A stretch of 64,000 nt of DNA. It comes from a virus. The notes under the pieces are model-generated. The model was not told the DNA's origin, searched no databases, and saw only the letters and a list, made by a program, of their open reading frames with translations. The stretch's first letter is position 1. The number at the start of each line of letters is the position of its first letter. Positions 1-64,000 of this stretch are shown here, one piece after another. Both the position numbers and the translations under genes were made by a program. The stretch lies in the UHGV virus genome UHGV-0277504, one strand, 5' to 3'.

Positions 1-2
1 AC

Positions 3-185
3 AGAGATAATATTCAAGTAGAAGTAGTAGATTTAAGTAAAAAGGAAGAAAGAAATGAATTTGAAAAAGTTTTATTCTCTCAAGATAATATCTATGATTT
101 AATTGATGTATACTATTTTAAGTACATTGAAGCGGAAGAAGAAAGAGAAAACACACTTGAAAAAATAGAAAAATATTTTGAATAA
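3..185 (+). CDS. hypothetical protein, 3' fragment (5' end outside window)
   Basis: Frame open from window edge to TAA at 183-185; followed by a hairpin and promoter. Confidence 0.35.
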   Translation, partial: RDNIQVEVVDLSKKEERNEFEKVLFSQDNIYDLIDVYYFKYIEAEEERENTLEKIEKYFE

Positions 186-192
186 TAATTAC

Positions 193-219
193 TAGACCTC
201 TTGACAGGAGGTCTTTTCT
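193..219 (+). terminator. putative intrinsic terminator hairpin (agacctc/gaggtct) followed by TTTCT
   Basis: Inverted repeat 194-200/208-214 with loop ttgacag, T-rich tail. Confidence 0.45.
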
Positions 220-229
220 ATGATATACT
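201..229 (+). promoter_or_regulatory. sigma-A-like promoter TTGACA-N17-TATACT
   Basis: TTGACA at 201-206 (in the loop of the upstream hairpin), 17-nt spacer, TATACT at 224-229; RBS AAGGAGG at 246-252. Confidence 0.5.
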
Positions 230-260
230 AATAGTATAATAAATAAGGAGGAGTTACATA

Positions 261-521
261 ATGATTGAACTTAATAAAGTTACAGGAGAAGAAAGTGTTA
301 ATGTAGGGGATTTAGTGCAAGACGATTATACAGGTGATATAGGTATTGTAATTAAACAAGACTTTAATAGTACTTCAAGTATTTATAATGTACTAATACT
401 AGATACAATAAATGAAGAACACAGTTTACTATACCTAGAACCTAAAACATTATATGATATATCAAAAGACTTTACTGTAATACAAAAGAAAAATAACTAT
501 AAACTTAATATAGAGTATTAA
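261..521 (+). CDS. hypothetical protein (tandem paralog A)
   Basis: ORF with AAGGAGG RBS; shares SIYNVL(I/L)LDT...YN(I/L)KIEY motifs with the adjacent ORF. Confidence 0.6.
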   Translation: MIELNKVTGEESVNVGDLVQDDYTGDIGIVIKQDFNSTSSIYNVLILDTINEEHSLLYLEPKTLYDISKDFTVIQKKNNYKLNIEY

Positions 522-538
522 TATAAGGAGGATAAATA

Positions 539-805
539 ATGATTGAAGTAGTAAAAAAGAAAAGTACTATACCATTACAAGATGGAGACTTATTATATGA
601 AAGTGATTTAGATATGTATGGCTTTATAATTAAAGAAGATACCAGTAATTATGAAAGCATATATAATGTACTGTTACTTGATACTAACTCAAAAAAGCCT
701 GAATTATATTTCTCTGAGCCTATAACACTAGAAGAAATAGAAGAGTTTGGATTTAATCTAGTAAGTAAAAAAGGTAACTATAATATTAAGATAGAATACA
801 GTTAA
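539..805 (+). CDS. hypothetical protein (tandem paralog B)
   Basis: ORF with AAGGAGG RBS; paralog of 261..521. Confidence 0.6.
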   Translation: MIEVVKKKSTIPLQDGDLLYESDLDMYGFIIKEDTSNYESIYNVLLLDTNSKKPELYFSEPITLEEIEEFGFNLVSKKGNYNIKIEYS

Positions 806-877
806 TACTACATGGACTATACATTAGAATAGTTTAACTATATATTAGAACAATTGAATAGTATATCAGAATAGTTG

Positions 878-914
878 AGTACCGCTTCAGTAATATAGAA
901 GCGGTACTTTTTTG
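878..914 (+). terminator. rho-independent terminator
   Basis: Perfect stem gtaccgcttc/gaagcggtac, loop agtaatata, followed by TTTTTT. Confidence 0.65.
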
Positions 915-1644
915 TTTATTATTAAGTTGTATACAATAGTAATTTAATGTTTAAGTATATTGTAGTAGTAATATAAATAAATTATAGTAAACAGGTAACG
1001 TCAAAACAGGTCAAGACAACGAATAGGACAGACAAAAAAATCCTAGGGTATTTCTGTTGGGTTGTTTCTTCTGTTATCCATTTTTACTGTATTTTCTTAC
1101 TCTTAGTATTCTATATCATATAAAAAACTTAGTGATGTTCTATTGTCAATTATAAAATTCTTAAGGTATTTATTTTATTTCTCTTTCCTTACTATTACTA
1201 ATTATATGTAATTGTAAGGTAGTTCTTATGTTACTTCTATTTTTTCTTATTCTTTATTAATATATATATATATAATAGACAAATCTTTTCTTATTTCCTT
1301 TTATTCTTACTCTTACATATTACTTTATTACTACCTCTATTACCTACTACCTATTATTTTTTTATTATTATATTACTTATTAATAAATCCTCTATATTGT
1401 TTATACACATATATAGAGGGCTTTACTTATGTTATTTTTTATTGTTATTATTAATTTTACTTATTATTTGATTTACGTACAATGACTTCTAATATATTAT
1501 ATTCTTCGTTATAGTTAACTCTCTGATAACTATTATCTTCTACACCTTCATTTGCAGTATCAAACCATTTTTCTTCTCCTGTATTATATATTAACCCAAT
1601 ACTAGTTAGGGAATATTCTTGGCGTTATCTTAACAGCTCCTTTT

Positions 1645-2037
1645 TTAACTATCTATAAAGTTATTCAATTTTATTTCTCTATCTATAGCTTCTATTCTTT
1701 CTTTTCTATCTCTTTCTTTCTCACGTTTTTCAATTCTTTTTTGAGTATCTAAATGTTCTTTTAGGCAATAATGTAAAAAATCCATTAACGTTTCACAATG
1801 TTTATATTTTTCATAATCAGTATTCATTTTATGACTAAGAACACCTGCATAATGACCATGTGTGATAAATGCAATAACCTCACCTTTATAGAGGACATTA
1901 ATCCCAGAGGGGAGTATGTCACCTAGCTGGCAATCTCGATATTTAATTTTAAATCCTTGTTCACGCATTGTTTCAGTTTGTATATTACCTAACTCTTTAA
2001 CCTTATCTACTAAAGCGTCAAACACTTTAAATTCCAT
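1645..2037 (-). CDS. hypothetical protein
   Basis: ORF in a minus-strand series with RBS. Confidence 0.5.
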   Translation of the reverse strand: MEFKVFDALVDKVKELGNIQTETMREQGFKIKYRDCQLGDILPSGINVLYKGEVIAFITHGHYAGVLSHKMNTDYEKYKHCETLMDFLHYCLKEHLDTQKRIEKREKERDRKERIEAIDREIKLNNFIDS

Positions 2038-2050
2038 TACTACCTCTCCT

Positions 2051-2494
2051 TTAGCTTAAATACATACCAATCTTAGGTTCTGATAGTTTATTTCTATATT
2101 CTAGGAAACTAATACTTATATGTTCTATATTATATTCATGATGTTTTACTTTAAAGAAAAGGTAAAAGGCATCTGCAATATCGTTATCGTAATTTGAAAA
2201 GAAATCTTCAATTTCAAAAGTTGCACCATCTATGTTTATAGACATAATAGTACTTATATCAGACTTGTTAAACAAATGTAATCTCTCTACTAATGCTTTA
2301 TACTTCTGAATTAAATGCTTATCATTAATAGTTGCACGAAGTCTATTAGTAAAACTATAGCTGTAATCATTATTTTTCAACGCTTCACGTATACTAAAAT
2401 CTAAATCTGACACAAATAGAGATAATAGTTCTCTTGTATGCTCTAATTCTTCCTTTTTGTTTTTATTTATTAATTCTTTAATATCAATAGTCAT
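2051..2494 (-). CDS. hypothetical protein
   Basis: ORF, tight spacing, RBS. Confidence 0.5.
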   Translation of the reverse strand: MTIDIKELINKNKKEELEHTRELLSLFVSDLDFSIREALKNNDYSYSFTNRLRATINDKHLIQKYKALVERLHLFNKSDISTIMSINIDGATFEIEDFFSNYDNDIADAFYLFFKVKHHEYNIEHISISFLEYRNKLSEPKIGMYLS

Positions 2495-2514
2495 TATCCA
2501 TTCTCCTTTACTTT

Positions 2515-2853
2515 TTATCTATTTGCCACTTTAATCAGTTCATCTATTAAATTGCTTACTTTTTTAATTTCTTCTAAACCAGAAAATTCAAGACAAATTC
2601 TTTCAAATTCTCTATGGTTTACGATAGGTTCTGCATTATTATAAACTACATCTCTACTATTCTCATATCCATTTTCAATGATAAGTGCTAAATAACCATC
2701 TTCAGTTTTTGCTGTTTTAAGTATATTCTTATTTTTTTCTATGATGATAGAAGAAGTCATTACATCATCATATTTAATTATTTTTTTATTATCTTCCTTT
2801 GTTTCATCTTCAGTTAAAGTATCGTAAATAACTTCTTTCCAAACATTAGTCAT
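2515..2853 (-). CDS. hypothetical protein
   Basis: ORF, tight spacing. Confidence 0.5.
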   Translation of the reverse strand: MTNVWKEVIYDTLTEDETKEDNKKIIKYDDVMTSSIIIEKNKNILKTAKTEDGYLALIIENGYENSRDVVYNNAEPIVNHREFERICLEFSGLEEIKKVSNLIDELIKVANR

Positions 2854-2871
2854 TATTCATTCTCCTTTATG

Positions 2872-3327
2872 TTACTTCCTTTTATTTTTTACATAATCCA
2901 TTTGTTTTTGGTATAACCCATCGTCTTTTTCTTTTTCCATTAATAAAGGTAATACAGTATTATAAGCATAATCATTTATTTTTCTTCTATTTTTAGATAA
3001 TTTAATTCTATTGCCTACACTATTACCATATTTTACTCTTAAATCATCGCACTTATCAGCTAGAAAAACGAATGGTAGAGCTATAATGTTGAAAATAGTA
3101 TAAATGCCTTCTAATATATACTCAGGAATTTTTAAAAAGAAAGCTTTAATACTATGAATACATCTTTCTCTCTTCCATTTTTTAATTAGCTTTTTTAAAT
3201 AAGGACTATGTTCTTTAGCAATTTCTAATTGTTCTTCGTTTAAGAAATCAGGATTACCATTAACGATATACTCTCCAAAAGCACTATAAACTTCATTTTT
3301 AATTCTTTTTACCATAATACTATTCAC
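2872..3327 (-). CDS. hypothetical protein
   Basis: ORF, tight spacing. Confidence 0.5.
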   Translation of the reverse strand: MNSIMVKRIKNEVYSAFGEYIVNGNPDFLNEEQLEIAKEHSPYLKKLIKKWKRERCIHSIKAFFLKIPEYILEGIYTIFNIIALPFVFLADKCDDLRVKYGNSVGNRIKLSKNRRKINDYAYNTVLPLLMEKEKDDGLYQKQMDYVKNKRK

Positions 3328-3330
3328 TCC

Positions 3331-3567
3331 TTAGTTTTTATCATCTCCAACAGTAGCAAACGCAATTCTTAAAGCTAATCTTTCCATAATATGTGATAGT
3401 GATTTATCTAGAAATTTGTCAAATTCATCTCTATATTCTTCTATTACATCTAAAACTTCTTCATCTTCTTTACTATCAAACTCAGTCATAATATCCCAAA
3501 TATTTATATCATACTTACTATTTTTTAATACTTGCATAACTTTATCATAATCAATTCTATTACTCAT
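3331..3567 (-). CDS. hypothetical protein (acidic)
   Basis: ORF, 3-nt gaps to neighbours. Confidence 0.45.
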   Translation of the reverse strand: MSNRIDYDKVMQVLKNSKYDINIWDIMTEFDSKEDEEVLDVIEEYRDEFDKFLDKSLSHIMERLALRIAFATVGDDKN

Positions 3568-3569
3568 AA

Positions 3570-3989
3570 CTACTTCTCCTCCTCTTCTTTTATATTAATA
3601 ATTAATTCGTCAAAACCATGTATATAGGTATATGATTGATAATTATTATTATCACCGTATCCCTCTTCATAAGGAACAGCTATTGTTTGTCTTGATTCGT
3701 CAGAATATACTAATGTAACATGAGTAATATCATCAAATTCAGTAAGTCTATTGAATATTACTTCCTCATTTTCAAAATTAAAAGGGTTATATCGTAATTT
3801 TGTCGATTTTTTTACAATAAAGTAAATATCTTGTGCACTTTTATACGTTTCTACTTCCTCGTCTTCATAATTTAAATGCTCAATACTATCAGAAATACCT
3901 TTAATATGAAGACCTCTAATATATTTTGATTGTATTTCCATACTATCGCAATTTTCAAATGTTAAAATAATACTTTTTAATTTACTCAT
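3570..3989 (-). CDS. hypothetical protein
   Basis: ORF with RBS. Confidence 0.5.
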   Translation of the reverse strand: MSKLKSIILTFENCDSMEIQSKYIRGLHIKGISDSIEHLNYEDEEVETYKSAQDIYFIVKKSTKLRYNPFNFENEEVIFNRLTEFDDITHVTLVYSDESRQTIAVPYEEGYGDNNNYQSYTYIHGFDELIINIKEEEEK

Positions 3990-4020
3990 ACTATATTCTC
4001 CTTAATTTTTTAAATATCAA

Positions 4021-4221
4021 CTAAATTATTTTATTAGCTTTCTCTAATGCTAACATTAGTTCAGTCATTACATCCCTTTTTTCAGAATTAGAAACGGGTA
4101 AATCAAGATACTCTTTAATAATTTTATGTGCCTGAACATAACTTAAGTCATCAATATTTTCTGATTTACTTACTACTTTATTTGCTTTATCATGTAAATT
4201 TTTAATTTGTTTATTATTCAT
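4021..4221 (-). CDS. hypothetical protein
   Basis: ORF with RBS. Confidence 0.45.
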   Translation of the reverse strand: MNNKQIKNLHDKANKVVSKSENIDDLSYVQAHKIIKEYLDLPVSNSEKRDVMTELMLALEKANKII

Positions 4222-4233
4222 AATTACCTCTCC

Positions 4234-4680
4234 TTAATTTATATTAACATATCTACGAACGAATTTCTTAATATTTACTTTTGTAGAATGTTTATACCAT
4301 TTCTTTAAATGAATGTCATAACCTTGAAGTATAAAGTACTTAATACCATTTCCTAAATGTATTTCTGTTTCAATAGCCTGGTCTTTAAACCTTGACTTTG
4401 CATAACCATTTTTAATACTAAATATTCTAGTCGTGTCTTGCCAACGTTTAGGAGTTTCTTCAAACATGTATTCTAAGATAGGATAACGGTTTTTATTATC
4501 AAAACTTAAAGTGTTTTTATATAAATATGCTTTCCTATTCTCAATTTCTATTGGAATAGTGTTTTGAGAAAACCAAGCACACTTATCATTATTCTCTTTT
4601 TTAATAACAAGAACACCATAATCTAAACTAGCCATTCTAATCACCTTTTCCTTTATATTAAGTATATTTATAATATACAC
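4234..4680 (-). CDS. hypothetical protein
   Basis: ORF with RBS. Confidence 0.5.
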   Translation of the reverse strand: MYIINILNIKEKVIRMASLDYGVLVIKKENNDKCAWFSQNTIPIEIENRKAYLYKNTLSFDNKNRYPILEYMFEETPKRWQDTTRIFSIKNGYAKSRFKDQAIETEIHLGNGIKYFILQGYDIHLKKWYKHSTKVNIKKFVRRYVNIN

Positions 4681-4866
4681 TATATTTATACAGTTGTCAA
4701 TAGTTATTTTTAAGTGTTTTTAGAGCTTTATAGCGTTGTTTTATTATTTAGGTACATTTATACCTAAAATTTATTAGATATTCTGTATGCTTCTTATATA
4801 AGCTTTGTGTAGGTATAAAAATAACCTTTACATATTAGTAAAGGTTATTTGTTATTTAAACATTAT

Positions 4867-5271
4867 TTATTTTACCAATTCTCCATCTTTCCAAATGAGT
4901 GTCATTGTGTCATCTTCATTAACTAAATATATACATTTAGTAACAATACGGTTAGAAGTGTACCCTAGAATATCATTAATACTTACAGATTTATGAATAT
5001 CCGGAAATTTTGATTTTGTGTAATCTAAATTTGTATATATTTCTAAGACAGAATCTAGTTTTGTGTTTTCTGTAATTTCTTCTTCAACTTCAACTGTGAA
5101 AGTTTCATCTTTATTAATTGGGTCATCTATAAATACTGTTTGAAAACGATTAAACCCCACACAACTATTATCAAGGTTGCTATAAAATGTTTTTTCTTTA
5201 ATATTGTTCTTCCAAACATATTCAATCAATTCTGGTAATGCCATTTCTATTTTTCTTTTAATTTTAACCAT
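4867..5271 (-). CDS. hypothetical protein (paralog of 5542..5958)
   Basis: MVKIK...EEEITE(N/G)TKL motif shared with 5542..5958. Confidence 0.55.
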   Translation of the reverse strand: MVKIKRKIEMALPELIEYVWKNNIKEKTFYSNLDNSCVGFNRFQTVFIDDPINKDETFTVEVEEEITENTKLDSVLEIYTNLDYTKSKFPDIHKSVSINDILGYTSNRIVTKCIYLVNEDDTMTLIWKDGELVK

Positions 5272-5282
5272 AATATCTCTCC

Positions 5283-5549
5283 TTAGTCTATAAAATCATA
5301 CATTTGTTTAAAAATATCTGGTTTAACCGCATAAAACTCACCTTGTACACCTTTCACAACATAGTCTCCTTCAGATACTCCTAGAGTTCCTTCTAATGTA
5401 TCAATACCGAAAAGAATATCAAAATTAACCTCATCATAAAAAGGATGAGCTTTACCATTAGTCCAGTCACAAATTTCTTGTTTGTTTTCATCTCCATTAT
5501 ACTGAATATATTCAACTTCTACTGGTTTCTTTTTTGCTTTTTTAATCAT
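5283..5549 (-). CDS. hypothetical protein
   Basis: ORF overlapping the upstream gene by 8 nt (translational coupling). Confidence 0.5.
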   Translation of the reverse strand: MIKKAKKKPVEVEYIQYNGDENKQEICDWTNGKAHPFYDEVNFDILFGIDTLEGTLGVSEGDYVVKGVQGEFYAVKPDIFKQMYDFID

Positions 5550-5958
5550 TGTTTATATCTCCTTTACTATCACATACATTCATGTAAATCAATGACATTG
5601 ACATATCTTCTTGTACTAAATACAAACATTTAGTCTTAAATTCATCTTGGTTATTTGTAAGAATTTCATTAATACTTCTATTACGGTGTATAGTAGAACA
5701 AACTTCTCCTGAATAAGTATTATAATATAATTCTAATATAACTTCTAACTTTGTTCCTTCAGTAATTTCTTCTTCAATCTCTACAGATATGTTACTATCT
5801 ATATTAAAGCAACCACTAACTGATATGTCTCCAAACATATCAAAACTAACTATATCTCCAAAATTATTTTTATAATCTTTTGAAGTTATATTATTTTCTT
5901 TTGCCCATTTAATTAGTTCATCTAAACTCATTGTAATTTCTTTTTTAATTTTAACCAC
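5542..5958 (-). CDS. hypothetical protein (paralog of 4867..5271)
   Basis: Sequence similarity to 4867..5271. Confidence 0.55.
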   Translation of the reverse strand: MVKIKKEITMSLDELIKWAKENNITSKDYKNNFGDIVSFDMFGDISVSGCFNIDSNISVEIEEEITEGTKLEVILELYYNTYSGEVCSTIHRNRSINEILTNNQDEFKTKCLYLVQEDMSMSLIYMNVCDSKGDINND

Positions 5959-5982
5959 GGGTTATACCTCCTATATTTTTTA

Positions 5983-6159
5983 TTACCAACTTACTCTTTC
6001 TAATCGTTTTTGATAATATGGTAACTCATCATAGAATTCTCTAGCTTCTGTCTTCCAATAAAATCTTTTACCGTGTGACTTACCTTCATCATCAATCCAA
6101 ATTACATTCCATTCACTCATACTAAATGTATCTGTTAATTCTTTAATAATACCAAACAT
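5983..6159 (-). CDS. small hypothetical protein (58 aa, below the ORF-track cutoff)
   Basis: ATG at 6157-6159 preceded by AAGAGGTG RBS; lies directly downstream of the promoter at 6200-6228. Confidence 0.35.
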   Translation of the reverse strand: MFGIIKELTDTFSMSEWNVIWIDDEGKSHGKRFYWKTEAREFYDELPYYQKRLERVSW

Positions 6160-6199
6160 TTTATTAACACCTCTTTATTAAGTTTTTGTTGTTAAGTTT

Positions 6200-6228
6200 A
6201 TTATAATATTAATATTGATAGATGTCAA
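6200..6228 (-). promoter_or_regulatory. sigma-A-like promoter TTGACA-N17-TATAAT (minus strand)
   Basis: Plus tgtcaa at 6223-6228 and attata at 6200-6205 give a perfect consensus on the minus strand. Confidence 0.55.
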
Positions 6229-6274
6229 CACTTTCTATAAATTTCTTTAAATTTTTGAAAAAATAAGAGTTATT

Positions 6275-6478
6275 TTAATCCTTCTTTTTAAACTTTAAAG
6301 TCACTACATCTCTAAAATGATTATTTCTTGTATGCGTTTCTGAAAGTTTATAATTAGTTATCATTTCAATAACTTCATAATCTACTAGGTTCAGACGAGA
6401 TATATGAATATTAGTTTCATCTTTTCCGTCAAATAATCTTTTTAATATTTTTATTGTTGGTTGCTCAAAGTTTTTCAC
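6275..6478 (-). CDS. hypothetical protein
   Basis: ORF. Confidence 0.45.
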   Translation of the reverse strand: MKNFEQPTIKILKRLFDGKDETNIHISRLNLVDYEVIEMITNYKLSETHTRNNHFRDVVTLKFKKKD

Positions 6479-6531
6479 CTTTTAAAACCTCTTTCTTTTG
6501 ATAATTGATTTAAAATTCTATTTATAGTTTA

Positions 6532-6930
6532 TTAATGTTTCACCACTGGATAATGAATATCTTTTATTTTTAACGAGCATATACTGTAATAAAAATCACC
6601 ATTACCTGCATCTGCATAACATTCACCTTGTGCTATAGGGTTTTGGTTATGATATAAAACAACAGTAGCCAGACTTTCTGATTCAACACTCCATGTATCA
6701 AACTTTTGTTGTTCTCTCTCATTCTCTATTTTCACATTTGTAATAACTGCATCTAGTTTTACATTAGTCCATTCTCCACCAGCACTTGCACAACAATCTT
6801 GTTCACTTTCCACTATTTCTACAAGAGTGCCATCATCTAAAGTCAATGTTTTATCAGTCCATTCCTTGACTTTTTTATATAACAATTGTTTTTTTATTTC
6901 CTTAAATTCTTTATAATTAATTTTATACAT
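6532..6930 (-). CDS. hypothetical protein
   Basis: ORF. Confidence 0.5.
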   Translation of the reverse strand: MYKINYKEFKEIKKQLLYKKVKEWTDKTLTLDDGTLVEIVESEQDCCASAGGEWTNVKLDAVITNVKIENEREQQKFDTWSVESESLATVVLYHNQNPIAQGECYADAGNGDFYYSICSLKIKDIHYPVVKH

Positions 6931-6958
6931 CTATATTCACTCCATACTTAGTATTTAT

Positions 6959-7312
6959 TTAGTGTTCTTCTATTTTTTCACTCATTGATTGAATAATGTG
7001 TAATACCGTAGTTGCTAAATCGTTTTTTACATCATCACCAGTATAAACATTAGCTAGTGTGTCGCAAAGCGGACATGTACCATAAAAATCCGATGTCGTT
7101 ATATCCGGAACACCATCTACTTTAGATTTGAAAGTACAAAATATTTGTCCTTGATAATCTCCTAAATATCTAACAATAGGTGTAGTATTATGTGTATCTT
7201 TTAAAACCAGTTCTCCTGCTAATTGATGTAAATCTTCATAATAATAATGATTATTAGTATCTATGTGCTTTTTAATTTCTTTTGTAGTGATTCCTTTAGC
7301 ATTTTCAATCAT
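6959..7312 (-). CDS. hypothetical protein
   Basis: ORF. Confidence 0.5.
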   Translation of the reverse strand: MIENAKGITTKEIKKHIDTNNHYYYEDLHQLAGELVLKDTHNTTPIVRYLGDYQGQIFCTFKSKVDGVPDITTSDFYGTCPLCDTLANVYTGDDVKNDLATTVLHIIQSMSEKIEEH

Positions 7313-7315
7313 TTA

Positions 7316-7534
7316 TTATTCCTCCATGTTTTTTATAATATTAATTATATCTAAGTACATATTAATATATTTATCCATTAATTTTAATTGTTTTTGGTAT
7401 AAATCTGTATCTATAGTTGAATCTATACTACAACATTGAGCTATAAAATCTTCTTTATAATTAACAATATTGGAAAGTTCCTTAAGTAATACTTCTATCG
7501 GTTCTCTTACATACGTTAATTTACTTTCGACCAT
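7316..7534 (-). CDS. hypothetical protein
   Basis: ORF. Confidence 0.45.
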   Translation of the reverse strand: MVESKLTYVREPIEVLLKELSNIVNYKEDFIAQCCSIDSTIDTDLYQKQLKLMDKYINMYLDIINIIKNMEE

Positions 7535-7554
7535 AATTGTGTTACTAACACTCC

Positions 7555-7848
7555 TTATTCAACTTCAAATCCATTTTTAACTAGTTCTTTTCTGAAATAC
7601 TTAACTGCTTCTACTGCTTCATTATAAGTATTTATATGTTCTTCCATTTCTTCTAATGCAAGAACACAAGGACTACTTGTTCCAATTTTGAAATATGTTT
7701 CTACATCCATATCACTTTTACCATAACCGTGAATATCTGTATGAGGTTTTGTTCTATCAATAGGTGTTACTTTAAGGATTCTAATATACTCACTCCCTAA
7801 TACTGTTAATTTATAGTTACCAAATTCCGTTTCAAATTGTTTTTCCAT
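7555..7848 (-). CDS. hypothetical protein
   Basis: ORF with RBS; TTGACA-like -35 upstream at about 7893. Confidence 0.5.
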   Translation of the reverse strand: MEKQFETEFGNYKLTVLGSEYIRILKVTPIDRTKPHTDIHGYGKSDMDVETYFKIGTSSPCVLALEEMEEHINTYNEAVEAVKYFRKELVKNGFEVE

Positions 7849-7936
7849 AATATCAATCTCCTTTTTACTTGTTAAATCAATCTTAACATATAAAAATTAT
7901 AATGTCAACAGCTAAATAAAAAAAGGAGTAGTTTTT

Positions 7937-8437
7937 CTACTTCTTTATTATACTAATATCTAAAAAATCATTATCTCTTATTTTATGGTTTTTAATATTA
8001 ATATTTTTATTATTTTCAAGACTAATTTTATCTCCTGATTCTATGTTTTTACTGTGTCTAGAATTAATAACATACAATTCATTTTTTGCATCTTTAAAGT
8101 ATATTTTTTGCTCTATTGCATCTCTATCATCTACTTTTGGTTCAAAGTTTTCTACTTCTGTTACTTTAGTATAACCTTTTGTTTCATAAATTTTATCTTT
8201 TACAAGTAAATAATTCATTGTTAAACCAAAGATAATAACACCAAATACTAATGGAGGTACAACTATAGAATGAAGTATAAAAGATGAAGATAATTTTATT
8301 TTTTCTACACTTAAAAAGAATATTGAAAAAACAATAATAGCAAATATAGATATAGTAATACCTTCTATAATAAGGTCAGTATTAAAGTTTTCTTTTAAAA
8401 ACTCAAAATAACCTATATCTACTTTATTTATATCCAT
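7937..8437 (-). CDS. hypothetical membrane protein (two TM segments)
   Basis: Hydrophobic stretches IIEGITISIFAIIVFSIFFL and VVPPLVFGVIIFGL. Confidence 0.5.
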   Translation of the reverse strand: MDINKVDIGYFEFLKENFNTDLIIEGITISIFAIIVFSIFFLSVEKIKLSSSFILHSIVVPPLVFGVIIFGLTMNYLLVKDKIYETKGYTKVTEVENFEPKVDDRDAIEQKIYFKDAKNELYVINSRHSKNIESGDKISLENNKNINIKNHKIRDNDFLDISIIKK

Positions 8438-8438
8438 A

Positions 8439-8696
8439 TTAAATCCTCCTTATACTTTTTAGTAACTCATTATACTCATAAGCATTCCCTTTAACTTTTG
8501 AATGTTCTAATAACGATACAATAGAATTTGAACTAGACTCACTTTCAAAGTCTTCTGTTGAAACATCTGTATGCTTAATTCTAAAATCAGATAAGTAGAT
8601 ACGCTCTTTTCCACCTACTAAATCAACATTAACTACAGCACAATAATCAATGAATTCTTTGTTTATTGTATTCCAAACTATATATTTAAAAGTCAT
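8439..8696 (-). CDS. hypothetical protein
   Basis: ORF. Confidence 0.45.
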   Translation of the reverse strand: MTFKYIVWNTINKEFIDYCAVVNVDLVGGKERIYLSDFRIKHTDVSTEDFESESSSNSIVSLLEHSKVKGNAYEYNELLKSIRRI

Positions 8697-8721
8697 TTAT
8701 ATTTAACTCCTTTTTTAATTA

Positions 8722-8922
8722 CTACTGATTAGGTAAACCAGCTTCTAGACATTCATTGTATGCTCTTTCGTTATCAATTTCTGTTCTATAATAATCAATA
8801 ATTTGTCCTATTTCAAGATGTGTCATTCTATTAATTTCACTCGCTTTATATATTTCCTCATTTCTTAAACCATATTCTTTTTGTAATCCTTGTACATACT
8901 TAATTTGTTTCTTTGTAGCCAT
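8722..8922 (-). CDS. hypothetical protein
   Basis: ORF. Confidence 0.45.
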   Translation of the reverse strand: MATKKQIKYVQGLQKEYGLRNEEIYKASEINRMTHLEIGQIIDYYRTEIDNERAYNECLEAGLPNQ

Positions 8923-8937
8923 TATAAACTAACTCCT

Positions 8938-9483
8938 TTACAAATTTAATTTTTTCATAAGTTTTTCAAAATCATTTAAACCATCTAATTCATCCATATT
9001 CTTAATATCTTGTTTTAAAATACTTAATGTTCGTTCTATTGGTTGAGCTACATAACTAAAATCTTCAACTTCTTTTAACTTCTCATAACCATATTTATAA
9101 GCACTTATTTTTTCTTCTTTGTATTTAAACCATATATCTTTATACCTATTATTTTCTTCCTTATCGATATCCTTTTTATATACTAGTTCTTTAATGATTT
9201 GTGTATAATCTAAAACTGAATCATCACTTGAAAAACTAGTTAAAGAATCATTGTTAATTTCATCAACATCTATGTTTTTTGTTATTTTTGACCAATCTTC
9301 CTTACTCAATGTTGTTGTATATTCTCTGCTTTTATCTCCCATAGAATTAGGTGGTTCTACAATATGAGCAAATCGACAATCTTTATTCATACATACCAAA
9401 TACGTTACACTTGTTGTTACACTTTCTACTTTATTACGCCCGCAATTAGGACAGTAATTATAATATCTTACCATTTTCATCAT
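8938..9483 (-). CDS. hypothetical protein with N-terminal zinc ribbon (CPNCG...CMNKDC)
   Basis: CxxC...CxxxC pairs in the first 40 residues. Confidence 0.5.
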   Translation of the reverse strand: MMKMVRYYNYCPNCGRNKVESVTTSVTYLVCMNKDCRFAHIVEPPNSMGDKSREYTTTLSKEDWSKITKNIDVDEINNDSLTSFSSDDSVLDYTQIIKELVYKKDIDKEENNRYKDIWFKYKEEKISAYKYGYEKLKEVEDFSYVAQPIERTLSILKQDIKNMDELDGLNDFEKLMKKLNL

Positions 9484-9890
9484 TCCTTTATTGTTTTAAT
9501 TATTATTACTATAACAGCTATTACAATAATTGTCAAGATAATGTATAGAAATAATATTGGATGAATAATACATAAAGATAATATTGAAAATGCACAACCA
9601 CATAATACATCATACAACAATAATTTATACCATTTAACTTTTTCTTCCTCATTAAAATAACCAAGAAAAACAATAGGTATACCAAAGACAGAAAAAAACC
9701 AAACCATAGCTGGTATGGTTAAAAAATATGATTGAATATTGAAATGATTTAATAGTAAACTAGGGAGTATTGCAATAAAGGATATTACACCAATTGTAAT
9801 GGCAAGTATAATCAAAACTAATAATACTAATATTAAAGGTAATAGTAAGTATTCCCACAAATTTTTAAATAATCTTTTAATAAAATTCAT
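9480..9890 (-). CDS. hypothetical polytopic membrane protein
   Basis: Four hydrophobic segments. Confidence 0.5.
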   Translation of the reverse strand: MNFIKRLFKNLWEYLLLPLILVLLVLIILAITIGVISFIAILPSLLLNHFNIQSYFLTIPAMVWFFSVFGIPIVFLGYFNEEEKVKWYKLLLYDVLCGCAFSILSLCIIHPILFLYIILTIIVIAVIVIIIKTIKE

Positions 9891-9913
9891 ATTTTCCTCC
9901 TATAATGTGTATC

Positions 9914-10150
9914 TTACCCTGCATCATAATGATTATCATTTAAATCATAATCGGCATCTTTAGGTCTAACCCTATCCCAATTTACACTTGCTTTAAACTT
10001 AGGTCGAAAATCCCCATTCCCATCAGCATATATAGAAACTGTTCTTGATGCGCCTAAGTCACCTAAATACTCCATCTTATCTAGCATTGACATAAATTCA
10101 TTAACCCATCTTTCTTCCATTTCAACTTCAATTGTAAATTTCTTTTTCAT
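9914..10150 (-). CDS. hypothetical protein
   Basis: ORF preceded by the conserved motif ACATACATTTTATAGGAGG. Confidence 0.45.
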   Translation of the reverse strand: MKKKFTIEVEMEERWVNEFMSMLDKMEYLGDLGASRTVSIYADGNGDFRPKFKASVNWDRVRPKDADYDLNDNHYDAG

Positions 10151-10176
10151 AATTATTTCCTCCTATAAAATGTATG

Positions 10177-10683
10177 TTATTCCCAGAAACCCCACTCATT
10201 ACTTTCTTTTTCTTTTATGGTATAGTCATAACTAACCTCAAAATTCTCACTATCAAGAAATTCTTTTAGCCTTTTCTTCCGATTTATTAAAACATGTAGA
10301 TTTCCATTCTTAGCAATTTGCGTGTCTTGATAACTATTTAAGTACTCGTTATCCCAATTCCAATCTACAAAATACTCCTCTTTTGAATTATCATCATATG
10401 CAACTTCTACACTTGCTATATCTGCATGTTGAATTAGTCTTTTAGAACAACTAAGGCTTTCTTCATCTTCTTCATCAAATAGACCTAAAGTTTTAATCGT
10501 TTCTGGATTAATAATATCAAAATAGATACTATTAGCAGTTTGGAGCTTAGCAATGCTATTGATTGCATTTCGTCTTACACTTATATCTATATCCGCAATA
10601 ATTATATTTGCTAAATGCTTGGTTGGAATCTTGATGTACTCACAATTTTCTAAAACTAATACTATTTCTTTTACTTTTGTCAT
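10177..10683 (-). CDS. hypothetical protein
   Basis: ORF preceded by the conserved motif. Confidence 0.5.
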   Translation of the reverse strand: MTKVKEIVLVLENCEYIKIPTKHLANIIIADIDISVRRNAINSIAKLQTANSIYFDIINPETIKTLGLFDEEDEESLSCSKRLIQHADIASVEVAYDDNSKEEYFVDWNWDNEYLNSYQDTQIAKNGNLHVLINRKKRLKEFLDSENFEVSYDYTIKEKESNEWGFWE

Positions 10684-10698
10684 ATTTTATTCTACTCC

Positions 10699-10860
10699 TT
10701 ATAAAATGTGTGTTTTAACGCCACTCTTTTCTTCAAAAAGTATCAATATATCTAAGTCTCCTATCGCACTAAACATTAAATTTCTAAAATGTTTCTTTTC
10801 ATCTGTTGACATATTTTCAACATCTCTCATCAGTTCTTTAAATATTTTTTCATAATCCAT
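10699..10860 (-). CDS. small hypothetical protein (53 aa)
   Basis: ATG at 10858-10860 preceded by GGAGGAGTAATT; stop overlaps the conserved intergenic motif. Confidence 0.3.
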   Translation of the reverse strand: MDYEKIFKELMRDVENMSTDEKKHFRNLMFSAIGDLDILILFEEKSGVKTHIL

Positions 10861-10886
10861 AATTACTCCTCCTAAAAGTTTTCTAG

Positions 10887-11195
10887 TTAAGTTAAATCAA
10901 TTTTATATAACTTCTTATTAATTTTATGTTCTTCAAATTTAAAACCTACACCCTTCTCGTAAAATCCCTCTAACTTAACTTCTACTGTCTTAGGGCTTAA
11001 AACATATCTAGTGCCTAAAGAATCTTCATAACTACCTTTAGTTTCAAGTAGTATTGTTCCTTTTTTTAGTAGGGTATGACAACCATGATTAGAGTATATA
11101 TCTTCTTTAACTACTTTATATTCTTCTATTTTGTTATCTAATAACCAACTATACATACTTTCTAGCACAATAGAATCTACATTTTTAACTATCAT
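10887..11195 (-). CDS. hypothetical protein
   Basis: ORF preceded by a variant of the conserved motif. Confidence 0.5.
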   Translation of the reverse strand: MIVKNVDSIVLESMYSWLLDNKIEEYKVVKEDIYSNHGCHTLLKKGTILLETKGSYEDSLGTRYVLSPKTVEVKLEGFYEKGVGFKFEEHKINKKLYKIDLT

Positions 11196-11329
11196 AACTA
11201 GCTCCTCCTATAAAATAATTCTTTTAATTAATTTTTTAATTTTATTAGTGTATCTAAATACTGTTTTAATCTATTAAAATAAATATCTTCTACATAATGT
11301 GCAGGAAGTGTCAAAGTTACTTTACTTCA

Positions 11330-11497
11330 TTACGTTATCACATATGTGCTACCTGAATGATTTAAACCTATTACCTTATCTTCAAATTTCTCAATGATTA
11401 ACAAAGGTAATTCTCCACCGATTTCATTACCTTTAAAAAATACTGATACAAAATCTCTTATTTCTAAATTATTAATATCTTTAATTTTCTCATTCAT
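11330..11497 (-). CDS. small hypothetical protein (55 aa)
   Basis: ATG at 11495-11497 with weak AGGA RBS; fills an otherwise empty 330-bp gap. Confidence 0.3.
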   Translation of the reverse strand: MNEKIKDINNLEIRDFVSVFFKGNEIGGELPLLIIEKFEDKVIGLNHSGSTYVIT

Positions 11498-11526
11498 AAC
11501 ATTTTCATCCTTATAAAATGTATGTT

Positions 11527-12036
11527 TTAAATTCTTTCAATTGTATCAGTGTTTAAATTCAAACAATATTTTACCTTTTTATCTAGTCCTCCTTTAGTGA
11601 AACCCTCGGATGTTCCTTGCCCTTGCATATAAAAATACTTAAACAGTTCATTATTGTATCGTAAGTATATATCCATACCGAAATATGTTTCAATATAAAA
11701 TGGAGGATATTCCATCACATTATCATTGTAAAAGTTATTGATATACTTACAAATAGATTCTAACTCTTGATGCATAAACTCTTCACTTGAATATAGATGT
11801 TTATACTTATCTTTATAGAGATACAGAATATCTTCTGTTGAGATACTTCCGAGTATCTCAATTGTCTCAGTAAACATTTTATTTAAATCAAAATCTTTGT
11901 TTTTAGCTTTCTTTAAAATTAAATTTCTTCTATTTTCTTTTTCTTTTAATCCATTATTAATGCTTTCTATTTGTTCATCAGTCATATTTGATATATTTTT
12001 CAATATTTTATCAAATTTGTCATCTATATTACTCAT
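11527..12036 (-). CDS. hypothetical protein
   Basis: ORF preceded by the conserved motif. Confidence 0.5.
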   Translation of the reverse strand: MSNIDDKFDKILKNISNMTDEQIESINNGLKEKENRRNLILKKAKNKDFDLNKMFTETIEILGSISTEDILYLYKDKYKHLYSSEEFMHQELESICKYINNFYNDNVMEYPPFYIETYFGMDIYLRYNNELFKYFYMQGQGTSEGFTKGGLDKKVKYCLNLNTDTIERI

Positions 12037-12068
12037 ATAGTATCGCTCCTTATAAAATGATTCTTTTA

Positions 12069-12263
12069 TTACCTCATATATTTATTCCTATTTACTGTAC
12101 TTGGTTTTGGTAGCTTATCAATGTCATATTGCTTTACATCTTCATGCATATATGTTTTTAATAATTTATCATTCTTTATAATGTATTTGCTATAATCTTT
12201 ACTACTATTAAATTCTAAATGGCTTTTATCTTTTAAATTTTCTTTTTTCTTACCTTTTTCCAT
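12069..12263 (-). CDS. hypothetical protein
   Basis: ORF with RBS, downstream of the promoter at 12295-12323. Confidence 0.45.
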   Translation of the reverse strand: MEKGKKKENLKDKSHLEFNSSKDYSKYIIKNDKLLKTYMHEDVKQYDIDKLPKPSTVNRNKYMR

Positions 12264-12294
12264 ATTTAAAACTCCTTTACTTTATTGTAGTCTA

Positions 12295-12323
12295 AGTATA
12301 TAACAAAAAACACCCAGTGTCAA
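12295..12323 (-). promoter_or_regulatory. sigma-A-like promoter TTGACA-N17-TATACT; -35 lies in the terminator loop
   Basis: Plus tgtcaa at 12318-12323 and agtata at 12295-12300. Confidence 0.5.
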
Positions 12324-12329
12324 GGGTGT
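12303..12329 (-). terminator. intrinsic terminator (acaccc/gggtgt stem, T-run on minus strand)
   Basis: Hairpin 12310-12315/12324-12329; plus-strand A-run 12304-12310. Confidence 0.55.
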
Positions 12330-12338
12330 TTTTATAAT

Positions 12339-13448
12339 TTATTCAATATATTCAATATTATCTTTAGTTTCTAATATACCTTTTGCTGTATTATATACTA
12401 ACTCAGGTTTATCTTCGACATCAAATGGAACAATGTTTTTACTTTTATCAAGTTCAAACTTTATTTTACTCATTAAGTCTTTAAAACCTACAAAATAACC
12501 TTTTCTTTCATCTAGATTATTCTTTTGATACGTGTATGTTCTATCAAAAGGTTTAACAAAGAATCTATAAGTATTTCTGCCTTTAACATAGTTAAATGAT
12601 ATTGCGTGACTTTCATAATATCTAATACTTGTTTCTTGTAAGATATAACCATTAATAGGTATTTTTGTAATACTATCAAAAGCATCTTGGAAATCAGATA
12701 AATCATATAATAAGTCATTTGTATAAGATTTAATAGTTTCTAATACATTATTTTCAGTAACAAATACGTATTTTAAATCACGAGTAGTAAAACTAGGAAT
12801 ACATATAGCTTCTTTAACATCTCTAAAATTCCCTTTAGAAGATAATATTATTTCATTTATTTTTTGTTCTCTATCAGGAACTAATCCTATAATTAAAGGT
12901 ATATTATTATATTTCAATTCTACATTAATACTCTGACTTTCTATAATATATGGTTTAACTATTTCTTTAATTTTTTGAAAACTTTTGATTTTATTCTCTA
13001 CAGAAGTTATATTATAGTTTATTTCTTTAAAAATAGAACTTAATGCTTTATGTGCTTTATAACCATCTAAAGTATAATCCAAATCATAAATACTCATTAA
13101 AAAATAAGATAAAACTTTTTTGTTTAAGCTATTATAAATTTCTAGATTTAAACTAGGATTTTTATACGAACAATCTAGTTTTAGTAAAAATTTAAAATTT
13201 TCATGTCCGTATTTACGTGTACGTTCAAGACTATACTTAGAGTAGTCACTAACTTCTACTAAATCAAAGTCCAAATCTTCTTTGATTTTATTTACTAAAC
13301 TTTTAGCAATATCATACTTGGAAAATAGGAACATATCATCTTTTTTCTTTATTGTTGGTTCTGGTTTAGACTCGAGAAATGCAAAAATTACACTAAAAAT
13401 AACTAAAAAAACTACGAAAACTATCATCATACCTAATACAATTTTCAT
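12339..13448 (-). CDS. hypothetical protein with N-terminal transmembrane anchor
   Basis: N-terminus MKIVLGMMIVFVVFLVIFSVIFAFL. Confidence 0.5.
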   Translation of the reverse strand: MKIVLGMMIVFVVFLVIFSVIFAFLESKPEPTIKKKDDMFLFSKYDIAKSLVNKIKEDLDFDLVEVSDYSKYSLERTRKYGHENFKFLLKLDCSYKNPSLNLEIYNSLNKKVLSYFLMSIYDLDYTLDGYKAHKALSSIFKEINYNITSVENKIKSFQKIKEIVKPYIIESQSINVELKYNNIPLIIGLVPDREQKINEIILSSKGNFRDVKEAICIPSFTTRDLKYVFVTENNVLETIKSYTNDLLYDLSDFQDAFDSITKIPINGYILQETSIRYYESHAISFNYVKGRNTYRFFVKPFDRTYTYQKNNLDERKGYFVGFKDLMSKIKFELDKSKNIVPFDVEDKPELVYNTAKGILETKDNIEYIE

Positions 13449-13501
13449 TATTTATACACTCCTTTGTAATTATTTTCATTAGTATCTTCTCCTTTTATTT
13501 T

Positions 13502-14011
13502 TTATGAAAATACATCTTTCATTTTGTTATAAGCATCTAATAGTTTATTATATTTTTGTTTAGAAATAGTTACTTTTTCTTGTATACTTGATTTTTTAAA
13601 ATGTTCTTCATAATCTCGTTTACAAGGTCTAACAATATAATCAATTTGTTTCTTTGGAAAGAGGTGTTTTTCTACGGGTTTATTTCCTTTACCATCTCTA
13701 TTTTGAGTAATAACAGCTACGTTATCAAAATTATGGTTGTAAACAATGATACCATTGAATCCAAATATAGATATTTTTTCTGATACAAATATATCCCCTT
13801 CTCTATAATCGTCAGTTTTTAATAATTCTTTGGACTTAATGATTTTCCAAGAATTAGGTAATTTCTCGTATTTCATTCTACTAGCATTTAACTTAGTTGT
13901 ATATTTATTTAAAGTTAATCGTTTTACATAATTAGATACTAGATTTGTGGATTGGTACCCATTAATATTGTTACTTTTTATAAATTTTCCTACGTAATCA
14001 TTTAAATACAT
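13502..14011 (-). CDS. hypothetical protein
   Basis: ORF. Confidence 0.5.
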   Translation of the reverse strand: MYLNDYVGKFIKSNNINGYQSTNLVSNYVKRLTLNKYTTKLNASRMKYEKLPNSWKIIKSKELLKTDDYREGDIFVSEKISIFGFNGIIVYNHNFDNVAVITQNRDGKGNKPVEKHLFPKKQIDYIVRPCKRDYEEHFKKSSIQEKVTISKQKYNKLLDAYNKMKDVFS

Positions 14012-14217
14012 GTTTTATTTTCTCCTTTATAAATTTTCTAAATGGTATTTGTAAGAACGTTTTACTTTGTTTAGCTCTTCTAATGCTTTATTTAAACATA
14101 CAGTATTGATAAGACCATTAGTGTCTAATTTTAAGTACTCTACATCAGTAATAATTCTTTCTAAAGAATTCACATACTCCTTTAATTGCTCTTCACTTTC
14201 CATTATATAACTCCTTT

Positions 14218-14406
14218 CTATATACCTAATGCTATTAAGATAAGGCTTACTAAGATAAGCACTACCATAATTAACATTATTAATAGAGGTATGGCTTCTT
14301 CTTTATTTCCATCTTTAAATAGTTTAATTACTTCTACTAAAACACTAAAACAAATAGCTAAGTAAAATAAAGCTAATACACTTGCTAAAATAATAAAACC
14401 TATCAC
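14218..14406 (-). CDS. small hydrophobic membrane protein (62 aa)
   Basis: Two hydrophobic helices; RBS AGGAGG. Confidence 0.45.
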   Translation of the reverse strand: MIGFIILASVLALFYLAICFSVLVEVIKLFKDGNKEEAIPLLIMLIMVVLILVSLILIALGI

Positions 14407-14435
14407 TTTTACTCCTCCTTATTTATTATATATAA

Positions 14436-14464
14436 ACTATAACATAAAAAAAGACCCCTGTCAA
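14436..14464 (-). promoter_or_regulatory. sigma-A-like promoter TTGACA-N17-TATAGT; -35 lies in the terminator loop
   Basis: Plus tgtcaa at 14459-14464 and actata at 14436-14441. Confidence 0.5.
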
Positions 14465-14472
14465 TAGGGGTC
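14445..14472 (-). terminator. intrinsic terminator (gacccct/aggggtc)
   Basis: 7-bp GC-rich stem flanked by an A-run (plus) that gives a T-run on the minus strand. Confidence 0.55.
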
Positions 14473-14523
14473 AGTAAAAAATTTTAATACTATTTTAGAT
14501 TAACAATCGGTTCTTTATCTATA

Positions 14524-15336
14524 TTATTTATGTCTCATATCTAATATAGCATTTCCTGAATCTGGTAATGTGATAGGTGTATCACCTTTCCATTTTTCAA
14601 TAAGTTGTTTTTGTAGTAACTCATCTGTTAATGATTCTTCTACAATTTCATTTGCTTTCTTAGTACCTTTTGCTTCAATTTCTTTACGTTCAGCTTCTTC
14701 TTTAGCAATTTGTTTGTCAACTTTCTTTCTCTCTAATTCTTGATTTGCTTTAACACGACTGTCAATTGCTTTTTGAGTATTTTTATCTGCTTTTGGAGAA
14801 CTTAAAGCAATATCTTCAACAATAAAACCTTGACCTTTAAGATTTTCTTCAAGTTTATCTAAAGTAGATTTTTTAATTTCACTTGTTTTAACACCGAAAG
14901 CATCAATTACTGAGTATTTAGAAACAGATTGACGTACGTTATCTTGTACTCTTGAACGTAAATAACCTTTTTCTAGCTGTTCAATATCTGCACTACCAAA
15001 ACGATTAAATAATTCAACTGCTTTTGAGCTATCAACTTTATAGTTTACATCAATATCTAAATTAAGGTTTTTACCATCTGACGTTGATACATTCATATCT
15101 TTGTAGCTGATAGTTTGTGTTCTTGTAGGATATTCATTTACTCTGTTCATAGGTGCTACTAAGTGCCAGCCAGGACTTAGAGTATTATCCTTAACACCTT
15201 TAGGTGAGTATACAACACCTACTGTTCCTTGCGGTACTCTTTCAATACTTAGAAACGCAATTATAATTGCTACAACAATAATAATACCGCCTATAGTTAA
15301 TCCTAAACCTGCTTTTACTTTACTTTCCATAATCAT
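14524..15336 (-). CDS. SPFH/band-7 (stomatin/prohibitin-like) membrane protein
   Basis: N-terminal TM, then VPQGTVGVVYSPKGV...LSPGWHLVAPMNRV...TSDGKNLNLDIDVNYKV typical of the SPFH fold; coiled-coil C-terminus. Confidence 0.7.
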   Translation of the reverse strand: MIMESKVKAGLGLTIGGIIIVVAIIIAFLSIERVPQGTVGVVYSPKGVKDNTLSPGWHLVAPMNRVNEYPTRTQTISYKDMNVSTSDGKNLNLDIDVNYKVDSSKAVELFNRFGSADIEQLEKGYLRSRVQDNVRQSVSKYSVIDAFGVKTSEIKKSTLDKLEENLKGQGFIVEDIALSSPKADKNTQKAIDSRVKANQELERKKVDKQIAKEEAERKEIEAKGTKKANEIVEESLTDELLQKQLIEKWKGDTPITLPDSGNAILDMRHK

Positions 15337-15605
15337 TCTCCTTTTTTAATATCTTTATGAAGTTTTTTTAACTCCGATATTTCTTCTTCAAGTTCTTTAA
15401 TTTGAGATACACTCGATGTTGATGATTCTAATGCTTCTTTTTCATGGTTTTTTAATTCAATCTCATAGTCAACCATTTTTAATCTCTTATTAATTTCTCT
15501 TTTCTCTATTTCTTTCCTTACATACTCAAATAGCTTAGTTGCTCCAATAATTATACCTAGTATGATTACTACAAAAATTAAAGCAACTAATAGTAACCAA
15601 GCCAT
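15333..15605 (-). CDS. small membrane-anchored coiled-coil protein
   Basis: TM at the N-terminus, charged coiled-coil tail; 4-nt overlap with the SPFH gene. Confidence 0.45.
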   Translation of the reverse strand: MAWLLLVALIFVVIILGIIIGATKLFEYVRKEIEKREINKRLKMVDYEIELKNHEKEALESSTSSVSQIKELEEEISELKKLHKDIKKGE

Positions 15606-15673
15606 ATACCTAACCTACTTTCTTCTCTTTAACTATTCTTGTTTAAGTTTATCTTTTTGTTCAGGTGTTAACA

Positions 15674-18010
15674 TTAACTATCTCTCCAAACTTGATTTAT
15701 TTCATTATGAGTTCTTCCTGTTTCATTTTTTGCAAATTCTTCTTGCATTTTTCTTAAAGTGATAATATCTGTATTCTTAAGTTCTTTTCTAGTTAAATTA
15801 GAATAATCACGAACCCAGTAATAAAAAGCTCTTAAACTTTCGTTTTCTTGTAAAATTCTTTGAATAGGTCGTCTATCATTACCTTTAGCTAAGCTTTCTA
15901 CGATACCTCTCATGTATTTCCAGTCATTATAGTACTTAGATTTATACTTAAACATAAAACCATTTGAATCTTCAAATACATATCCTTCATGTTTAATATC
16001 TAAAGAGTTATGATTATTCTTATACCAATCATAAAACTCTACCCAAGTATCGAACATAAGAGACCATGATTTAAAAGGTACTCCGATAGATAAAGCAAAT
16101 GTATAAGTATTGGAATAACTTTCTTTTTTGAATTCTAAAGTATTATGAATAATATCTAATAAAACGATATGACTTTTATCATATTCAATGATATGTGGGT
16201 CGTTTTCAATATCAATAACTTCAAACACTAAAGTTCTATCATGTTCTTTAAGATACTTAACGATTGTTTCTACTTGAATATCATCAAACTGCTTATCAAA
16301 TAAATCTTTAAACCATAGAGCATAATCATTATTATGCTTACTTAAATGTGTTTTTGATTTACTACAAAAGACTAAATCATCAATGTTAGAATCAAAGTAA
16401 ACTAAACCTAAATAACCATTCTCTTTTTTATAACCATATAACGGAAATTTAATAATATCAGGTAATGCATCTAATTTTGTCTCAGGTCTTTCATTAATAT
16501 TGAAAAATTTATTATAACCTCTACCTAAAATTTTATTTACTAGAGTATCAATAAATAATCCTCTAGCACTTACTGTTAATTGGTTCCATCTTTTTTTATC
16601 AAATGCTTTTTTAGTAAAGTTAACAGATACTACATAATTGTACTGTTCAATGACTTTGATAGATTTTTTCTCTTCTTTAGCTAAATTTAAATATTTATCT
16701 ACTGTTAAATCTTTATCAATTGATTTTAAATAGTCTTCATTAACTAAGAACTTATGATTAAATTTTTCATTTTTAATTAATACAGGGTCGATACTATTAT
16801 TACTGTTAATCGTTACTGCTCTTAAGTAACCACCTTTTTCGACTCTACCTTCTAGATTAATAGAATTTTTTGTTAAATCTAAACGTTCACGATATAAATT
16901 TCTATGACCGTGAATCTGAATAACTGAACTATCTTTCCATTTACTGTCTACATCAAATTCATAACTACCTACACCATTAATAAGTTGATGTGTTGATACT
17001 TTATTTAAATTATCTAACATATTAGGTAAGATACCACCATGATTAATAACATAGTATTGTCCTCTATAATTAAAGTATAGAACTTGTTGTAAGTTTCTTA
17101 AAATAGCACGTACTCGTTTAGGTGTAATACCATTATCAAGGAAAGATTTTAACGTGTAAACAAAACCTCTAGCTTTAAATACATCTAAGACTAATTTAAA
17201 TAACTTACTAAAGTCATCACTCACTTTATGAAGCTCTTCATACGTATCTGTATCTAAGTGAGCATACCTACGTAAATGTCTTTCATGATTACCTTCTAAT
17301 AATTCTACATTGTCTAAGTTATGGATAAGTTCTAAATAATCAAAAGTTTCTTTAGGTTCTAAACCTCTATCAAAATAATCTCCTACAAAAATAAATAATT
17401 CATTAGGGTGGTCTACAATGTAGTTGTAACTAGCAAATTCATTTAAAGCTGTGAAACAAGAATGTACATCACCGATAACATGAATTTTATCATAATGATT
17501 TACTTCCATAAAATCTTTATCCCACTCAAGAGAACTTAATACTTCTTCAGGTTTTAATTCTTTTGCAACACTAGGAATATGTTCATGTTGTAGTCTTTCA
17601 TAAATATTCTCAATAACTTCTACAGGAACTTGTTTTAATTTTTCCCTTTGGTTATTACGTTCAATTAATGTATCTAAGTCTTCTTCTAAGGTTACTACAT
17701 AAACACGATAACCGTATACTTTAGCTAACTTCTCATATCGTTTAATTAACTTACCTGTAGAGTGTGTAGCATCAATTACAGTAAATTCACCATTACTCAT
17801 ACGATTTTCTAAAATTTCAAATAATGTTTTCCAAACTAGATTATCTTTATCTTGAGTAATCGCTATTCTACCTTCTTCATTATAGATAGGTGAACCGAAT
17901 TGTAATCTTAAAGTGTCTGGACTTAATGTGTAATTTTCTAGTCCTTTCTCTTTAATAAAAGTAGATTTACCTACACCTGGTACACCTCTCATTAATAATA
18001 ATTGTTTCAT
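15674..18010 (-). CDS. Pnkp-like polynucleotide kinase-phosphatase with C-terminal ligase-like domain
   Basis: P-loop GVPGVGKST (T4 Pnk-like kinase), calcineurin-type motifs GDVHSC/GDYFDRG/GNHE, C-terminal KENG adenylyltransferase-like motif. Confidence 0.6.
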   Translation of the reverse strand: MKQLLLMRGVPGVGKSTFIKEKGLENYTLSPDTLRLQFGSPIYNEEGRIAITQDKDNLVWKTLFEILENRMSNGEFTVIDATHSTGKLIKRYEKLAKVYGYRVYVVTLEEDLDTLIERNNQREKLKQVPVEVIENIYERLQHEHIPSVAKELKPEEVLSSLEWDKDFMEVNHYDKIHVIGDVHSCFTALNEFASYNYIVDHPNELFIFVGDYFDRGLEPKETFDYLELIHNLDNVELLEGNHERHLRRYAHLDTDTYEELHKVSDDFSKLFKLVLDVFKARGFVYTLKSFLDNGITPKRVRAILRNLQQVLYFNYRGQYYVINHGGILPNMLDNLNKVSTHQLINGVGSYEFDVDSKWKDSSVIQIHGHRNLYRERLDLTKNSINLEGRVEKGGYLRAVTINSNNSIDPVLIKNEKFNHKFLVNEDYLKSIDKDLTVDKYLNLAKEEKKSIKVIEQYNYVVSVNFTKKAFDKKRWNQLTVSARGLFIDTLVNKILGRGYNKFFNINERPETKLDALPDIIKFPLYGYKKENGYLGLVYFDSNIDDLVFCSKSKTHLSKHNNDYALWFKDLFDKQFDDIQVETIVKYLKEHDRTLVFEVIDIENDPHIIEYDKSHIVLLDIIHNTLEFKKESYSNTYTFALSIGVPFKSWSLMFDTWVEFYDWYKNNHNSLDIKHEGYVFEDSNGFMFKYKSKYYNDWKYMRGIVESLAKGNDRRPIQRILQENESLRAFYYWVRDYSNLTRKELKNTDIITLRKMQEEFAKNETGRTHNEINQVWRDS

Positions 18011-18027
18011 AATTACCTCTCCTTTTA

Positions 18028-18291
18028 TTATTTAATACTAATAAATTCTATACTGTTTAAAGGTACCCAAACATCGTCTTCTGTTGAATTACTTGCAAAA
18101 AATAGTGAAAATGTATCAGCGTCACAGTTTTTTAACAACTTAATAAGACTATCTCTCTCTTCAATTGAAACATTAATATCCATATATTTCCCACTTTTTA
18201 GAGCTACTGTGACTTTATATTGTTTTTCTTCTTTAAAATTTTCCATATTATTCATTGAAATATCTCCTTTATTTTTTGATATATACATCAT
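18028..18291 (-). CDS. hypothetical protein
   Basis: ORF. Confidence 0.45.
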   Translation of the reverse strand: MMYISKNKGDISMNNMENFKEEKQYKVTVALKSGKYMDINVSIEERDSLIKLLKNCDADTFSLFFASNSTEDDVWVPLNSIEFISIK

Positions 18292-18616
18292 ATTTAGTGT
18301 CTAATTCTCTATGACCTGTTATGAAATAAATTTTACTTTTCTTTGATACTGTATATGTTGTTTTCTTTATATAACTTTTATTACTCTCATGTGCTTTTAC
18401 GTCAACAGAAGATACTGATGCTATTTCATTGAATTGTTCTGCTGAAATTACTGATACATTTTTATCTTTTAAAGCTACTTCTTTAGGTAAAATAATAGTT
18501 ACTCCTATTAGTAAAATACCTATAAATCCTAAAAATTCAAAACTTTTTTTTCTCTTTTTTATCCCTACGTACCATGATACTACTGTTAGAACTAAAATAA
18601 TAAAATAAAAAATCAT
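18269..18616 (-). CDS. hypothetical membrane protein
   Basis: Two N-terminal TM segments. Confidence 0.45.
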   Translation of the reverse strand: MIFYFIILVLTVVSWYVGIKKRKKSFEFLGFIGILLIGVTIILPKEVALKDKNVSVISAEQFNEIASVSSVDVKAHESNKSYIKKTTYTVSKKSKIYFITGHRELDTKYDVYIKK

Positions 18617-18669
18617 AATTTACCTCCTTTAACTTAACTATAAACTATAATAACTTTTTTGTCAAGTAA

Positions 18670-19239
18670 TTATTTAAATTCTGATAAATCTTTATGTACT
18701 TCGGTAGGTTCTAGGTAGTATTTTTTAGCTGTTTTAGTTATGCCTATTAGTTTATCATTTGTGTTATCTTTATCTACAATCAAACTATTAATTTGCTCTT
18801 GTATAATATTTTTCGTATTAGGGTTCTTTGTTTTAATTTTACTTATTTCTTTTTCATAAATTTTAATTTGAATATCATTACGTTTTTTGATTAAAGGTCT
18901 AACTTCTTTATTTAACTTACGTTTAATAAAATCACTAATATCATCTCTAGTATCCTTTATAGATTCCCAATCAGCTTCATTATCACTCATAATAGTAATA
19001 ATATTTAAGTGTTTATCAATAACAAGTTTATGCTCTTTAAATACATAAACTTCTCGACCCTTTTCTTGTTGTGTGACATAAGTAGCTTTATTTAAAGCTT
19101 TGGCTACCCACTCTTTTGCTTTTTCACGTGATGAATTTTCTACCCTCATTAAAAATCTTTCATAAGCATGGTTAGTTATATTCACATGCTTACTAAGTAT
19201 AGGTTTTTTTCTTTCCACTATATTTAGCATGTTTAACAT
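18670..19239 (-). CDS. hypothetical protein
   Basis: ORF with RBS; TTGACA-like -35 at about 19288. Confidence 0.5.
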   Translation of the reverse strand: MLNMLNIVERKKPILSKHVNITNHAYERFLMRVENSSREKAKEWVAKALNKATYVTQQEKGREVYVFKEHKLVIDKHLNIITIMSDNEADWESIKDTRDDISDFIKRKLNKEVRPLIKKRNDIQIKIYEKEISKIKTKNPNTKNIIQEQINSLIVDKDNTNDKLIGITKTAKKYYLEPTEVHKDLSEFK

Positions 19240-19322
19240 CTCCTTATTTGTTATGTCTTAATGATACTATAATTTATATTAGATGTCAATACTTTTTATA
19301 AAAAAAGAAGTGTAGTTTTATA

Positions 19323-19646
19323 CTACACTTCATCTACTACGTTTTGTGCTTCTTTAAACATTGTATCTTCTAAGTTATAAATCTCACTTAAAGTAAATTG
19401 CAATGTGTCACTAATTCTAGATAGTGCAATTCTTTCAGTAACTTTAATATTTAATTTAGTAAAATGTTGTTTTACTAGTCCGTTATCTGTTTCTAATACC
19501 GTATCTCCATTAACTTTAATTACAAATTCGTTATTATCTTTGAGTAGTCGTAATGAACCTACATCAAAAGATTCTAACAATTTAACAATACTATTTAAAA
19601 TACTTAATTCTGATTCTTTTAATACTGATAATTTTTCATTATTCAT
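19323..19646 (-). CDS. hypothetical protein
   Basis: ORF. Confidence 0.5.
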   Translation of the reverse strand: MNNEKLSVLKESELSILNSIVKLLESFDVGSLRLLKDNNEFVIKVNGDTVLETDNGLVKQHFTKLNIKVTERIALSRISDTLQFTLSEIYNLEDTMFKEAQNVVDEV

Positions 19647-19649
19647 ATA

Positions 19650-20150
19650 TTAATTCACTCCTTCTTTGTAATGAATTGAATAGCCTTCTACTTGAGATAA
19701 TAAGAATTCTAAATCTACAGTTGAGTCATGTTCTTTAAACTCGATTAAAAATGTATTATTTCTATCACTTTTAAATGCATGTTTGAATTTATTAATCTCA
19801 TTTTCTAAACTATAAACATCATTTTTATTTACTTTAATAACTTTACCACTCTTCAAGTTGATAACGAGTTCGGTTGGTCTTTTAATGATGTCAGCATATG
19901 TTTCTATTTCTCTCTTTTGTTTTTCGTGATACTGAATTACTAACGTTAAATCAGAACCTTTTAGACCTTCCTTATTAAAGTTAGCATTTAAGTCATTACC
20001 ATTAGATAATGTGACATGATTGTCTAGTTTTCTACTTTCTCTAATAATTAAGTCCTCATCTTGTAAATGAATAATGATACTTCCTTTACGTACTTCATAA
20101 TTATATCCATACTGGCTTAACTTATCTTCAATTAAATCTTGATACAACAT
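19650..20150 (-). CDS. hypothetical protein
   Basis: ORF. Confidence 0.5.
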   Translation of the reverse strand: MLYQDLIEDKLSQYGYNYEVRKGSIIIHLQDEDLIIRESRKLDNHVTLSNGNDLNANFNKEGLKGSDLTLVIQYHEKQKREIETYADIIKRPTELVINLKSGKVIKVNKNDVYSLENEINKFKHAFKSDRNNTFLIEFKEHDSTVDLEFLLSQVEGYSIHYKEGVN

Positions 20151-20210
20151 TATTTTTTCAGTTCCTTTCTTATAAGAAAAACAAGAAAGGTTTATATTAA
20201 GGTTGATAAA

Positions 20211-21443
20211 CTATATGTTTACCCTTATTAATAATGGTTTACTACAAACCTCTACAAGGTTTGAGAATAACTTCTCATTCCATGCTTCTTGTTTTTCTAA
20301 ATATTTTCTTAATATATTTAAACTACCATTTAAGTCTGCATTAATTAACTTTCCTTCTTTACTCTTATACAATCCTCTTTTAACTCTTTTACCAGAGAAT
20401 GTAACTATATTCTTTTTAGAATCCCATATAGGTATTTCATCTAAATCAAGAAAACTAGATTTACTAGTATAAGATTCTTCCTGTAGAATGATATTGATTC
20501 CTTTTTCTTTACATTTATAAGTAAGTATTTGTATAAGTGTATAAAATGGAATTTGAATAAAAGTCTGTTTACTAGATTTTCTCATTGTTGTGTCTTGTTT
20601 CCACCCTTTGTTATAGCCTATGACTAAGGTATTAACTTGGTTTGAAACTAGTTGATTCACAACATAATGAGTAGACTTATGAAAGTAATCTTTTACTTTA
20701 TTCATTCTTTTCCTGTGAATACTACATAGTCTATGACTAGACTTTTGTCTATTCAATTTCCAAAGCAACTTTTTGTTTCTTGCTAATAACTTATTATAAT
20801 AAACATTCATGCTTTTAATTGGTTTACCATTAATAATAAATGGAGTAAATACGTTAGATGATACAGTCATTAAGTTATTAATTCCTAAATCTATACTAGC
20901 ATATCTACCATTATCTTTTTTCTTTTCTTTTATAAGTTTATTATACCCTATCTCAAAAACAATATGATTACCTTTAGGAATAATCCTAACAAATTGAACT
21001 TCTTCTTTAGTTAAGTTTGTTTTAATAAAAATATTTGTTTTTGATAAGTGGATATAGCCTTTACGTTTAACAAAAGAAATAGCTTTCTTTTCGTAATGTA
21101 CAATTTGTTTTCCATTCTCAGTATCTAAATATTTAGGTATTCTTGCAAAATACCCTTTCCTTCTTAAATTGAAAAAAGATTTAAAATTTTTATCTACTAA
21201 CCTTTGTGTACATTTAGATACTTTAGCAGGCAAAGCTCTATAGTCTGTATTATTAGAATGAGTAAACTGTTTATTAACATCATAATACCTTAGATACTTT
21301 TTATTTTTAAAGTAATACTGTCTTACTGCATAAAGTGTAGCATTATAAAGGTTTTTACTTAAAAAACATAAGTTATCTGCTTCTTTATATCTATTATCTT
21401 GTGTTGTTATTTGATGTTGTTCTACTCTAGTTTCATACTTCAT
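20211..21443 (-). CDS. tnpB: IS605/IS1341-family TnpB-like RuvC nuclease (no zinc finger)
   Basis: RuvC-I ASIDLGINN, C-terminal YTSKSS...NADLNGSLNILRK signature of TnpB/OrfB; cysteines of the zinc finger absent. Confidence 0.75.
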   Translation of the reverse strand: MKYETRVEQHQITTQDNRYKEADNLCFLSKNLYNATLYAVRQYYFKNKKYLRYYDVNKQFTHSNNTDYRALPAKVSKCTQRLVDKNFKSFFNLRRKGYFARIPKYLDTENGKQIVHYEKKAISFVKRKGYIHLSKTNIFIKTNLTKEEVQFVRIIPKGNHIVFEIGYNKLIKEKKKDNGRYASIDLGINNLMTVSSNVFTPFIINGKPIKSMNVYYNKLLARNKKLLWKLNRQKSSHRLCSIHRKRMNKVKDYFHKSTHYVVNQLVSNQVNTLVIGYNKGWKQDTTMRKSSKQTFIQIPFYTLIQILTYKCKEKGINIILQEESYTSKSSFLDLDEIPIWDSKKNIVTFSGKRVKRGLYKSKEGKLINADLNGSLNILRKYLEKQEAWNEKLFSNLVEVCSKPLLIRVNI

Positions 21444-21568
21444 TTTTCTAAATTTTTACTTTCCTTATTTAATTCAGACTTTTTTAACATAATACTTATC
21501 TCCTTTCTTATTTATAGTATAGCATAAACTAAGAAAAAAGACAAGTATTTATTTGTTTTTTTTACAGT

Positions 21569-21931
21569 TTATTTAAACTGATTTTCCACCTTTTTCTTTA
21601 TTAAATTATCTATATCAGGTTCATTAAATGATTTAATAATGTATCTACCTTTTTTGTTAAAAATAACATCAAAGAAACCATCATCTTGTAACCTAATAAC
21701 TGCTTCAATATTAAACTGCTTTAACTTCTTAAATATTTCTGTTGTCATAGGAGCCTCAAAAACAAAAACTACATCTTTATTTTTTTGTTTATTAACATGT
21801 TTTTTATTGAAGTTTGTAATACTACCATAACATAATTTATTTTTCTTGTCAATACCTTTAAAGTATTTTTTCATAGAATCATTTAAGTATGGTTCTTCTT
21901 GTTTTTTATACGGAAATGCTACTATAATCAT
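21569..21931 (-). CDS. hypothetical protein
   Basis: ORF. Confidence 0.5.
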   Translation of the reverse strand: MIIVAFPYKKQEEPYLNDSMKKYFKGIDKKNKLCYGSITNFNKKHVNKQKNKDVVFVFEAPMTTEIFKKLKQFNIEAVIRLQDDGFFDVIFNKKGRYIIKSFNEPDIDNLIKKKVENQFK

Positions 21932-22209
21932 CTTCTATATCCTTTCAAATATAATATCTTATGAAAATACTCTATTGCTCTGTGTGCTTTAGCTATTGTT
22001 GTAGCGTACTCTAATAATTCATTTTCTGATAGAGGTTTTTCTGTATCTCTTTTTATATCTGCTACTAAGTTTACTTTATCTAAACCATCATCATAAATAA
22101 CAGGAGCATATTCTAAATCACAATCTACTGTAGCTATTATTTGCTCTCCTGCTTTTTCTACTTTCAATCTAAACTCTCTATAGTAATCTTCAAACACAAC
22201 TTCACTCAT
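21928..22209 (-). CDS. hypothetical protein
   Basis: ORF, 4-nt overlap with the next gene. Confidence 0.5.
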   Translation of the reverse strand: MSEVVFEDYYREFRLKVEKAGEQIIATVDCDLEYAPVIYDDGLDKVNLVADIKRDTEKPLSENELLEYATTIAKAHRAIEYFHKILYLKGYRR

Positions 22210-22384
22210 CTGTATACCTTCTCCTTAAATCAATATATCCTGACTTTTCTCTAATATGTTTTAATCGTTGTAGTTTCTGTTCTCTTGTCAGGTTAGACCT
22301 ATACGGTTCTGATTTTTTGTTTTTAAATCTTTTTTTAGTATTCGTATCTTTACTTTCTTGTTGCATCTTCTCTAAGAAATTCAT
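22202..22384 (-). CDS. small basic hypothetical protein
   Basis: ORF with RBS. Confidence 0.4.
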   Translation of the reverse strand: MNFLEKMQQESKDTNTKKRFKNKKSEPYRSNLTREQKLQRLKHIREKSGYIDLRRRYTDE

Positions 22385-22407
22385 AACAAACCTCCTCTTT
22401 TGTTATA

Positions 22408-22447
22408 GTAACATAAAAGCAAAAAACAGTCAATACTTTTTAGTATC
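22408..22447 (-). terminator. putative terminator hairpin (agtcaatact/agtatcgact) with T-run on the minus strand
   Basis: 10-bp imperfect inverted repeat, A-run 22441-22447 on plus. Confidence 0.4.
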
Positions 22448-22520
22448 GACTGCTTAAAAAAAGGATAATTCCTATAGCTATGAATATAACTACTACCAAA
22501 AAACTCACGGTATCCCTCCT

Positions 22521-22904
22521 CTATTTTACTTTTTCTCCTTTAGGTACGAATCTATATATGTGTACTCGGTTACCGTCATCATCTTTTGAGTATACTCTAA
22601 TGAGTGTAAATTCTTTAGCTTCTTTAAATCTACTAGTTTTAAACACGGTTGTATCTACACTATTATCTGTTGTTCTCCCAGGAATATACGTAGGTAAGTC
22701 TTCTGTGAAATAGACTTTATTGTCTTTAATATGGTCTTTTGTGAAATCACCTATTTCTTCTACTTTCTCTCCTTTAACTTCTGAAGACTGTTTTGTAAAG
22801 TGTTCCGTATCTTTACCTTGAATGTTAATTGTTGTAATGTAAATACTCATAGAAAGAATTAAAATAATAATAGCTACAATATAACCTTTATTTAATCTAT
22901 CCAT
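22521..22904 (-). CDS. hypothetical membrane-anchored protein
   Basis: N-terminal TM segment. Confidence 0.5.
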   Translation of the reverse strand: MDRLNKGYIVAIIILILSMSIYITTINIQGKDTEHFTKQSSEVKGEKVEEIGDFTKDHIKDNKVYFTEDLPTYIPGRTTDNSVDTTVFKTSRFKEAKEFTLIRVYSKDDDGNRVHIYRFVPKGEKVK

Positions 22905-22968
22905 TTCTACTTATTCCCTTCTATAATAAAATAGCTTTCTCTTATGTAATATAAGAGAAAGCACAAAC

Positions 22969-23670
22969 TTAAATACTATTCATAATAAATACACATTTAT
23001 CTACAAGAGGACAATAAACCATACTCTCAGAATCATCTAACATATCTTTTAATTTAAGATAATGCTTAAGATAACTATCAGGATTAGCTAAATCTTTATA
23101 CCTAACTAAGCAATCATCAATTTTAAGTTCTATATCTTTTTTACTTACGATTTCTAATTGAGTTACTTCTTCACTAGAAGTTAATATATAACCTTTCTCT
23201 ATAACTTCATCTGATACATCTTCAACTTTTACATTATTTTTAATATCTTCCACTAGTTGATACTGGTCGTAATTGTAATCATCAGATTTAATTCTAAATA
23301 AAGGTTCTATTACCCTAGCTCTTTCAAGAATACTAATTGGTGCACTGTTTTTATGTTTATTATATAGGTACTCATTTTCTGTTATTCTTTCTTTTGATAA
23401 CCCAATATAATGACCTGTTGGTGTTCCAAATTTCTCTTCTAAATCTGGAGTTACAGTAGCAATCATAAGCGTATCATAATTAACTTCAGTACCTATTACT
23501 TTGTAATTACTTACTACATTTTCTAAACCTTCTAAATCTAATAAGGAATGTTTAAGCTCTTCTAATGTATAACCTGATTCTATATTCTTTATTTGTGTAT
23601 TTTCTTCATTATTAGGAGAACCATAATGTTCTTTATTCCTCATCTCATTTAATTTATCTGAAAAACTCAT
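22969..23670 (-). CDS. hypothetical protein
   Basis: ORF. Confidence 0.5.
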   Translation of the reverse strand: MSFSDKLNEMRNKEHYGSPNNEENTQIKNIESGYTLEELKHSLLDLEGLENVVSNYKVIGTEVNYDTLMIATVTPDLEEKFGTPTGHYIGLSKERITENEYLYNKHKNSAPISILERARVIEPLFRIKSDDYNYDQYQLVEDIKNNVKVEDVSDEVIEKGYILTSSEEVTQLEIVSKKDIELKIDDCLVRYKDLANPDSYLKHYLKLKDMLDDSESMVYCPLVDKCVFIMNSI

Positions 23671-23702
23671 ATGTTACACACCTACAATTCTACTACAATT
23701 TC

Positions 23703-24143
23703 TTATTCCTCTTGTTCATCATTAAGTGCTTCTTCTTTAGAACCTGTTTTTCTCTCTACATTATATAAGTCTAAAATATAGTACAAACCATTTTTATGAA
23801 TATTATACTTCTTATAAATATCTTCTACATTCATAAAATGATAATCTTTGATAAGTTGTTTTGTTTTTTCTACATCATTTAATACGTGAGCTACTCTCTC
23901 AGAAACTCTAGATTTCTTGTTTCTTTTCTCTACTTTATAACTGTTAATTACTGAGTAAATCATACCTGTACTTACTTTAACTGCTTTTGAGATTTCTTTA
24001 AACGGTGCTCCTTCTTCATATAAAGTAACGATTTGTTGCTCTTTAATTGTGTTGAATCTTTTATCTTTCTTTAAAGGTGTAAATTCTTTTTTATTTTCTG
24101 TACCTAAAATCTTCTCTTCTTCTTTATTTAATGAAATAAACAT
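23703..24143 (-). CDS. hypothetical HTH-containing protein
   Basis: FKEISKAVKVSTGMIYSVIN helix-turn-helix-like segment. Confidence 0.45.
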   Translation of the reverse strand: MFISLNKEEEKILGTENKKEFTPLKKDKRFNTIKEQQIVTLYEEGAPFKEISKAVKVSTGMIYSVINSYKVEKRNKKSRVSERVAHVLNDVEKTKQLIKDYHFMNVEDIYKKYNIHKNGLYYILDLYNVERKTGSKEEALNDEQEE

Positions 24144-24185
24144 ATAAAAAACTCCTTTTGTTTTGATACTTATATTATACTACAC

Positions 24186-24674
24186 TTAATCATTATTGTC
24201 AATATCTTTTACTAAAGTTAACTCACTTTCTTTAAATACCTTATCGTATTCACCTGTTAGCTTATAAAAGTAACTGTTGTTATCAGTTAGTACTTCTGTA
24301 ATCCTAGCAACATCTTTACTTGAATTTTCATTTAATAGATTAAATCGTTCATACTCTACAATATCATTAACTTTAAATTTATTGTCTGTTACATTAAATT
24401 CTTCATCTAAGTAAACATTAAATGTAATAAGAGCATTAATAGAAATATTATAAGGCACCCAATACCTATTATAAAAAGTTGTTTCTTTTCTAATATCTCT
24501 TGATATTTCTGTCATCTGGTGTCTACCAGGATTAAGTCTTACAAGGATTGTTCCTTGGTCTCCTTGTTCTAGTCTTAATACTTTACCATCTACTAGGTAA
24601 TGAATAATATCTGTTAAATTTTCAATTGGTAGTGCTTCTTTTACTGGTTGTATATTAATCGGATTGACTTCCAT
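24186..24674 (-). CDS. hypothetical protein
   Basis: ORF. Confidence 0.5.
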   Translation of the reverse strand: MEVNPINIQPVKEALPIENLTDIIHYLVDGKVLRLEQGDQGTILVRLNPGRHQMTEISRDIRKETTFYNRYWVPYNISINALITFNVYLDEEFNVTDNKFKVNDIVEYERFNLLNENSSKDVARITEVLTDNNSYFYKLTGEYDKVFKESELTLVKDIDNND

Positions 24675-24698
24675 AATTTACCTCACTCACTTTACACA

Positions 24699-25424
24699 TT
24701 AAATAGATATTCCAGCTTGTTCCATAGCTTCTTTAAATTTTTTGTCTTCTTCATTTAAATCTAGACTTTGATAGAATTCTTTTTCCTTTTCTTCTAATCT
24801 TTGTAGTACTTGTTCGTGTTGCTCCTCAGGAATAAATTCTAATAATACTTCTGTCATAGCTGATTCTCTAGCTGTTTGTTTAAGCATAAGCTCTTTTAAC
24901 CCAATATAACTTAAGCCTTTTAATTCCCCATTAGTTATCTTATTCTTTGTTTCTATTGCTCTTATCATTAAAGCTGGGTCTAATGTATCTACCCATTTTA
25001 AACCTTCTCTACCTTTATAAATAATTTCATCTAATATCTGAGCGTCATTATATATTTTCTCAGTATAACTTTTAGCTTCTTCAAAACTAGGTGCAATTTC
25101 TTGACCTTTATAACTCACCTCTTTATCAGATATATCATCTACAGAGGTTTTCTTTCTCTTATCTATAAGCTCTCCTAAATCCCAACCATTTTGAATAGCT
25201 TCTCTTCTTTTGTTTTTATATCTTGATAAAGATGGTTTAGATATGTCTAAGTCATACTCTTTACATATATCTATAATATCATCGAAACTCATATCTTCAT
25301 CTAAAGCATTATCTACTTTAGTTCTTAATAATTTATTGTGATATAGCTTAGAGAGTATACTCTCTTTTTTTTCAACAACTTTAATAGTGTCTTTTTTATT
25401 TTTTAAATTTTTCTTTCTAGCCAT
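24699..25424 (-). CDS. hypothetical protein with basic N-terminus
   Basis: ORF; first gene downstream of the 320-bp AT-rich regulatory gap. Confidence 0.5.
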   Translation of the reverse strand: MARKKNLKNKKDTIKVVEKKESILSKLYHNKLLRTKVDNALDEDMSFDDIIDICKEYDLDISKPSLSRYKNKRREAIQNGWDLGELIDKRKKTSVDDISDKEVSYKGQEIAPSFEEAKSYTEKIYNDAQILDEIIYKGREGLKWVDTLDPALMIRAIETKNKITNGELKGLSYIGLKELMLKQTARESAMTEVLLEFIPEEQHEQVLQRLEEKEKEFYQSLDLNEEDKKFKEAMEQAGISI

Positions 25425-25668
25425 AATATAATATTTCCTTTCTAATGTAAAAGTATGTAATTAGTTACATATATGAAACGTAGTTACAATTAATAAAACA
25501 ATCCCTTTACATCAACTTATTTCAGTCCACATTATATAATATATCACAATTTCTGTTATTATTTTATATCATTATAAGTATTTATAAAAAATATATACAA
25601 TTTTGTAGTAAATTTTATTTGTAAAACACTTTAATTTAGCTATATTTAATTGAAATACAGAGTTGTTT

Positions 25669-25691
25669 TTCATAAAAATTCATTTTATGAA
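25669..25691. promoter_or_regulatory. 9-bp perfect inverted repeat (ttcataaaa-N5-ttttatgaa), operator-like
   Basis: Palindrome inside the 320-bp non-coding AT-rich gap 25440-25760. Confidence 0.35.
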
Positions 25692-25761
25692 TATTATTTA
25701 CCTGCATTTTTTACTACTACTTACTTTACTTTTTAATAAAAGAAACTATTTAAATATACAC

Positions 25762-26262
25762 TTATTCTGCATAAATTCTCTCTGCTTCTGCTTTCATTTC
25801 CTCTACAAATGAATCATCTTCATAAGCTTCTTTAGTAAAGAAAACGATTGGCTCTTCAGCTACACCATTTTGATATTCATAAACATCATCCATAGCTACT
25901 TTAGAATACTTTTGATAGTAGTTAACCATGAATGTAGGTAAGTTAGCTAAAACATTATCTCCAAATAGACCAAATAAAACTACAATAAGACTATTCCCTA
26001 ATAAAGGAAAAGCAAAAATTAAATTATAAAGTGCATAAATAAATACAAAAAACCCAATAACTCTAAGGAATGGAATACTAAATACAATTCCTGAAATCAT
26101 AAACCAGTTAATAAATCTTACTCCTGCATCTACTGAAGCTGTTCTCAATGCTTCAGTTCCTTCAAACGCTTCTTTACCATTCAACATTAATGAATCTAAT
26201 ACTCTTAATCCTTTAATGCCTAAAAACCAAATTACTCCTAAAATAATAATTCCTAATAACAT
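25762..26262 (-). CDS. hypothetical polytopic membrane protein
   Basis: Several hydrophobic helices. Confidence 0.5.
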   Translation of the reverse strand: MLLGIIILGVIWFLGIKGLRVLDSLMLNGKEAFEGTEALRTASVDAGVRFINWFMISGIVFSIPFLRVIGFFVFIYALYNLIFAFPLLGNSLIVVLFGLFGDNVLANLPTFMVNYYQKYSKVAMDDVYEYQNGVAEEPIVFFTKEAYEDDSFVEEMKAEAERIYAE

Positions 26263-26309
26263 AATAACAAAATCCCTTCTCTTTTTTTATTTATTGTTTC
26301 TATAGTTAT

Positions 26310-26338
26310 ACTATAATACAAAGAGAGGGGATTGTCAA
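26310..26338 (-). promoter_or_regulatory. sigma-A-like promoter TTGACA-N17-TATAGT
   Basis: Plus tgtcaa at 26333-26338 and actata at 26310-26315. Confidence 0.5.
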
Positions 26339-26345
26339 CAGTTTT

Positions 26346-27191
26346 TTAGAAAAAAATTGATAATTTTTTATTATTTTTTAAGGTAATTTCAAAAGTGTAC
26401 CTGTTATCTTCTTTAATAACTTTAGAATAAGATATATCATTAGTTTTAAATGATAAAAATGATTGACCGCAAGCTATAGAATATCTACTAGTATTATCTG
26501 ATACAATAAATATTCCTGTTTCATTGGTATTATATAAATTATAAGTAATAGAGCCATCATCAAAGAATACACAAGGTATTTCTTTATTGATAATTCTTCT
26601 CTCTAATAGGAAATCAAGTAGTTTTTCCGTATCTACTTTTGTTAATTTATCTTTCTTTGATAGCATACCTAATAATGTTTGTCCTTCATACTCTTTAAGT
26701 GTTGTCAATAAGTAAACCTCGTGTTTAAAGTCTATAATTTCTTCTTCAATTTTATATAATTTTAATTTAATATCTTTAGCAAGTGTAATTGTAGCTTCTG
26801 AAATTTCAGGCTCAATAAATAAGTTTTCTACATCAATAGCTTTAACTTGACTTACTTGAGTTCCTTTTAAAATCATATCTGTAAGAAGTCCAGGGTCTTT
26901 TACACCTTGGTCTATTTGGTCTACTTTAACACTTCCTAATCCTGAAGATTCTAATGATTTATTGTATCTAATAATATTAGGTTTATCGTTATCATGAACA
27001 ATTAATCTATTGATAAATTCAAATCTATTACCTTTTTCAAATGTTACGTCTTCAATGTAAGGCTCAGGTATAACACCAATAGGATAATCTTTATCATGAT
27101 AAGTAATACCTAGTAGTTCAATTTCTCCGTTTTTCATTTTATTATATAATGTCTCAGGTTTAATCTTTTTAAATGTGTTGGTTGTTAACAT
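26346..27191 (-). CDS. hypothetical protein
   Basis: ORF. Confidence 0.5.
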   Translation of the reverse strand: MLTTNTFKKIKPETLYNKMKNGEIELLGITYHDKDYPIGVIPEPYIEDVTFEKGNRFEFINRLIVHDNDKPNIIRYNKSLESSGLGSVKVDQIDQGVKDPGLLTDMILKGTQVSQVKAIDVENLFIEPEISEATITLAKDIKLKLYKIEEEIIDFKHEVYLLTTLKEYEGQTLLGMLSKKDKLTKVDTEKLLDFLLERRIINKEIPCVFFDDGSITYNLYNTNETGIFIVSDNTSRYSIACGQSFLSFKTNDISYSKVIKEDNRYTFEITLKNNKKLSIFF

Positions 27192-27622
27192 TAAGAATCC
27201 TTCCTTTTATTTGTTTGTTTTCTAATTTTAAATATAAAAATTAGATGTGTACTTTTAAATGTTCTTTGCTCTCTAATACTTAGTTTTCCTATTAGTAAAC
27301 CACCTTTATGAACATAATAAAGTCTATCAGTATGTGTTATTTCTTGGTTTTTATATTTCTGTTTTAAGCTTAACATATTTTCATTTATACCTGTGGCTTT
27401 ACTAATTAAATCAATACCATATTTTTTTTGTAATTTAACATCAGTTGAAGATATATTATTAAACTGTTTAGTAAATAGTAATTTATACATAGTTGTTGAT
27501 TTATCTTTGTTAGGGTCTCTATGATTGTAAAACTTTGTATTCCCTGGTGATGGTGTAGGTGCAAAGTTAACTGGCATAAGTTTTGCTTTTCTTCTTTTAT
27601 TCATTGATAGACTCAACTCCAT
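27191..27622 (-). CDS. hypothetical basic protein
   Basis: ORF overlapping neighbours. Confidence 0.45.
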   Translation of the reverse strand: MELSLSMNKRRKAKLMPVNFAPTPSPGNTKFYNHRDPNKDKSTTMYKLLFTKQFNNISSTDVKLQKKYGIDLISKATGINENMLSLKQKYKNQEITHTDRLYYVHKGGLLIGKLSIREQRTFKSTHLIFIFKIRKQTNKRKDS

Positions 27623-28346
27623 TTTTTACTACATTAAAGAAGTCTTCTTCAATAACTTTCCATCTATCATTATAACCATAAATAACTACCCTTGTAAATA
27701 ATTTATAGGTATTTTCTTCTCCTAAGTATTTTATTATTTGATTAATAACTGAGAATTTTTTCATTCTTTTAGATTGTGTTGTTTGAGAGAAGTTACCTGC
27801 TCCGCCTGTGTATCTACCATTCTTATTATAGTTATATCCTGAACGGAAAGTAAAAGGGTCTCTTATTTGTTTTAACATTATTAATAAGTTATGTTTCCAT
27901 AGAATATTAAGTGTATGGTATGGGCTTCTCTGAGGTGATATAGTTGCCTTTTTGTATTTACCTACAATAGGTTTACCTTTAACATTTATATAGCTTATAA
28001 TACCTACATGGTGGTGTTTATATCGTTTTAGTATTTGTTCTACTTTAGGTACATGCTTATCATGACACATAATATATACGTATTTACATACTTGACTATA
28101 ATAATGTAGTTGTTTATTAAGTCGTTGTGTAGAATCTCTCTCTGTTTTTATCTCGATACCCATTACAGTACCATTTCTATCTAATACTAGACAATCAGTT
28201 CTACATTTACCTTGACAGATTACTTTCTCATTAAATATAGCAATGTCCTTAACATCACTTGTAATATCATCATCATAAAAAAGGTGTTGTTTAGTTTTTA
28301 TTAGGTCTTTTATATCTTTCTCATAAAATTTAACTTCAGAAGACAT
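27597..28346 (-). CDS. hypothetical protein (possible PD-(D/E)xK nuclease fold)
   Basis: D...EIK-like segment DCLVLDRNGTVMGIEIKTE; weak. Confidence 0.45.
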   Translation of the reverse strand: MSSEVKFYEKDIKDLIKTKQHLFYDDDITSDVKDIAIFNEKVICQGKCRTDCLVLDRNGTVMGIEIKTERDSTQRLNKQLHYYSQVCKYVYIMCHDKHVPKVEQILKRYKHHHVGIISYINVKGKPIVGKYKKATISPQRSPYHTLNILWKHNLLIMLKQIRDPFTFRSGYNYNKNGRYTGGAGNFSQTTQSKRMKKFSVINQIIKYLGEENTYKLFTRVVIYGYNDRWKVIEEDFFNVVKNGVESINE

Positions 28347-28875
28347 TTAATCTATCCTCTTTCGTTTTTTTATAATATTCTACTACACTCTCTAAAGGTG
28401 TATAGGAATTAAACCATTTAATGTTAGATAAGCCAATAAAAACACCTGTATATTTACCATGCTCAACAACTATACCATCTTTTTGTGTCATTTTTTTATT
28501 ATCTGGTTGTCTTTCAAAGAACCCTTTTCCAGTCTCACCTGTTACTGTGTCTCTACCTAACGGAATCACAGTAGCTATGAATATAGGTTCTTCTTCTACT
28601 TTCTTAGGTGTAACTTTCTTAGGTAATCTGCTTTTAATAATATTACTAATTGTTGTTCCTCCAGGTATTGTTTTTCTATATTCTTCAATTCTATATTTTT
28701 TAACTGGATTATCTATATTATTAACATCATGTACATTATATACAATAACATATTCTGATAAATCTTCTTCTATGTGTTCTACTATATAAACAGGTTTACC
28801 ATCAAAATAATAAGCTCCTATACTTACCCTCATTTTTATTGATGGACTATCAAATGCACTAAAATTAAAATCCAT
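28336..28875 (-). CDS. hypothetical protein
   Basis: ORF. Confidence 0.5.
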   Translation of the reverse strand: MDFNFSAFDSPSIKMRVSIGAYYFDGKPVYIVEHIEEDLSEYVIVYNVHDVNNIDNPVKKYRIEEYRKTIPGGTTISNIIKSRLPKKVTPKKVEEEPIFIATVIPLGRDTVTGETGKGFFERQPDNKKMTQKDGIVVEHGKYTGVFIGLSNIKWFNSYTPLESVVEYYKKTKEDRLNVF

Positions 28876-28939
28876 TCTTCATCAGTTCCTTCTTTTCTTT
28901 TTATTATACCATATAATTAAAGTAGAAGCAAATATGCCT

Positions 28940-29278
28940 CTACTTTTTCTTAATTAACTTAGCTTGAATAAAAGACATAATCAAGGTAGTAATTAATCCT
29001 ACAATAAGGTATCCTACTATAAATATAACACAATATAGTATTAAGAACCAAATATTAGTAGGTTGAATAAAATTATCAGAAAAAAAGCTAATTACTAATA
29101 AAAATATAAAACCAAGTAACCAATTAAGTAACGGGTAGTAATAATCAAAGTTATTAAAAGCTGGATAGCCAGCTTTTACTCTTTCTTTTTCAACCGACCA
29201 TTGTTGAAATAAAGTAGCGACTGTATTTATTGTAACTAATATCATAGTAGATATTAGTATAGATAAAACATAATTCAA
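28940..29278 (-). CDS. hypothetical membrane protein
   Basis: Three to four TM segments. Confidence 0.5.
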   Translation of the reverse strand: MNYVLSILISTMILVTINTVATLFQQWSVEKERVKAGYPAFNNFDYYYPLLNWLLGFIFLLVISFFSDNFIQPTNIWFLILYCVIFIVGYLIVGLITTLIMSFIQAKLIKKK

Positions 29279-29290
29279 AATTAATCACTC

Positions 29291-30556
29291 CTAATCTAAG
29301 AACACTGTTTTAATGTCTATATTCTTAGTCCCCTCTTCTAACACTAATATTTGTTGAGAAGGTTTTGTCTTACTTAAGTGTAATTCTTTAGCATAGTTAT
29401 TATAGCCCATTGGAGAGCTGGCAACAATATGAAATCTGTTATAATCTTCTTGTGTTATTCTATGATGATGTACATGTCCTGTAATAAGCAAATCAATATG
29501 TGAATCTGTAATAAATTTAGGAATATGATTACCTTTTCCTTTAAGTCCATCACCATGATTAACTACAATTTTTTTACCTAAAATTGTATCTCTAATATTA
29601 TAAATATCTTCCCTATTATCAATAAGCTCAATATCTTTTAATACGCCTTGTTGTTTTAACATAAGTAGCATATCTAGTACTACAAACGCTACATTATCAT
29701 TATAAACTTTTTGATTTTTATTACCTTGCATACGGTCATGATTACCACCAATAATACCGAATGTTAATTTACCTGGTACATATTGTCTAATATTATTTAA
29801 AATATCTATAATTAATCTAGTTCCTTTAGAAATTTGTTCAGCTAAAGTAAATTCTGTCTCAAATGCTTGGTTAACATCTCTCATAGATATATGTTCTACT
29901 AAATCACCTACAAAGTATACTGTAACATCTGTAATATCTTTACTTTCAATATCTTCAATAACTGTCTCTAAAAATTGGTTAAGTCTACGTTTTAGTATAT
30001 TAAAGTCGTAACCACCATTAGTATAATCAGATGTCAAAGCACCAATATGAAAATCTGACAGTAAAACTACCATTGATTTTTCTTTTTCTGTATTTACATA
30101 ATTATAAAACTGACTTTCTAATAATGTATTCATAGGTTGTAAATCTCTAATTATAGATTTCTTTAAATCTTCCATTAAGATATTAATATGTGCACCTTGT
30201 TTAGCATACTTACGAAATTCTCTTTGTTGTGATAGTGTACGCTCATTCTCAGTAACATATGTTGAAACAGTTTTAAAATAATCGTTACCTGTAAATACTT
30301 TTCTATCATCTACACTTCTTAAGTCACCTAAACCAAGTTCTCCAGATAAAGCTGAGTTTTTAAGACTGTTTAAATACTCATTCTCTCTAACTGTGTCTAC
30401 AATATCAACAAATTCTGAAGAATTTACTTTATCTAATCCTAATTCTTTAATAATTTTATTAAATTTAGTTAAAACTATTTTACCTTCTTCTTTTCCTAGA
30501 ACTCCGATAACAATAGCATATAACTCTTCTACTGTATTAAATCTACTTTCTGTCAT
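29291..30556 (-). CDS. calcineurin-like metallophosphoesterase (second copy, distinct from SbcD)
   Basis: Motifs SDFHIG, GDLVEH, GGNHD, GHVHHH. Confidence 0.6.
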   Translation of the reverse strand: MTESRFNTVEELYAIVIGVLGKEEGKIVLTKFNKIIKELGLDKVNSSEFVDIVDTVRENEYLNSLKNSALSGELGLGDLRSVDDRKVFTGNDYFKTVSTYVTENERTLSQQREFRKYAKQGAHINILMEDLKKSIIRDLQPMNTLLESQFYNYVNTEKEKSMVVLLSDFHIGALTSDYTNGGYDFNILKRRLNQFLETVIEDIESKDITDVTVYFVGDLVEHISMRDVNQAFETEFTLAEQISKGTRLIIDILNNIRQYVPGKLTFGIIGGNHDRMQGNKNQKVYNDNVAFVVLDMLLMLKQQGVLKDIELIDNREDIYNIRDTILGKKIVVNHGDGLKGKGNHIPKFITDSHIDLLITGHVHHHRITQEDYNRFHIVASSPMGYNNYAKELHLSKTKPSQQILVLEEGTKNIDIKTVFLD

Positions 30557-30558
30557 AA

Positions 30559-31308
30559 TTAATTCCCTTCTTTAATAAATTTCATTGTATTTTTTGCTAG
30601 TCGATTGACTGAACTAGGTATAAATGTACTAAACACATTTGTCTTATCATTATAACGTATATCAAACACTTCTGTCAAGTAATTTTTATCAACATTTTTA
30701 CAATGAAATGTTATTAAGTCATTAGTTGACCGTGTTTGAGATGTTATAACAACCACACCAGTATTTCTTTTCCTTAAAATTCTATGAGCTAATACATATT
30801 TATAGATAACATCATTCTCGTTTAAGAAAAAGAAATTATTACCACCATCAACAACCCTATCTAACATCATTGAAATATAAACTTCATCTATATTAAGTTC
30901 TTTTTCTACTTGTGTGTAATTTATTTCTTCTAAGTTAATAAAGTTAAAATAGTTAGTAAAATCTCTAGCTATACTTAACCACTTATCATCTTTTATATCT
31001 AATAAAATCATAAGTTGTTTTAATAGACTTAAGTGCTGTTCTTCTTTAGTTACAGTAATAAAATTATCTGGGAATAATCCTATGTTACTTACATAATAGA
31101 TACTACCTTTTAAGTATTGAGTATCTATATTTTTATAAATATAACCTACAAAAATAACATCTTCATCTTCTACACTTTCAAAAGAAACACGATTTATGTC
31201 TGTTTCATACTTTATCTTACTAATACCTTGAATATTTTCTTTGAAAAACTTATCTACTATATCCTTCTCAAGTATTAAAGGGTTAATAAAAATATACACT
31301 CTTACCAC
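30559..31308 (-). CDS. hypothetical protein
   Basis: ORF. Confidence 0.5.
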   Translation of the reverse strand: MVRVYIFINPLILEKDIVDKFFKENIQGISKIKYETDINRVSFESVEDEDVIFVGYIYKNIDTQYLKGSIYYVSNIGLFPDNFITVTKEEQHLSLLKQLMILLDIKDDKWLSIARDFTNYFNFINLEEINYTQVEKELNIDEVYISMMLDRVVDGGNNFFFLNENDVIYKYVLAHRILRKRNTGVVVITSQTRSTNDLITFHCKNVDKNYLTEVFDIRYNDKTNVFSTFIPSSVNRLAKNTMKFIKEGN

Positions 31309-31565
31309 TCCATTCTAGCATATAAATATCCTTTTGATTCTTTATCTAGTCCTAAATTATCTTTACCATATTCTAGTACTCTATAACCATAAATATTTAG
31401 ATAGTTTTGTATTGCGTTCATTTGACTTTGCACATTAACAGTAGCTACTGAAACTGTATCAAACTTAACAGCTACAAACTCTTCTTTATTTTCCATAAGT
31501 CTTTTTACTTTAACATGGTCGTCTGGGTTTCTAAGTAGAATAATATTCTCTTCTTTTATCATCAT
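31302..31565 (-). CDS. hypothetical protein
   Basis: ORF downstream of the promoter at 31596-31624. Confidence 0.45.
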   Translation of the reverse strand: MMIKEENIILLRNPDDHVKVKRLMENKEEFVAVKFDTVSVATVNVQSQMNAIQNYLNIYGYRVLEYGKDNLGLDKESKGYLYARMEW

Positions 31566-31595
31566 TTACACCTCTCTATATTTATTACAATTAAT

Positions 31596-31624
31596 ACTAT
31601 AACATATATGTATATATTTGTCAA
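31596..31624 (-). promoter_or_regulatory. sigma-A-like promoter TTGACA-N17-TATAGT
   Basis: Plus tgtcaa at 31619-31624 and actata at 31596-31601. Confidence 0.5.
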
Positions 31625-31654
31625 TAAAAAAAGACTAGGAATTTAATCCTAGTC
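31625..31654 (-). terminator. intrinsic terminator (gactagga/tcctagtc)
   Basis: 8-bp stem 31633-31640/31647-31654, A-run 31625-31632 on plus gives the minus-strand T-run. Confidence 0.55.
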
Positions 31655-31668
31655 TAAAAAGCGGTATA

Positions 31669-32328
31669 TTATTGAGGTTTTTCTTCTGCATTAACATCTG
31701 CTGTTGTATCTTTAGGGTCTACAGATACGTCTACATCTACGTCTGAACGTGACTCAGAAGGTTCTGAAGTATCTCCTTGCCCTTCACTTTGGTCGTTATG
31801 ACGTACGTCTTCACGAGCATTTCCTGTTGGATAACTTGAAATTAAATCTTCGTTTGCACGACCTTTTTTATCTTCTGTTTTATCAGCATCTGATTGTTCT
31901 ACGTCTTTAACTTCAAGTACGTCTTCTTTCTCATTAGTAATAAAGACGTTATATACTCCTAAACAGAATCTATCTTCAATAAATGCTAAGAACGCTTGTA
32001 CTAATTGTTTACCTTTATCTAAACCTTTAATGTTTTCAGTTCGGATAAATGATTGGTGGTAAGGGTCAAATAAAGTGTTCACTACAAAATGAATATTATC
32101 TCCGTCTGTGTATACAACTGGAGAATCTTTCATTACATTAATAGTACCTCTACCATCTAATTGAATAGGGAATAAGAATAATTCACCATCTTGCTCTTTA
32201 CAAATGTAAGAATAAATACCTCTATGTGTACGTGTATACCCGTCTTGTTCAGTTCTTACTTGTAAGTATTTATCTTTCAATGTTACTGTATCTTGCGTTA
32301 AAACTTCTTGTAAACTTTTTTTAGCCAT
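31669..32328 (-). CDS. hypothetical protein with long acidic C-terminal tail
   Basis: Last ~70 residues rich in D/E/S; SSB-like tail is a possibility only. Confidence 0.5.
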   Translation of the reverse strand: MAKKSLQEVLTQDTVTLKDKYLQVRTEQDGYTRTHRGIYSYICKEQDGELFLFPIQLDGRGTINVMKDSPVVYTDGDNIHFVVNTLFDPYHQSFIRTENIKGLDKGKQLVQAFLAFIEDRFCLGVYNVFITNEKEDVLEVKDVEQSDADKTEDKKGRANEDLISSYPTGNAREDVRHNDQSEGQGDTSEPSESRSDVDVDVSVDPKDTTADVNAEEKPQ

Positions 32329-32340
32329 ATTTAAAATCTC

Positions 32341-32688
32341 CTAACTATTTTTTATAATATCTTTAACTCTAGGTTTAGAAATAACTTGATTTGCTATTTC
32401 TTCCCTTTGTTTATCTTTTTTACTGAAACTTGTATTTTTCCATGAAGTCCATACAATAGCTACTAATGAAACAATACCAGATATAATTAAGTAAAGTTGG
32501 TCGTCTGAAATTGGTAAAAAATCTTTACCTAATATACTTGATAATATTAAATTAATAACAGTTATAATTGAAACTATCAACGGTACAAATTCAGAAAATT
32601 TACGTCTTACTTGTTTTGAATTAGGAATAATAACCTCAACACTATCTAAGGCGTTATTAAATTTATCCTTGTCAAATTTATTTATCAT
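32341..32688 (-). CDS. hypothetical membrane protein
   Basis: Two TM segments. Confidence 0.45.
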   Translation of the reverse strand: MINKFDKDKFNNALDSVEVIIPNSKQVRRKFSEFVPLIVSIITVINLILSSILGKDFLPISDDQLYLIISGIVSLVAIVWTSWKNTSFSKKDKQREEIANQVISKPRVKDIIKNS

Positions 32689-32763
32689 GAAAATAACCTC
32701 ACTACTGCTTTATTAAATTCATTCCTAATATAACAGTAGTAAGGCTTTTTTGCAAATATTTTG

Positions 32764-33438
32764 TTATTCCCAAACATTATTTTCAGTATATACTCTGTGT
32801 GTATTACTATCTATGTGTCTATTATGCTCATGATAAGCATTAATTTTAAATTTTACATAATCTTTTAGTTCTGACAGCTCTTTTGCTACATCTTTACGTT
32901 TAATTTGAGTGTATTCAGATACTCTGTTAACTATATACTTTTCATCTTCCATATCTTCATTCATTAGTAGTTCTTTTAATAGAATACTTTGTAATTCTGT
33001 AAATTCTACATCATCAAACACATATCGTATTAATTCACTTTCTTCTATACCTGTAGTTAAAGCTTCAGTTAGAGATTCTACTGTAGACTCTTTTTTACCT
33101 ATCAACTCTGTACTTTTATACTTTTTATTTTTTTTAATATAACTATTACGTACTCTTAGAGTTAATTTTGCTTTAATATATCCAGGAAAATCAACTTTAC
33201 TGTGTATATCATATTCTTTAACAAGTTTAATAAACTGCTCGTCTATATACTCTCGTAAATCTTCCCTTTCAGCTTCATTAGATAATATACCTGCATATTT
33301 ATGATATAGAGACCATCTTAAATTTTTATATTTATTAAGTAATTTATCTATATCTCTTTCAAAATCAATAGGTATACCATCAGAATCAATTACATATCTA
33401 TTACCGTTGTTCTTCTTCATAAGGGTTTGCTCCTTCAA
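32764..33438 (-). CDS. putative phage sigma-factor-like protein
   Basis: Region-2-like EDLREYIDEQFIKLVKEYD and a C-terminal HTH-like segment; weak similarity judged by eye. Confidence 0.45.
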   Translation of the reverse strand: MKEQTLMKKNNGNRYVIDSDGIPIDFERDIDKLLNKYKNLRWSLYHKYAGILSNEAEREDLREYIDEQFIKLVKEYDIHSKVDFPGYIKAKLTLRVRNSYIKKNKKYKSTELIGKKESTVESLTEALTTGIEESELIRYVFDDVEFTELQSILLKELLMNEDMEDEKYIVNRVSEYTQIKRKDVAKELSELKDYVKFKINAYHEHNRHIDSNTHRVYTENNVWE

Positions 33439-33769
33439 AAATAATTTTGATTTTATGATTTTTATCCCTTACAAAAATATCTGAATAATGTATTGTTCTA
33501 GGTACTTTAACTGTACTATTTTCATATCTAAGTAATGAATAGCCTCCTACCCATCTATCTGAGACATAATTAATATACATTACATTAGAATCAGTGTGAG
33601 GGAAAGTACCCTCTTCAACAATTACTGATTCATTATTATCTTTTACTTTTTGAAATTTTTTAGCAATACTAATATACTCTCTAGGTGTTGTATCTTTTGA
33701 ATTAGATTCACTTAAAGATTGTTTTACTCTATCTATATTTTGGTCTATTAAATTATAACTATTTGTCAT
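33401..33769 (-). CDS. hypothetical protein
   Basis: ORF. Confidence 0.45.
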   Translation of the reverse strand: MTNSYNLIDQNIDRVKQSLSESNSKDTTPREYISIAKKFQKVKDNNESVIVEEGTFPHTDSNVMYINYVSDRWVGGYSLLRYENSTVKVPRTIHYSDIFVRDKNHKIKIIFEGANPYEEEQR

Positions 33770-34782
33770 TCTTCATCCGTACCTTTGTTTTCAATTTCAG
33801 TACTTTTAATCTCATAAAAATCTTTAAGAGCTTGATATTCTTCAATAGTAGTAATATCTACTATTTTATTTTCTAAAGGTCGATACTTAGTAGGAAAGTT
33901 TTCAAAGTATACTCTACTAAATAATTCTAAATACAAATCATGATTATTAACAAGTGTAGGAACCCAATCTTTATCATAGTGTTTAATTTCTTCACCATTT
34001 AAAGTTACATAGTTACGCCATGTTCCTTTAGAAATTAAACCTCGTTCTACTGCTTCCTTATAAACTGTGTGATAAGGGTCAATACCATCTAATAGCATCG
34101 TATCATCTTTAGAGCCTACTTCATAACTTGATAATAAATCTGCTTCCGCTTTTTGTCCTGGTGTAACTAATTTAGATTTTTTAGTTTCAATACGCATTAC
34201 ATGACCTCTATAAGTAGGCTTACCTGTTGTTACATCTGTTTGTTTAAGACCTGATTCAGCACCCTTGGTTACTTTAATACGTAAACTAGCACCATGTTCA
34301 AAAGCTCTTCCACCTGTTGATTTTATAGGGTCACCATACATACCTGCGTTCATATCATCGCGAGCTTGGTTGATGATAACTAACCCTGTATTAGTATCAT
34401 TGAGTTTAGGAGTAATAGCATTGATTACTTTTTGTGTAGCTGAGGCTTTTAAACCCATTTGTTTTTCATCAATTCCTCCTTCAATTTCTTTAGCTGTTCT
34501 TGTAGCTCCTAGAGAATCCCAAATAAATAAAATAGGTACACCAGGTGCTTTTTCGTTAAAAGTATCAATCCAATATTCTAATTCTTTTCCTACAGTTTCT
34601 ACTGATAATTCAACAGTATTTTTAAGTCTACCTTCTCCTGCTTGAATAGTAAATAATTTAGATACATCTACCCCTAGTTGCTTCATTCGTTGGTTATCTG
34701 CTGTTCCTTCAATATCAATCCAAATAGTAATAACACCTAGTTGTGTAGTTATTCTAGATAAGTGTACTGCAAACGTGGATTT
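33766..34782 (-). CDS. RecA/UvsX-like recombinase, exon 2
   Basis: Frame reopens at KSTFAVHLS (completes Walker A GLTGSG|KST) and continues through a RecA-like core. Confidence 0.8.
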   Translation of the reverse strand, partial: KSTFAVHLSRITTQLGVITIWIDIEGTADNQRMKQLGVDVSKLFTIQAGEGRLKNTVELSVETVGKELEYWIDTFNEKAPGVPILFIWDSLGATRTAKEIEGGIDEKQMGLKASATQKVINAITPKLNDTNTGLVIINQARDDMNAGMYGDPIKSTGGRAFEHGASLRIKVTKGAESGLKQTDVTTGKPTYRGHVMRIETKKSKLVTPGQKAEADLLSSYEVGSKDDTMLLDGIDPYHTVYKEAVERGLISKGTWRNYVTLNGEEIKHYDKDWVPTLVNNHDLYLELFSRVYFENFPTKYRPLENKIVDITTIEEYQALKDFYEIKSTEIENKGTDEE

Positions 34783-36158
34783 CAGTTACTACCCCTAGTT
34801 TCCTAGTACTTTAACACTAATTTAATAGTGGGCTTAGACTATATCTTGAATTGCCTGGTCTGCAAGTTTTTGCTTTCGGTCTATATGAATATTATTATCT
34901 TGATATAGTAATTTCATTAATTCTTTAGCTTTTTTACCTGTATAACTTATTCTATAAGAGGTACTAGTTTTAGATACTTTAGGACATTTTAAACCTAATA
35001 AATCATTAATCCAAGTACCTACATCCTTTAAAAATTCAGGATGATTATTAATTAAAGTTATAAACCATCTATTATTATAATACCCGATTGAACCATCACC
35101 ATCAAATAACCCTCTTAAATAATGCTTTCTTAAATCATAAGGTATATCTTGTGTTAACCATTCTGTTTTTTTAGACTTCATAGGTACTATACCATATTTA
35201 GCTAAGTCATTACATAGTTTTTCATCGGTAACACTAAAAGTATAAGTTTGTTTTTCGTTTTTTATATAATCTCTTTTTCTATGTGATTCATATATTTTAC
35301 TGTCTGAATTCAATTCTTTTTGAACTCTTTTTACTATTTCTTTATCAATCAATTCTAGTGTTAAGTAACATTGCCCTTCTCGTCTATATCTAACACACCC
35401 ATCAGCCATTAATAAACCTAGTATATAAGCTTTCTCTTCAGTATCAATTACTTCAAAGAAATTTCTATTTATATTTCTATTAACGCTTCTAGTTTGATAG
35501 TAAGAAGTATCTACTCCAAAGTCTTTTAGTATTCTACCTATTTCTCTTGCGTGTGTTGTATATACCTCTTTTATCTCTGCTATAGTCATAGACTCTTTAG
35601 TATACATTCTTAGTATATCTTGTTTTTGCTTATTAGTCCATCTTCGTTTTTTATTTGTGTCAATATTAAACTCATCTAAAATTTTCTTGATAGTGAAATA
35701 ATGTGCATTATACTTATCTTGTAATTCTTTAAACGTTTTACCTTCTTGAAATGATTTTACTATATCTTGTTTCTCTTCATTAGTCCAAACTCGTTTTACC
35801 ATATTATACTACTCTCCATTTTTCTAATAGATTTCGTAGGCAATTCCCATGCACTTCAAAGATTAATATCTTTTACTCTACTCAGTTACTCTCTAATACC
35901 TCTCGGTACTAGATATCTTTTCGATAGTCGTTGAACCTTCTTCTTATCTTTCAACTTAGAAGCTTGGATGCTGATTACCTACACTATATAATATAACAAA
36001 AAGTTTTCGTTATACCATATAACTCATATACTTATTATTTTTAAACATTCACGCCTACTGTTTCCAGTTACGTTGTAGTTAATAAGTCTTTAAGGCTTCC
36101 CAGCAATTCACATGGGTTTGTAATAACTCTTTACAAGTCACTGTGGCTATTTAAGGCA
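34783..36158 (-). other. group-I-type intron interrupting the recA-like gene (1376 nt, contains a homing endonuclease ORF)
   Basis: Split Walker A; exon 1 ends in U, intron ends in G; GC-richer structured 5' segment 35803-36158. Confidence 0.65.
34834..35802 (-). CDS. LAGLIDADG homing endonuclease (intron-encoded)
   Basis: Two motifs ILGLLMADGC and LRGLFDGDGSIG. Confidence 0.8.
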   Translation of the reverse strand: MVKRVWTNEEKQDIVKSFQEGKTFKELQDKYNAHYFTIKKILDEFNIDTNKKRRWTNKQKQDILRMYTKESMTIAEIKEVYTTHAREIGRILKDFGVDTSYYQTRSVNRNINRNFFEVIDTEEKAYILGLLMADGCVRYRREGQCYLTLELIDKEIVKRVQKELNSDSKIYESHRKRDYIKNEKQTYTFSVTDEKLCNDLAKYGIVPMKSKKTEWLTQDIPYDLRKHYLRGLFDGDGSIGYYNNRWFITLINNHPEFLKDVGTWINDLLGLKCPKVSKTSTSYRISYTGKKAKELMKLLYQDNNIHIDRKQKLADQAIQDIV

Positions 36159-36371
36159 ACCACTGCCCGTTAAACCATACACTTCTGTAAGTCTTCCTAA
36201 AGGAATACCTCCCCCTAGAATTCTATCATATTGAGGAACCATAGTAGGAATTATATTTGTAATGTCTGCTTTATTACTATCTGATAATAGAGTTAAACCC
36301 ATTTCTTTACCTAAATCAATGGTATTGTAATCTTTCATATCTATTTCTTTACCTTTTTTTGCTCTTGCCAT
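36159..36371 (-). CDS. RecA/UvsX-like recombinase, exon 1
   Basis: ATG at 36369-36371 with AAAGGTGA RBS; ends ILGGGIPLGRLTEVYGLTGSG. Confidence 0.7.
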
Positions 36372-36428
36372 TATCTTATCACCTTTCAATATAAAAATCA
36401 AATAAAAGAGTGCTTAAGCACTCTAATA

Positions 36429-37667
36429 TTAAATGTCTAGATTTAAACCTTTTAAAACATCATCAACATTTTTTGGCTGTTCCATTTTAGGAGGTTCTTG
36501 ATATTGTTGTTGATTTTGTTGTACGTTTTGTTGTTGAGGTGGTTGTTGCTGACTTCCAGTGTCGAAAGGTACTTGAGAATCATTAATAGTATTCTCATCA
36601 AAATTCTCCCAAGGATTATTTCCTTGTTGTGGTTGCTGTGGTGCTTGTTGTACCTGATTAAACTGTTGCTGTTGAGTTGGTTGTTGAGTATTCTGTTGCG
36701 ATTGAGTATTAATAGTATTCCAATCATTCTGTGGTACTTGTTGTGTGTTTTGTTGTGGTTGATTACTTAAATTACCTGGTAACTGTTGCTCTACATGCTG
36801 TTGTGATGGTTGTGACTGCTGTGTTTGTTGTACTGGTTGTTGAGGTTGGCTAGGTGCATCCCCTAATGTATTTGTATCTCTATTAAAAGTAAAATTGTCT
36901 GTTTCTAAAGGTGTTCCATTTACTTTATTAATTAAGAAGTTAACAAGATTAGGGTTCACCTCTTCTGTAGGTTGAGCTAACTTATCTAAGTCTGAAGATA
37001 ACTCTCTCCAGTTAGAAGGTAAGTTACCGAATTGGTATTGTGGATTAGAGTATACTTGAACATACCAATTTGTTTTATCATTCTCTTTTGCTTTCTTAAA
37101 CATTACAGGATAAGCAACGTCTTCAGAAATAAAACTAAATTTAGCTGAAGGAGAAGGATTAAACATTTCATCTCCTAATTGACTAGCTAAAGCATTATAT
37201 GCTGTAATAGGAATTTCTAAAGGTGAAATCTTAGGATTACCTGAGTTATCTACTACAGGTTGTAAAGTACCACCATTATTAATATACTCAATAACTTCAA
37301 TATAATATCTATTTGACGGTCTATTAGGGAATCGACTAAAAGGAACCTTATTAGCTATCCAAGATTCAATAAATGGGTCAATAACTGACTCTCCTGATGT
37401 AGCTGGTAGTGTTAAACCTACGAATTTTTGCTCATTGTTTTTATTGTTGAAGTTAATACCTGTGTTTCTAAATTTCTTATAAAATTCTAAAGAACCTTCT
37501 TTTTTAGGTGGTAAAATACGTACTAAAATTGAATCTTTAGTTGAACCATCTTTTTGCTTACCTAATCGAATAACTGGATTTTTAGGTGTATAGTATTCCA
37601 CCTCATTATTGTTATTATTTTGTGTTTCTTTTGCTTGTTGGTTAATAAATTCTGTAAATGCTGACAT
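36429..37667 (-). CDS. hypothetical protein with Q/P-rich low-complexity C-terminal region
   Basis: C-terminal ~140 residues are about 40% Gln (QQPQQ, QNTQQ repeats). Confidence 0.5.
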   Translation of the reverse strand: MSAFTEFINQQAKETQNNNNNEVEYYTPKNPVIRLGKQKDGSTKDSILVRILPPKKEGSLEFYKKFRNTGINFNNKNNEQKFVGLTLPATSGESVIDPFIESWIANKVPFSRFPNRPSNRYYIEVIEYINNGGTLQPVVDNSGNPKISPLEIPITAYNALASQLGDEMFNPSPSAKFSFISEDVAYPVMFKKAKENDKTNWYVQVYSNPQYQFGNLPSNWRELSSDLDKLAQPTEEVNPNLVNFLINKVNGTPLETDNFTFNRDTNTLGDAPSQPQQPVQQTQQSQPSQQHVEQQLPGNLSNQPQQNTQQVPQNDWNTINTQSQQNTQQPTQQQQFNQVQQAPQQPQQGNNPWENFDENTINDSQVPFDTGSQQQPPQQQNVQQNQQQYQEPPKMEQPKNVDDVLKGLNLDI

Positions 37668-37703
37668 TATTATAATTCTCTCCTTTATTTTTATTATGTT
37701 ATG

Positions 37704-37732
37704 ATTGTAACATAGTTTATTCCATTTGTCAA
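37704..37732 (-). promoter_or_regulatory. sigma-A-like promoter TTGACA-N17-TACAAT
   Basis: Plus tgtcaa at 37727-37732 and attgta at 37704-37709. Confidence 0.5.
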
Positions 37733-37757
37733 GTTTAAATTTATAAGAATTTGTATT

Positions 37758-38240
37758 CTAATGTGAAAATGGATTAGTCATTCCACCATTTTTATTTGTT
37801 TGTCTTAGTTCTGCTGATAACTGTACTAACATTGTAGAACGTTGTTCCCAAGCTTTTACAATATACTGTAACTGTTTTACTTTGTAATTCCATTGTTCTA
37901 CAATTTGTTGTTGCTTTTGATAACTTTCATTAAGTAAAATATCTGATTCTATAACATCTTTAGTTGGTTTAATTTTTTGCTGTGTATATCCTTGTCTTAC
38001 TTGTTTATTTACAGAAGCTCCTATTTGCTCTAACTTTCTACTTTCTGCTTCTGAATAAGCTCTAACTCTTTCAAGTAAAGAACTCCAAAAGGCATACTTA
38101 CTAGATTGTGTATACATCTCTTGTTGTATAGTATACTCACTTAATTTTAACTCATCATGAATATTGAATGTTTTAGCTTCACCATTCATATCAACAATAG
38201 TAAGTTCTGTAAAATCTAGACTATCTACATGAATTTCCAA
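37758..38240 (-). CDS. hypothetical protein
   Basis: ORF with RBS. Confidence 0.5.
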   Translation of the reverse strand: MEIHVDSLDFTELTIVDMNGEAKTFNIHDELKLSEYTIQQEMYTQSSKYAFWSSLLERVRAYSEAESRKLEQIGASVNKQVRQGYTQQKIKPTKDVIESDILLNESYQKQQQIVEQWNYKVKQLQYIVKAWEQRSTMLVQLSAELRQTNKNGGMTNPFSH

Positions 38241-38293
38241 ATCAATTCCTCCTTTGACATAACTATATCATAAATAGATATAGTTTGTCAATA

Positions 38294-39283
38294 TTAAATT
38301 TTAGTAAATGCTTCTTTATTTCCTTTAATATAATTTTCTTTACTTTCTTTTTCTTCTTCAGTAATCTTACCTGATTCAAAATAATCTTGTATTTTTTGGA
38401 GTGCTAACATGTATTTAACATAACCAATAGGAGAGTTAAATTCATTCATATGCTTTTCATCATATTCTACTAAATCTCCATAGCTTGTTCCTATTTCCAT
38501 ATCTGCTACAATAGGATACCTAATATTCTCTCCTTCATACTCAATGTATAAGAAATCAAAAGGTAAGTTTTGCATACAATGTAATACAACTTTAGCCATA
38601 ACTTTAACTTCATCTGGGTGTGTATCAACTACAATACTATCATGTACTGTGGCAATAAGTTTAGACTTCATATTTCTAGTTTGAATAAAATCATCAATAT
38701 AAGTAATTGCCATACTTGTAAACCATGAACCTAAACCTTGTATTCTAGCATTAAATGATTGTCTTAAAGCTTGATTTCTTTTTTGTTTATCATTACTTGT
38801 AGCATTACCTAAAAATCGTCTAAACCCATGTAATGTTTCTACATAACCATGTTTTTGTGCAAACTCATGCGTGTCTTCAATCGCTTGTCCTACAGCTGGC
38901 TTATTTTTATAGTAATTATCAAATAATTCTTCTGCCTCTTCTACAGGCATATTATTTTTACTAGCAAAAGAAAATGGAACGTCACCATACAATAATGAGA
39001 AACTTACTGTTTTTGCTTTTGTACGTTCATCAGTAGTTATCTCTTCCTCTGGTTTATTATACACTAAGCTTGCTGTATTCTTGTGTAGGTCTCCCCCGTG
39101 TAAGAAAATATTAGTCATATCTTTATCTTTTGTCATCAAACCAGTAACTCTGAGCTCTAAAGCTGAATAATCGGCTTGTAAAATTACACCATTGTTAAAT
39201 CTTGAAACAAAAGAACGTTTAATAGGGTGATGATAATCAAATTTATTGACATTAGATGTGTGTGCTACAATATTTTGTAAATT
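38294..39283 (-). CDS. polA: DNA polymerase (family A), exon 2
   Basis: Frame opens at NLQNI; motif A ADYSALELR, motif B RTKAKTVSFSLLYG, motif C VHDS. Confidence 0.8.
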   Translation of the reverse strand, partial: NLQNIVAHTSNVNKFDYHHPIKRSFVSRFNNGVILQADYSALELRVTGLMTKDKDMTNIFLHGGDLHKNTASLVYNKPEEEITTDERTKAKTVSFSLLYGDVPFSFASKNNMPVEEAEELFDNYYKNKPAVGQAIEDTHEFAQKHGYVETLHGFRRFLGNATSNDKQKRNQALRQSFNARIQGLGSWFTSMAITYIDDFIQTRNMKSKLIATVHDSIVVDTHPDEVKVMAKVVLHCMQNLPFDFLYIEYEGENIRYPIVADMEIGTSYGDLVEYDEKHMNEFNSPIGYVKYMLALQKIQDYFESGKITEEEKESKENYIKGNKEAFTKI

Positions 39284-40380
39284 TTACTTGTGTACAATAT
39301 AATTTATTTATTATATTGTATCTATTGTCATTTAAACAATAGCTATATATCTCTATATAGGACAGACTATATCATATATCATTTCTGTGGTAGGTTTATT
39401 GTTTATTTACTGTTTCTAAATTTATATCCTTTATACTCTACAAAGTCATCTGTTTTTCTTAATTTATCTCTCAATGTCTTATGATTATTCATGTTGAGTA
39501 GTTTCATCACCTTATTCATACTATACTTAGTATACAATAGATTACCGTCTAAGTCAAATACATCAATTTTCATATTTTTACTTCTTTTAGACTCTTTATT
39601 TACATACTCCCACTTATAACCTTTATGTGATTTATGTCTTCCAGAAATTACTTGACTTATTTTTGATGGGCTAAAATACCCACCAGTTTCTCTTTGTGCT
39701 TGAGTGGGTGAATCCCACACCTTAACAATATTACCTTCCATATCTTTTTGATATACTGCTTTATTAGATACCTTTTTAAGTTGTTCCCTAGCACTATACG
39801 TATTTTGTCTACCTTGTTTAGCAGAGTGTAAGGTATTGCCCCTATAATCTACCCATTCTAGGTTGTTTACGTGGTTATTCAATCTATTATTATCGATGTG
39901 GTTAACAACATTTAGATTAGGATTATTGTTAGGTATAAAAAGCTTTGCTACTAATCTATGCACTAATATGTTACCCTCAGTAACTGTAACTTGTTTGTAC
40001 CCTGAATTAATAATCCATGGTTTTAATTCATGCTTAGTAATTTTATTTATTACTCTACCTGTATTACTTACTTTATATTTATCATCATAATCTTTCCAAA
40101 CTTCTTTCATATACTCTTCCTTACTATTCCCTACCACAGAAATAATATCCTTGCTTTCGTGGGTGTGTATTGGTTGTGCTACCTCAACACCTAGTCGTTG
40201 AGCCTTCCCCATACTTCCATACACTTTCAGGGGCTTGGTTGCGGATTCTCTTTATTCTTAACCTTTTTACTGTACCAAACACATTACTGTTTGCCCTTAT
40301 ATATGTTTCCATTATAAGTTAGTAGTTAAGACCTAACAAGTTTCTCCCCGCAGTTAACAAAGTTTTACAACCCCAATTTA
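39284..40380 (-). other. intron in the DNA polymerase gene (about 1.1 kb, contains an HNH endonuclease ORF)
   Basis: Exon 1 ends TGRLASSNP and exon 2 begins NLQNI, reconstituting the Pol I motif; boundaries inferred, within a few nt. Confidence 0.6.
39403..40224 (-). CDS. HNH homing endonuclease (intron-encoded)
   Basis: YKVSNTGRV (NUMOD4-like), VHRLVAKLFIPNNNPNLNVVNHIDNNRLNNHVNNLEW (HNH_3-like). Confidence 0.75.
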   Translation of the reverse strand: MYGSMGKAQRLGVEVAQPIHTHESKDIISVVGNSKEEYMKEVWKDYDDKYKVSNTGRVINKITKHELKPWIINSGYKQVTVTEGNILVHRLVAKLFIPNNNPNLNVVNHIDNNRLNNHVNNLEWVDYRGNTLHSAKQGRQNTYSAREQLKKVSNKAVYQKDMEGNIVKVWDSPTQAQRETGGYFSPSKISQVISGRHKSHKGYKWEYVNKESKRSKNMKIDVFDLDGNLLYTKYSMNKVMKLLNMNNHKTLRDKLRKTDDFVEYKGYKFRNSK

Positions 40381-42609
40381 AGGGTTACTACTGGCTAATC
40401 TTCCTGTACTTGTAGTTGTTGATGAGAAACTACCATGTAGTGTTTGTGTGTTTTTATTAACCATTCTAGGAAGCTTATGAGTAAATGAGTTTCGTTTTGT
40501 TCGTATAGAGGCGTAGTATAATAAGTCTTCTATTAGTTCTTTGTTATCTTCTGTTACTTCTAAATCAGATAATATATATCCTAGAGCTTTAGTATCTGTT
40601 TTATAGTCTTCCCAACTAATATCTTGCTCTTTCTTTTTCTCAAAAGAGGTAGCTTTAACGTAGTTCTGGTCATAAGGTAATTCAAAACCTAATATTTTAT
40701 ACAATAGTTCACTTTTATGGTCTCCTGACCCTATATTAAATTTCCACCCATCATCTTTATACTTATTTCTGTACTTCTCTATTTCTGGGTCTCTTTCTTT
40801 TTTAGGTTTACTAAACTCTTCTAAACCTAGTTCATATAAGTTATATTTTTCTTCTTCAAATTCTTTTACCGCCCAATGTTCTCTTATTTTATTTTCAATT
40901 TTAGTTAATTCTAATTCATAGGCTTTGTCATTCTTTTCCATGTAATCTAAATCAGCATATAGACCATTACTCTCTATTCTTGCTAGGGTTCTATCTAACC
41001 TTGGATAATCTTGTTGCCATAACTTTATTGCTTTAGGTCGTTGTTGGTCTTTTAATTTTTCTAGTATATTAGAATAAATTCTACGACATACATCAACGTC
41101 ACCACTAGCATAAGGGTGCATTAGTTCTAAAGGAATCCAATCATAATTAAACTTACCACCATCAACTTCATTATATACATCTGTATGTTTTTTAAACCTA
41201 TTAATTAATTCTAAAGCTGTTTTAAGTGTATATTCTTTACCTTCATCACTTAAAGACATATACTCATCCGAAAGCTTAGCTACCTCTTCAAACTCTGAAT
41301 CACCCATTAACATTGTTTTTGTTAATCGTTCTGGGTGTAAACCTAATTGAATATATTGCTTATCAGTACTATTCATTTCTGTTTTTTGCTCATATTTATC
41401 AAGCTCTACTTCTTTATCCACACTAATGTTTTCAGATAACCAATTTTTATATTCTGTTGCTTTAATATTATGTTCTTTTTTTGCAATACTCTTGTTATCT
41501 TTAATAATAGTAGACATTTTTTCTGACAAGAATTTAAGTAATTTTCTACTAAACCATTTTTTAAATTCTTCTAACGGTGTGTCATACCCACCCATATCTG
41601 TAACCTCATATGCTAAGTCAGACAGGCGTTTAGAATCTGTGGTTTCTTGTGTTACAGCTAAATACCAGCCTACAAGTGTGTCTTGATTATTTTCAAATGT
41701 GTTAAATCCTAGTGTACTCATTAGGAATTTTATATCATATTTAATATTATGACCTACTTTTATATCCTCTTTATCAGCTAACCACTCTCTTAAGTAACTT
41801 AGTATCTCATCAATATCTTTTTGTCCGTTTTTCCAATTAAAATCAGATTTATAAATAGGTATTGTGACACCTTGTCCGTTTTTCCAACTTAAAGATACTA
41901 CTAAAACTTTACTTCCTGCTCTATCTGGTTTTAGTGAATTAGTCTCTGTATCCCAAGCTGTTATATCTATACCATCATTATTATCTTTTTTTACTTCTTT
42001 AGTAAAAATCTCTCTTACTCTTTCAATATCTGTTACAAGTTCATATGACACTTTTTTAGGTTTAAAGGCTTCTTCTCCATTTTTTACAAATTTACCTAAT
42101 AAATTAAGGTCTGTAACTACATGACGTTCAGCATTTTTATTAACATTAGTGTATTCAATACTATAAGTAGGTAATACCCAAACATCTTTACTTGTATTTT
42201 CAGTACTTAATGTTATTTTGTGAGGTACACCTCTTACTGAACCTAATTTTGTAACGTTTAGTAAAAATTTAATACCTAGTTTACCTAAAGGAACAATAAT
42301 ATCATAATTATTATCAATAATTCGTTTAGTTAATTCTGAGTAATAAGGTTTAACTTCTGTTTGCTTTACATCTTGGTATTTAACAATCTTACCGTAATTA
42401 TTTGTTACAGGTGTTGGTATAGCCTTATACACAAAATCAATATCATAATCTTTTCTAGAATTATCTCTTACTAAACCTGAACATCTCTCTAATAACATTT
42501 TTAAAGTTTTACCATTTTGAGTATTAAAAAGATTTAATCTTGTTTTATTATCATCTGTAACTTTAAAATGTTCTTCTCTTATGTGGTCGTATAAAATTAA
42601 AGCTTTCAT
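40381..42609 (-). CDS. polA: DNA polymerase (family A), exon 1
   Basis: Likely true start ATG 42607-42609 with strong RBS AAGGAGAAG; ends at the O-helix-preceding TGRLASSNP. Confidence 0.8.
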
Positions 42610-42640
42610 ATTTATCTTCTCCTTACACTTGTTTAAATAT

Positions 42641-42669
42641 ATGATACCATAGAATATCTTTAATGTCAA
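42641..42669 (-). promoter_or_regulatory. putative promoter TTGACA-N17-TATCAT for polA
   Basis: Plus tgtcaa at 42664-42669; weak -10. Confidence 0.4.
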
Positions 42670-42703
42670 TAAAAAAAGAGACAAATTTTTTAATCTGTCT
42701 CTC
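42669..42703 (-). terminator. terminator hairpin (agagaca/tgtctct) with T-run on the minus strand
   Basis: 7-bp stem, A-run 42670-42677 on plus. Confidence 0.5.
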
Positions 42704-42989
42704 TAAGTCTTTCATTTGCTTCTTCTAAGTATTTCATAGGTTTAATCTTAAGTACTTTCTTACTAGGTATAGTATAGTACTTCTTATCTAATCCATTCCA
42801 TGCTCTTTTTTCTGGTTTTTCAATTACTTCTATTTGATATAATTTATGATTTTTTATTTTTTCTTGCCCTTCGTCAATGAAATCAACGATAGCTTTTGAT
42901 TCTGCTTCTAATATTTCTTCTATATCCTGTATGTAGTATCCTGTTTCCTCTGATATTCTTCTAGCTATATCTTTTCTATTTACTGTCAT
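42690..42989 (-). CDS. putative HU/IHF-like DNA-binding protein
   Basis: 99-aa protein with an N-terminal KDIARRISEETG...IEEILEA...VDFI pattern resembling HU/IHF. Confidence 0.4.
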   Translation of the reverse strand: MTVNRKDIARRISEETGYYIQDIEEILEAESKAIVDFIDEGQEKIKNHKLYQIEVIEKPEKRAWNGLDKKYYTIPSKKVLKIKPMKYLEEANERLRETD

Positions 42990-42997
42990 TATTATAC

Positions 42998-43723
42998 CTA
43001 CAGTTTAACATTCTTTTGTTTTTTTAATTTAGTTATCTCATTTGTAACATCTTGGTGGTCTTCTTCACTAGTAAGGATATAGATATACATTTTCCATACA
43101 GATAGAGATACTCTAATTCTTTCAGCAAAATCAATTTTATATTCAGGTTTTAGTACGTAACCTTCACCATCAAAATCATAAAATTTTTTTTGTTTTTCTT
43201 CAATTGTTCTTATCTTAGGGAATGTTAAGTGAACCTCATCAACATTAGTTTTAATTGGATGTAAATTTCTAATAATTTCATAAGGATTTACATAAGGAAG
43301 TACTATTGAAATATCAATTATTACTTTAGTTCCCATAAAGGATAATGCTATATTATCAATTTCTTTATCTGAAAAACGCTCACGCATTTTATAAACAACT
43401 GCTGAATTTTGGTTTGTAGATAAGTCTTTAAATACATAATAAGGTATAATAGAATCTGTATAATAGTAAACACCGCCTCCATGTTTACATACTTTCTCAA
43501 TAAGCCTATCGTTATTATACTTCTCATTAAATAACATATAAGTATTATCATCTTTGAGTATATATCTACTAGACTTAGTAGCTACCTTATCTAGATTTTT
43601 TTCTATATCCTCTTCATTTGCATGTGTTATTTTTATTGATTTACTTATTTCTTTTTTATCTTTAGTATGAATATTGAAATATCTATCACTATTATATATA
43701 GTTAGTGTTTTATTTTTTGCCAT
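42998..43723 (-). CDS. hypothetical protein
   Basis: ORF. Confidence 0.5.
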   Translation of the reverse strand: MAKNKTLTIYNSDRYFNIHTKDKKEISKSIKITHANEEDIEKNLDKVATKSSRYILKDDNTYMLFNEKYNNDRLIEKVCKHGGGVYYYTDSIIPYYVFKDLSTNQNSAVVYKMRERFSDKEIDNIALSFMGTKVIIDISIVLPYVNPYEIIRNLHPIKTNVDEVHLTFPKIRTIEEKQKKFYDFDGEGYVLKPEYKIDFAERIRVSLSVWKMYIYILTSEEDHQDVTNEITKLKKQKNVKL

Positions 43724-43788
43724 AAAAAAACCTCACTTCTTTGTATAAATTAATTATACCATAAAAGTGAGATTTATCAAAATTAAAT

Positions 43789-44112
43789 TTAAATATTTTC
43801 TAAATCTTTAAATTTCATAGGGTTTACATCGTCACCTTCTAAAGTAACTTTAAGTTCTCCGTTTTTAAAACAAAGTAACAAAGGAGTACTCATAACATTA
43901 AATTTCTCGATAGCTAACTCTCTATCCACATCTTCATCATCTAAATTTAATGAGAAAATAGGTTTTGTAATATCTCCAGTCTTTTCAAATTCAGGTAAGA
44001 TATTTTTTAAAATCTCACATTTAGCACATCCGTCTTGTGAAATTAATACAATAGCGTCATCATTGTATGAGATTTTTGTATTTAAGTCTACTAAGCTTTC
44101 TAATTTTTCCAT
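43789..44112 (-). CDS. thioredoxin/glutaredoxin-like (NrdH-like) protein
   Basis: CAKC (CxxC) active-site motif near the N-terminus; position next to the nrd genes. Confidence 0.5.
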   Translation of the reverse strand: MEKLESLVDLNTKISYNDDAIVLISQDGCAKCEILKNILPEFEKTGDITKPIFSLNLDDEDVDRELAIEKFNVMSTPLLLCFKNGELKVTLEGDDVNPMKFKDLENI

Positions 44113-44114
44113 AT

Positions 44115-44426
44115 TTATTCTTCATCCTTTTCTAATAAATTAATTACTTCTTCAAAGCTATTTACATTATAAACTATTGGATGTTCTAATCCTTGTGACT
44201 TATCTATAACTGTGAGTGCACTGTTATTATACCCTAAAATATAATTAGTACTCTTATAACTAAATTCTAATTGAAAAGAAGTAGACTCTGAATCAGGTCT
44301 AGTATCTTCTTTCTGATTAAGTATTTTAATAGGGTCGTATAAGTCTTCTACATATTTGAAATCATCATACTTTTTAAACAAAGTCTCTGCTTTATTCATA
44401 AGTACTAATGCTTCTTTTCTATCCAT
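44115..44426 (-). CDS. hypothetical protein
   Basis: ORF. Confidence 0.45.
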   Translation of the reverse strand: MDRKEALVLMNKAETLFKKYDDFKYVEDLYDPIKILNQKEDTRPDSESTSFQLEFSYKSTNYILGYNNSALTVIDKSQGLEHPIVYNVNSFEEVINLLEKDEE

Positions 44427-44465
44427 AATAACTTTCCTTTCTTATGTTATACTATAAAAAGGTTA

Positions 44466-45539
44466 TCATAAAAATTTATCTACTAAATCACTTTCATTAT
44501 CTTCGATATTAAAATCATCATCTTTAATATCTTTAATATTAGTAGATTTTTCATAATCTGCTTTCCCACTAAAGAAATCTACGTGTCTCATTCTACCTAC
44601 ATCAATTTGATTATTAACAATAGCATTAAAAGGTTCTGGATGAAAATAATCTTCTTTACCTAAATTAGATAAGGCTCTATTAAAATTATATTCTACATAT
44701 CTAATTACATCTTCAGTTAATCCTAAGTCATCATATAACATATGTGTATATGATACTTCATTATCATATAATATGTCAAGTAATTTATACATTAATTTAT
44801 CAGCTTTTTCTTTTTCCGTATCTGTTAATTGTTCATAATCATATTGTGCTGTCAACCCTACTGCTGAACCATGATATGATTCATCTTGAGTTATTTTAAA
44901 TATAACAGCTCCTGATTGTGTCATACGACCTTGACCTGCTAAAAGTAAAGGGTAATAGAACCCGGAGTAGAATAAGGCACTCTCTAAAAACGCACTGGCA
45001 ACTTTTGCCATATATCTATCAAAAGTAGTAGGCTCTGGGTTTAGTAACTTTTTGTAAAAATAACCAATAAATTGAGCTTTTTTAATTAAGTGGCTTTCTT
45101 CTCTTACCCACTCATCTAATAAATAATTAGTTTCTTTATTATTTAAAATAGTTGTAAATATATGAGAGTATGAACGTTCATGTACAAACTCCATCATACC
45201 CATATATCCAAAAACAGCTTTATAATGTCTTCTAGGTTCTTGATATGAAATAAGGTTCATACCTTCTCCGCCTTGTTTAGCATCTAAACCAGTTAACCCT
45301 GCTAAAACTTTTTTATAAGTTTCTCTCTCAATGTCAGAGAGTTCATTCCAAGAATTTAAATCCCTGGAAATATCGAACTCTTCAGGAAACCAGATTTGAT
45401 TAACACCTTGGTTCCAATAAATCTCAGACATACCGTCTGATTGTTTATTCCAATTAATTGGTTCTAATTTATCTTCTTTATTATTTAATTCTACTGCTTT
45501 TCTTAGTGACATTTGTTTTCCTTCCTTTATACCGAACAT
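44466..45539 (-). CDS. nrdF: ribonucleotide reductase class Ib beta subunit
   Basis: Ferritin-like R2 fold signatures; adjacent to nrdE. Confidence 0.8.
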   Translation of the reverse strand: MFGIKEGKQMSLRKAVELNNKEDKLEPINWNKQSDGMSEIYWNQGVNQIWFPEEFDISRDLNSWNELSDIERETYKKVLAGLTGLDAKQGGEGMNLISYQEPRRHYKAVFGYMGMMEFVHERSYSHIFTTILNNKETNYLLDEWVREESHLIKKAQFIGYFYKKLLNPEPTTFDRYMAKVASAFLESALFYSGFYYPLLLAGQGRMTQSGAVIFKITQDESYHGSAVGLTAQYDYEQLTDTEKEKADKLMYKLLDILYDNEVSYTHMLYDDLGLTEDVIRYVEYNFNRALSNLGKEDYFHPEPFNAIVNNQIDVGRMRHVDFFSGKADYEKSTNIKDIKDDDFNIEDNESDLVDKFL

Positions 45540-46495
45540 GTTTCACATTCAATTACCTCTAACTTACGTGAACGTGTATAATATAATGATTTTAATCCTT
45601 TAGACCATGCATAGTAGTATAAACTTACTAGTTTATTTGTAGGTATTTCTGATTCAACATATAAAATTGTAGAAACTGCTTGGTCTGTATGCTTCTGAAC
45701 CACAGCACCTGTATTTATGATTTTTTTATTATCTAATTTATATGCTGTTTCATTATCGTAAAAGAATTGAGTAATAGGACTCAAGAAAGGCATAGGGTAA
45801 TATGTTTCCATATCTCCATACTGTCTATTCTCAATCGCACTAGGTACAGGCATAATGCTTGCTGTAGCATTTTGAACATATGAAATAGATTGTGTTGGAG
45901 CTTCCGCTCTTCTGTAAGCATTATATAAACCGTATCTTTTAACATCTTTAGCTAATTGTTCCCAATCATCTTGACTAGGGATATACACTTTTTCTAAAAC
46001 TTCTTTAGCTTTTTGTGTTGTTGGTTCATTAGATTTATTAATGTATGGTTTGAAATAATTACCATTAGCATACTCGGATTTTTCAAACCCTTTAAATGAC
46101 TTACCTTTTTCTTTAGCAATGTGCATACTAGATTTAATAGAGTTATAGTTTATTGCACTATACAAGCTGTTAATGAGGTCTAAAGCTTCTAATGAACCAT
46201 AACTAATCATATTTTTAGCTAAGAGTCCATGTAAATTAAGTGAACCTAAACCTACTGCATGTAATTCATCATTAGCTTTATTTACACTAGGTAAAAATGG
46301 TAGATACATCATATCAGTAACATTTGACAAAGAACGCATACCCATATCAACTGACTCTTCAAGTAAACCTTTCTCTACAACATTTACTAAGTTTAATGAT
46401 GCTAGTGTACAAATAACATCCCTACCGATATTATCTTTATCAGATTCCATATAAGGATGTATATCTGATACTTCTTGTAATTGTGCTATTTCTGT
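45527..46495 (-). CDS. nrdE: ribonucleotide reductase alpha subunit, exon 2
   Basis: Frame reopens at TEIAQLQEV, completing the NLC|TEI active-site segment; C-terminal CxxC-type tail. Confidence 0.8.
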   Translation of the reverse strand, partial: TEIAQLQEVSDIHPYMESDKDNIGRDVICTLASLNLVNVVEKGLLEESVDMGMRSLSNVTDMMYLPFLPSVNKANDELHAVGLGSLNLHGLLAKNMISYGSLEALDLINSLYSAINYNSIKSSMHIAKEKGKSFKGFEKSEYANGNYFKPYINKSNEPTTQKAKEVLEKVYIPSQDDWEQLAKDVKRYGLYNAYRRAEAPTQSISYVQNATASIMPVPSAIENRQYGDMETYYPMPFLSPITQFFYDNETAYKLDNKKIINTGAVVQKHTDQAVSTILYVESEIPTNKLVSLYYYAWSKGLKSLYYTRSRKLEVIECETCSV

Positions 46496-47436
46496 CCTGT
46501 GTATTCAATAGTGGTCGTTAATCACTACCAGTTCTCTTATGAACTTCTCTATGTTTCCATAGATGAGTAGACTATATCATTCTTCCTATTAGGAAGTCCA
46601 CCGTTTCGATTTAAACAAGTTTTATATGATTATTACTCAATACTTGTACCACTTGGCTCTAACCTTATCCCTCCACATATGTGGATAGGTTACAGATAGT
46701 CGTTAGGCATTTAATATAAATTGTAATCATTTCTTTTCAAATTTTCTAGGCGTTAATCTTCTATACTCAGGGTAATTATCAGAATCTAATCTATAACCAA
46801 TTGTAGTATGTCCTATACTTAAAATTCTAGATGCTTCGGATGTACTCTCGTATTTTATACCCTCTATCTCTATTGCTCTAGAGTTAGCTTTCTTTACTGA
46901 ATTTATCATCTTTTCTGTTTTAGGTTTACCATACTGATGATTACCTTGACCTCTCATTTGTTGTTTTCTCATTTCTCTAATCTCTTCTTTTCGAGGGTTT
47001 GTTGTAAATATATCTCCTCCTACAGAAGATAATTTTACATTATAATAGTTATCATCATAAACTGCATTGGTTTTTAAAATTAATTCTTCCTCAGCTTTTT
47101 CTAATTCTTCTGTCGTATAGTAATCTTTTATAATTGTTTTAGTAAATTTATCTTTACCATATTTTTTAATATCTTCTTTGAGATACCTACCTGAACCTAA
47201 GTACTTTTCCCAGTCATTTATTCTGTTATAAAGAAATTTACCTATATATTTTTTACCATTTACAGAGCATGTAGTCACATAAACAGCTCCAACAGGTTTA
47301 TTTTCCATAATATCACTCTCCTATGAGTGATTACAATTTATATATTTAGCAACGGATTACCATATCATTTGACTTAGGCTTTCCCGTTTTAGATGGGTTT
47401 TTCGATAACGATTACTCGTTAAAGGTGCATTTATTT
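46496..47436 (-). other. group-I-type intron in nrdE (941 nt, contains a GIY-YIG ORF)
   Basis: Exon 1 ends in U (TGT Cys), intron ends in G; structured GC-richer flanks 46496-46726 and 47309-47436. Confidence 0.65.
46727..47308 (-). CDS. GIY-YIG homing endonuclease (intron-encoded)
   Basis: N-terminal GAVYVTTCSVNGKKYIGK motif. Confidence 0.75.
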   Translation of the reverse strand: MENKPVGAVYVTTCSVNGKKYIGKFLYNRINDWEKYLGSGRYLKEDIKKYGKDKFTKTIIKDYYTTEELEKAEEELILKTNAVYDDNYYNVKLSSVGGDIFTTNPRKEEIREMRKQQMRGQGNHQYGKPKTEKMINSVKKANSRAIEIEGIKYESTSEASRILSIGHTTIGYRLDSDNYPEYRRLTPRKFEKK

Positions 47437-48585
47437 ACACAAATTACTAGCTCTAACTTTACCTATACCTTTTAGTGGGTGATTATCATTTGCATTATCA
47501 ATATAGAAAACGTAAGGATAACCACTCTCTAATTGAGTTTTAGCAATATCAGTCATTAAATCTCTTGCATTTAATTTTTTCTTCTTAATGTTATCATTTT
47601 TAATTAAATTTTCATACTCTTCATTAAAATCAATCTCATCTAAATGTTTACCTGTTACTTCATATAAATTAGAAGTATCAAAAGTGTATAATGGTCTATC
47701 ATCTTTTACTAATTCCATGAACTTATTAGGAATTGTAACACCTAAAGATAAAGTATCTAACCTAACTTTCTCACTAGCATTAATTTTCTTAGAACTTAAA
47801 AAGTCTTCAATATCTTGATGAAATACATTTAAATAAACTACAGCTGAACCTTGACGCATACCTGCTTGGTTAAAGTGGCTTACACCTTGTTCAATATTTT
47901 TAGCAAAAGGAATAACTCCCTGACTAGCGTTAGGGTTGCCTTGTACTGTAGCTCCTTTAGGTCTTATTCTAGACGCTTCTACGGATACTCCACCACTATT
48001 TTTACTTGCATTTCGTACCGAGTTAGCTACAAAGTTAATAGATTCTATTGTATCATCTACAACAAAAATATAACAAGAACTTAATTCCCCTCTATTACCT
48101 TTACCTGAATGTAAATAAGTAGGTGTAGCTGGTTGTAATGTTTGTTCCATTAATTGAATAAGCATATCTCTAGCTTTAGCATAATCATCTTGGAATAAAT
48201 ATAATGCTACTCTAACATTATGCTGTTCATAATCCTCTACAAATACTACGTTATCATCTTTATCATATTGAACCACTGCATAGGATTCATAAAACTTTTG
48301 ACAAGCCATAAAACTTTGGAATTTAAAATTAAAGCTATATGCTAATTCTGTCATCTCTTTAATAATAGTATCAGGCACGTTATCTAATACTTTATCATAA
48401 GAGCCTTCTTTTGTCAATACTCTAACTCTATCTACTTCATTATCAAACTCTCTTGTATTAGACTTAACATAATCTTCATACTCTTTTAGAGCTTCTTTAT
48501 CTTTATATAATTTATTTTTACCATACTCATCCAGCTGGGTAATTTCGTTATTTAATTCAATCCATTTTCCATAATTCTTTGCCAT
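47437..48585 (-). CDS. nrdE: ribonucleotide reductase alpha subunit, exon 1
   Basis: Ends ...VRASNLC immediately before the intron. Confidence 0.8.
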
Positions 48586-48589
48586 TTAT

Positions 48590-48988
48590 CTATGCTCCAA
48601 TCACTTTATAATTTTCTTTAAAGTAATTTAATATATTTTCTACTTCATTAAAATGTCCTGATTGCTCAACTTTAGCAATTAGAGGTATATTAAACATGTT
48701 AGAAATTGTTCTTCCTGCTCCACAGAAAAATTTACCCCATTGTTTATTTCCTGTTCCAATAACTTCTTTAGGAGGATGGTTATTATTAATTAATTTTTTT
48801 ATCTGTACAGGCATTTCACCTTTCATATATGTTGGTGTAATTAATATATAATCTCTATTAATAACTTCTTTACCTGTTTTAACTCTTAATGTCTCAAATG
48901 AGTTATCAGGATTTATTTTATTTACTAACTTTTCTGTTTGACCTGTTCCTGAAAAGTAAACTATTAATGGTCTTTCTTTGCTTGTCAT
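48590..48988 (-). CDS. nrdI: flavodoxin-like NrdI
   Basis: 132 aa, N-terminal LIVYFSGTGQTEKLV; immediately upstream of nrdE. Confidence 0.6.
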   Translation of the reverse strand: MTSKERPLIVYFSGTGQTEKLVNKINPDNSFETLRVKTGKEVINRDYILITPTYMKGEMPVQIKKLINNNHPPKEVIGTGNKQWGKFFCGAGRTISNMFNIPLIAKVEQSGHFNEVENILNYFKENYKVIGA

Positions 48989-49005
48989 ATTGTATCTCTT
49001 CCTTC

Positions 49006-49617
49006 TTAAATATTATCAAGAAGGTTGTCTATCAACTTATCTTCATCTTTATTACTTGTTTCAGTTACCTTAGAATCAACCTTCTTATATGGAATTGTCT
49101 CAAATTCCGAATAGTGATTAATAATATAGCAAGGTTTAAATCCAGTCAACCCGTCTATCGTGGTTATTAAAACATCGTAATAAAATTTATCTTCACGTAT
49201 ATTTTTGATAATAAAATCAGTTCTCATAACAGGATATTCTTCTTCTCTTAAGTCGTTATAAACTTCTTCAATATATGGTAAAGCAACATAAGTAGAAGCC
49301 CTATTTCTAGTAAAAATAAGACAAGGTACTTTTCCTACCTCGTCACTATCATTTACTACTTGTTGCCACCATGTATGTGGTTCTTTATTATTAAGCAATA
49401 CGTTATCAATTAACCAATTTTCACGATGTTTACATTCTATAACAAGAGGAAAGTTAGAGCCTGCTGGAGTAACAATATCACCTACTGCGTTATTATCGCT
49501 AGCCCAACTTGCTCCTCCTGATTGTGGAGAGCGGTTAAATTTCTCACCCCACCACTCCCCTAGAATTTTGGCTGTCTTTCTCTCAAACGCATCGCCTTTC
49601 TTTTTAGAGTTAGTCAT
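49006..49617 (-). CDS. putative Holliday-junction resolvase (Hjc-like PD-(D/E)xK nuclease)
   Basis: KKKGDAFERK N-terminus and D...ECK motif reminiscent of Hjc. Confidence 0.45.
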   Translation of the reverse strand: MTNSKKKGDAFERKTAKILGEWWGEKFNRSPQSGGASWASDNNAVGDIVTPAGSNFPLVIECKHRENWLIDNVLLNNKEPHTWWQQVVNDSDEVGKVPCLIFTRNRASTYVALPYIEEVYNDLREEEYPVMRTDFIIKNIREDKFYYDVLITTIDGLTGFKPCYIINHYSEFETIPYKKVDSKVTETSNKDEDKLIDNLLDNI

Positions 49618-50044
49618 TTTTAGGTGTCATTTTAACGACTTTCTCAGAATCTTCCTGTTTATCTGGTTCTTTATCTGGCTCAAAACTATCTTCTTGTTGT
49701 TTTTTAAACTCTTCTTGTTTATTTTGTAAGAATTCTTCACGTTTTTTATTTACTTTCTCAGATGCTTTTTTAGCTTGTTCATCTGTAATACCTACTTCAG
49801 ATTCTAATAAAACTAAAATTAAATCAATATAGTTCCATGCATTATCAATAATACCTAATAGTTCTCGTTGGTTTTGTTCAGAAATTCTTTGAGCAATTAC
49901 AGTAGCTGTCTCTAAGTCTACTTGTTTTTTACCAATCTCTTGTAATTCTTTTTGTTGTTTTTGTGTAATTTCTGAACCTTCTGCTTTTGCTTTTAATAAA
50001 GTTGTTAACCATGTTTTTAATTCTGTTTCTGTTACTTTAGTCAT
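49610..50044 (-). CDS. hypothetical protein
   Basis: ORF. Confidence 0.45.
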   Translation of the reverse strand: MTKVTETELKTWLTTLLKAKAEGSEITQKQQKELQEIGKKQVDLETATVIAQRISEQNQRELLGIIDNAWNYIDLILVLLESEVGITDEQAKKASEKVNKKREEFLQNKQEEFKKQQEDSFEPDKEPDKQEDSEKVVKMTPKND

Positions 50045-50355
50045 TATTCATTCTCCTCTTCTTCTTTATCAATTTCTTCTAATTTTTCTTGAATAAAATC
50101 AATCACATCATCATTAATCATATCAGCTTGTCTTAAAGCATCAATTAGGATATTGAGGTTCATATTATAACTTTCTTCAATATCATCTAACTGTTTAGAT
50201 ACTCCCATAGTTAAGTTAGTAATTGCTTTAGCTAAGTCTGTATAAGAAGCTGTTTTATCTTTTCCTTCTTCTTCTAATTGGTTAGCTCTTTGGTAGTTTT
50301 CTGTTGATTGAGCTGTAATATACGAATCAATAAAATTTAAAATATCTTTTTCCAA
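50044..50355 (-). CDS. hypothetical acidic protein
   Basis: ORF. Confidence 0.45.
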   Translation of the reverse strand: MEKDILNFIDSYITAQSTENYQRANQLEEEGKDKTASYTDLAKAITNLTMGVSKQLDDIEESYNMNLNILIDALRQADMINDDVIDFIQEKLEEIDKEEEENE

Positions 50356-50416
50356 ATTGTTTCCTCCTTTTAATTCTTAATTATTATTATACCACAAATA
50401 ATAATATTATGCAAGT

Positions 50417-51472
50417 CTATTTGTAAAATTTTTGTTGTAATTTGTACCTAGAAATACCTTCTGGTGTAGCTAGTATTTTATTATTTTTAATAATCTCTAT
50501 AGCTTTCTTAACACCTAAATCATTAGCATCTTGTTTTCCATGAGGTACTACAAAAACATTTTTATGTGTTGTATATAATTTAGAAGCCAGTGATACATTT
50601 TGTGTTATAGTATCACTATCTAAAAATATAAATATTGGTGTCTCTTCATCTATATTTAACTTAAGTAGTTTTATTTGCTCTTCTGATACATGTTTACCTA
50701 ATGTTGCTACACCGTATTTTCCGAATGTTAAAGCATCAAATACACCTTCAGTAATAATTACAAAAGACTGATGTTTAGCGATGTTTAAATTAAATACAAT
50801 ATCTTTTTTTCCTATATCGTATTCATCTCCAGGTGCATTGAGAGTTTTAATATAAGGATTTTTTTCTATACTTCTAGTATTCCAATATTGATATTTGCCT
50901 TCGTTATCATAAGTAAAAAATATAACACTGTTTGTAAGTTTTATTTTTTCTTCCTTGTTAGCCTTCCAACACCATCCTTCTATTATATAACCGATATTAT
51001 AATTAACAATTTGATTATATGTTATACCTCTACTGTAAAGGTAGTCAAAGAATGGTTTAGCCTCAGTATTATTTACGTTATCTTTTAAATATTTAAACCC
51101 AGTAGGTAATTCTGGAGGTTTGATACTTACTTGTTTTTTAGTAGTATCTACACCCCTCATCATTAAAATAAGTCGTTCACTTGTTGTTAGAGTATCGTCA
51201 CCATAATCAACAATATTAAAATTATCTAATTCTATATCGTGACCTTCTAATATATCCTTAGCACCTTTACTACTAACGTTAAAATATGCTTTCATAAAAG
51301 TAAATGGATTACCTACACGTTCACATTTAAAACATATATATTGCCCTGTTTCTTCATGTACATAAAACTTATACTTTTTCTCCCCACAAAAAGGACAACA
51401 ATATCTTTTTTCTCCTATTGTATTTTCTTTAGGTCTTCCTATTTCAGAAGTTAAAAAGTCTGTAAATTCCAT
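50417..51472 (-). CDS. DNA primase (DnaG-like, zinc-binding + TOPRIM)
   Basis: CCPFCGEKK...CFKC zinc finger, TOPRIM-like IIITEGVFDAL and FLDSD. Confidence 0.65.
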   Translation of the reverse strand: MEFTDFLTSEIGRPKENTIGEKRYCCPFCGEKKYKFYVHEETGQYICFKCERVGNPFTFMKAYFNVSSKGAKDILEGHDIELDNFNIVDYGDDTLTTSERLILMMRGVDTTKKQVSIKPPELPTGFKYLKDNVNNTEAKPFFDYLYSRGITYNQIVNYNIGYIIEGWCWKANKEEKIKLTNSVIFFTYDNEGKYQYWNTRSIEKNPYIKTLNAPGDEYDIGKKDIVFNLNIAKHQSFVIITEGVFDALTFGKYGVATLGKHVSEEQIKLLKLNIDEETPIFIFLDSDTITQNVSLASKLYTTHKNVFVVPHGKQDANDLGVKKAIEIIKNNKILATPEGISRYKLQQKFYK

Positions 51473-51483
51473 ATTACCATAAC

Positions 51484-52083
51484 CTATCTTACTTTAATTA
51501 TTTTTTTCATAATAACTAACATATTATAAATCTTACCTAACATATCATAAGTATAATCTGTTGAAGCATCTGTATGTTGTAATGCTTCTGATACTTGTGT
51601 ATCTTTACTTTTTAGATTAAACTTCTTAAGATACCTATCAGACAATGATTTCTTGTATCTTTCCAAAGAAACATCTTTCATTGTATTTAACATAACTCCT
51701 ACAATATCGAAACCTTCATCAACATCTTCTTGTGTAAATTTATCTTTAATTGTAGTAATACCATATTCTTCAGCTTTTTTAATTACTTTCATATTATATT
51801 TTTCTACAATAGGATTATACCATGTATTTAAATTACATCTGTAACCCTCTTCTTTTTTTAATGAAGAATTGTTATCACTAATACCATAAGATGTTGGTAA
51901 ATAAGACCGTAATCTTTTTAATTCTAAAAAGTTTTTATCTTTTGCTAATTTATAATCATAAGAATTAGATAATGGATACCAATTAATTATAGATTCAATA
52001 GGTGCTTTAAATTTTACATATGAATCTTTTTTATGATATACCATAACTTCTACTTCTTGTTTATCTTTAAATACTAATTTCAT
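51484..52083 (-). CDS. hypothetical protein
   Basis: ORF. Confidence 0.5.
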   Translation of the reverse strand: MKLVFKDKQEVEVMVYHKKDSYVKFKAPIESIINWYPLSNSYDYKLAKDKNFLELKRLRSYLPTSYGISDNNSSLKKEEGYRCNLNTWYNPIVEKYNMKVIKKAEEYGITTIKDKFTQEDVDEGFDIVGVMLNTMKDVSLERYKKSLSDRYLKKFNLKSKDTQVSEALQHTDASTDYTYDMLGKIYNMLVIMKKIIKVR

Positions 52084-52090
52084 ATTTTTT

Positions 52091-54004
52091 TTATCCCTTC
52101 TCTAGTCTTGATACTCCATCTTCTTTAACCATTGTAATTACATTCTCAAACAATGGTTTAAGAGATTCTGAATGAGTAATAACAAAAATAGTACTTACAG
52201 TTTTAAGTCTATCTTTTAATAGCTTAACTACGTTCTCACAACCTATAGTATCTAAACCATCAAAGCACTCATCATATAAAGCAATATTAGTAGAAATATC
52301 ATCTTTAGACATGATTAAATCTTGAATTGCAAAACTAATTGATAAATCAATTCTTTTTTGTTCTCCTGCTGAGTTAGCTTTGTAAGATTCTCCACCATTA
52401 CTATTTTTAACAATTACATCAAACTTATCTTTAAGTTCTCCTTTTGAATTCTTAACTTGTGTTTGGAATTCAATTTCAATATCGGAGCCTGATAATGTTT
52501 GTAAATACTCATTAGCTCTTTCATTTAAGAATGGTGTAATGAAATCTAGTACTACAGAACGTATACCTTTATTACCAAACGCATCTACTGCATTACTGTA
52601 TTTGTTTTTCTTCGTCTCTAATTGTACCACTTTATCTTTATGTTTGTCAATAGCTTTATCAATATCATTTTGTTCTTTTTTGTATAATTTTTCATCAGGT
52701 TTTTCAATATATGAGTAATCATTAAGTGTTGGTTTTTGTAAACCTGATTTACTATTTTCTAATTGACTAATATTGTTATACACTTCTTGTTGTTGTTGAT
52801 ATTGTTTTTGTATTTCTCTATCGTGATTTTGTTTTTGTAAATCTTCTTCTTTCATCATTTGTTCTAATTGGTTAATCTTAGTTTCTAATTCTCTTTTTTT
52901 ATCTTCTATTTTTTGTTTATTTTCTTTATGTTGTTTTAACTTTTCGTGTTCTTGTGATATTTGTGTCTCCATATTTTCTTTTTCTTTTACTTTGTGTGAA
53001 TTATCAATTGGAGAACCACAAACAGGGCAATGGTCGTTTGTATCTAGTTGATTAATCTTAGATTGGATACTTCTAATTTCTTGGTCTACTACTCGTTCAG
53101 ACAATTCTTCTTGATTCCAAACGGGCATTAACTTATCATTTATATTGTTTTTAATAAGTTCAATACCTTCTTTTGCTTTATTATAGTTATCACTGAAAAT
53201 AAACTCTGTATTTTCAATTTCAGGTATATTTTGTTTTAATGTGTTAATTTGTTCATCTAATTCTTTAACTTTGTTATTATATTCTTCTTGTCTTTGTTTG
53301 AAAGTTTCTTCCTCTTGTTTCTTTTGTTCCATTACTTGGTTATACTTAGACACTTCTTTATCAAACTGTTCTTGTTTTAGTTCTTTTTGGTATCCTAGTT
53401 TTTCAATTTCTTGCTGTTCTTTATTTTGTTGTTCTTCTACTTCTTTTACTTTTTCCTTAGCTACATCTTGTGCTTTTTTATAGACTTCTACTTTTGTAAT
53501 TGATTCTAAAATCTCTTTTTTACCTTTATCTGTTGCTTGTGAAAACATAGGAATATCTCCCTGTCCGTAAATAATGGCATTGACATAGGTATTAAAATCA
53601 ATTCCAAATAAATCTTGTATTTGTTTATCTGTCACATCATTTGTAGAGCCTGTAATTTCTTTATCATTACAAAATAATTTAACTTTGTTTTTAAATTCCT
53701 TATGTTTTCTATATCGTTCAACTCTATAATTATCTTCTCCAATATTAAAAGATAAAATAACTGATGTATTTTTCTTTTCATACTTGTTAACTACATCATC
53801 TGCTTTTAATCCTTTTTCTGTTTTACCATATAAAGCATAAGTAATAGATGACACTAAAGTAGATTTTGAACTACCATTAGAATCAAAAGAATCATTAGTT
53901 TTATTTACCCCTTCAATCAAAATTAATCCTTGGTTATCTAACTCTAATTCTGCTTCTTTAATTGCCATAAAATTATTCATTTTAACATACTTAAATTTAA
54001 CCAT
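52091..54004 (-). CDS. SbcC/Rad50-like ATPase
   Basis: N-terminal Walker A GSSKST, long coiled coil with CPVCG zinc hook, C-terminal ABC signature and Walker B LYDECFDGLD. Confidence 0.7.
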   Translation of the reverse strand: MVKFKYVKMNNFMAIKEAELELDNQGLILIEGVNKTNDSFDSNGSSKSTLVSSITYALYGKTEKGLKADDVVNKYEKKNTSVILSFNIGEDNYRVERYRKHKEFKNKVKLFCNDKEITGSTNDVTDKQIQDLFGIDFNTYVNAIIYGQGDIPMFSQATDKGKKEILESITKVEVYKKAQDVAKEKVKEVEEQQNKEQQEIEKLGYQKELKQEQFDKEVSKYNQVMEQKKQEEETFKQRQEEYNNKVKELDEQINTLKQNIPEIENTEFIFSDNYNKAKEGIELIKNNINDKLMPVWNQEELSERVVDQEIRSIQSKINQLDTNDHCPVCGSPIDNSHKVKEKENMETQISQEHEKLKQHKENKQKIEDKKRELETKINQLEQMMKEEDLQKQNHDREIQKQYQQQQEVYNNISQLENSKSGLQKPTLNDYSYIEKPDEKLYKKEQNDIDKAIDKHKDKVVQLETKKNKYSNAVDAFGNKGIRSVVLDFITPFLNERANEYLQTLSGSDIEIEFQTQVKNSKGELKDKFDVIVKNSNGGESYKANSAGEQKRIDLSISFAIQDLIMSKDDISTNIALYDECFDGLDTIGCENVVKLLKDRLKTVSTIFVITHSESLKPLFENVITMVKEDGVSRLEKG

Positions 54005-54491
54005 TATTTATATCTCCTTTCGTAACTCTAAAGAAACAATGATGAGAACCGTAATCAATCCAATAGTATTCATCATGTTCTATAATTCTATTATAGTAAT
54101 GTTTTTCAAAATTACTGTCGTCAAAAATCTTTTTTATTTTAGATAAACCATCTTCTAAACCTTCAACATTACAAATGTTTTCTATTACATTATCTGAATC
54201 TTCAAACTGTAATATTGGTTTACTTTTATCTAAATCTTTACTTACCACATTACTTATATCTAATGTATTGATTTTAGGTTTCATATCTTTAAGCACTTCC
54301 CATAAATCATCTACTACTCTATTCCAATCTTCAGCTAAATTCTCTTCATCACTTATATCTAAATAATTATTATATCGTTTCAACATTTGATTAACTCCTT
54401 TTTTTATTATATATAAATTATACCACTTAACTTTTAATAAGTCAAGTGGTATTTTTATTTTACTTAATTTATTTGTGCTTCTTTTAAACAC
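53997..54491 (-). CDS. hypothetical protein
   Basis: ORF. Confidence 0.45.
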   Translation of the reverse strand: MFKRSTNKLSKIKIPLDLLKVKWYNLYIIKKGVNQMLKRYNNYLDISDEENLAEDWNRVVDDLWEVLKDMKPKINTLDISNVVSKDLDKSKPILQFEDSDNVIENICNVEGLEDGLSKIKKIFDDSNFEKHYYNRIIEHDEYYWIDYGSHHCFFRVTKGDINNG

Positions 54492-55498
54492 TCTAATAAC
54501 TCATCTTTTGAACCAGGGTAATACTTATCTGCAAAACTAGATACTATCTCAGAAGGACTGTCAGAAACATCTGAATCAATTCTCTTTTCTATTGTGTACT
54601 CTTTTTGCATTTGTACTTGTACATTTTTATCTTCCATACCTTTATCCAGTTCAAATACTTTAGCCTGTTCTGGTGTTCCGATAAATCTAATAAAATGATT
54701 TTTATTGATTAGTTCCTCTAATTCTTCTGGTGGATTATCTCCTTGTATAGTAATAAATTTTCTAGTATCTAAAGGTATAAACTCTGTTGTTAATTTATCC
54801 GTATCAATTAAATGTACCCCGTTAGCTTCTTGTTCATCACTAAATGATTGTTGCATTAAGCTCCCACCGTACATATGATTTGTATTTTTAAAATACTGTC
54901 TTCTATGGTAATGTCCTAGTAAAATAAAATCATATTCATTAGGCATCAAATCTTGATAACCAAAAGCACCCTCTAGTCTATGTGACCCTTTACCTGTTAA
55001 GCTACCTTCTACACCTAAATGACCTACTAAAATATTAACTTTACCTTCTACATAAGAGTTTTTAATAAACTCTTTAATTTCTTCAGTCTCATCACCATAA
55101 GCACACATTGTAAGTTGTACTTTACTACTCAACGGTTCTGTTCTTAAAGACTTTGTAACCTCTACATTAGGTAATGTTTCAAATATATCAATACTTGAAG
55201 AAGTGTACAAACTATTAGATACTGCATCATGATTTCCTCTAACCATATATACTTTAACATCTTGATTGTTAGCAAATACTTCAAATACTTTATTATATAC
55301 TCTAGTGTCTACAGCATTTCTTTTATGGAATAAATCCCCTCCAAAAATAACTTTAGCCTTATTTTCTCTTGCAATATCAAAAACTTTCTGTAGTGTTTCT
55401 ATTTGTTCTCTAAATCTATCATTTGTAAATTCCTCATCTGGTTTACTATAGTTTGTAAATAAATGAAAATGACTGTCAGTAAAAAATATAAATTTCAT
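54464..55498 (-). CDS. SbcD/Mre11-like nuclease
   Basis: FFTDSHF, GGDLFH, VRGNHD calcineurin-type motifs. Confidence 0.7.
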   Translation of the reverse strand: MKFIFFTDSHFHLFTNYSKPDEEFTNDRFREQIETLQKVFDIARENKAKVIFGGDLFHKRNAVDTRVYNKVFEVFANNQDVKVYMVRGNHDAVSNSLYTSSSIDIFETLPNVEVTKSLRTEPLSSKVQLTMCAYGDETEEIKEFIKNSYVEGKVNILVGHLGVEGSLTGKGSHRLEGAFGYQDLMPNEYDFILLGHYHRRQYFKNTNHMYGGSLMQQSFSDEQEANGVHLIDTDKLTTEFIPLDTRKFITIQGDNPPEELEELINKNHFIRFIGTPEQAKVFELDKGMEDKNVQVQMQKEYTIEKRIDSDVSDSPSEIVSSFADKYYPGSKDELLECLKEAQIN

Positions 55499-56061
55499 TA
55501 TTTATTATCCCCCATCAATTCAAGTAAGTATCCTACTAAATCATCAATAGTATCATATATAAGTGTATTAGTTAAACTATTTCCATAATTAGGTCTTAGA
55601 TAAGTTATAGAAGTACCTTGTATACTAACTAATTTTACATACCTTTCGTTTATAAATTCTACTATAACTGATTCCGTTATAAAATTTTTGTATACTTGTA
55701 CCTCATTCCATATGTTCTTAACAATGTAATCTTTAGGAACTTTATTTTTAATATATTTATAAATATCTTGTGTAGTCAAAGGCTCTATCTTAACTTCCTT
55801 TTCAAATATATCTAAATATAAATAATCTAATGCTTCATCAGGTATACTATCGCTTTTATTTTCTTTTTTAAAATATCTAGTTACACCTCTTTTATTATTA
55901 TCCACCCTAACTATATTATCAAAATTATATACTGTTAGTAATGTAGTTTTACTGTTTCTTAATATTGTCTCACAGTATCCTAAATAAAAGTATTGCTCTA
56001 TTATAAAGTCATCAGGCTTTACAATTATTAAGTTAATCTTTAGTTGTTTATTAGTAAGCAT
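55498..56061 (-). CDS. hypothetical protein
   Basis: ORF. Confidence 0.5.
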   Translation of the reverse strand: MLTNKQLKINLIIVKPDDFIIEQYFYLGYCETILRNSKTTLLTVYNFDNIVRVDNNKRGVTRYFKKENKSDSIPDEALDYLYLDIFEKEVKIEPLTTQDIYKYIKNKVPKDYIVKNIWNEVQVYKNFITESVIVEFINERYVKLVSIQGTSITYLRPNYGNSLTNTLIYDTIDDLVGYLLELMGDNK

Positions 56062-56366
56062 TACTCAACCTCCAAGTCTACTGTATCATGGTCTGACCAC
56101 TCATCAAGCGTTAAATGTAATGGTTCAGTATCCAAATATAGTGATAACGTGCTCTCTATATATTCATTAATTTCAACACAAATATCATCAATTACAGATT
56201 TTTTAGTACCTTTTTTTACTGTATCTCCTACAGTTTCTTTAATTATCTTTTTTAATTCTTCTTCATCTGCTAAGTAGTTTACCATATCTTCTTTTGCGGT
56301 TTTACTTAACTTTGAGTATTTTAAAAAATTTGTTTTACCTTGTAATTCTCTAATTGTTAATTTCAT
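56061..56366 (-). CDS. hypothetical acidic protein
   Basis: ORF. Confidence 0.45.
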   Translation of the reverse strand: MKLTIRELQGKTNFLKYSKLSKTAKEDMVNYLADEEELKKIIKETVGDTVKKGTKKSVIDDICVEINEYIESTLSLYLDTEPLHLTLDEWSDHDTVDLEVE

Positions 56367-56438
56367 TTAACCTACTCCTTTATTTTATTATACATAAATT
56401 ATACCACTTAACTTTTAATAAGTCAAGTGGTATTTTTA

Positions 56439-57878
56439 CTAAATTTCAATTCCTCCAAAATTATTATTTATAGTTTCTATCTTACTTTGTTTTTTATCAA
56501 AAGTATTAGGTCTATCTTTACCATTATCTGATAATAATTGTTTATGCTCTGCTTCTTCTTCAGGTGTCTCATCTCTTACACGCATTTTACTTGGTTCTAC
56601 TTTTAAGTGAACAAATCTTTCACCTGTATTTGAACTATTTCGTATTTTATCTAAATAAAGTCTTAAGTAACCGTTTTTAAATTCTTCATCTTTTTGGTTT
56701 ACTGCAAGTGCTACTTCCACAGCATTTAATATTTTTCTAGAACCTTCTACATGCTCACTTGTAATAACATCAGCACCGTATGCTGTTCTATTAGTTTGAG
56801 CTAAAGTCCAGCATACAAACTGGTATTGTTGTGCTAATCTTCGAATCTCTTCAAATAATTTACCTCCAGCATCTGATTCTGAATAATTTCTTGCATAAGG
56901 GTTACGCATCAAATGTGGGTAGTCAATAATTACAACATCAATACGTTTATCGTACTTTATTCTTGTATTTACGATTAACTGTTCTAAGTCATTAGGGGAT
57001 ACTTGCTGTGGCATGTGTTTAGATAAAAAGTACTCACCAAAGAAAGGTCTATTTTCTTCATATTTCTTTTGTAAAGCTTTATATACATCTTCATTTAATT
57101 GCATATTCTCATCAATTAAATGCTTTTTCTCTACACCTAACATTTGTTGCTCTGCTCTTAAAATCATTCTATCCATGTTCTCCTCTAGTGCTACATATAG
57201 AACATTTAAACCAGAACGTACATAGTTCTTAGCTAGATTAGAAGCCATCAATGACTTACCTCTACCTGTGGGAGCCATAACTAATCCTACTTCACCTCTA
57301 GCAATTCCTCCTTCTATTTGCTCATCAATAGAAGCAAACCCTGTAGAAAATTTATTTTTAGCAATATGCTTTAACTCATGTAATTTTTTATCAGTATCTG
57401 AAAAGAAATCAATAAACTCACCACTAGTACCAGCAATATCTTTTACTTCTATTTCTTTTAATTTTTCTACAAGTTCTGTTAAATTATCAGAATCTTCTTG
57501 TTTATTTTCTATAATAAATTTAGTCAAAACATTTTTAGACATTTCTGTTTTAACATATTTATTTATTTCACTATTTATAGAATCATCTTCATTATCTAAC
57601 TTAACTTTTGTTAAGTTATCCATATATTGTATTGTATTAGTAATAGTATCTTCTTCACATTTATTTTTTGTCATTATATCTTCTATTTTAATAGCTAATG
57701 ACTCTGTAGATATATGTTCTGAAGTATGTGATTTTCTTTTTATTGCTGTATAAATATATTTCATTTCCTCAGATTCATCTGAGAATAGATGCTTAGGTAG
57801 GTTAGTTAAAACCTCTCTAGCAAAATTAATATCATTCATTGATTTATGAAGGATGACTTCCTTTATTCGTTTACTCAA
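56439..57878 (-). CDS. DnaB-like replicative helicase
   Basis: C-terminal RecA-like domain with GLVMAPTGRGKSLMASNLA (Walker A) and surrounding DnaB-type motifs. Confidence 0.6.
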   Translation of the reverse strand: MSKRIKEVILHKSMNDINFAREVLTNLPKHLFSDESEEMKYIYTAIKRKSHTSEHISTESLAIKIEDIMTKNKCEEDTITNTIQYMDNLTKVKLDNEDDSINSEINKYVKTEMSKNVLTKFIIENKQEDSDNLTELVEKLKEIEVKDIAGTSGEFIDFFSDTDKKLHELKHIAKNKFSTGFASIDEQIEGGIARGEVGLVMAPTGRGKSLMASNLAKNYVRSGLNVLYVALEENMDRMILRAEQQMLGVEKKHLIDENMQLNEDVYKALQKKYEENRPFFGEYFLSKHMPQQVSPNDLEQLIVNTRIKYDKRIDVVIIDYPHLMRNPYARNYSESDAGGKLFEEIRRLAQQYQFVCWTLAQTNRTAYGADVITSEHVEGSRKILNAVEVALAVNQKDEEFKNGYLRLYLDKIRNSSNTGERFVHLKVEPSKMRVRDETPEEEAEHKQLLSDNGKDRPNTFDKKQSKIETINNNFGGIEI

Positions 57879-58060
57879 ATCTTCTCACTGCTACTAAAAA
57901 ACATACTTAAATGTATTTAGAAAGTTTCCCCTTTCACTGTGGTTAGTTGTATTTACAACTAGGTCTAAAAACCACTCCCAGAGCGTTAATTCCGATGTAG
58001 CCCACCGTATTTAGTACATTTAAAGTAAGTTACTAATTTTTAGTAACTTTCTCCTTTCTT
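57879..58060 (-). ncRNA. structured GC-richer non-coding segment immediately 3' of tnpB; candidate omega-RNA/IS right-end
   Basis: 182 nt with no ORF, locally GC-richer than the genome, perfect hairpin aagttactaa-ttttt-agtaactt at about 58022-58047. Confidence 0.35.
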
Positions 58061-59167
58061 TTACACTAGTACTGTGTATTCTTTTGCCTGTTTTAAATTA
58101 ATACTTGCATTTATATCTCTATCTTCTATTGTACCACAATTTTCACATTTGTAAACTCTTTTATTTAAAGGCATTTTTTGTCTATTTCCACACTGGTTAC
58201 ATATCTGACTAGATGGATAAAATCTATCAACTTGCCTTAGCTCTATCCCATATTGATAGCATTTCCACTTCAACCATTCAACAATGTAACCTAATCCTAT
58301 TTGCTGAAAAGCGTTAGACAATCTTTTATTTTTCATCATACCTTTAATATTTAAATTTTCTATAATAATAAATTGTGGGTTTTCTTGAACAATAGATAGA
58401 ATATTTTTTCGTTTAATATCTCTCTTTAAATTAGATATTTTTCTGTATAGTCTTTGTACTTTTAATAATTGTTTAAACCAATTATTAGATTTCTTTTGTT
58501 TTCTACTTAATTTTCTTTGCTGTCTTTTTAATGATTTATTTAGTTTAATAAGTCTTTTGTTCTTTCTTAAATCTGTTATTTTAACACCTGAAGGTGTGAA
58601 CAATGTGTCTTTTAAACCTAAATCTATACCTATTCCTTCTGTTTGAAGTTTCTTAAAGATAATCTTAGGTTCTTCATCAACTAAAACAGAAACATAGTAC
58701 CTATCAAATTCTTTTGATATTGTTGCTGACTTTATATTGTGTTTTGGTATATAACCTTTTTCTTTTAATCTTACCCATTTTAAGTTTGGAAGTTTTATTC
58801 TATGTCTTTCTATTTTAATAGTTCCTATTAAGTAGTAAGAACCATTACTTTGTTTTTTCTTAAAATTAGGGTACCCACTATTATAATTCCAAAACCTATT
58901 ATAAGCATTTTCTGCATTTGCCATGGCTTGTTTTATAGCTTTGGTACTCACTTCTTTAGTCCACTTTTTATCTTCATTATTTGGAATAAATTCATTGTTA
59001 TACCATACACTAAACTTCATATGATTTAAAAATTTCAAACCATTGTCATAACGAATTTTATTAATTTCTATAAATTTATTATAAACACTTCTACAAGCAT
59101 TAATTGTTTTATTAATTTCTTTTATTTGTTTTTTATTTGGTTTTATCTCTGTTTTATATCGTATCAT
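58061..59167 (-). CDS. tnpB: IS605-family TnpB (RuvC + zinc finger)
   Basis: RuvC-I IGIDLG, E in IIENLNIKG, CNQCG...CENCG zinc finger, RuvC-III DRDINASINL. Confidence 0.8.
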   Translation of the reverse strand: MIRYKTEIKPNKKQIKEINKTINACRSVYNKFIEINKIRYDNGLKFLNHMKFSVWYNNEFIPNNEDKKWTKEVSTKAIKQAMANAENAYNRFWNYNSGYPNFKKKQSNGSYYLIGTIKIERHRIKLPNLKWVRLKEKGYIPKHNIKSATISKEFDRYYVSVLVDEEPKIIFKKLQTEGIGIDLGLKDTLFTPSGVKITDLRKNKRLIKLNKSLKRQQRKLSRKQKKSNNWFKQLLKVQRLYRKISNLKRDIKRKNILSIVQENPQFIIIENLNIKGMMKNKRLSNAFQQIGLGYIVEWLKWKCYQYGIELRQVDRFYPSSQICNQCGNRQKMPLNKRVYKCENCGTIEDRDINASINLKQAKEYTVLV

Positions 59168-59180
59168 AATTACTCATCTC

Positions 59181-60794
59181 TTATTGATAACCACTCTCTC
59201 TTTTCAATCTATTATAATCTAGCATACCATAAGAAGTTAATGGAATCAAGTCCTCTAAGTTATATTTAGTTAAAATATGTTTAACATCTTTGATATTTAC
59301 TTCATAACCCATGAAGTCAGCAAACATTCTCAAAACATAATAGGTAGAACTATTCTTACTAAGTACAAGGTAGTCATAAGCTACTGAAGTAAGATTTGAA
59401 ATATCTTGCTTAGTTAAATTTATTAAGTCTGCATTATCAGATACTAATCCTATGTTAATTAAATTATCTTTTAATGGGATATTATTAAGTTCTAATTCTG
59501 ATATTATATGGTGTCTTTGCATAGGGAATAAAGAAGTACGTACATTACTTGAAAAACTAGTTGGTGCATACTCATTAATAATAAGTTGCTTAACAAATTT
59601 ATTAATTACTTTTGCTTCTTCTTTTTCCATATCTTTAATTGATTTATCTACTTTATCACTAAAGTTTAATAAAGTCAAGTGTTTATTATCTCTTACAAAA
59701 CCGAATTCTAAATCCTCTAAATCTAATGCTTTTTCAAACATTGTGTCAATATCATGTATTTCATCATTTAATTTTGACATATACATTTGCTGTAACTGAT
59801 TTAATGCTGGATTATTCTTATATATAGTTGAATCTACTAATAACTCAGTATCTCCTAAATGTCTCTGTGTGTTATTTACATTTTTCTTTATAGTATCTAT
59901 ATATTTATAGTATTGTTCAAAATATTTATCAGAATTAAAATAATTAGGCATAGGAATATTTATACTAGAATTTGTATTTTCATACACATAAGATACATTA
60001 TTAAATACATTTTGCATATAAAGAAAAACATTAAAATTATTTAAATCTTTTATTTTATTATAAAAATTATAGAAAGTGTTAAATGTTTTACTACCAAAGA
60101 AATTATCGGATACACTATTTTTAGATAAAAATACAACTAATTGATTTTTATAAAACTCTATATACTTTTTATGATGTTTTACTTGGTATGGTTCTAAGTC
60201 ATTTTTTTCTATTCTTCTTTCATGAAAATCTCGTCTAGCGTTCATGTGTGCTATACAATACGTATCATAGAGTTTGCATAATATATAAGCTTTATAAAAC
60301 CCTTCAGGGTCATAAGACATATTAAATACTTCTTTAGAAGGATAATTCATATTGCTTAGCTCTAAATTCATATCTAGTATAATACGTCTATTCTTATCTT
60401 TGATAGCCTTATATTTTGCCATCTCTTGTTTAGTTCGTCTTCTATTTTCTTTTCTTTGATAAGTATATGTAGGGAAGTGTTTATCTCTTAAATCTTTAGC
60501 ATATTTCTGTGCTGATTGTATAATATTATCGTTACTCTTATTAAATTCTACAAGGTCTTCTGTATTAAATCTCTCTTTAATAAGTGTAATAACAATACCA
60601 CCGTTGTGACCTTTTTTAGTAGCTACTGCTATTTTATTCTCTTCTTCTAATTTTTTAAGATTGTTATTAATAGTTGATACAGATACACCTACTGATTCAG
60701 CTATTTTTTTCTTTGTTGATATAGTAAATATATTGTCTTTAGAATTAGATTCTAAATAGTCTAGTAGTTTTCTTTTTGTCTTAACACTTCCCAT
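59181..60794 (-). CDS. HTH DNA-binding protein, possible replication initiation protein
   Basis: N-terminal HTH IAESVGVSVSTINNNLKKL; location between the two helicases. Confidence 0.45.
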   Translation of the reverse strand: MGSVKTKRKLLDYLESNSKDNIFTISTKKKIAESVGVSVSTINNNLKKLEEENKIAVATKKGHNGGIVITLIKERFNTEDLVEFNKSNDNIIQSAQKYAKDLRDKHFPTYTYQRKENRRRTKQEMAKYKAIKDKNRRIILDMNLELSNMNYPSKEVFNMSYDPEGFYKAYILCKLYDTYCIAHMNARRDFHERRIEKNDLEPYQVKHHKKYIEFYKNQLVVFLSKNSVSDNFFGSKTFNTFYNFYNKIKDLNNFNVFLYMQNVFNNVSYVYENTNSSINIPMPNYFNSDKYFEQYYKYIDTIKKNVNNTQRHLGDTELLVDSTIYKNNPALNQLQQMYMSKLNDEIHDIDTMFEKALDLEDLEFGFVRDNKHLTLLNFSDKVDKSIKDMEKEEAKVINKFVKQLIINEYAPTSFSSNVRTSLFPMQRHHIISELELNNIPLKDNLINIGLVSDNADLINLTKQDISNLTSVAYDYLVLSKNSSTYYVLRMFADFMGYEVNIKDVKHILTKYNLEDLIPLTSYGMLDYNRLKRESGYQ

Positions 60795-60809
60795 AATACT
60801 TATCCTTCC

Positions 60810-63800
60810 TTACATTTTTCTAATTTCAAATTCTTCTTCCTTATAAATTTTCTCACGCTCTTTTGAATGGTGGAATAAAAATCTATTAGTCATATCTGCA
60901 AAATCATAAATTTGTGTTGTATTATCATCTTTCTTTTTACGTAAAGCACGACCTACACGTTGTAATACTTGTCTTAATGATTTACCACCTGCTCCTAGTA
61001 TAAGTGAGTTAATACCTGAAATATCTACACCCTCATCTATTAAGCTTGTAGCAATCATTACTTTTAATTTACCGCTACGCATATCATTTAGTTTTTGTTT
61101 ACGTATCTCAGAATCAACTTCACCATGTAAAAAATAATGTTCTACATTTAAACCATCTAGTAATTCCGATATATTATTTCCATGGTCTATAAAGTTTACT
61201 ATAATAAGTATCCCTTTGTCCTCATTATACCACTTCTCTGTTAATTTTGCAATAAGTTTATTCCTAAAATTATTATTTATTATACCTTTCTCATAAGCAA
61301 CTCGATACTCATCTATATTATCAATATCATTAGGGTTGGCTATAGGTATAATATTTATTGTAGGTTTAGCTGAATGACCTTCTTCTATAAGTTGTTTATT
61401 CGTTACTCTAGATATAACATCTCCGAATAAACCTTGCATACGCATCCACAAAAGCTCATCTTTTTTATCAATGGAGCCTGTTAAAGCTATTCTATATAAC
61501 GCATTTTCACAAGTCATTAAATTGTTATACCAAGTATCTGATTTTGAGTGATGTGCTTCATCTACAATCATAACCGTTATAGTATCTAAAAACTCACGCA
61601 TACGATGATACTTATCATATTTTTTCTTATTCTTATTTCTTACTATATTTTGAAAGTTAGCGTTATGATTTTTTAATCTCATAAGCACTTCATTGTCATT
61701 CTTACAAGATTTATAAATACCGATAAGTTCATCTTTAACCGTTTGTTCTACTTTGGTTTTTGGTATAAAATTATCTAATAACATACCTAGTAGTTTCTTC
61801 TGGTTTGTACCTCCTTCAAACTTAGGTAAAAACTCAGTAGCAATCTTCTTACTTATATTCTGTTTAGGTGTTAGTTTAACGCCTTGTGTAGGGTCTTTAA
61901 GGTTAGCGTTAAGTGTAGGTACCATAACAACTGTTACTTGCTGTATATTAAATTGACCTGCTCCTACTTTACCTATAGGTATATTTAATCTTTGCTTTAA
62001 TCTATCTGCTGATTGATGAAAAATTTCTGTAGAACCTGTAAAGAAAGCTATTCTTTCTCCTCTTTCTAATTGAGGTAATAGTTGGTCTATAATACCACTA
62101 GCAATCTCGGTATTATGATTAACAACTGTATTAGAAATAAAACTATGTGTTTTTGGCATACATACATCGAATGTAGGTATAATCTCCTCTTCTAATACTT
62201 GTTCTACTTTCTGGTAATAGATATTCTTATCTGTTATACTTTCAAAAAGTTCTTTAATTTCCTTATCTCCGTCAGGGTATAATGCTACTACTTCTCTAAG
62301 TTTATCAATAGTAATAGTGTCTCTTGAAAGATACTTACTAAATTCTTTTTTATCTATATTTAAAGAATCTCTATATTTTTTTAGTAAATAACGTGACCCT
62401 TCTATAGTGTTTCCATAAGAACTTTTAATTTTTGTACCAATAGATAGGAAGTTCTCTTTTTGAGTTTTTCTTTGTTGTGTTTCGAATCTTAATAAAGGTA
62501 ATAATTTAATTAATTCTTTTCTATTAACTATAAGTCTATAATAGTTATTGTGTTTGTATTTTTTAACTACTTTTTCTTTACTAGTTGATACAATCCCTAT
62601 ATTAGAAAGAATAAGTTGTAAGTCTTTTATTAAATCTTTAGAAGCACTCGTAACTTCTAAGTTCTTTTCTGATATGCTGGACTCACATTCTAAGTAACCA
62701 CTTACAAATGCTAATTGAATATTTTCAGGGGCTTCCATAATACACTTAGGTATTCTTTTATCTTTTGCTACTCCATATTCAATTTTATATTTATCGTGAA
62801 ATTCCCTAGTTTTTATTGTATCATGTAAGTGTATAGTTATACCTTTAGATTCTTTATGTGTATCATAATAAACTTCCTTATTACTGAAAGTATTCCAGAA
62901 TTTAGAAACTTTATCTAGTATCTCTTTTTTATCGTTAGAAAATGACAAACGACTGTAAGAACCTAAATAACTGTCAGCTACCATACAACCTAATGCATAG
63001 GCTTCCTCTTCATTTTCTACGGTATTGTTGTTACCAAATTGACGGTCTCCTACTCTAGATACTAAAATATCTCCGACTTCAATATCTTCACTTTTTTTCC
63101 ATTTAAGATTAAAACCCTCTCTAACTAATAAGGGGTGATTATAAGTATTAACTAACTCAATACCTTTATTAGTTTTTATTCTCTTTGTAGGTTTTTCTCC
63201 ATTCTTAGTAAAATGACTAGTATACTCAACTTCACCATAACGATTTATTAATGGGTATTTTAATTCTATGACTTTTTCTTTATTATCTACTTTAACTCCC
63301 TGAGTTTCAAAAATCTCTTGAAGAGACTTATACCCTTCTGTAGTTAAAATCATAGAATCCATAGAAATACATTTACCTCCGTTTGTACTTATATGAAGTA
63401 TACCGTTAAAGTAAGTTAAACTATTGAATACAGCATCGTATTGGTAATCTCTTAAAGTTATTTGACCTACATTATCATCTAGTAAATTAATTTCCTTATC
63501 TATGTCTTCTTCAGCTAAGAAACTCTCATCACGTTCATCAGTTATTCCATATTGAAAATTATATCTAGACTGTAGCTCTCCTAATAACTCTTGTACTTTA
63601 AATAGTAGTCCTGTAGGGAATCTATCTCTATCGTACTCATAGAAATCTATATAACCATCCCACTGACCTCTTTTATACGCTGGACTATATTGAAACCCTT
63701 CCTGTCTTGCACCTAATGTTGTGTGCATCCTTTTTAAAATAATATCTTTTAAATAACTATCTCCCTCCTCAAATTCTATATAAGTATATAAGTTTTTAAC

Positions 63801-63812
63801 ATGTAATTTCAT
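60810..63812 (-). CDS. DEAD/DEAH-box (SF2) helicase interrupted by an intein
   Basis: Motif II IVDEAHH and downstream helicase motifs; Walker A ISTNGGK|T is split by a 420-aa insertion beginning with Cys and ending HN. Confidence 0.75.
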   Translation of the reverse strand: MKLHVKNLYTYIEFEEGDSYLKDIILKRMHTTLGARQEGFQYSPAYKRGQWDGYIDFYEYDRDRFPTGLLFKVQELLGELQSRYNFQYGITDERDESFLAEEDIDKEINLLDDNVGQITLRDYQYDAVFNSLTYFNGILHISTNGGKCISMDSMILTTEGYKSLQEIFETQGVKVDNKEKVIELKYPLINRYGEVEYTSHFTKNGEKPTKRIKTNKGIELVNTYNHPLLVREGFNLKWKKSEDIEVGDILVSRVGDRQFGNNNTVENEEEAYALGCMVADSYLGSYSRLSFSNDKKEILDKVSKFWNTFSNKEVYYDTHKESKGITIHLHDTIKTREFHDKYKIEYGVAKDKRIPKCIMEAPENIQLAFVSGYLECESSISEKNLEVTSASKDLIKDLQLILSNIGIVSTSKEKVVKKYKHNNYYRLIVNRKELIKLLPLLRFETQQRKTQKENFLSIGTKIKSSYGNTIEGSRYLLKKYRDSLNIDKKEFSKYLSRDTITIDKLREVVALYPDGDKEIKELFESITDKNIYYQKVEQVLEEEIIPTFDVCMPKTHSFISNTVVNHNTEIASGIIDQLLPQLERGERIAFFTGSTEIFHQSADRLKQRLNIPIGKVGAGQFNIQQVTVVMVPTLNANLKDPTQGVKLTPKQNISKKIATEFLPKFEGGTNQKKLLGMLLDNFIPKTKVEQTVKDELIGIYKSCKNDNEVLMRLKNHNANFQNIVRNKNKKKYDKYHRMREFLDTITVMIVDEAHHSKSDTWYNNLMTCENALYRIALTGSIDKKDELLWMRMQGLFGDVISRVTNKQLIEEGHSAKPTINIIPIANPNDIDNIDEYRVAYEKGIINNNFRNKLIAKLTEKWYNEDKGILIIVNFIDHGNNISELLDGLNVEHYFLHGEVDSEIRKQKLNDMRSGKLKVMIATSLIDEGVDISGINSLILGAGGKSLRQVLQRVGRALRKKKDDNTTQIYDFADMTNRFLFHHSKEREKIYKEEEFEIRKM
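62112..63371 (-). other. intein (420 aa) with LAGLIDADG-type endonuclease domain in the helicase P-loop
   Basis: Block A CISMDSMILT, block B TYNHPLL, C-terminal VVNHN followed by Thr; internal AYALGCMVADS and LAFVSGYLECES DOD-like motifs. Confidence 0.7.
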
Positions 63813-64000
63813 ATTAATCTCCTCACATACCTTACACTTGTTTTATTATAGCACAAATAGTAATAAATTGCAAATAAAAAAAGACTAAGTTTTTAACTTA
63901 GTCTTAAATAGATAATCCAACTACTCGTTTAATGTATTGATTTTTATTATTATTTACTGCACTATCTTTAATAGTCCAAGTATCTCCTGAAATAGTTAAT

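Follow-up and report, generated by a model that had tools for sequence, protein, structure and literature searches.

A transposase-less IS607-lineage TnpB element with an overlapping ωRNA scaffold in a Staphylococcus epidermidis myophage, and its possible role in RNA-guided homing

The UHGV virus genome UHGV-0277504, analyzed here as a single window of 64,000 nucleotides, is that of a Sepunavirus, a virulent myophage of Staphylococcus epidermidis, and it carries a tnpB gene for which we found no tnpA within the 64-kb window. The locus raises the question of what a transposon-derived nuclease gene does in a phage once its transposase is gone. A sequence-only reading had posed this as a choice between RNA-guided nuclease function and a role resembling that of a homing endonuclease, and the latter is our best functional guess. 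As annotation the element is ordinary and of a known kind.

The limits of the element were set by comparison with Sepunaviruses in which the site is empty. Precisely this segment, 1428 bp in length, is absent from 18 of the 20 Sepunaviruses listed (21 matched), with the remaining 2 of the 20 listed matches, Quidividi (98.3%) and BE04 (96.7%), being occupied. Empty sites place the insert at about 20158/9 to 21585/6, an uncertainty of 1 to 5 nt that arises because A-runs and a TG occur in both the target and the right end. The span of 20151 to 21568 assigned previously is indeed the gap between the flanking phage open reading frames (ORFs), but the true insert is shifted relative to it. The insertion point lies between two translationally overlapping phage genes, and the presence/absence polymorphism seen at this one fixed site among Sepunaviruses recurs at six other sites occupied by sister elements. 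The Quidividi homologue is already annotated in GenBank as "IS605 OrfB transposase subunit." The features of the locus are as follows, from the left end to the right end of the element and into its flank.

21587 to 21590, minus strand: GGTG left flank, TAM-like, also part of the original Shine-Dalgarno sequence of the downstream phage gene
20158 to 21586, minus strand: whole inserted element, 1428 bp
21545 to 21586, minus strand: left-end region, a GAAAAT stub followed by CAGTTTAAATAAACTGTAAAAAAAAC...
21516 to 21544, minus strand: promoter-like site of the element, TTGTCT, 17 nt, TG-TATACT
21499 to 21505, minus strand: AAGGAGA, read from sequence as the former tnpA ribosome-binding site
21440 to 21490, minus strand: 16-codon ORF, a vestigial tnpA whose first 8 codons run straight into its last 8
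20211 to 21443, minus strand: tnpB, 410 amino acids, with D185, E322/323, D370, and NADLN and without a C4 zinc finger
20158 to 20290, minus strand: ωRNA scaffold of ~130 nt, predicted to form four stem-loop arms with six helices
20202 to 20218, minus strand: inner hairpin spanning the tnpB stop, differing from that of Quidividi and BE04 by a compensatory swap of its stem
20164 to 20190, minus strand: terminal hairpin, 10 bp in the minimum free energy (MFE) fold
20158 to 20165, minus strand: right-end terminal motif, GGAACTGA, family consensus AACT[AG]T
20138 to 20157, minus strand: predicted guide-encoding flank, AAAAATAATGTTGTATCAAG, on the model of other TnpB and IS607 systems

The two ends of the element differ in how well they are kept across the family. 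The left-end region is common to elements at two other sites (L164/L175 and L179-181) and is truncated or absent at four more, while the right end, ...GGAACTG(A), carries the motif at which conservation ends in every family locus. The promoter-like site has 9 of 12 consensus matches plus an extended -10 in a consensus scan and is kept in L164, L175, and L179, so that the element appears to retain a candidate promoter of its own.

Immediately upstream of tnpB lies the 16-codon ORF that had been described as a translationally coupled uORF with a strong ribosome-binding site, and each of its elements is present in the sequence. It encodes MLKKSELNKESKNLEK*, from an ATG at 21490-21488 to a TGA at 21442-21440, with AAGGAGA located 9 nt before the ATG and with the TGA overlapping the tnpB ATG (21443-21441) as ATGA. 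Its origin is visible in related loci. A full tnpA lies directly upstream of tnpB in 36 of 164 of these. In one relative (L165, 72% identical) a complete Resolvase-plus-HTH tnpA has a stop that overlaps the tnpB start. A closer relative (L164, 87%) keeps a 38-codon in-frame tnpA remnant, which aligns with TnpA at residues 1-20 (55% identity, E 5e-5) and again at 191-204, and the deletion in the window is nested inside that remnant, making the 16 codons the product of a further deletion. The 38-codon form is found in L164, L175, and L179, together with the AAGGAGA site and the start of the remnant, and the ORF is absent from L084, L166, L177, and L178, all with an intact tnpB. That the identical 38-codon remnant occurs at two different insertion sites points to mobility after the deletion. 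Sequence comparison shows the uORF to be the stump of a deleted IS607-type serine-recombinase tnpA and not a dedicated leader ORF, and we place the element in the IS607 lineage because in its relatives tnpB is directly preceded by a serine-recombinase tnpA. As this locus shows, what looks like a "uORF" at the start of a gene may be all that evolution has left of a neighbor deleted from upstream.

It could still be proposed that the 16-codon ORF is functional per se, as a micropeptide or a regulatory leader selected as such, and its strong ribosome-binding site, the ATGA overlap, and its retention in all three Sepunavirus copies would be in keeping with this. Both substitutions in BE04 are nonsynonymous, however (S5P and N13D), the ORF varies in length (38 codons) or is missing beside an intact tnpB in relatives, and both of its halves are homologous to tnpA termini, which makes selection for the peptide or leader itself very improbable. 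Translational coupling to tnpB remains plausible because the gene's own Shine-Dalgarno sequence, GAGG, has degenerated to AAAA in the window copy, and bringing ribosomes to the tnpB ATG would be the most likely sole role of the mini-ORF. With its own Shine-Dalgarno sequence so weak, TnpB may be expressed at a low level.

The protein itself belongs to TnpB by sequence. It matches Pfam OrfB_IS605 (1.9e-22) and Cas12f1-like_TNB (3.8e-10), and it scores above the cutoffs of the curated models PF01385 (80.1 bits, cutoff 30.5), PF07282 (40.2 bits, cutoff 26.3), and NCBIfam guided_TnpB NF040570 (161.6 bits, cutoff 100). The RuvC catalytic residues are all there, with D185 in IDLG, E322/E323 in QEESYTSK, and D370 in NADLNG, and in a family alignment of 94 members (53 to 89% identical) the catalytic residues are near-invariant (D185 in 93/94, E323 in 94/94, and D370 in 94/94). 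The sequence-only reading was also right that no CxxC pair lies between RuvC-II and RuvC-III, but its description of a divergent copy that had lost its zinc finger does not hold, as 0 of the 94 members carry CxxC and this region contains 0 to 2 cysteines throughout the alignment. By this comparison the absence of the zinc finger, a feature typical of TnpB though not universal, is a trait of the whole lineage aligned here and not decay of the window copy; zinc-finger loss in large TnpB branches was reported earlier (PMC10691335). Structure prediction, which had been suggested as a check on the catalytic triad, returned a confident AlphaFold2 model (pLDDT 90.5, pTM 0.85) in which D185 closes one strand (181-186), E322 closes another (317-322), and D370 opens a helix (369-384). 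These are the canonical places as judged from secondary-structure positions. Foldseek searches against the PDB retrieved AsCas12f (7.6e-17), ISDra2 TnpB (3.2e-14, TMt 0.69), the ISFba1 IS607 TnpB (5.3e-14), and Fanzor2 (2e-12). Among the tnpA-less phage copies, dN/dS for tnpB is 0.10 to 0.15, a signature at the codon level that shows purifying selection. We infer that this TnpB is an intact nuclease, with activity itself predicted from its conserved active site.

Of the characterized homologues, ISDra2 TnpB of the IS200/IS605 family (PDB 8EXA, 8H1J, and 8BF8) is the best described, with a profile E value of 1.3e-8 and a TM score of 0.69. In both systems the gene shares its 3' end with the ωRNA and the right flank supplies the guide, but ISDra2 is partnered by a Y1 TnpA, recognizes a TTGAT TAM, and has a C4 zinc finger and a RuvC-III motif of the form DRDxN. 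The RAGATH-18-guided ISFba1 TnpB (PDB 8IAZ; PMC11061315) resembles the window protein in being serine-recombinase associated and ~390 to 410 amino acids long, in having a G-rich TAM that resembles a Shine-Dalgarno sequence, and in its fold (Foldseek E 5e-14), although a profile of the window TnpB family did not retrieve 8IAZ at an E value of ≤0.01. It differs in that its reRNA is separate from the coding sequence, which the window ωRNA overlaps, and in its TAM (AGGAG or GAGGG), the TAM-like motif here being RRTG. An assignment of the window RNA to the RAGATH-18/ISFba1 type was rejected, since there was no RAGATH-18 match at the gathering threshold or at an E value of ≤10.

A conserved 3' RNA structure, the absence of which had been named as evidence against a guided nuclease, does exist. 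The ωRNA scaffold overlaps the last 26 tnpB codons and runs to the right end, finishing at 20158, the very position of the empty-site boundary, and its MFE is -33.5 kcal/mol (z -3.84). Covariation of helices P1 and P2 is visible in an alignment that was not fitted to the structure. Among close relatives 92.9% of cells pair, compared with 40 to 48% in slid controls, and in the covariance-model alignment every one of the 40 pairs has changed on both sides, with 92.7% of cells pairing versus 33 to 50% in slid controls. The covariance model (R1) has full-length matches at the 3' end of tnpB in ~55 of 80 relatives. Compensation is also visible between close copies: the inner hairpin stem is UAAAC/GUUUA in the window and UAAGU/ACUUA in Quidividi and BE04, and of the 11 differences that separate the window element from that of Quidividi, 6 fall together in this hairpin and leave its pairing preserved.

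The hairpin CCTTTCTT/AAGAAAGG that had been observed after the stop codon is likewise real, except that its coordinates are 20164-20190, which puts it 2 nt below the 20166-20192 first given. Its position marks it as the predicted last stem of the ωRNA and right end and not as a mere post-stop stem: at 47 of 57 family loci the AACTRT motif follows within 0 to 3 nt of the end of a hairpin, these hairpins having 41 distinct 3' arms, a statistic that is partly circular since the ends were picked using a hairpin criterion. Right ends were called initially by motif picking, which miscalled several loci, then by hairpin-aware picking, and finally with the covariance model. A transcription terminator was rejected as an identity for this hairpin, there being no T-run and no terminator-like site.

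Rfam returned no matches over the whole window at gathering thresholds, and at permissive E values only sub-threshold RF02998 (IS605-orfB-II RNA) and chance miRNA or snoRNA matches appeared. The RF02998 match is full length and collinear (model positions 1-155, at 20158-20284), and the two RNAs have in common a CAUG start, a UAGAGG...CC helix, a terminal hairpin, and a GAACUGU 3' end. Because the best score is only 23.4 bits (E 0.13 within 651 nt) against a gathering threshold of 88, and because 16 relatives gave nothing for RF02998 at an E value of ≤0.01, the window ωRNA is on these scores a related but distinct class or else a very divergent branch.

Empty alleles also reveal what the element sits beside. 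At all 7 independent insertion sites with empty alleles in staphylococcal phages, RRTG lies directly 5' of the target, as GGTG(G) at 4 of the 7 and as AGTG or AATG at the other 3, and a TG closes the right end at all seven. This motif looks like a TAM. Multicopy Okeania elements yielded no TAM consensus (left flanks ATAG, CTTC, TATA, and GGTG). The targets lie in conserved phage genes, either where the Shine-Dalgarno sequence meets the start codon or at the terminator, and are unchanged in many relatives. Placing the guide in the right flank follows analogy with studied systems (PMC13565253 and PMC11061315); in the window the downstream phage gene begins within this flank, with its start codon at 20150-20148 followed by its first codons, and in empty-site phages the identical sequence follows GGTGG. 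The predicted guide matches the empty site at 20/20 positions at L178 and at 19 to 20 of 20 in the window, where taking the right end as ...CTG leaves guide position 1 (A) mismatched to the empty allele (G) and a perfect match needs the final A to be counted into the right end.

As in the IS607 family, close relatives have a Resolvase-plus-HTH tnpA with a stop overlapping tnpB, terminal inverted repeats appear to be lacking, insertion occurs beside a short G-containing motif, and non-autonomous derivatives recur (the Okeania copies and the phage copies). IS607 ends terminate in GG and insertion is at or downstream of GG (PMC13565253), whereas family right ends here close in CTG or TTG (+A/T) and that of the window reads ...AACTG(A/T), with an apparent shared core of TG. 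The window copy further departs from the family in having only the 16-codon remnant in place of tnpA, and several left junctions depart from it in holding partial target copies: the stub is 6 nt in the window, where the insertion can be read without any duplication, and 6 to 38 nt at L166, L179, and L084, with L178 and L177 clean. Serine recombinases are not known to make such copies, and the partial repeats are predicted by neither simple homing nor serine-recombinase insertion. Target-site duplications showed no excess over control across the family.

We hypothesize, with a probability of roughly 70%, that this is a transposase-less IS607-lineage element with an intact TnpB and ωRNA that homes into the uninterrupted allele. 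The most likely function of TnpB would be RNA-guided cutting of that allele in co-infecting phages. Transcription would pass through the right end into the flank, and TnpB would bind the scaffold and use ~20 nt of flank as its guide. RRTG (here GGTG) and the 20-mer would be adjacent solely in the uninterrupted allele of related phages, so that in a co-infected cell TnpB could cut this allele, after which recombination with the element-bearing genome would copy the element in (nonrestorative homing) or the competitor would at least be penalized. The element's own locus would be spared because the guide sequence there follows ACTG and not RGTG.

TnpB homing has been put forward as a concept (PMC10055086), and a 2026 review calls homing from phage to phage theoretical (PMC13565253). 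Our literature search found no experimental report of TnpB homing in phages. The proposed behavior resembles that of free-standing and intron-encoded phage homing endonuclease genes of the T4 Seg/Mob and I-TevI type, with fixed-site presence or absence between conserved genes, the uninterrupted allele as target, flanking genes that stay expressed, and LAGLIDADG genes co-occurring in the window genome. It would differ from theirs in that recognition is RNA guided (a 4-nt motif plus a ~20-nt guide) and not by protein, and in that the element descends from a transposon. Another parallel is the TnpA-independent plasmid gene drive of an IS605 TnpB (bioRxiv 2025.02.20.638934), whose TnpB-dependent spread is into the empty orthologous site of a co-resident replicon; that drive was shown experimentally with a Y1-type IS, whereas the behavior of the phage element is deduced from comparison.

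The same distribution could arise if the element were a passive hitchhiker, placed by a TnpA acting in trans from a full-length host or phage copy, with a TnpB that is useless or serves only restorative homing after excision and a presence/absence pattern produced by transposition and ordinary phage recombination. Full-length relatives with tnpA do exist, the elements of the window, L164, and L179 have kept both ends intact, the same deleted derivative occupies two sites, as trans-mobilization predicts, and elements with an intact left end could spread in this way. Phage backbones are also strongly mosaic; the element is found on two backbone haplotypes as judged from flank SNPs, a pattern that ordinary recombination could produce, and with sparse flank SNPs and mosaic backbones no clear co-conversion tract was seen beside the insertion. 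Against passive carriage stand the lack of a tnpA in the 64-kb window and a dN/dS of ~0.1 and a perfectly conserved ωRNA and right end in L177, L166, L084, and L178, which are without the left end and the promoter. As TnpA is unable to act on copies that have no left end, it must be TnpB and the ωRNA that selection maintains, and we regard passive carriage as unlikely.

TnpB might instead serve the carrier phage mainly by destroying co-infecting competitors that have the uninterrupted site. The targets at conserved gene junctions and terminators, unchanged in many relatives, would suit such a weapon, interference between phages by intron endonucleases has precedent (cited in PMC13565253), and the same genome has LAGLIDADG genes and another TnpB element of independent origin. 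This role is not exclusive with homing, however, and because the phages are 95 to 99% identical around the site, breaks should be repaired from the element-bearing genome, giving conversion and not loss; as the main function, competitor killing seems rather improbable. The lack of a zinc finger and the phage context, together with a zinc-finger-less RIIIr-4 clade reported as virus enriched (PMC10691335), could suggest a nuclease-dead or repurposed TnpB, either a TldR-like RNA-guided repressor or a rearranged enzyme of the RIIIr-4 type. With near-invariant catalytic D, E, and D residues, a RuvC-III motif of NADLN where RIIIr-4 has an aspartate-to-histidine change, and a guide-encoding position in transposon flank and not in a host promoter, a dead or repurposed nuclease is extremely improbable. 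Membership of RIIIr-4 was rejected, as that hallmark change is absent.

A bolder extension of the homing proposal, which we offer tentatively and think unlikely to be correct as a whole, is that these cassettes are transposase-free RNA-guided gene drives among virulent staphylococcal myophages, cutting RRTG-plus-guide sites that are often Shine-Dalgarno/start-codon junctions of conserved genes. The target copies at left junctions would then be scars of TnpB-break-dependent capture, with TnpB and not TnpA colonizing new loci, and the tnpA mini-ORF would have been co-opted as a translational coupler that sets TnpB dosage.

The experimental support for TnpB homing that we found concerns chromosomes and plasmids only, and this locus and its sister insertions provide a natural test system for RNA-guided homing between phages. 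Cultivable phages with the element (Quidividi and BE04) and without it (Twillingate, SEP1, and IPLA-C1C) have the same site and target, and the system offers a candidate 4-nt TAM, a defined ωRNA, and no confounding transposase. A compact TnpB clade of this kind (410 amino acids, without a zinc finger, and with an RRTG motif) may also be of interest for genome editing.

The second TnpB of the window, at 58061 to 59167 on the minus strand, has CxxC pairs and an HTH domain. The sequence-only reading had called the two copies unrelated, and their alignment agrees (BLASTP E 0.05); a paralogous relationship was rejected on this value, on their differing RuvC-III motifs, and on the failure of the R1 covariance model to match at this second copy. 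The phage genome that carries both TnpBs also encodes LAGLIDADG genes.

The flagged locus is a correctly spotted TnpB whose odd features have ordinary evolutionary explanations: it is part of a non-autonomous IS607-lineage TnpB element, a kind of element already known. The sequence-only reading had reported a TnpB-like gene preceded by a 16-codon upstream ORF (uORF) that has a strong RBS and overlaps tnpB through ATGA, and at the level of sequence that observation was correct. The 410-aa protein matches Pfam OrfB_IS605 and Cas12f1-like_TNB and scores 161.6 bits against the NCBIfam model "RNA-guided endonuclease TnpB" (cut-off 100).

tnpB and upstream signals.
20211..21443, minus strand: tnpB, 410 aa (ORF call)
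21544..21516, minus strand: promoter-like TTGTCT-17-TG-TATACT (consensus scan)
21505..21499, minus strand: RBS AAGGAGA (sequence)
21490..21440, minus strand: 16-codon ORF MLKKSELNKESKNLEK and stop, its TGA overlapping the tnpB ATG as ATGA

In relatives, a serine-recombinase gene followed by an overlapping tnpB reproduces the IS607 architecture (PMC13565253), and the window element is of an IS607-type lineage that has lost its transposase. In L165, a locus 72% identical, the stop of a gene for a 213-aa Resolvase+HTH (MerR-like) protein overlaps the start of tnpB, and a serine-recombinase gene lies directly upstream on the same strand in 36 of 164 related loci. The TnpB family is very large (7,993 of 8,000 candidates scored with E<=0.001); among the 120 matches listed, most have 394-417 aa and 53-61% identity. 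Large phage contigs often carry it: IMG/VR has at least 302 confirmed loci, many of them on contigs 100-440 kb in size. Species-representative genomes contain 249 confirmed loci, the closest in MAGs labelled Moraxella, Lachnoclostridium, Ruminococcus and Dechloromonas and more distant multicopy sets in cyanobacteria and Ktedonobacteria. One cyanobacterial set, on Okeania sp. MAG contigs (L021-L035), has decayed in the same way: a serine-recombinase tnpA is present in L035, and several other copies are tnpA-deleted, with a ~125-nt left end starting AGTATTG and a right end finishing AACTAT.

Alignment with relatives shows the uORF to be a tnpA stump. At its position the L164 element (87% identical), and also L175 and L179-181, have a 38-codon ORF, which in L164 reads MIKKSELNTEYYKPGYIANLCSKLYELRSNRESRGLEK to its stop and has the same RBS and ATGA overlap. 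The L164 peptide aligns to both ends of the L165 TnpA, at residues 1-20 (55% identity, E 5e-5) and 191-204 (E 0.011), and is thus an in-frame internal tnpA deletion; the 16 window codons (MLKKSELN + KESKNLEK) represent a deletion nested within it. Both substitutions in the mini-ORF of phage BE04 are non-synonymous, and L084, L166, L177 and L178 keep tnpB intact with the mini-ORF absent, which together argue against selection on the uORF peptide. The GAGG located 9 nt before the L164 tnpB ATG is AAAA in the window and AAAG in BE04; given this degeneration, ribosomes terminating at ATGA are possibly the main route to the tnpB start, and uORF-tnpB translational coupling in the window copy is plausible.

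The retention of the RuvC signatures was borne out by a 94-member alignment, in which D185 is present in 93 members and E323 and D370 in all 94. The copy had also been described as having lost its zinc finger; it indeed has no CxxC, but neither does any of the 94 members between RuvC-II and RuvC-III, a segment with 0-2 Cys, so the absence is ancestral to the family and a clade trait. The RuvC-III motif of this TnpB is NADLN, the hallmark of the "derived TnpB" major clade (PMC10691335). We rejected membership in RIIIr-4, a zinc-finger-less, virus-enriched clade, because its RuvC-III aspartate is replaced by histidine (PMC10691335), whereas this TnpB keeps the aspartate. An AlphaFold2 model built from the family alignment (pLDDT 90.5, pTM 0.85) places D185 and E322 at the ends of strands 181-186 and 317-322, respectively, and D370 where helix 369-384 begins, with residues 323-351, the former zinc-finger segment, still fairly confident although they have no regular secondary structure. 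Foldseek retrieved AsCas12f, ISDra2 TnpB (TMt 0.69), ISFba1 IS607 TnpB and mimivirus Fanzor2. Among tnpA-less phage copies dN/dS is 0.10-0.15, indicating that TnpB has been maintained by selection after transposase loss.

The reported hairpin after the stop is present, with 10 bp, at 20190..20164, 2 nt away from where it had been placed, and it is the terminal stem of an ωRNA; it has no T-run on its 3' side and no terminator-like site was called there. Folding of the 133 nt up to 20158 gives four stem-loop arms (MFE -33.5 kcal/mol, z -3.84; none of 200 shuffled sequences reached this stability). RNAalifold recovered helices P1 and P2 from a MAFFT alignment of 49 right-end regions that was not fitted to structure, with double-sided changes in 7 of 10 pairs (e.g., UA/CG/AU/GC at one pair). 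In eight close relatives 92.9% of cells pair, versus 40-48% with partners slid, and a covariance model built from them (R1) matches ~55 of 80 loci over its full length at the tnpB 3' end, with end points coinciding with independently called right ends. The model-fitted alignment, a procedure that biases the count towards structure, has compensatory changes in 40 of 40 pairs, with 92.7% of cells pairing versus 33-50% in slid controls. Throughout the family, the last part of the scaffold is a hairpin with AACT[AG]T after it. Helices P1 and P2 (20240..20290, minus strand) encode the family's most conserved C-terminal peptide, EAWNEK[I/L]FS...VEVCS.P, with P1 encoding its EAWNEK(I/L)FS part, so that the same bases are under dual protein and RNA constraint. 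The closest Rfam family, IS605-orfB-II (RF02998), gives a full-length collinear match of 23.4 bits versus a gathering score of 88, and no match was found, at the gathering threshold or at permissive E-values, to RAGATH-18, the reRNA of characterised IS607 TnpBs (PMC11061315).

One hairpin across the tnpB stop (20202-20218, minus strand) holds six of the 11 nucleotides at which the window and Quidividi elements differ; in it UAAAC/GUUUA becomes UAAGU/ACUUA, a compensatory stem swap of two base pairs. The swap, which separates the window from both Quidividi and BE04, changes the C-terminus from RVNI to RVSL. The window version is that of the L164 element from another phage genus, which may point to exchange among copies of the element. 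In this TnpB family a large phage subgroup (L124-L163, IMG/VR, mostly sample 3300045988; ~44% identity) has a right-end hairpin followed by ATAATCACCT in place of AACTRT, and R1 matched the few members searched (L145, L130, L134, L124) weakly (E 0.014-0.11); the subgroup probably forms an ωRNA/TAM subclass of its own.

Staphylococcus phage Quidividi and vB_SepM_BE04 (Herelleviridae, Twortvirinae, Sepunavirus), with 98.3% and 96.7% identity to the region, respectively, are both occupied; the 18 others of the 20 phages listed (21 matched), including Twillingate, phiIBB-SEP1, phiIPLA-C1C and 80A, match the flanks only. Aligning occupied and empty alleles defines an insert of 1,428 bp. At the empty site, AAGAAAAAGGTGGAAAAATAATGTTG on the tnpB strand, the stop and start of two phage genes (Twillingate_170/171) overlap as TAATG; insertion changes the upstream C-terminus from VEK to VENQFK and parts the downstream gene (19650..20150) from its AAGGTGG Shine-Dalgarno. 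We compared seven independent insertion sites in Staphylococcus Twortvirinae phages, with TnpBs 78-100% identical and an empty allele of each site in another phage.

Insertion sites split at the junction, with left-junction repeats.
Window: left flank AAAAAGGTG, target GAAAAATAATG; repeat GAAAAT, 21581..21586
L164: left flank TTTGTAGGTG, target AGTAGATGG
L166: left flank GAATATGGTG, target AGACATGAG; repeat TAGAATGA, exact copy, about 1873..1882
L084: left flank TTTAAATG, target TAGTTGAG; repeat a diverged ~38-nt copy of a terminator hairpin, about 1347..1388
L179: left flank CCTTAGTG, target ACTAAAGGAG; repeat ATTAAA, about 993..1000
L178: left flank GTAAAGTG, target ATATATTAC
L177: left flank GTGAGGTG, target TACACACC

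At all seven sites, the match of the right-end flank to the empty allele extends leftwards across a shared TG, a dinucleotide expected at a fixed position ~5% of the time by our estimate from AT-rich DNA of ~28% G+C. The match ends at R(G/A) in the target against (A/G)(C/T) in the right end, so the target carries RRTG (GGTG at four sites, AGTG at two, AATG at one), the downstream gene's Shine-Dalgarno in 4 sites. As judged from these junctions, RRTG behaves as expected of a TAM or recombinase core, and it differs from AGGAG/GAGGG, the TAM of RAGATH-18 IS607 TnpBs. The 20 nt after the right end, the predicted guide, match the empty allele at 20/20 positions at L178 and at 19/20 at L084; in the window the figure is 19-20/20, according to whether the final A is assigned to the right end. 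The element's own right-end junction is ACTG, one base from RGTG, which would spare the donor locus from cleavage.

How such elements spread is constrained by their ends. L164/L175 and L179-181 occupy different sites yet share the 38-codon remnant of tnpA, and their left end is intact, so an already-deleted element moved; the window element, at a third site, is a derivative with a nested deletion. For all of these, TnpA supplied in trans is the simplest route. Four other copies have a truncated or missing left end with tnpB and the right end conserved; one of them, L177, has only ~50 nt between junction and tnpB ATG, without a promoter of its own. Copies with such ends are out of TnpA's reach, so selection must act on TnpB and the ωRNA. 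In a virulent phage that lacks a transposase, nothing is excised that could be "restored." Among known benefits, this would leave cleavage of a co-infecting genome's empty allele, with recombination then copying the element in, as shown for plasmids (bioRxiv 2025.02.20.638934) and considered theoretical for phages in a 2026 review (PMC13565253). This homing hypothesis is well motivated for the window element and open to direct testing in available phages. Over 2 kb on the low side the window does not differ from Twillingate, an empty-site phage, and on the high side the window groups with Twillingate/SEP1, and Quidividi and BE04 with BE05/Terranova. No clear co-conversion tract was seen in these flank haplotypes, and the compared backbones are mosaic; the haplotypes are weakly suggestive at most, being compatible with homing.

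At 4 of the 7 sites, the target's first 6-38 nt recur at the left junction after RRTG, and L100 has a comparable 10-nt repeat; a family-wide target-duplication signal was not found. Serine recombinases are not known to make target duplications, and such partial repeats between RRTG and the left end are predicted by neither serine-recombinase insertion nor simple homing. They could possibly derive from a circle junction carrying a stub of the previous right flank, from one-sided repair of a TAM-distal TnpB break, or from selection restoring an upstream stop codon or terminator.

The window's two TnpBs differ, the second having DRDIN and two CxxC pairs and the first NADLN and no CxxC.

58061..59167, minus strand: second TnpB, 368 aa, with HTH_OrfB_IS605, RuvC and two CxxC pairs

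R1 found no match at the second TnpB. This gene sits in its own ~1.3-kb insertion between DnaB-like helicase and HTH-regulator genes, present in BE25, 80A/B, BE04, 110, IPLA-C1C and BE05, partial in Twillingate and absent from Quidividi, Terranova, SEP1 and BE06-09, a distribution among Sepunaviruses independent of the first element; S. aureus phages carry copies 84% identical to it. Elsewhere in the window, a LAGLIDADG-domain ORF (34834..35802, minus strand) adjoins a RecA-like ORF (33766..34686, minus strand) that aligns with no more than the C-terminal part of the RecA profile, which suggests a recA-like gene split by an intron- or intein-type homing endonuclease. The ORF for the large subunit of ribonucleotide reductase (47431..48585, minus strand) stops after the first ~212 of 523 barrel-domain profile positions; this gene also appears split, probably by an intron or homing-endonuclease insertion.

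Follow-up and report, generated by a model that had tools for sequence, protein, structure and literature searches.

Introduction

Staphylococcal phages related to the one analyzed here carry an intron in the rec gene that has been described before, with splicing predicted (PMC5618024, PMC7698491), and rec is listed among the intron-bearing genes of the Herelleviridae (PMC10383478). Peptides from both halves of Rec have been recovered by LC-MS/MS, a result that, according to its authors, does not by itself prove the continuity of the polypeptide (PMC5618024). In GenBank, the record of phage MSA6 (JX080304) has a joined rec coding sequence and an ORF named 'I-MsaII, putative intron-encoded endonuclease', and that of phage 812 (EF136586) has a joined 'RecA812' together with 'I-812II'. 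The record of Quidividi (MH321490) contains a joined 'RecA; contains intron encoding a DOD homing endonuclease'; the text of the Quidividi genome announcement does not have RecA in its listing, and the RecA intron appears in the GenBank record.

Outside the staphylococcal phages, the rec intron resembles, by description, the recA group I introns of Bacillus anthracis and of the B. thuringiensis phage 0305phi8-36. In phage 0305phi8-36, the homing endonuclease I-Bth0305I cuts uninterrupted recA beside the insertion site and, unlike the LAGLIDADG protein of the rec intron, is described as the representative of a new endonuclease family (PMC3239194, PMC3984707).

A further relative is phage Twort, where a locus matches the core of the rec intron with 84% identity over 77 nt. 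Like the group IA introns of Twort (orf142, nrdE) and T4 (td, nrdB, sunY), the rec intron interrupts a protein-coding phage gene and contains the P7.1 and P7.2 hairpins. As in those introns, the exon frame meets a stop codon shortly past the 5′ splice site, and the endonuclease ORF, an optional element, loops out of a peripheral helix. The host genes of the Twort and T4 introns are different ones, and T4 td carries the GIY-YIG endonuclease I-TevI in P6, unlike the rec intron with its LAGLIDADG ORF in P8. Self-splicing has been demonstrated for the group IA introns of Twort and T4; for the rec intron, we infer it. This comparison of architectures follows the classification of Michel and Westhof and the work of Landthaler and Shub, cited in PMC5618024.

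Here, we analyze the rec locus in a 64,000-nt stretch of DNA from a viral genome (UHGV-0277504), hereafter the window. The intron, its endonuclease and its distribution have all been annotated or described before, and in that respect the locus opens no new question. The new elements are small: a tested secondary-structure model, the exact footprint of co-conversion, and the finding that the Rfam threshold misses introns that bear an ORF.

The rec locus of a Sepunavirus phage

The region between positions 33700 and 36450 of the window is 99.9% identical to Staphylococcus phage Quidividi, 99.7% identical to phiIPLA-C1C (KP027447), and 86–90% identical to many Kayvirus phages. The window comes from a Twort-like Staphylococcus phage (Herelleviridae, Twortvirinae, Sepunavirus). 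The rec gene lies on the minus strand and is split into two exons separated by a 1376-nt insert, whose boundaries are exactly those given in the first-pass annotation (Table 1). Upstream of the rec ATG (36371), a terminator-like hairpin (36424–36407) is followed by an AAGGTGA ribosome-binding site.

Outside rec, the window differs from Quidividi in the polA region.

Table 1. Features of the rec locus, in window coordinates.
Feature	Coordinates	Strand	Evidence or remarks
rec (recA/UvsX-like) exon 1, 71 codons	36159..36371	-	ends GGT (G71); last exon base U
Probable co-conversion tract	36162..36174	-	the 7 differences between this rec gene and that of SEP1 all fall here
Group I intron, 1376 nt, subgroup IA-like	34783..36158	-	Rfam half matches, comparative structure, intron-less alleles
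P1	36143..36163	-	exon GUGGU + intron UG with internal guide UAGCCAC; 7 pairs, 100% paired in 7 variants
UAG that closes the exon 1 frame 3 codons past the splice site	36147..36149	-	overlaps the internal guide sequence
P2 hairpin	36122..36142	-	2 pairs with both sides changed
P3 5′ strand, CCCAUGU	36110..36116	-	compensatory U-A to C-G in Remus
P4-P5-P6 domain with ~110-nt P5a/b/c extension	35936..36105	-	RF00028 positions 60-148; homology to the PT1-4 lysin intron
TGTTATATTA, same sequence as the -10 consensus of Kayvirus late promoters	35989..35998	-	in the 3′ strand of the P5c hairpin (35984-36022)
J6/7 + P7 5′ strand, UUCAAC GACUAU	35924..35935	-	RF00028 match; P7 invariant
P7.1 + P7.2 hairpins, between P7 and P3′	35858..35912	-	5 pairs with both sides changed
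P3 3′ strand, GCAUGGG	35846..35852	-	pairs with CCCAUGU ~260 nt away
P8 5′ strand, AAUUGCCU	35838..35845	-	pairs with AGGCAAUU; entire ORF in the P8 loop
Ribosome-binding site of the endonuclease ORF, GGAGAG	35812..35817	-	9 nt before ATG; annotated in Quidividi
LAGLIDADG homing endonuclease ORF, 322 aa, in the P8 loop	34834..35802	-	
LAGLIDADG motif 1, YILGLLMADGCV, res. 126-137	35392..35427	-	invariant in 6 intact copies
LAGLIDADG motif 2, YLRGLFDGDGSI, res. 228-239	35086..35121	-	invariant in 6 intact copies
P8 3′ strand, AGGCAAUU	34849..34856	-	
J8/7 + P7 3′ strand, CAAGAU AUAGUC	34837..34848	-	fits RF00028 consensus AAGAUAUAGUC; GACUAU/AUAGUC form P7
P9 hairpin + P9.1 hairpin (GAAA loop)	34795..34830	-	
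Terminal G of the intron (omega G)	34783..34783	-	intron ends ...AACUG; final CUG in 7/7 variants
rec exon 2, 338 codons + stop	33766..34782	-	first codon AAA = K72 of Walker A GLTGSGKST

Joining the exons restores the Walker A motif

The reading frame of exon 1 ends with the peptide ...EVYGLTGSG, and its GGT codon (36161–36159) is the final sense codon in common with homologues. Past this codon, the same frame reads TGC CTT AAA TAG and stops. The downstream frame opens at 34782 with AAA TCC ACG (encoding KSTFAVHLS), preceded immediately by in-frame stop codons. Both peptides lie where the first-pass annotation had placed them. We found neither a start codon nor a ribosome-binding site at the 5′ end of exon 2; the first in-frame ATG is located at 34686, and a product initiated there lacks Walker A. 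When position 36159 is joined to 34782, the exons, which show no frame damage, encode a 409-aa protein with the sequence GLTGSGKST at residues 66–74. The joined protein matches Pfam RecA over residues 26–289, across the junction (103.3 bits against a cut-off of 27, 2e-29), and phrog_97 'UvsX-like recombinase' at 1.9e-88. It combines a RecA-fold ATPase with an intact Walker A (GxxxxGKS/T), the two features by which we assign a RecA/UvsX-type recombinase, and the earlier proposal of a recA/UvsX-like host gene split within Walker A holds.

The insertion separates codons G71 and K72 of Walker A in phase 0. Of 401 phage records that match a 200-nt probe built from the joined exons, 241 contain it in one uninterrupted piece; these uninterrupted alleles fix the junction to the base and put the split far beyond chance. 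The intron-less Kayvirus Staph1N reads ggcagtggt directly followed by aaatct, and MSA6 has identical flanks around a 1376-nt insert. Among the intron-less alleles, the site is GGCAGTGGT followed by AAATCT in the Staph1N type and GGTTCAGGT followed by AAATCC in the SEP1 type. Exon 1 ends in T, the intron begins with T and ends in G, and exon 2 begins with A; because the exon and intron termini have no bases in common, the insertion point cannot slide. We rejected a junction one base upstream (GG at the end of exon 1, an intron ending in U, then GAAA), which also yields Gly-Lys but is contradicted by the intron-less DNA alleles and by the rules of a U at position −1 and a terminal G. Both bases anticipated for a group I intron are in place, the U as the last base of the GGT codon and the G at 34783, and the U at −1 is kept in all seven intron variants compared below.

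A group I fold in the flanks of the ORF

The first-pass annotation had classed the insert as group I-type and proposed a comparison with the group I covariance model. At the gathering threshold, Rfam returns no hit in the whole window, and none appears at E ≤ 1 across the full 64 kb. A lax-filter search of a 2-kb stretch yields two partial matches to RF00028, on the correct strand and on either side of the ORF. The first (36105–35925, 21.2 bits, E 0.014) covers model positions 60–148, comprising P4, P5, P6, J6/7, and the 5′ strand of P7; the second (34906–34814, 20.0 bits, E 0.031) covers the 3′ side of P8, J8/7, the 3′ strand of P7, and P9. Together the halves sum to ~41 bits, below the gathering score of 50 bits. 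The threshold is missed because the 969-nt ORF in L8, the P5 extension, and P7.1/P7.2 break up the model. A practical consequence for automated scans is that ORF-bearing phage introns escape the Rfam group I model when it is run at the curated threshold, as did both candidates in the window.

The sequences of the guanosine-binding site, UUCAACGACUA (J6/7-P7) and AAGAUAUAGUC (J8/7-P7), align to the model with high posterior probability. The RF00028 consensus at these blocks is UUCAaAGACUA and gAAGAUAUAGUCu, close to the aligned blocks UUCAACGACUA and AAGAUAUAGUCU. The core is also recognizably homologous to further phage group I introns. Among them is the PT1-4 lysin intron, whose ORF lies downstream and whose RF00028 score is 85.9 bits; the P4, P5a/b, P4′-P6, J6/7-P7, and J8/7-P7 blocks of PT1-4 recur near-verbatim in the rec intron.

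We placed the helices by hand and assessed them in seven intron variants (the window, MSA6, 812p, Remus, V1SA19, and two IMG/VR contigs), removing the ORF before alignment. In this set of close relatives (91% mean column identity), standard pairs occupy 98.4% of the 709 cells of the named structure, compared with 29.7–47.7% when the 3′ partners are slid by 1–3 columns. Thirteen pairs have changes on both sides, versus 0–2 in the slid controls and 4.1 ± 1.4 in shuffled alignments, none of which reached 13 (0/500). Compensatory changes are distributed over P2, the long-range P3, P5a, P5b, P6, P7.1, P7.2, P9, and P9.1; in P6, a U-A pair is replaced by C-G in three variants. P5 and P7 are invariant and P4 has at most one-sided change, so these three helices provide no compensatory evidence, and P8 shows only one-sided variation with one mismatch. 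In V1SA19, other hairpins stand in place of P9 and P9.1, which the alignment cannot register. The window sequence itself pairs in all named helices. An unconstrained minimum-free-energy fold of the AT-rich, ORF-deleted intron prefers other pairings (−113.3 versus −74.3 kcal/mol for the named nested helices); we relied on the comparative analysis because this fold did not reproduce the long-range core.

All elements of a group I core can be placed, including helices P3–P8, the P3/P7 pseudoknot, and the P4-P6 and P3-P9 domains. In P4, UGCUGG pairs with UCAGCA, and P1 presents a U·G wobble at the 5′ splice site in 7/7 variants. Two hairpins, P7.1 (35893–35912) and P7.2 (35858–35873), are inserted between P7 and P3′. 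Extra helices at this position define subgroup IA in the Michel and Westhof classification. The intron fold is group I, of the IA type by this P7.1/P7.2 criterion, and the core, the covariation among the seven variants, and the two partial RF00028 matches uphold the initial group I assignment.

Inspection by eye revealed no convincing P10 helix in which exon 2 (AAAUCC) would pair with the loop of P1. Exon 2 varies immediately after the junction, reading AAGAGU in 812p. A candidate hairpin that would mask the 5′ splice site, formed by exon GGCA (−9 to −6) and intron UGCC (+1 to +4), was rejected, as the pairing is broken in 812p, V1SA19, and L013. Remus has a seemingly compensatory GGUA/UACC at this position, and the intron-side change fits equally well a G·U to A-U replacement in an extended P1.

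The endonuclease ORF in the P8 loop

The intron ORF has two clean LAGLIDADG motifs, as first noted from its translation, with the cores LLMADG (res. 129–134) and LFDGDG (res. 231–236), each with its acidic residue. It matches Pfam LAGLIDADG_3 in two stretches with 57.1 bits (cut-off 22.5), which together with the motifs makes it a LAGLIDADG protein of the double-motif, monomeric class, and it matches phrog_4645 'endonuclease'. A PDB sequence search with the endonuclease gave no informative match. Substitutions among the copies are biased to third codon positions (e.g., 28/16/66 by codon position against Remus). Protein identity among the copies falls to 74.8%, with an almost invariant C-terminal peptide. 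The end of the ORF (...ADQAIQDIV, then UAA) coincides with the 3′ strand of P8, J8/7, and the 3′ strand of P7, and the C-terminal peptide varies so little because its codons are these ribozyme elements. Because of the same overlap, translation of the ORF and folding of the core are mutually exclusive in any one RNA molecule.

Within P5c, the intron contains the motif TGTTATATTA. It occurs twice in the window against 1.63 occurrences expected by chance, and we rejected it as promoter evidence standing alone; its weight comes only through homology to pL154. In phage 515A1, the homologous TGTTATATTA site was named late promoter pL154, and no step-up in RNA-seq was measured there (PMC7698491).

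Proposed mechanism and alternatives

The insertion point, the restored frame, the conserved and covarying helices, the intact ORF, and the discordance between intron and exon identities (described below) are directly established. On this basis, we hold with high confidence that the insert is a mobile group I intron, IA-like, with a LAGLIDADG gene in its P8 loop, inserted in the Walker A motif of a recA/UvsX-like gene. The rec gene would be transcribed through the intron, and ribosomes translating exon 1 would halt at the UAG codon three codons into it (36149–36147). A review notes that bacterial and phage group I introns often contain an early stop of this kind, presumably to leave the folding ribozyme free of ribosomes (PMC3984707). 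In the folded RNA, the 5′ splice site would be marked by the U·G pair of P1, and guanosine would be bound by P7. Two transesterifications would excise the intron after its terminal G and ligate GGU to AAA, and the spliced mRNA would encode the full 409-aa recombinase with the Walker A lysine codon restored. The endonuclease would be translated from its own ribosome-binding site, possibly off a late mRNA of its own initiated within the intron. In a mixed infection, it would cleave rec alleles that lack the intron, in the sequence encoding Walker A, and repair off the intron-bearing copy would transfer the intron together with a few flanking exon bases.

The intron might instead have decayed and ceased to splice, leaving rec a pseudogene in the window phage. 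Decay does occur in the family: V1SA19 has the same intron with an internally deleted endonuclease ORF, which is apparently a decay stage of the intron endonuclease. In the window, however, the ribozyme helices are intact, with pairing in every one of them, the ORF retains its full length and both motifs with the catalytic Asp, and the exons are free of frame damage. Moreover, the intron is 100% identical to that of Quidividi, a propagating phage, and loss of splicing is very improbable.

A second possibility is that a free-standing endonuclease gene splits rec and the transcript stays unspliced, the two halves being made as separate polypeptides; these would either assemble or yield no active recombinase. 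This would agree with the absence of an Rfam group I call at threshold and with the LC-MS/MS peptides, which come from both halves and include no junction peptide (PMC5618024). It would agree, too, with our finding no direct demonstration of splicing, and no RNA evidence, for the rec intron in the accessible literature. The non-coding flanks of the ORF nevertheless supply a conserved group I core in which compensatory changes occur, with canonical J6/7-P7 and J8/7-P7 sequences, and all seven variants retain the U at −1 and the terminal G. The missing start codon and ribosome-binding site at the 5′ end of exon 2 point the same way, as does the loss of Walker A from a product begun at 34686, and we consider an unspliced split gene extremely unlikely. 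The probability of an intein or a group II intron is negligible: LAGLIDADG domains occur in inteins too, and the helicase in the same window has one, but the insert is out of frame with the exons (stops at 36149–36147 and just upstream of 34782), its ORF has no Pfam match to an intein-splicing domain, no reverse transcriptase ORF is present, and the core matches are to RF00028.

With the mobile group I intron as the preferred reading, the locus is to be annotated as one intron-bearing gene; many database records still list two 'recombinase' fragments and an endonuclease. It would provide a clear case of a homing endonuclease that targets the most conserved codons of a motif with an essential function, and a clear case of intron transfer between phage genera used in therapy.

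Distribution and mobility

The intron is present at the rec site in Kayvirus, Silviavirus, and Sepunavirus, in ~97 records against 241 without it. The window copy and the Kayvirus rec intron (MSA6, fRuSau02, 515A1, 812) share the gene, the insertion point, and the length of 1376 nt, with 98.9–100% identity in the ribozyme. Relative to MSA6, identity is 98.9% in the 5′ part of the ribozyme, 97.4% in the ORF, and 100% at the 3′ end. The 322-aa LAGLIDADG protein is 98.1% identical in amino acid sequence to I-MsaII/I-812II, and the TGTTATATTA motif is common to both. Unlike the intron, the exons of the window are those of Sepunavirus. Exon 1 is 80.3% and exon 2 only 73–87% identical to MSA6, and the flanking genes are 63–71% identical. 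Like the window, the Sepunavirus phages Quidividi and phiIPLA-C1C have an annotated RecA intron, which in Quidividi is identical in sequence to that of the window.

SEP1, a sister phage that lacks the intron, has the same exon 2 at 1017/1017 positions. All differences between the two rec genes, seven in number, are found in the last 30 nt of exon 1, at 4–16 nt upstream of the insertion, and at 6/7 of them the window has the Kayvirus base. In the window, unlike in Kayvirus, the intron copy is bordered in exon 1 by this short Kayvirus-like tract (36162–36174). The tract covers the Ser codon (AGT versus TCA in SEP1) that supplies the GUGGU strand of P1. Taken together, the discordance between intron and exon identities and the tract 4–16 nt upstream of the insertion point to cross-genus homing with co-conversion, of which they are the expected footprint. 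Quidividi has a shorter version of the tract; two exon 1 bases differ (GGT TTA in the window versus GGG CTA), and the Kayvirus-like flank is longer in the window.

A recent arrival of the window copy, through homing across the genus boundary out of a Kayvirus-like donor, is possible rather than probable. It is suggested by the co-conversion tract, which is one-sided, extends no further than ~16 nt, and is longer than in the otherwise near-identical Quidividi. If true, the longer tract would mean that therapeutic staphylococcal phages have exchanged the intron repeatedly or still do so. The synonymous 5′ half-site of the intron-less SEP1-type phages (ACA GGT TCA GGT) could then be a natural cleavage-resistant allele or, because the recoding would also weaken P1, one that is poorly compatible with splicing.

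A split DNA polymerase gene and the intron content of the window

Like rec, the recA/UvsX-like recombinase gene, the family A DNA polymerase gene of the window is interrupted, with its N- and C-terminal parts separated by a 1.24-kb insert that encloses an HNH/NUMOD4 ORF. Half matches to RF00028, the Rfam group I intron model, lie on either side of this ORF (19.8 and 17.8 bits, both sub-threshold), and the insert is probably the second ORF-bearing group I intron of the window. The closely related phage Quidividi has an annotated polA intron, but its arrangement is unlike the polymerase split seen here. Rfam reported no group I intron on the full 64 kb, either at curated thresholds or at E ≤ 1. 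At least one such intron is nonetheless present in the window, and probably two are; the standard Rfam screen overlooks phage introns bearing ORFs.

Coordinates of the features described in the window and in L007, the sequence of Silviavirus phage vB_SauM-V1SA19
Feature	Sequence	Position	Strand
Family A DNA polymerase gene	window	38294-42684	minus
Polymerase N-terminal part (ORF)	window	40378-42684	minus
Polymerase C-terminal part (ORF)	window	38294-39139	minus
HNH/NUMOD4 ORF	window	39403-40224	minus
N-terminal repeats, LAGLIDADG protein	window	35503-35796	minus
UvsW-like helicase ORF	window	60810-63812	minus
Q-rich protein gene	window	36429-37667	minus
Walker A intron of rec	L007	2004-2758	
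Second group I intron of rec	L007	3071-3457	

Variation at the rec intron

Phage vB_SauM-V1SA19 carries the same Walker A intron as the window, measuring only 755 nt because the endonuclease ORF is internally deleted; further downstream, its rec gene is interrupted again, by another group I intron that scores 42.4 bits on RF00028. The window and Quidividi differ in exon 1 of rec solely at two bases, 36173-36174 (GGT TTA versus GGG CTA), which in the window lengthen the Kayvirus-like flank adjoining the intron. The probable co-conversion tracts therefore differ in length between these near-identical phages.

The LAGLIDADG protein, encoded in the rec intron, begins with two tandem repeats of ~47 amino acids (res. 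3–100) that share 41% identity (E = 3e-13). Family matches to this region are confined to sub-threshold Pfam hits, led by HTH_Tnp_1 with 21.4 bits (E = 3e-4; cut-off 24.1 bits), and a partial match of residues 18–100 to phrog_8446, labeled HNH endonuclease. The repeats presumably form an additional DNA-binding module.

Other genes of the window

The UvsW-like helicase ORF (1000 amino acids) harbors an intein with a LAGLIDADG domain, matching Pfam Intein_splicing, LAGLIDADG_3, and Helicase_C; Quidividi_119 bears the same intein-in-helicase annotation. Upstream of rec, a 412-residue protein has a very Q-rich C-terminal half, with QQ and PQQ runs, on which the Quidividi annotators remarked 'so many Q residues; some homology to ss DNA binding protein'.

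Follow-up and report, generated by a model that had tools for sequence, protein, structure and literature searches.

A transposase-less TnpB element of the IS607 lineage, with a predicted omega-RNA, in the replication module of a Staphylococcus phage

What is a tnpB gene doing between two replication genes of a virulent phage, with no transposase beside it and a non-coding segment of 182 nt behind its stop codon? The question is raised by the virus genome UHGV-0277504, of which a stretch of 64,000 nt (the window) was analysed; the carrier is a virulent Staphylococcus epidermidis Sepunavirus. An earlier reading of the letters alone, the original prediction, had proposed an IS605-family TnpB whose structured 3' segment is a candidate omega-RNA, in what would be either a TnpB-only element or a domesticated copy. 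Comparison with related sequences makes it very probable that the locus holds a TnpB and an omega-RNA of IS607 lineage, with the boundaries and the guide given below. Three genes frame the problem:

59181..60794, minus strand: Rep-like winged-HTH gene, the upstream neighbour
58061..59167, minus strand: tnpB, 368 aa, intact, with an ATG start
56439..57878, minus strand: DnaB-like replicative helicase gene, the downstream neighbour (Pfam DnaB_C; TTG start 57876-57878)

The open reading frame at 58061-59167(-) matches the Pfam families HTH_OrfB_IS605 (PF12323, 1.5e-10), OrfB_IS605 (PF01385, 2.5e-19) and Cas12f1-like_TNB (PF07282, 4.4e-21), each above its gathering score, corresponding to an N-terminal HTH, the OrfB_IS605 RuvC core and a C-terminal zinc-ribbon/TNB domain. 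The NCBIfam model guided_TnpB gives 242.5 bits (cutoff 100), and the protein falls below the cutoffs of two narrow "exception" models, IS607_TnpB (140.7 bits, cutoff 350) and IS200_TnpB (260.9 bits, cutoff 425). The RuvC motifs IGIDLG (D182), IIIENL (E270) and DRDINA (D351) and a zinc ribbon, CNQCG...CENCG (C323/C326...C341/C344), can be read directly, and the RuvC and zinc-finger domains seen in the original prediction are thus borne out. Among proteins of solved structure ISFba1 TnpB (PDB 8IAZ) comes closest (E 1.3e-88, aligned over residues 3-366), and D182/E270/D351 fall in register with ISFba1 D194/E290/D371, the last of which is an Ala in the 8IAZ chain. All 13 intact Staphylococcus-phage copies keep the triad and both CxxC motifs unchanged. 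The dN/dS of the window tnpB is 0.07-0.34 against the 12 other intact copies, and 0.10-0.18 among the same-site copies, all of which have a truncated left end. By this measure TnpB is under purifying selection despite the loss of tnpA and of most of the left end, and part of the low dN/dS could come from gene conversion by active paralogues. Decayed copies exist as well, namely Twillingate (at the Rep/helicase site, with a 235-aa ORF and a 334-nt internal deletion), MR003, Golestan-105 and PALS_1, some of them frameshifted.

The limits of the insertion were defined, together with the adjacent motif GAGAG, by the comparison with TnpB-free relatives that the original prediction had suggested:

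57888-59191, minus strand: the whole insertion (tnpB and its 3' segment), 1,304 bp, missing from sibling Sepunavirus phages
59192..59193, minus strand: left copy of a shared TG dinucleotide (right copy 57886-57887), a candidate serine-recombinase crossover core
59168..59191, minus strand: left-end remnant GTTATCAATAAGAGATGAGTAATT, 24 nt, recognised by alignment with the 3' end of KSAP7 tnpA and by a series of left-end deletions among copies

The element is absent from 10 of 18 distinct sibling phages; BE25, phiIPLA-C1C and COP-80A are among its carriers. Ten TnpB-free Sepunavirus records cover only 70% of a 4.4-kb query, the coverage that a gap of 1,304 bp would leave; a base-by-base reading of Quidividi shows exactly this gap, and the 4-nt gene overlap in BE07 agrees. 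In these two empty phages the start TTG of the helicase and the stop codon of Rep overlap as TTGA. The TnpB-free relatives lack the 3' segment too, rather than keeping the 182 nt without the gene. The empty site reads GAGAG-TG-AGAAG and the filled site GAGAG-TG-GTTATC...AGCAG-TG-AGAAG, with no target-site duplication at Rep/helicase beyond the shared dinucleotide. The two junctions of the window insertion share the microhomology AGTG, with an analogous AGTT at the Terranova and IMG6 sites; the core dinucleotide is TG or TT at Staphylococcus-phage sites, and the canonical IS607 core is GG.

On its left side the element is reduced. The original prediction saw no room for a left end in the 13-nt gap between tnpB and the Rep-like gene (59168-59180); a complete left end, some 100 nt long and with a promoter, has indeed been deleted, along with tnpA, but a 24-nt remnant is there. 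It contains the new stop codon of the Rep gene (59181-59183) as well as some 20 nt derived from the 3' end of the lost tnpA, is common to all same-site copies, and provides the Rep gene with its last three codons and stop, changing the C-terminus from ...RESEKI* to ...RESGYQ*. The left-end motif TAACTGTTATTAAATTTGTATAC..TTGACA of KSAP7, IMG7 and JDF86 is absent from the window copy, which also lacks a left end with TnpA-binding repeats. The left junction is exact at three of four sites, despite the left-end deletion. Inserted in the orientation of the replication operon, between the purine-rich, Shine-Dalgarno-like GAGAG and the helicase TTG, the element separates the helicase ribosome-binding region and start codon from the Rep gene; judged from this arrangement, Rep-helicase translational coupling is broken.

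To which transposon family does such a remnant belong? The copies in KSAP7 (a Silviavirus) and in the Staphylococcus plasmid SAP020A stand next to a TnpA that joins a MerR HTH to a Resolvase domain, and the NCBIfam equivalog for the IS607 transposase (NF033518, cutoff 110) gives 210 bits for KSAP7 orf79 and 224 bits for SAP020A_036. Because full-length relatives carry this serine recombinase, the adjacent motif is G-rich and the closest structure is ISFba1, the lineage is assigned to IS607, and the IS605 label of the original prediction has to be replaced. Its description as a TnpB-only element holds, as tblastn finds no TnpA encoded in the window; nor did tblastn, blastn and a covariance model of the RNA core (R1, below) find a second tnpB or omega-RNA there. 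Since both TnpA and a TnpA-binding left end are missing, the window copy is classed, on comparative grounds, as a transposase-less, left-end-truncated 1.3-kb derivative of IS607, not a complete IS607, and one that would be unable to transpose. This indicates that the product of the gene is not a transposase but a putative RNA-guided nuclease, its guide fixed and directed at phage DNA. KSAP7, with tnpB in "4 places", has three distant TnpBs (27-34% identity) and one usable copy. A scan of GTDB species representatives with peptide patterns (one genome per species, and so weak evidence of absence) gave no Staphylococcus chromosomal copy; its nearest match was in Macrococcus (59%), and one Staphylococcus plasmid copy, that of SAP020A, was found.

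Downstream of tnpB two further features can be set apart:

58048..58060, minus strand: spacer AAGAAAGGAGAAA, 13 nt, from the tnpB stop codon to the first conserved RNA helix
57888..58047, minus strand: predicted omega-RNA (reRNA) scaffold, about 160 nt, with the 3' terminus ...UAGUAGCAG

The 182-nt segment between the tnpB stop and the helicase TTG (57879-58060) is non-coding, slightly richer in GC than the sequence around it (0.32, compared with about 0.21-0.29) and folds better than its shuffles (z = -2.4), in line with the GC-richer, structured block adjoining the helicase start that had been described. Its extent needs trimming: 57888-58060 is element DNA, but the last 9 nt (57879-57887) are flank and the start of the guide, the right end being 57888. 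Thirteen distinct copies were aligned, a consensus was derived with RNAalifold, covariation was scored by pair counts and the complementarity of the ends by duplexfold. The consensus structure has 39 pairs, with 96% of cells paired in the 13 copies, and compensatory changes affect nine pairs (32 cells, against at most 8 in slid controls and 0/500 shuffles). The scaffold ends are complementary to each other in 15/15 copies, two of these with different sequences. A long-range helix joins GUUACUAAAAA to UUUUUAGUAGC, a hairpin is formed by CGGUG/CAUCG, and a RAGATH-18-like core comprises P1 (CUCU/GGGG), P2 (GUGG/CCAC) and a distal 7-bp hairpin. Across sites the block is conserved up to ...TAGTAGCAG, beyond which the flanks are unrelated; conservation ends at GCAG in all copies, and the right end is AGCAG in every Staphylococcus-phage copy with a canonical right end. 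With conservation that stops exactly at the insertion boundary and with covarying helices, the proposed omega-RNA stands, as a predicted structured scaffold whose guide would be read from the flank. Purely by analogy with ISFba1, the 5' start of the RNA is placed about 13 nt past the tnpB stop.

A covariance-model search, also suggested at the outset, came out differently with different models. Rfam scans of 57000-60000 and 57860-58100 (E<=10) returned neither RAGATH-18 nor a group I intron, only chance-level matches (snoRNA, miRNA, SAM-V). RAGATH-18 (RF03064) also misses the KSAP7, SEP1, phiSA12 and Macrococcus copies, and relatives whose proteins share 35-48% identity reach 52-72 bits on it. 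Our own model R1, built from the Staphylococcus-phage RNA core, finds 57917-58010(-) in the window at 113 bits and picks up over 30 loci of RAGATH-18 type (E 6e-9 to 1e-2), enclosing the Rfam hits wherever both run (in L014, 3683-3789 against 3710-3780), and so links the core to RAGATH-18 loci. The outer part of RAGATH-18 is recognisable by eye as CUCU-GGGA-GUGGU...ACCAC-AGUGAA-AGGGG; the interior E-loop AGUAG...AAAA is absent by direct reading, the 7-bp hairpin standing in its place. We class the predicted RNA as a divergent RAGATH-18 type, a variant that the Rfam model misses.

The flanks supply the guide and its adjacent motif:

57868..57887, minus strand: predicted 20-nt guide and self-site UGAGAAGAUUUGAGUAAACG, the first flank after the right end, spanning the helicase TTG at 57876-57878
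59194..59198, minus strand: TAM-like motif 5'-GAGAG-3' in the left flank, within the last Rep-like codons; in empty phages directly 5' of the guide target

The 20-mer occurs once in the window, and its run from 57887 to 57868 covers the TTG at 57878-57876, which confirms the suggested overlap of the guide with the helicase 5' end. In the empty phage Quidividi the same 20 nt lie directly 3' of GAGAG, giving the empty-site target GAGAG+TGAGAAGATTTGAGTAAACG, and the combination of GAGAG with the 20-mer was found only in phage genomes without the insertion. At the four insertion sites with sequenced empty alleles the motifs are AGGAG, AGGAG, TGGAG and GAGAG; the two verified AGGAG sites are those of SEP1b and Terranova, and JDF86 also has AGGAG, as read from its left junction alone. 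GAGAG departs at -4 and -5 from AGGAG, the published TAM of ISFba1, in which no single change is tolerated (PMC11061315). The ISFba1 residues that read -4/-5, N121 and N122, are replaced or deleted in the window TnpB (HMMER alignment). The motif at the Rep/helicase site is a candidate, non-canonical TAM, and the 368-aa nuclease may have a TAM more relaxed than AGGAG. When cross-genus targeting was checked, the Silviavirus Rep/helicase junction had no match to the guide.

What could such an element gain from its guide? Copies of the same build occupy at least four unrelated sites, the guide being in each case whatever flank adjoins. At the Rep/helicase site the tnpB alleles differ by 9-11% within flanks that are 98-100% identical, and the window allele combines, as a mosaic, an allele of this site with a copy located elsewhere. 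We consider it somewhat better than an even bet that this is a selfish TnpB-only element which would home into empty sites during co-infection; that it is active at present and spreading by homing is given even chances. Since no promoter of its own would fit into the element, tnpB and the RNA would be transcribed by read-through from the Rep gene (a promoter scan was at chance level, 25 sites against 23.6 expected). TnpB would then bind the scaffold of about 160 nt, whose 3' end would continue, as in ISFba1, into the flank as guide, and the complex would recognise GAGAG and then the 20-mer. In a carrier the right end AGCAG, with C at -3, occupies the motif position, so that the carrier should be immune. 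In a co-infected cell the empty allele would be cut and repaired by recombination from the carrier, and the element would thereby be copied in; such copying into empty alleles would amount to homing or gene drive, for which a transposase is not needed.

Known systems offer precedents for most of these elements of design. In ISFba1 the reRNA starts 13 nt past the stop codon (Ren et al., Cell Res 2024, PMC11061315) and, as predicted for the window, lies wholly downstream of it behind a 13-nt spacer, with a scaffold of about 160-187 nt and a guide from the flank; a G-rich TAM and a homologous core RNA are shared with the window lineage. Unlike ISFba1, the window RNA goes undetected by Rfam RAGATH-18 at E<=10 (241 nt searched), N121/N122 are not conserved, TnpA is missing, the left end measures 24 nt and the host is a virulent phage. 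In the IS607 TnpB of CboIStron the TAM TGGG and the right end TCGG differ at -3 (Zedaveinyte et al., PMC10690162), just as the right end in Staphylococcus phages mimics the motif except at -3 (RGGAG or GAGAG against AGCAG). Full-length relatives have a serine-recombinase partner in both cases, with a dinucleotide common to the two junctions. In that system retention or homing is driven by TnpB, which cuts the vacant site; the logic of the window may be likened to it, although the window element has no group I intron (Rfam), TG/TT instead of GG, and a different TAM. ISDra2 TnpB (IS200/IS605; PDB 8EXA/8H1J) belongs to the same fold family (E 9e-45) and also takes its guide from the right flank; in contrast to the window, it has an omega-RNA that overlaps the 3' part of the tnpB coding sequence, an AT-rich TAM (TTGAT) and a Y1 HUH enzyme as TnpA. 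The free-standing homing endonucleases of T-even phages (SegF, SegB, Mob) likewise have a nuclease gene between conserved phage genes that is polymorphic among close relatives, and for both a spread in co-infection with co-conversion of the flanks is expected, for the window element by inference. In contrast to these enzymes, the target in the window would be read by RNA, and self would be told from non-self by an interrupted motif-target pair, not by a protein that recognises sequence variants. Spread of this kind falls under "transposon non-restorative homing", a category set out in PMC13565253. TldR (PMC10705468) is also a phage-borne TnpB homologue with a guide RNA to the 5' region of a gene, but its RuvC residues are gone and it is fixed beside its partner gene, whereas the window triad is intact and the element polymorphic.

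Two alternatives concern what the parts of the locus are, and both are very improbable. That this is an IS200/IS605-type element, moved by an HUH/Y1 TnpA through single-strand "peel and paste", is suggested by "IS605" in the Pfam domain names and by the higher score on IS200_TnpB than on IS607_TnpB (261 against 141 bits), both below cutoff. Against this, the TnpA of full-length relatives is a serine recombinase and not a Y1 enzyme, the motif beside the insertion is rich in G instead of AT, the nearest protein of solved structure is an IS607 TnpB, and the RNA belongs to RAGATH-18, a type whose only reported partner is IS607 TnpB. The 3' block might also be no more than a terminator or UTR belonging to tnpB, with no guide-RNA gene in it: the Twillingate annotation puts a terminator on the first hairpin, and one terminator-like site occurs at 57985-57973. 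Termination at this point would keep transcription from the essential helicase gene downstream, and this reading sits poorly with about 160 conserved nt, with covariation in several helices and with a core homologous to RAGATH-18 reRNA cores.

Two further readings concern what the element does. It may be a stranded relic, landed by TnpA from a source such as the SAP020A-like plasmid copy and left as an immobile, functionless passenger, tolerated by the phages, once tnpA and the left end were lost, its presence or absence reflecting ancestry and ordinary phage recombination instead of nuclease-driven homing. The missing TnpA, the left end of only 24 nt, the non-canonical GAGAG at the Rep/helicase site, the internal deletion in the same-site Twillingate copy and the frameshifts in others would all suit a relic, and the mosaicism could be ordinary recombination moving element DNA. 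We nevertheless hold this unlikely: the low dN/dS among same-site copies that share the truncated left end, the invariance of triad and zinc ribbon in 13 copies, the maintained compensatory changes in the RNA, and the single mismatch AGCAG kept in every Staphylococcus-phage copy with a canonical right end form a pattern of conservation unexpected in a dead element. Less likely still is domestication, in which the TnpB-RNA complex would exclude rival Sepunaviruses by cutting their replication module, or would bind the phage's own helicase leader or ribosome-binding region and so tune helicase expression in the manner of TldR-like repressors. Such a role would fit a guide over the helicase translation start, a broken Rep-helicase coupling and purifying selection without a transposase, and cutting a competitor does not preclude homing (review PMC13565253). 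The "domesticated copy" of the original prediction is nonetheless not what we find, for the triad is intact, unlike that of TldR, the element is polymorphic among near-identical phages, with 10 of the 18 distinct siblings lacking it, and paralogues built in the same way occupy unrelated sites with guides that are chance flank. The motif is moreover missing at the self site, and the guide has no match at the Silviavirus junction.

The selfish, homing element that we favour allows a wider and more tentative reading, which we hold possible at rather less than even chances: virulent Twortvirinae phages of Staphylococcus would host an IS607-derived lineage, made up of TnpB and its omega-RNA alone, that has abandoned transposition for pure RNA-guided homing, with the ribosome-binding site as its motif. 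On this same tentative footing, it would insert between Shine-Dalgarno and start codons and drive by cutting empty alleles in co-infection. If so, reciprocal drives are to be expected in natural pairs, as the sites differ between phages, and, as a further step, a guide over the helicase start might also modulate helicase expression. That TnpB could home independently of a transposase has been put forward as a concept, and for plasmids there is a report of insertion sequences acting as an RNA-guided gene drive; no phage demonstration of TnpB homing was found in the searchable literature, and the SEP1 transcriptome paper has nothing on the phage "transposase". The window element is new within the known IS607 TnpB family. 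The carrier phages are candidates for phage therapy, and natural carrier/empty pairs at no fewer than four sites are a ready-made test of homing in viruses. The window phage itself is filled at Rep/helicase and carries the empty alleles of three other sites.

The element formed by tnpB and the block 3' of its stop codon belongs to a known kind, an IS607 TnpB with a RAGATH-18-type guide RNA (reRNA, or omega-RNA), and carries an RNA variant that escapes the Rfam model. Its host is a Staphylococcus epidermidis myovirus of the genus Sepunavirus (Herelleviridae, Twortvirinae), and the 4.4 kb around tnpB are 96–99% identical to those of BE25, 80A/B, phiIPLA-C1C and Twillingate. As originally described, there is a non-coding block of 182 nt and a gap of 13 nt upstream, and TnpA is absent.

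Genes around the element
56439-57878 (-), DnaB_C-domain protein (Pfam), TTG start, downstream neighbour
58061-59167 (-), tnpB, 368 aa
59181-60794 (-), Rep-like winged-HTH protein, upstream neighbour
60810-63812 (-), UvsW-like helicase with an intein (Pfam Intein_splicing and LAGLIDADG_3)

The intein of the UvsW-like helicase carries a LAGLIDADG endonuclease domain and is a second selfish element of the same replication module.

A 4.4-kb query is only 70% covered, in two adjacent pieces, by each of ten distinct Sepunavirus phages, the figure that a gap of 1,304 bp would give. Quidividi and BE07 have the helicase TTG start and the Rep stop codon overlapping as TTGA. Junctions with and without the insertion (filled and empty) were compared base by base in gene orientation:

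Empty site: ...AAAAGAGAGAG-TG-AGAAGATTTGAGTAAACG
Filled site, left junction: ...GAGAG-TG-GTTATCAATAAGAGATGAGTAATT-ATG(tnpB)
Filled site, right junction: ...TTTTTTAGTAGCAG-TG-AGAAGATTTG...

This comparison fixes the insertion at exactly 57888-59191, with the dinucleotide TG at both junctions. Judged from the aligned alleles, tnpB and its 3' block are gained or lost as one unit. The original prediction would have been contradicted by relatives carrying the block without tnpB, and at this site none does. The final three codons and stop of Rep come from the element, ...RESGYQ-stop replacing ...RESEKI-stop. Twillingate, at the same site, retains the RNA block beside a tnpB with a 334-nt internal deletion. 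What is left of this gene (L002, locus 2227-2934) is a 235-aa ORF without E270 and the first CxxC, the RNA block is 98% conserved, and the "terminator" of its annotators (locus 2123-2152) corresponds to the scaffold's first hairpin.

The tnpB product contains three TnpB Pfam domains (HTH_OrfB_IS605, OrfB_IS605 and Cas12f1-like_TNB) and passes NCBIfam guided_TnpB. Its closest relative of solved structure is chain 8IAZ_A (E 1.3e-88, residues 3-366), the TnpB of ISFba1, an IS607-family enzyme (PMC11061315). D182, E270 and D351 align with D194, E290 and D371 of ISFba1, which are required by experiment (numbers in the chain are shifted by 3, and the deposited chain has Ala at 371), and both CxxC pairs are present. 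At the sequence level the gene is shown to encode this nuclease and to be intact. The HMMER alignment also shows ISFba1 K80, K83, N61, N62 and Y117 to be conserved. Together with this relative, the serine-recombinase-type TnpA of related copies assigns the family to IS607 rather than to the originally proposed IS605. An overlapping 196-aa ORF precedes tnpB in the Silviavirus KSAP7 copy (86% identity), and a 197-aa ORF does so in the Staphylococcus plasmid SAP020A copy (75%); both are MerR-HTH plus Resolvase proteins that pass the NCBIfam "IS607 family transposase" equivalog.

The KSAP7 left end is ~100 nt long with a TTGACA promoter, and left ends among the copies form a series of ever larger deletions.

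Left ends of the copies
IMG7, JDF86/Golestan101: left end retained, tnpA a mini-ORF
Terranova: ~107 nt of degenerate left end
IMG6: 41 nt
SEP1: 35 nt
Window: 24 nt, ~20 of them from the tnpA 3' end

The 24-nt stump is common to every copy at the window's site. It had been supposed that there was no room for a left end; most of it is indeed gone, but the stump exists, overlapping the Rep stop codon. By these comparisons the window copy is a derivative that has lost tnpA and the left end and has no room for its own promoter, so that it would be transcribed from the Rep side. The deletions at the four verified sites (junctions of the window and loci L006, L085 and L086) leave 24–107 nt of left end; three of these sites keep the left flank exact through the two nt after the motif, and the SEP1 site lacks three nt. 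Exact flanks despite unequal deletions are unlike the expectation for random deletion; a candidate explanation is TnpA-mediated deletion from the left crossover site to an internal pseudo-site. SAP020A (L180; Staphylococcus sp. CDC3; record 41968-43850), a mobilizable staphylococcal plasmid, carries a complete IS607-like element with TnpA, TnpB and the same RNA type, its left junction GAGAG-TT resembling the window motif; this copy may act as a reservoir of the element and supply TnpA in trans.

The RNA was aligned from 18 copies (13 distinct) of Sepunavirus, Silviavirus, Baoshanvirus and Kayvirus phages. Conservation 3' of the tnpB stop runs to ...TTTTAGTAGCAG, past which copies at different sites share nothing, so the conserved structured RNA ends at the right end. 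RNAalifold predicted 39 pairs, and 96% of the alignment cells are paired. Double-sided changes were counted at 9 pairs (32 cells), against at most 8 cells when partners were slid by 1-3 columns; the observed covariation score was reached by 0 of 500 shuffles. Four covarying pairs fall within the distal 7-bp hairpin alone. The first conserved helix begins 13 nt 3' of the stop codon, the same offset as reported for the ISFba1 reRNA (PMC11061315), and pairs with the final 11 nt before the flank (GUUACUAAAAA / UUUUUAGUAGC). This 5'-3' complementarity is found in 15/15 copies examined, including phiSA12 and Golestan-105, in which both strands differ in sequence, with duplex energies of -9.4 to -15.6 kcal/mol vs about -6 ± 2 in shuffles.

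RAGATH-18 is the Rfam motif that marks IS607 reRNAs. Its model has no match at the window 3' block, even at E<=10, or in other Staphylococcus-phage or Macrococcus copies; it scores 52–72 bits downstream of TnpBs 35–48% identical to that of the window. The outer part of the motif can be recognised by eye (CUCU-GGGA-GUGGU...ACCAC-AGUGAA-AGGGG), with a plain hairpin instead of the interior E-loop segment. A covariance model built from the 94-nt core of the Staphylococcus copies (R1) has a single match in the window (57917-58010, 113 bits). It also matches >30 RAGATH-18-type loci (E 6e-9 to 1e-2), enclosing the Rfam matches wherever both models were run, which identifies the RNA as a divergent RAGATH-18-type reRNA. 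A promoter-like site at 58128-58155 (-), with TTTACA, a 16-nt spacer and an extended -10 TG-n-TACAAT, lies within the zinc-ribbon coding region ~65 nt ahead of the tnpB stop; it could drive the RNA independently, although promoter-like sites in the region are no more numerous than in shuffles.

By established TnpB logic, the predicted guide would be the flank after the right end, UGAGAAGAUUUGAGUAAACG (57887-57868), which occurs once in the window and spans the helicase TTG (57878-57876). The core of the original prediction, a TnpB-only element whose predicted guide overlaps the helicase 5' end, is upheld. Three other Sepunavirus insertions have their empty allele in the window, so that both states are sequenced at four sites.

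Pentamer ahead of the target in the empty allele (positions in the window are all on the - strand)
SEP1 (phiIBB-SEP1) site, next to the primase gene, empty in window at ~50365-50368: AGGAG
Terranova site, empty in window at ~24150-24156: AGGAG
IMG6 site (two IMG/VR contigs), empty in window at ~27615-27618: TGGAG
Window site: GAGAG

At this position the right end reads AGCAG at 4/4 verified sites. Less secure motifs, from left junctions only and with no empty allele, are AGGAG (JDF86, Macrococcus) and GAGAG (SAP020A). AGGAG is the experimentally determined target-adjacent motif (TAM) of ISFba1 and of 18/22 tested strains (PMC11061315). The CboIStron right end departs from its TAM at -3 (TCGG vs TGGG), a self-avoidance device (PMC10690162), and AGCAG likewise departs from the motif at -3. 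The window GAGAG differs from AGGAG at -4 and -5, the positions read by N121 and N122 of ISFba1; since both residues are replaced or deleted in the window TnpB (HMMER alignment), a looser motif, for example NRGAG, is plausible.

The three empty sites in the window read (A/T)GGAG, then 8-12 nt, then a start codon. At 8/9 sites (the four verified plus L084, L087, L090 and L180), the right end precedes the start codon of a same-orientation gene by 6-12 nt, which suggests that the adjacent motif of the nuclease is that gene's Shine-Dalgarno sequence; at filled sites AGCAG takes its place. Of the window's AGGAG occurrences (n=132), 44% sit 5-12 nt before an ORF start (>=50 aa), vs 4–12% for control pentamers.

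Pairwise dN/dS is 0.07–0.34 among 13 intact tnpB copies. For same-site pairs, all with truncated left ends, it is 0.18 for window vs BE25 (dS 0.10), 0.12 for window vs IPLA-C1C (dS 0.40) and 0.10 for IPLA-C1C vs BE05 (dS 0.38), establishing selection on the protein at the sequence level. Same-site tnpB alleles are 89–91% identical, whereas the flanks (530 nt and 330 nt) are 98–100% identical to those of filled and empty phages alike. Recombination has made the window tnpB a mosaic: nt 1-200 resemble the same-site phiIPLA-C1C allele (95–99%), and nt 401-1100 are 96–100% identical to the SEP1 copy at another genomic site, which points to gene conversion between paralogous copies. Decayed copies occur in Twillingate, MR003, Golestan-105 and PALS_1. 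Purifying selection, allele exchange, presence/absence polymorphism and occasional decay are together typical of a selfish element still active as a lineage; the alternative of a domesticated copy is not supported.

In the proposed mechanism, tnpB and the RNA would be transcribed by read-through, the transcript would be processed into a ~180-nt RNA, GAGAG plus target would be cleaved in empty-site phages, and the element would be copied by recombinational repair during co-infection. A 2026 review (PMC13565253) has a category for such a process, "transposon non-restorative homing". For plasmids, insertion sequences are reported to spread by an RNA-guided gene drive (PMC11870625), and no phage demonstration of such homing was found in the searchable literature. 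Sepunavirus genome papers label the gene "transposase" and leave its role uninvestigated. The element offers a natural, ready-made system to test RNA-guided homing between virulent phages, and reclassifies a "transposase" of concern to phage-therapy developers.

KSAP7 (L170-L172) carries three additional, distant TnpB genes (27–34% identity) at 9891-11144, 58772-60057 and 132009-133118. Two of the three are flanked by gene fragments, from the portal gene and from an exonuclease gene. R1 has matches 3' of two of the three (L171 10074-10191; L172 31853-31980), and these genes may be intron-associated, IStron-like.
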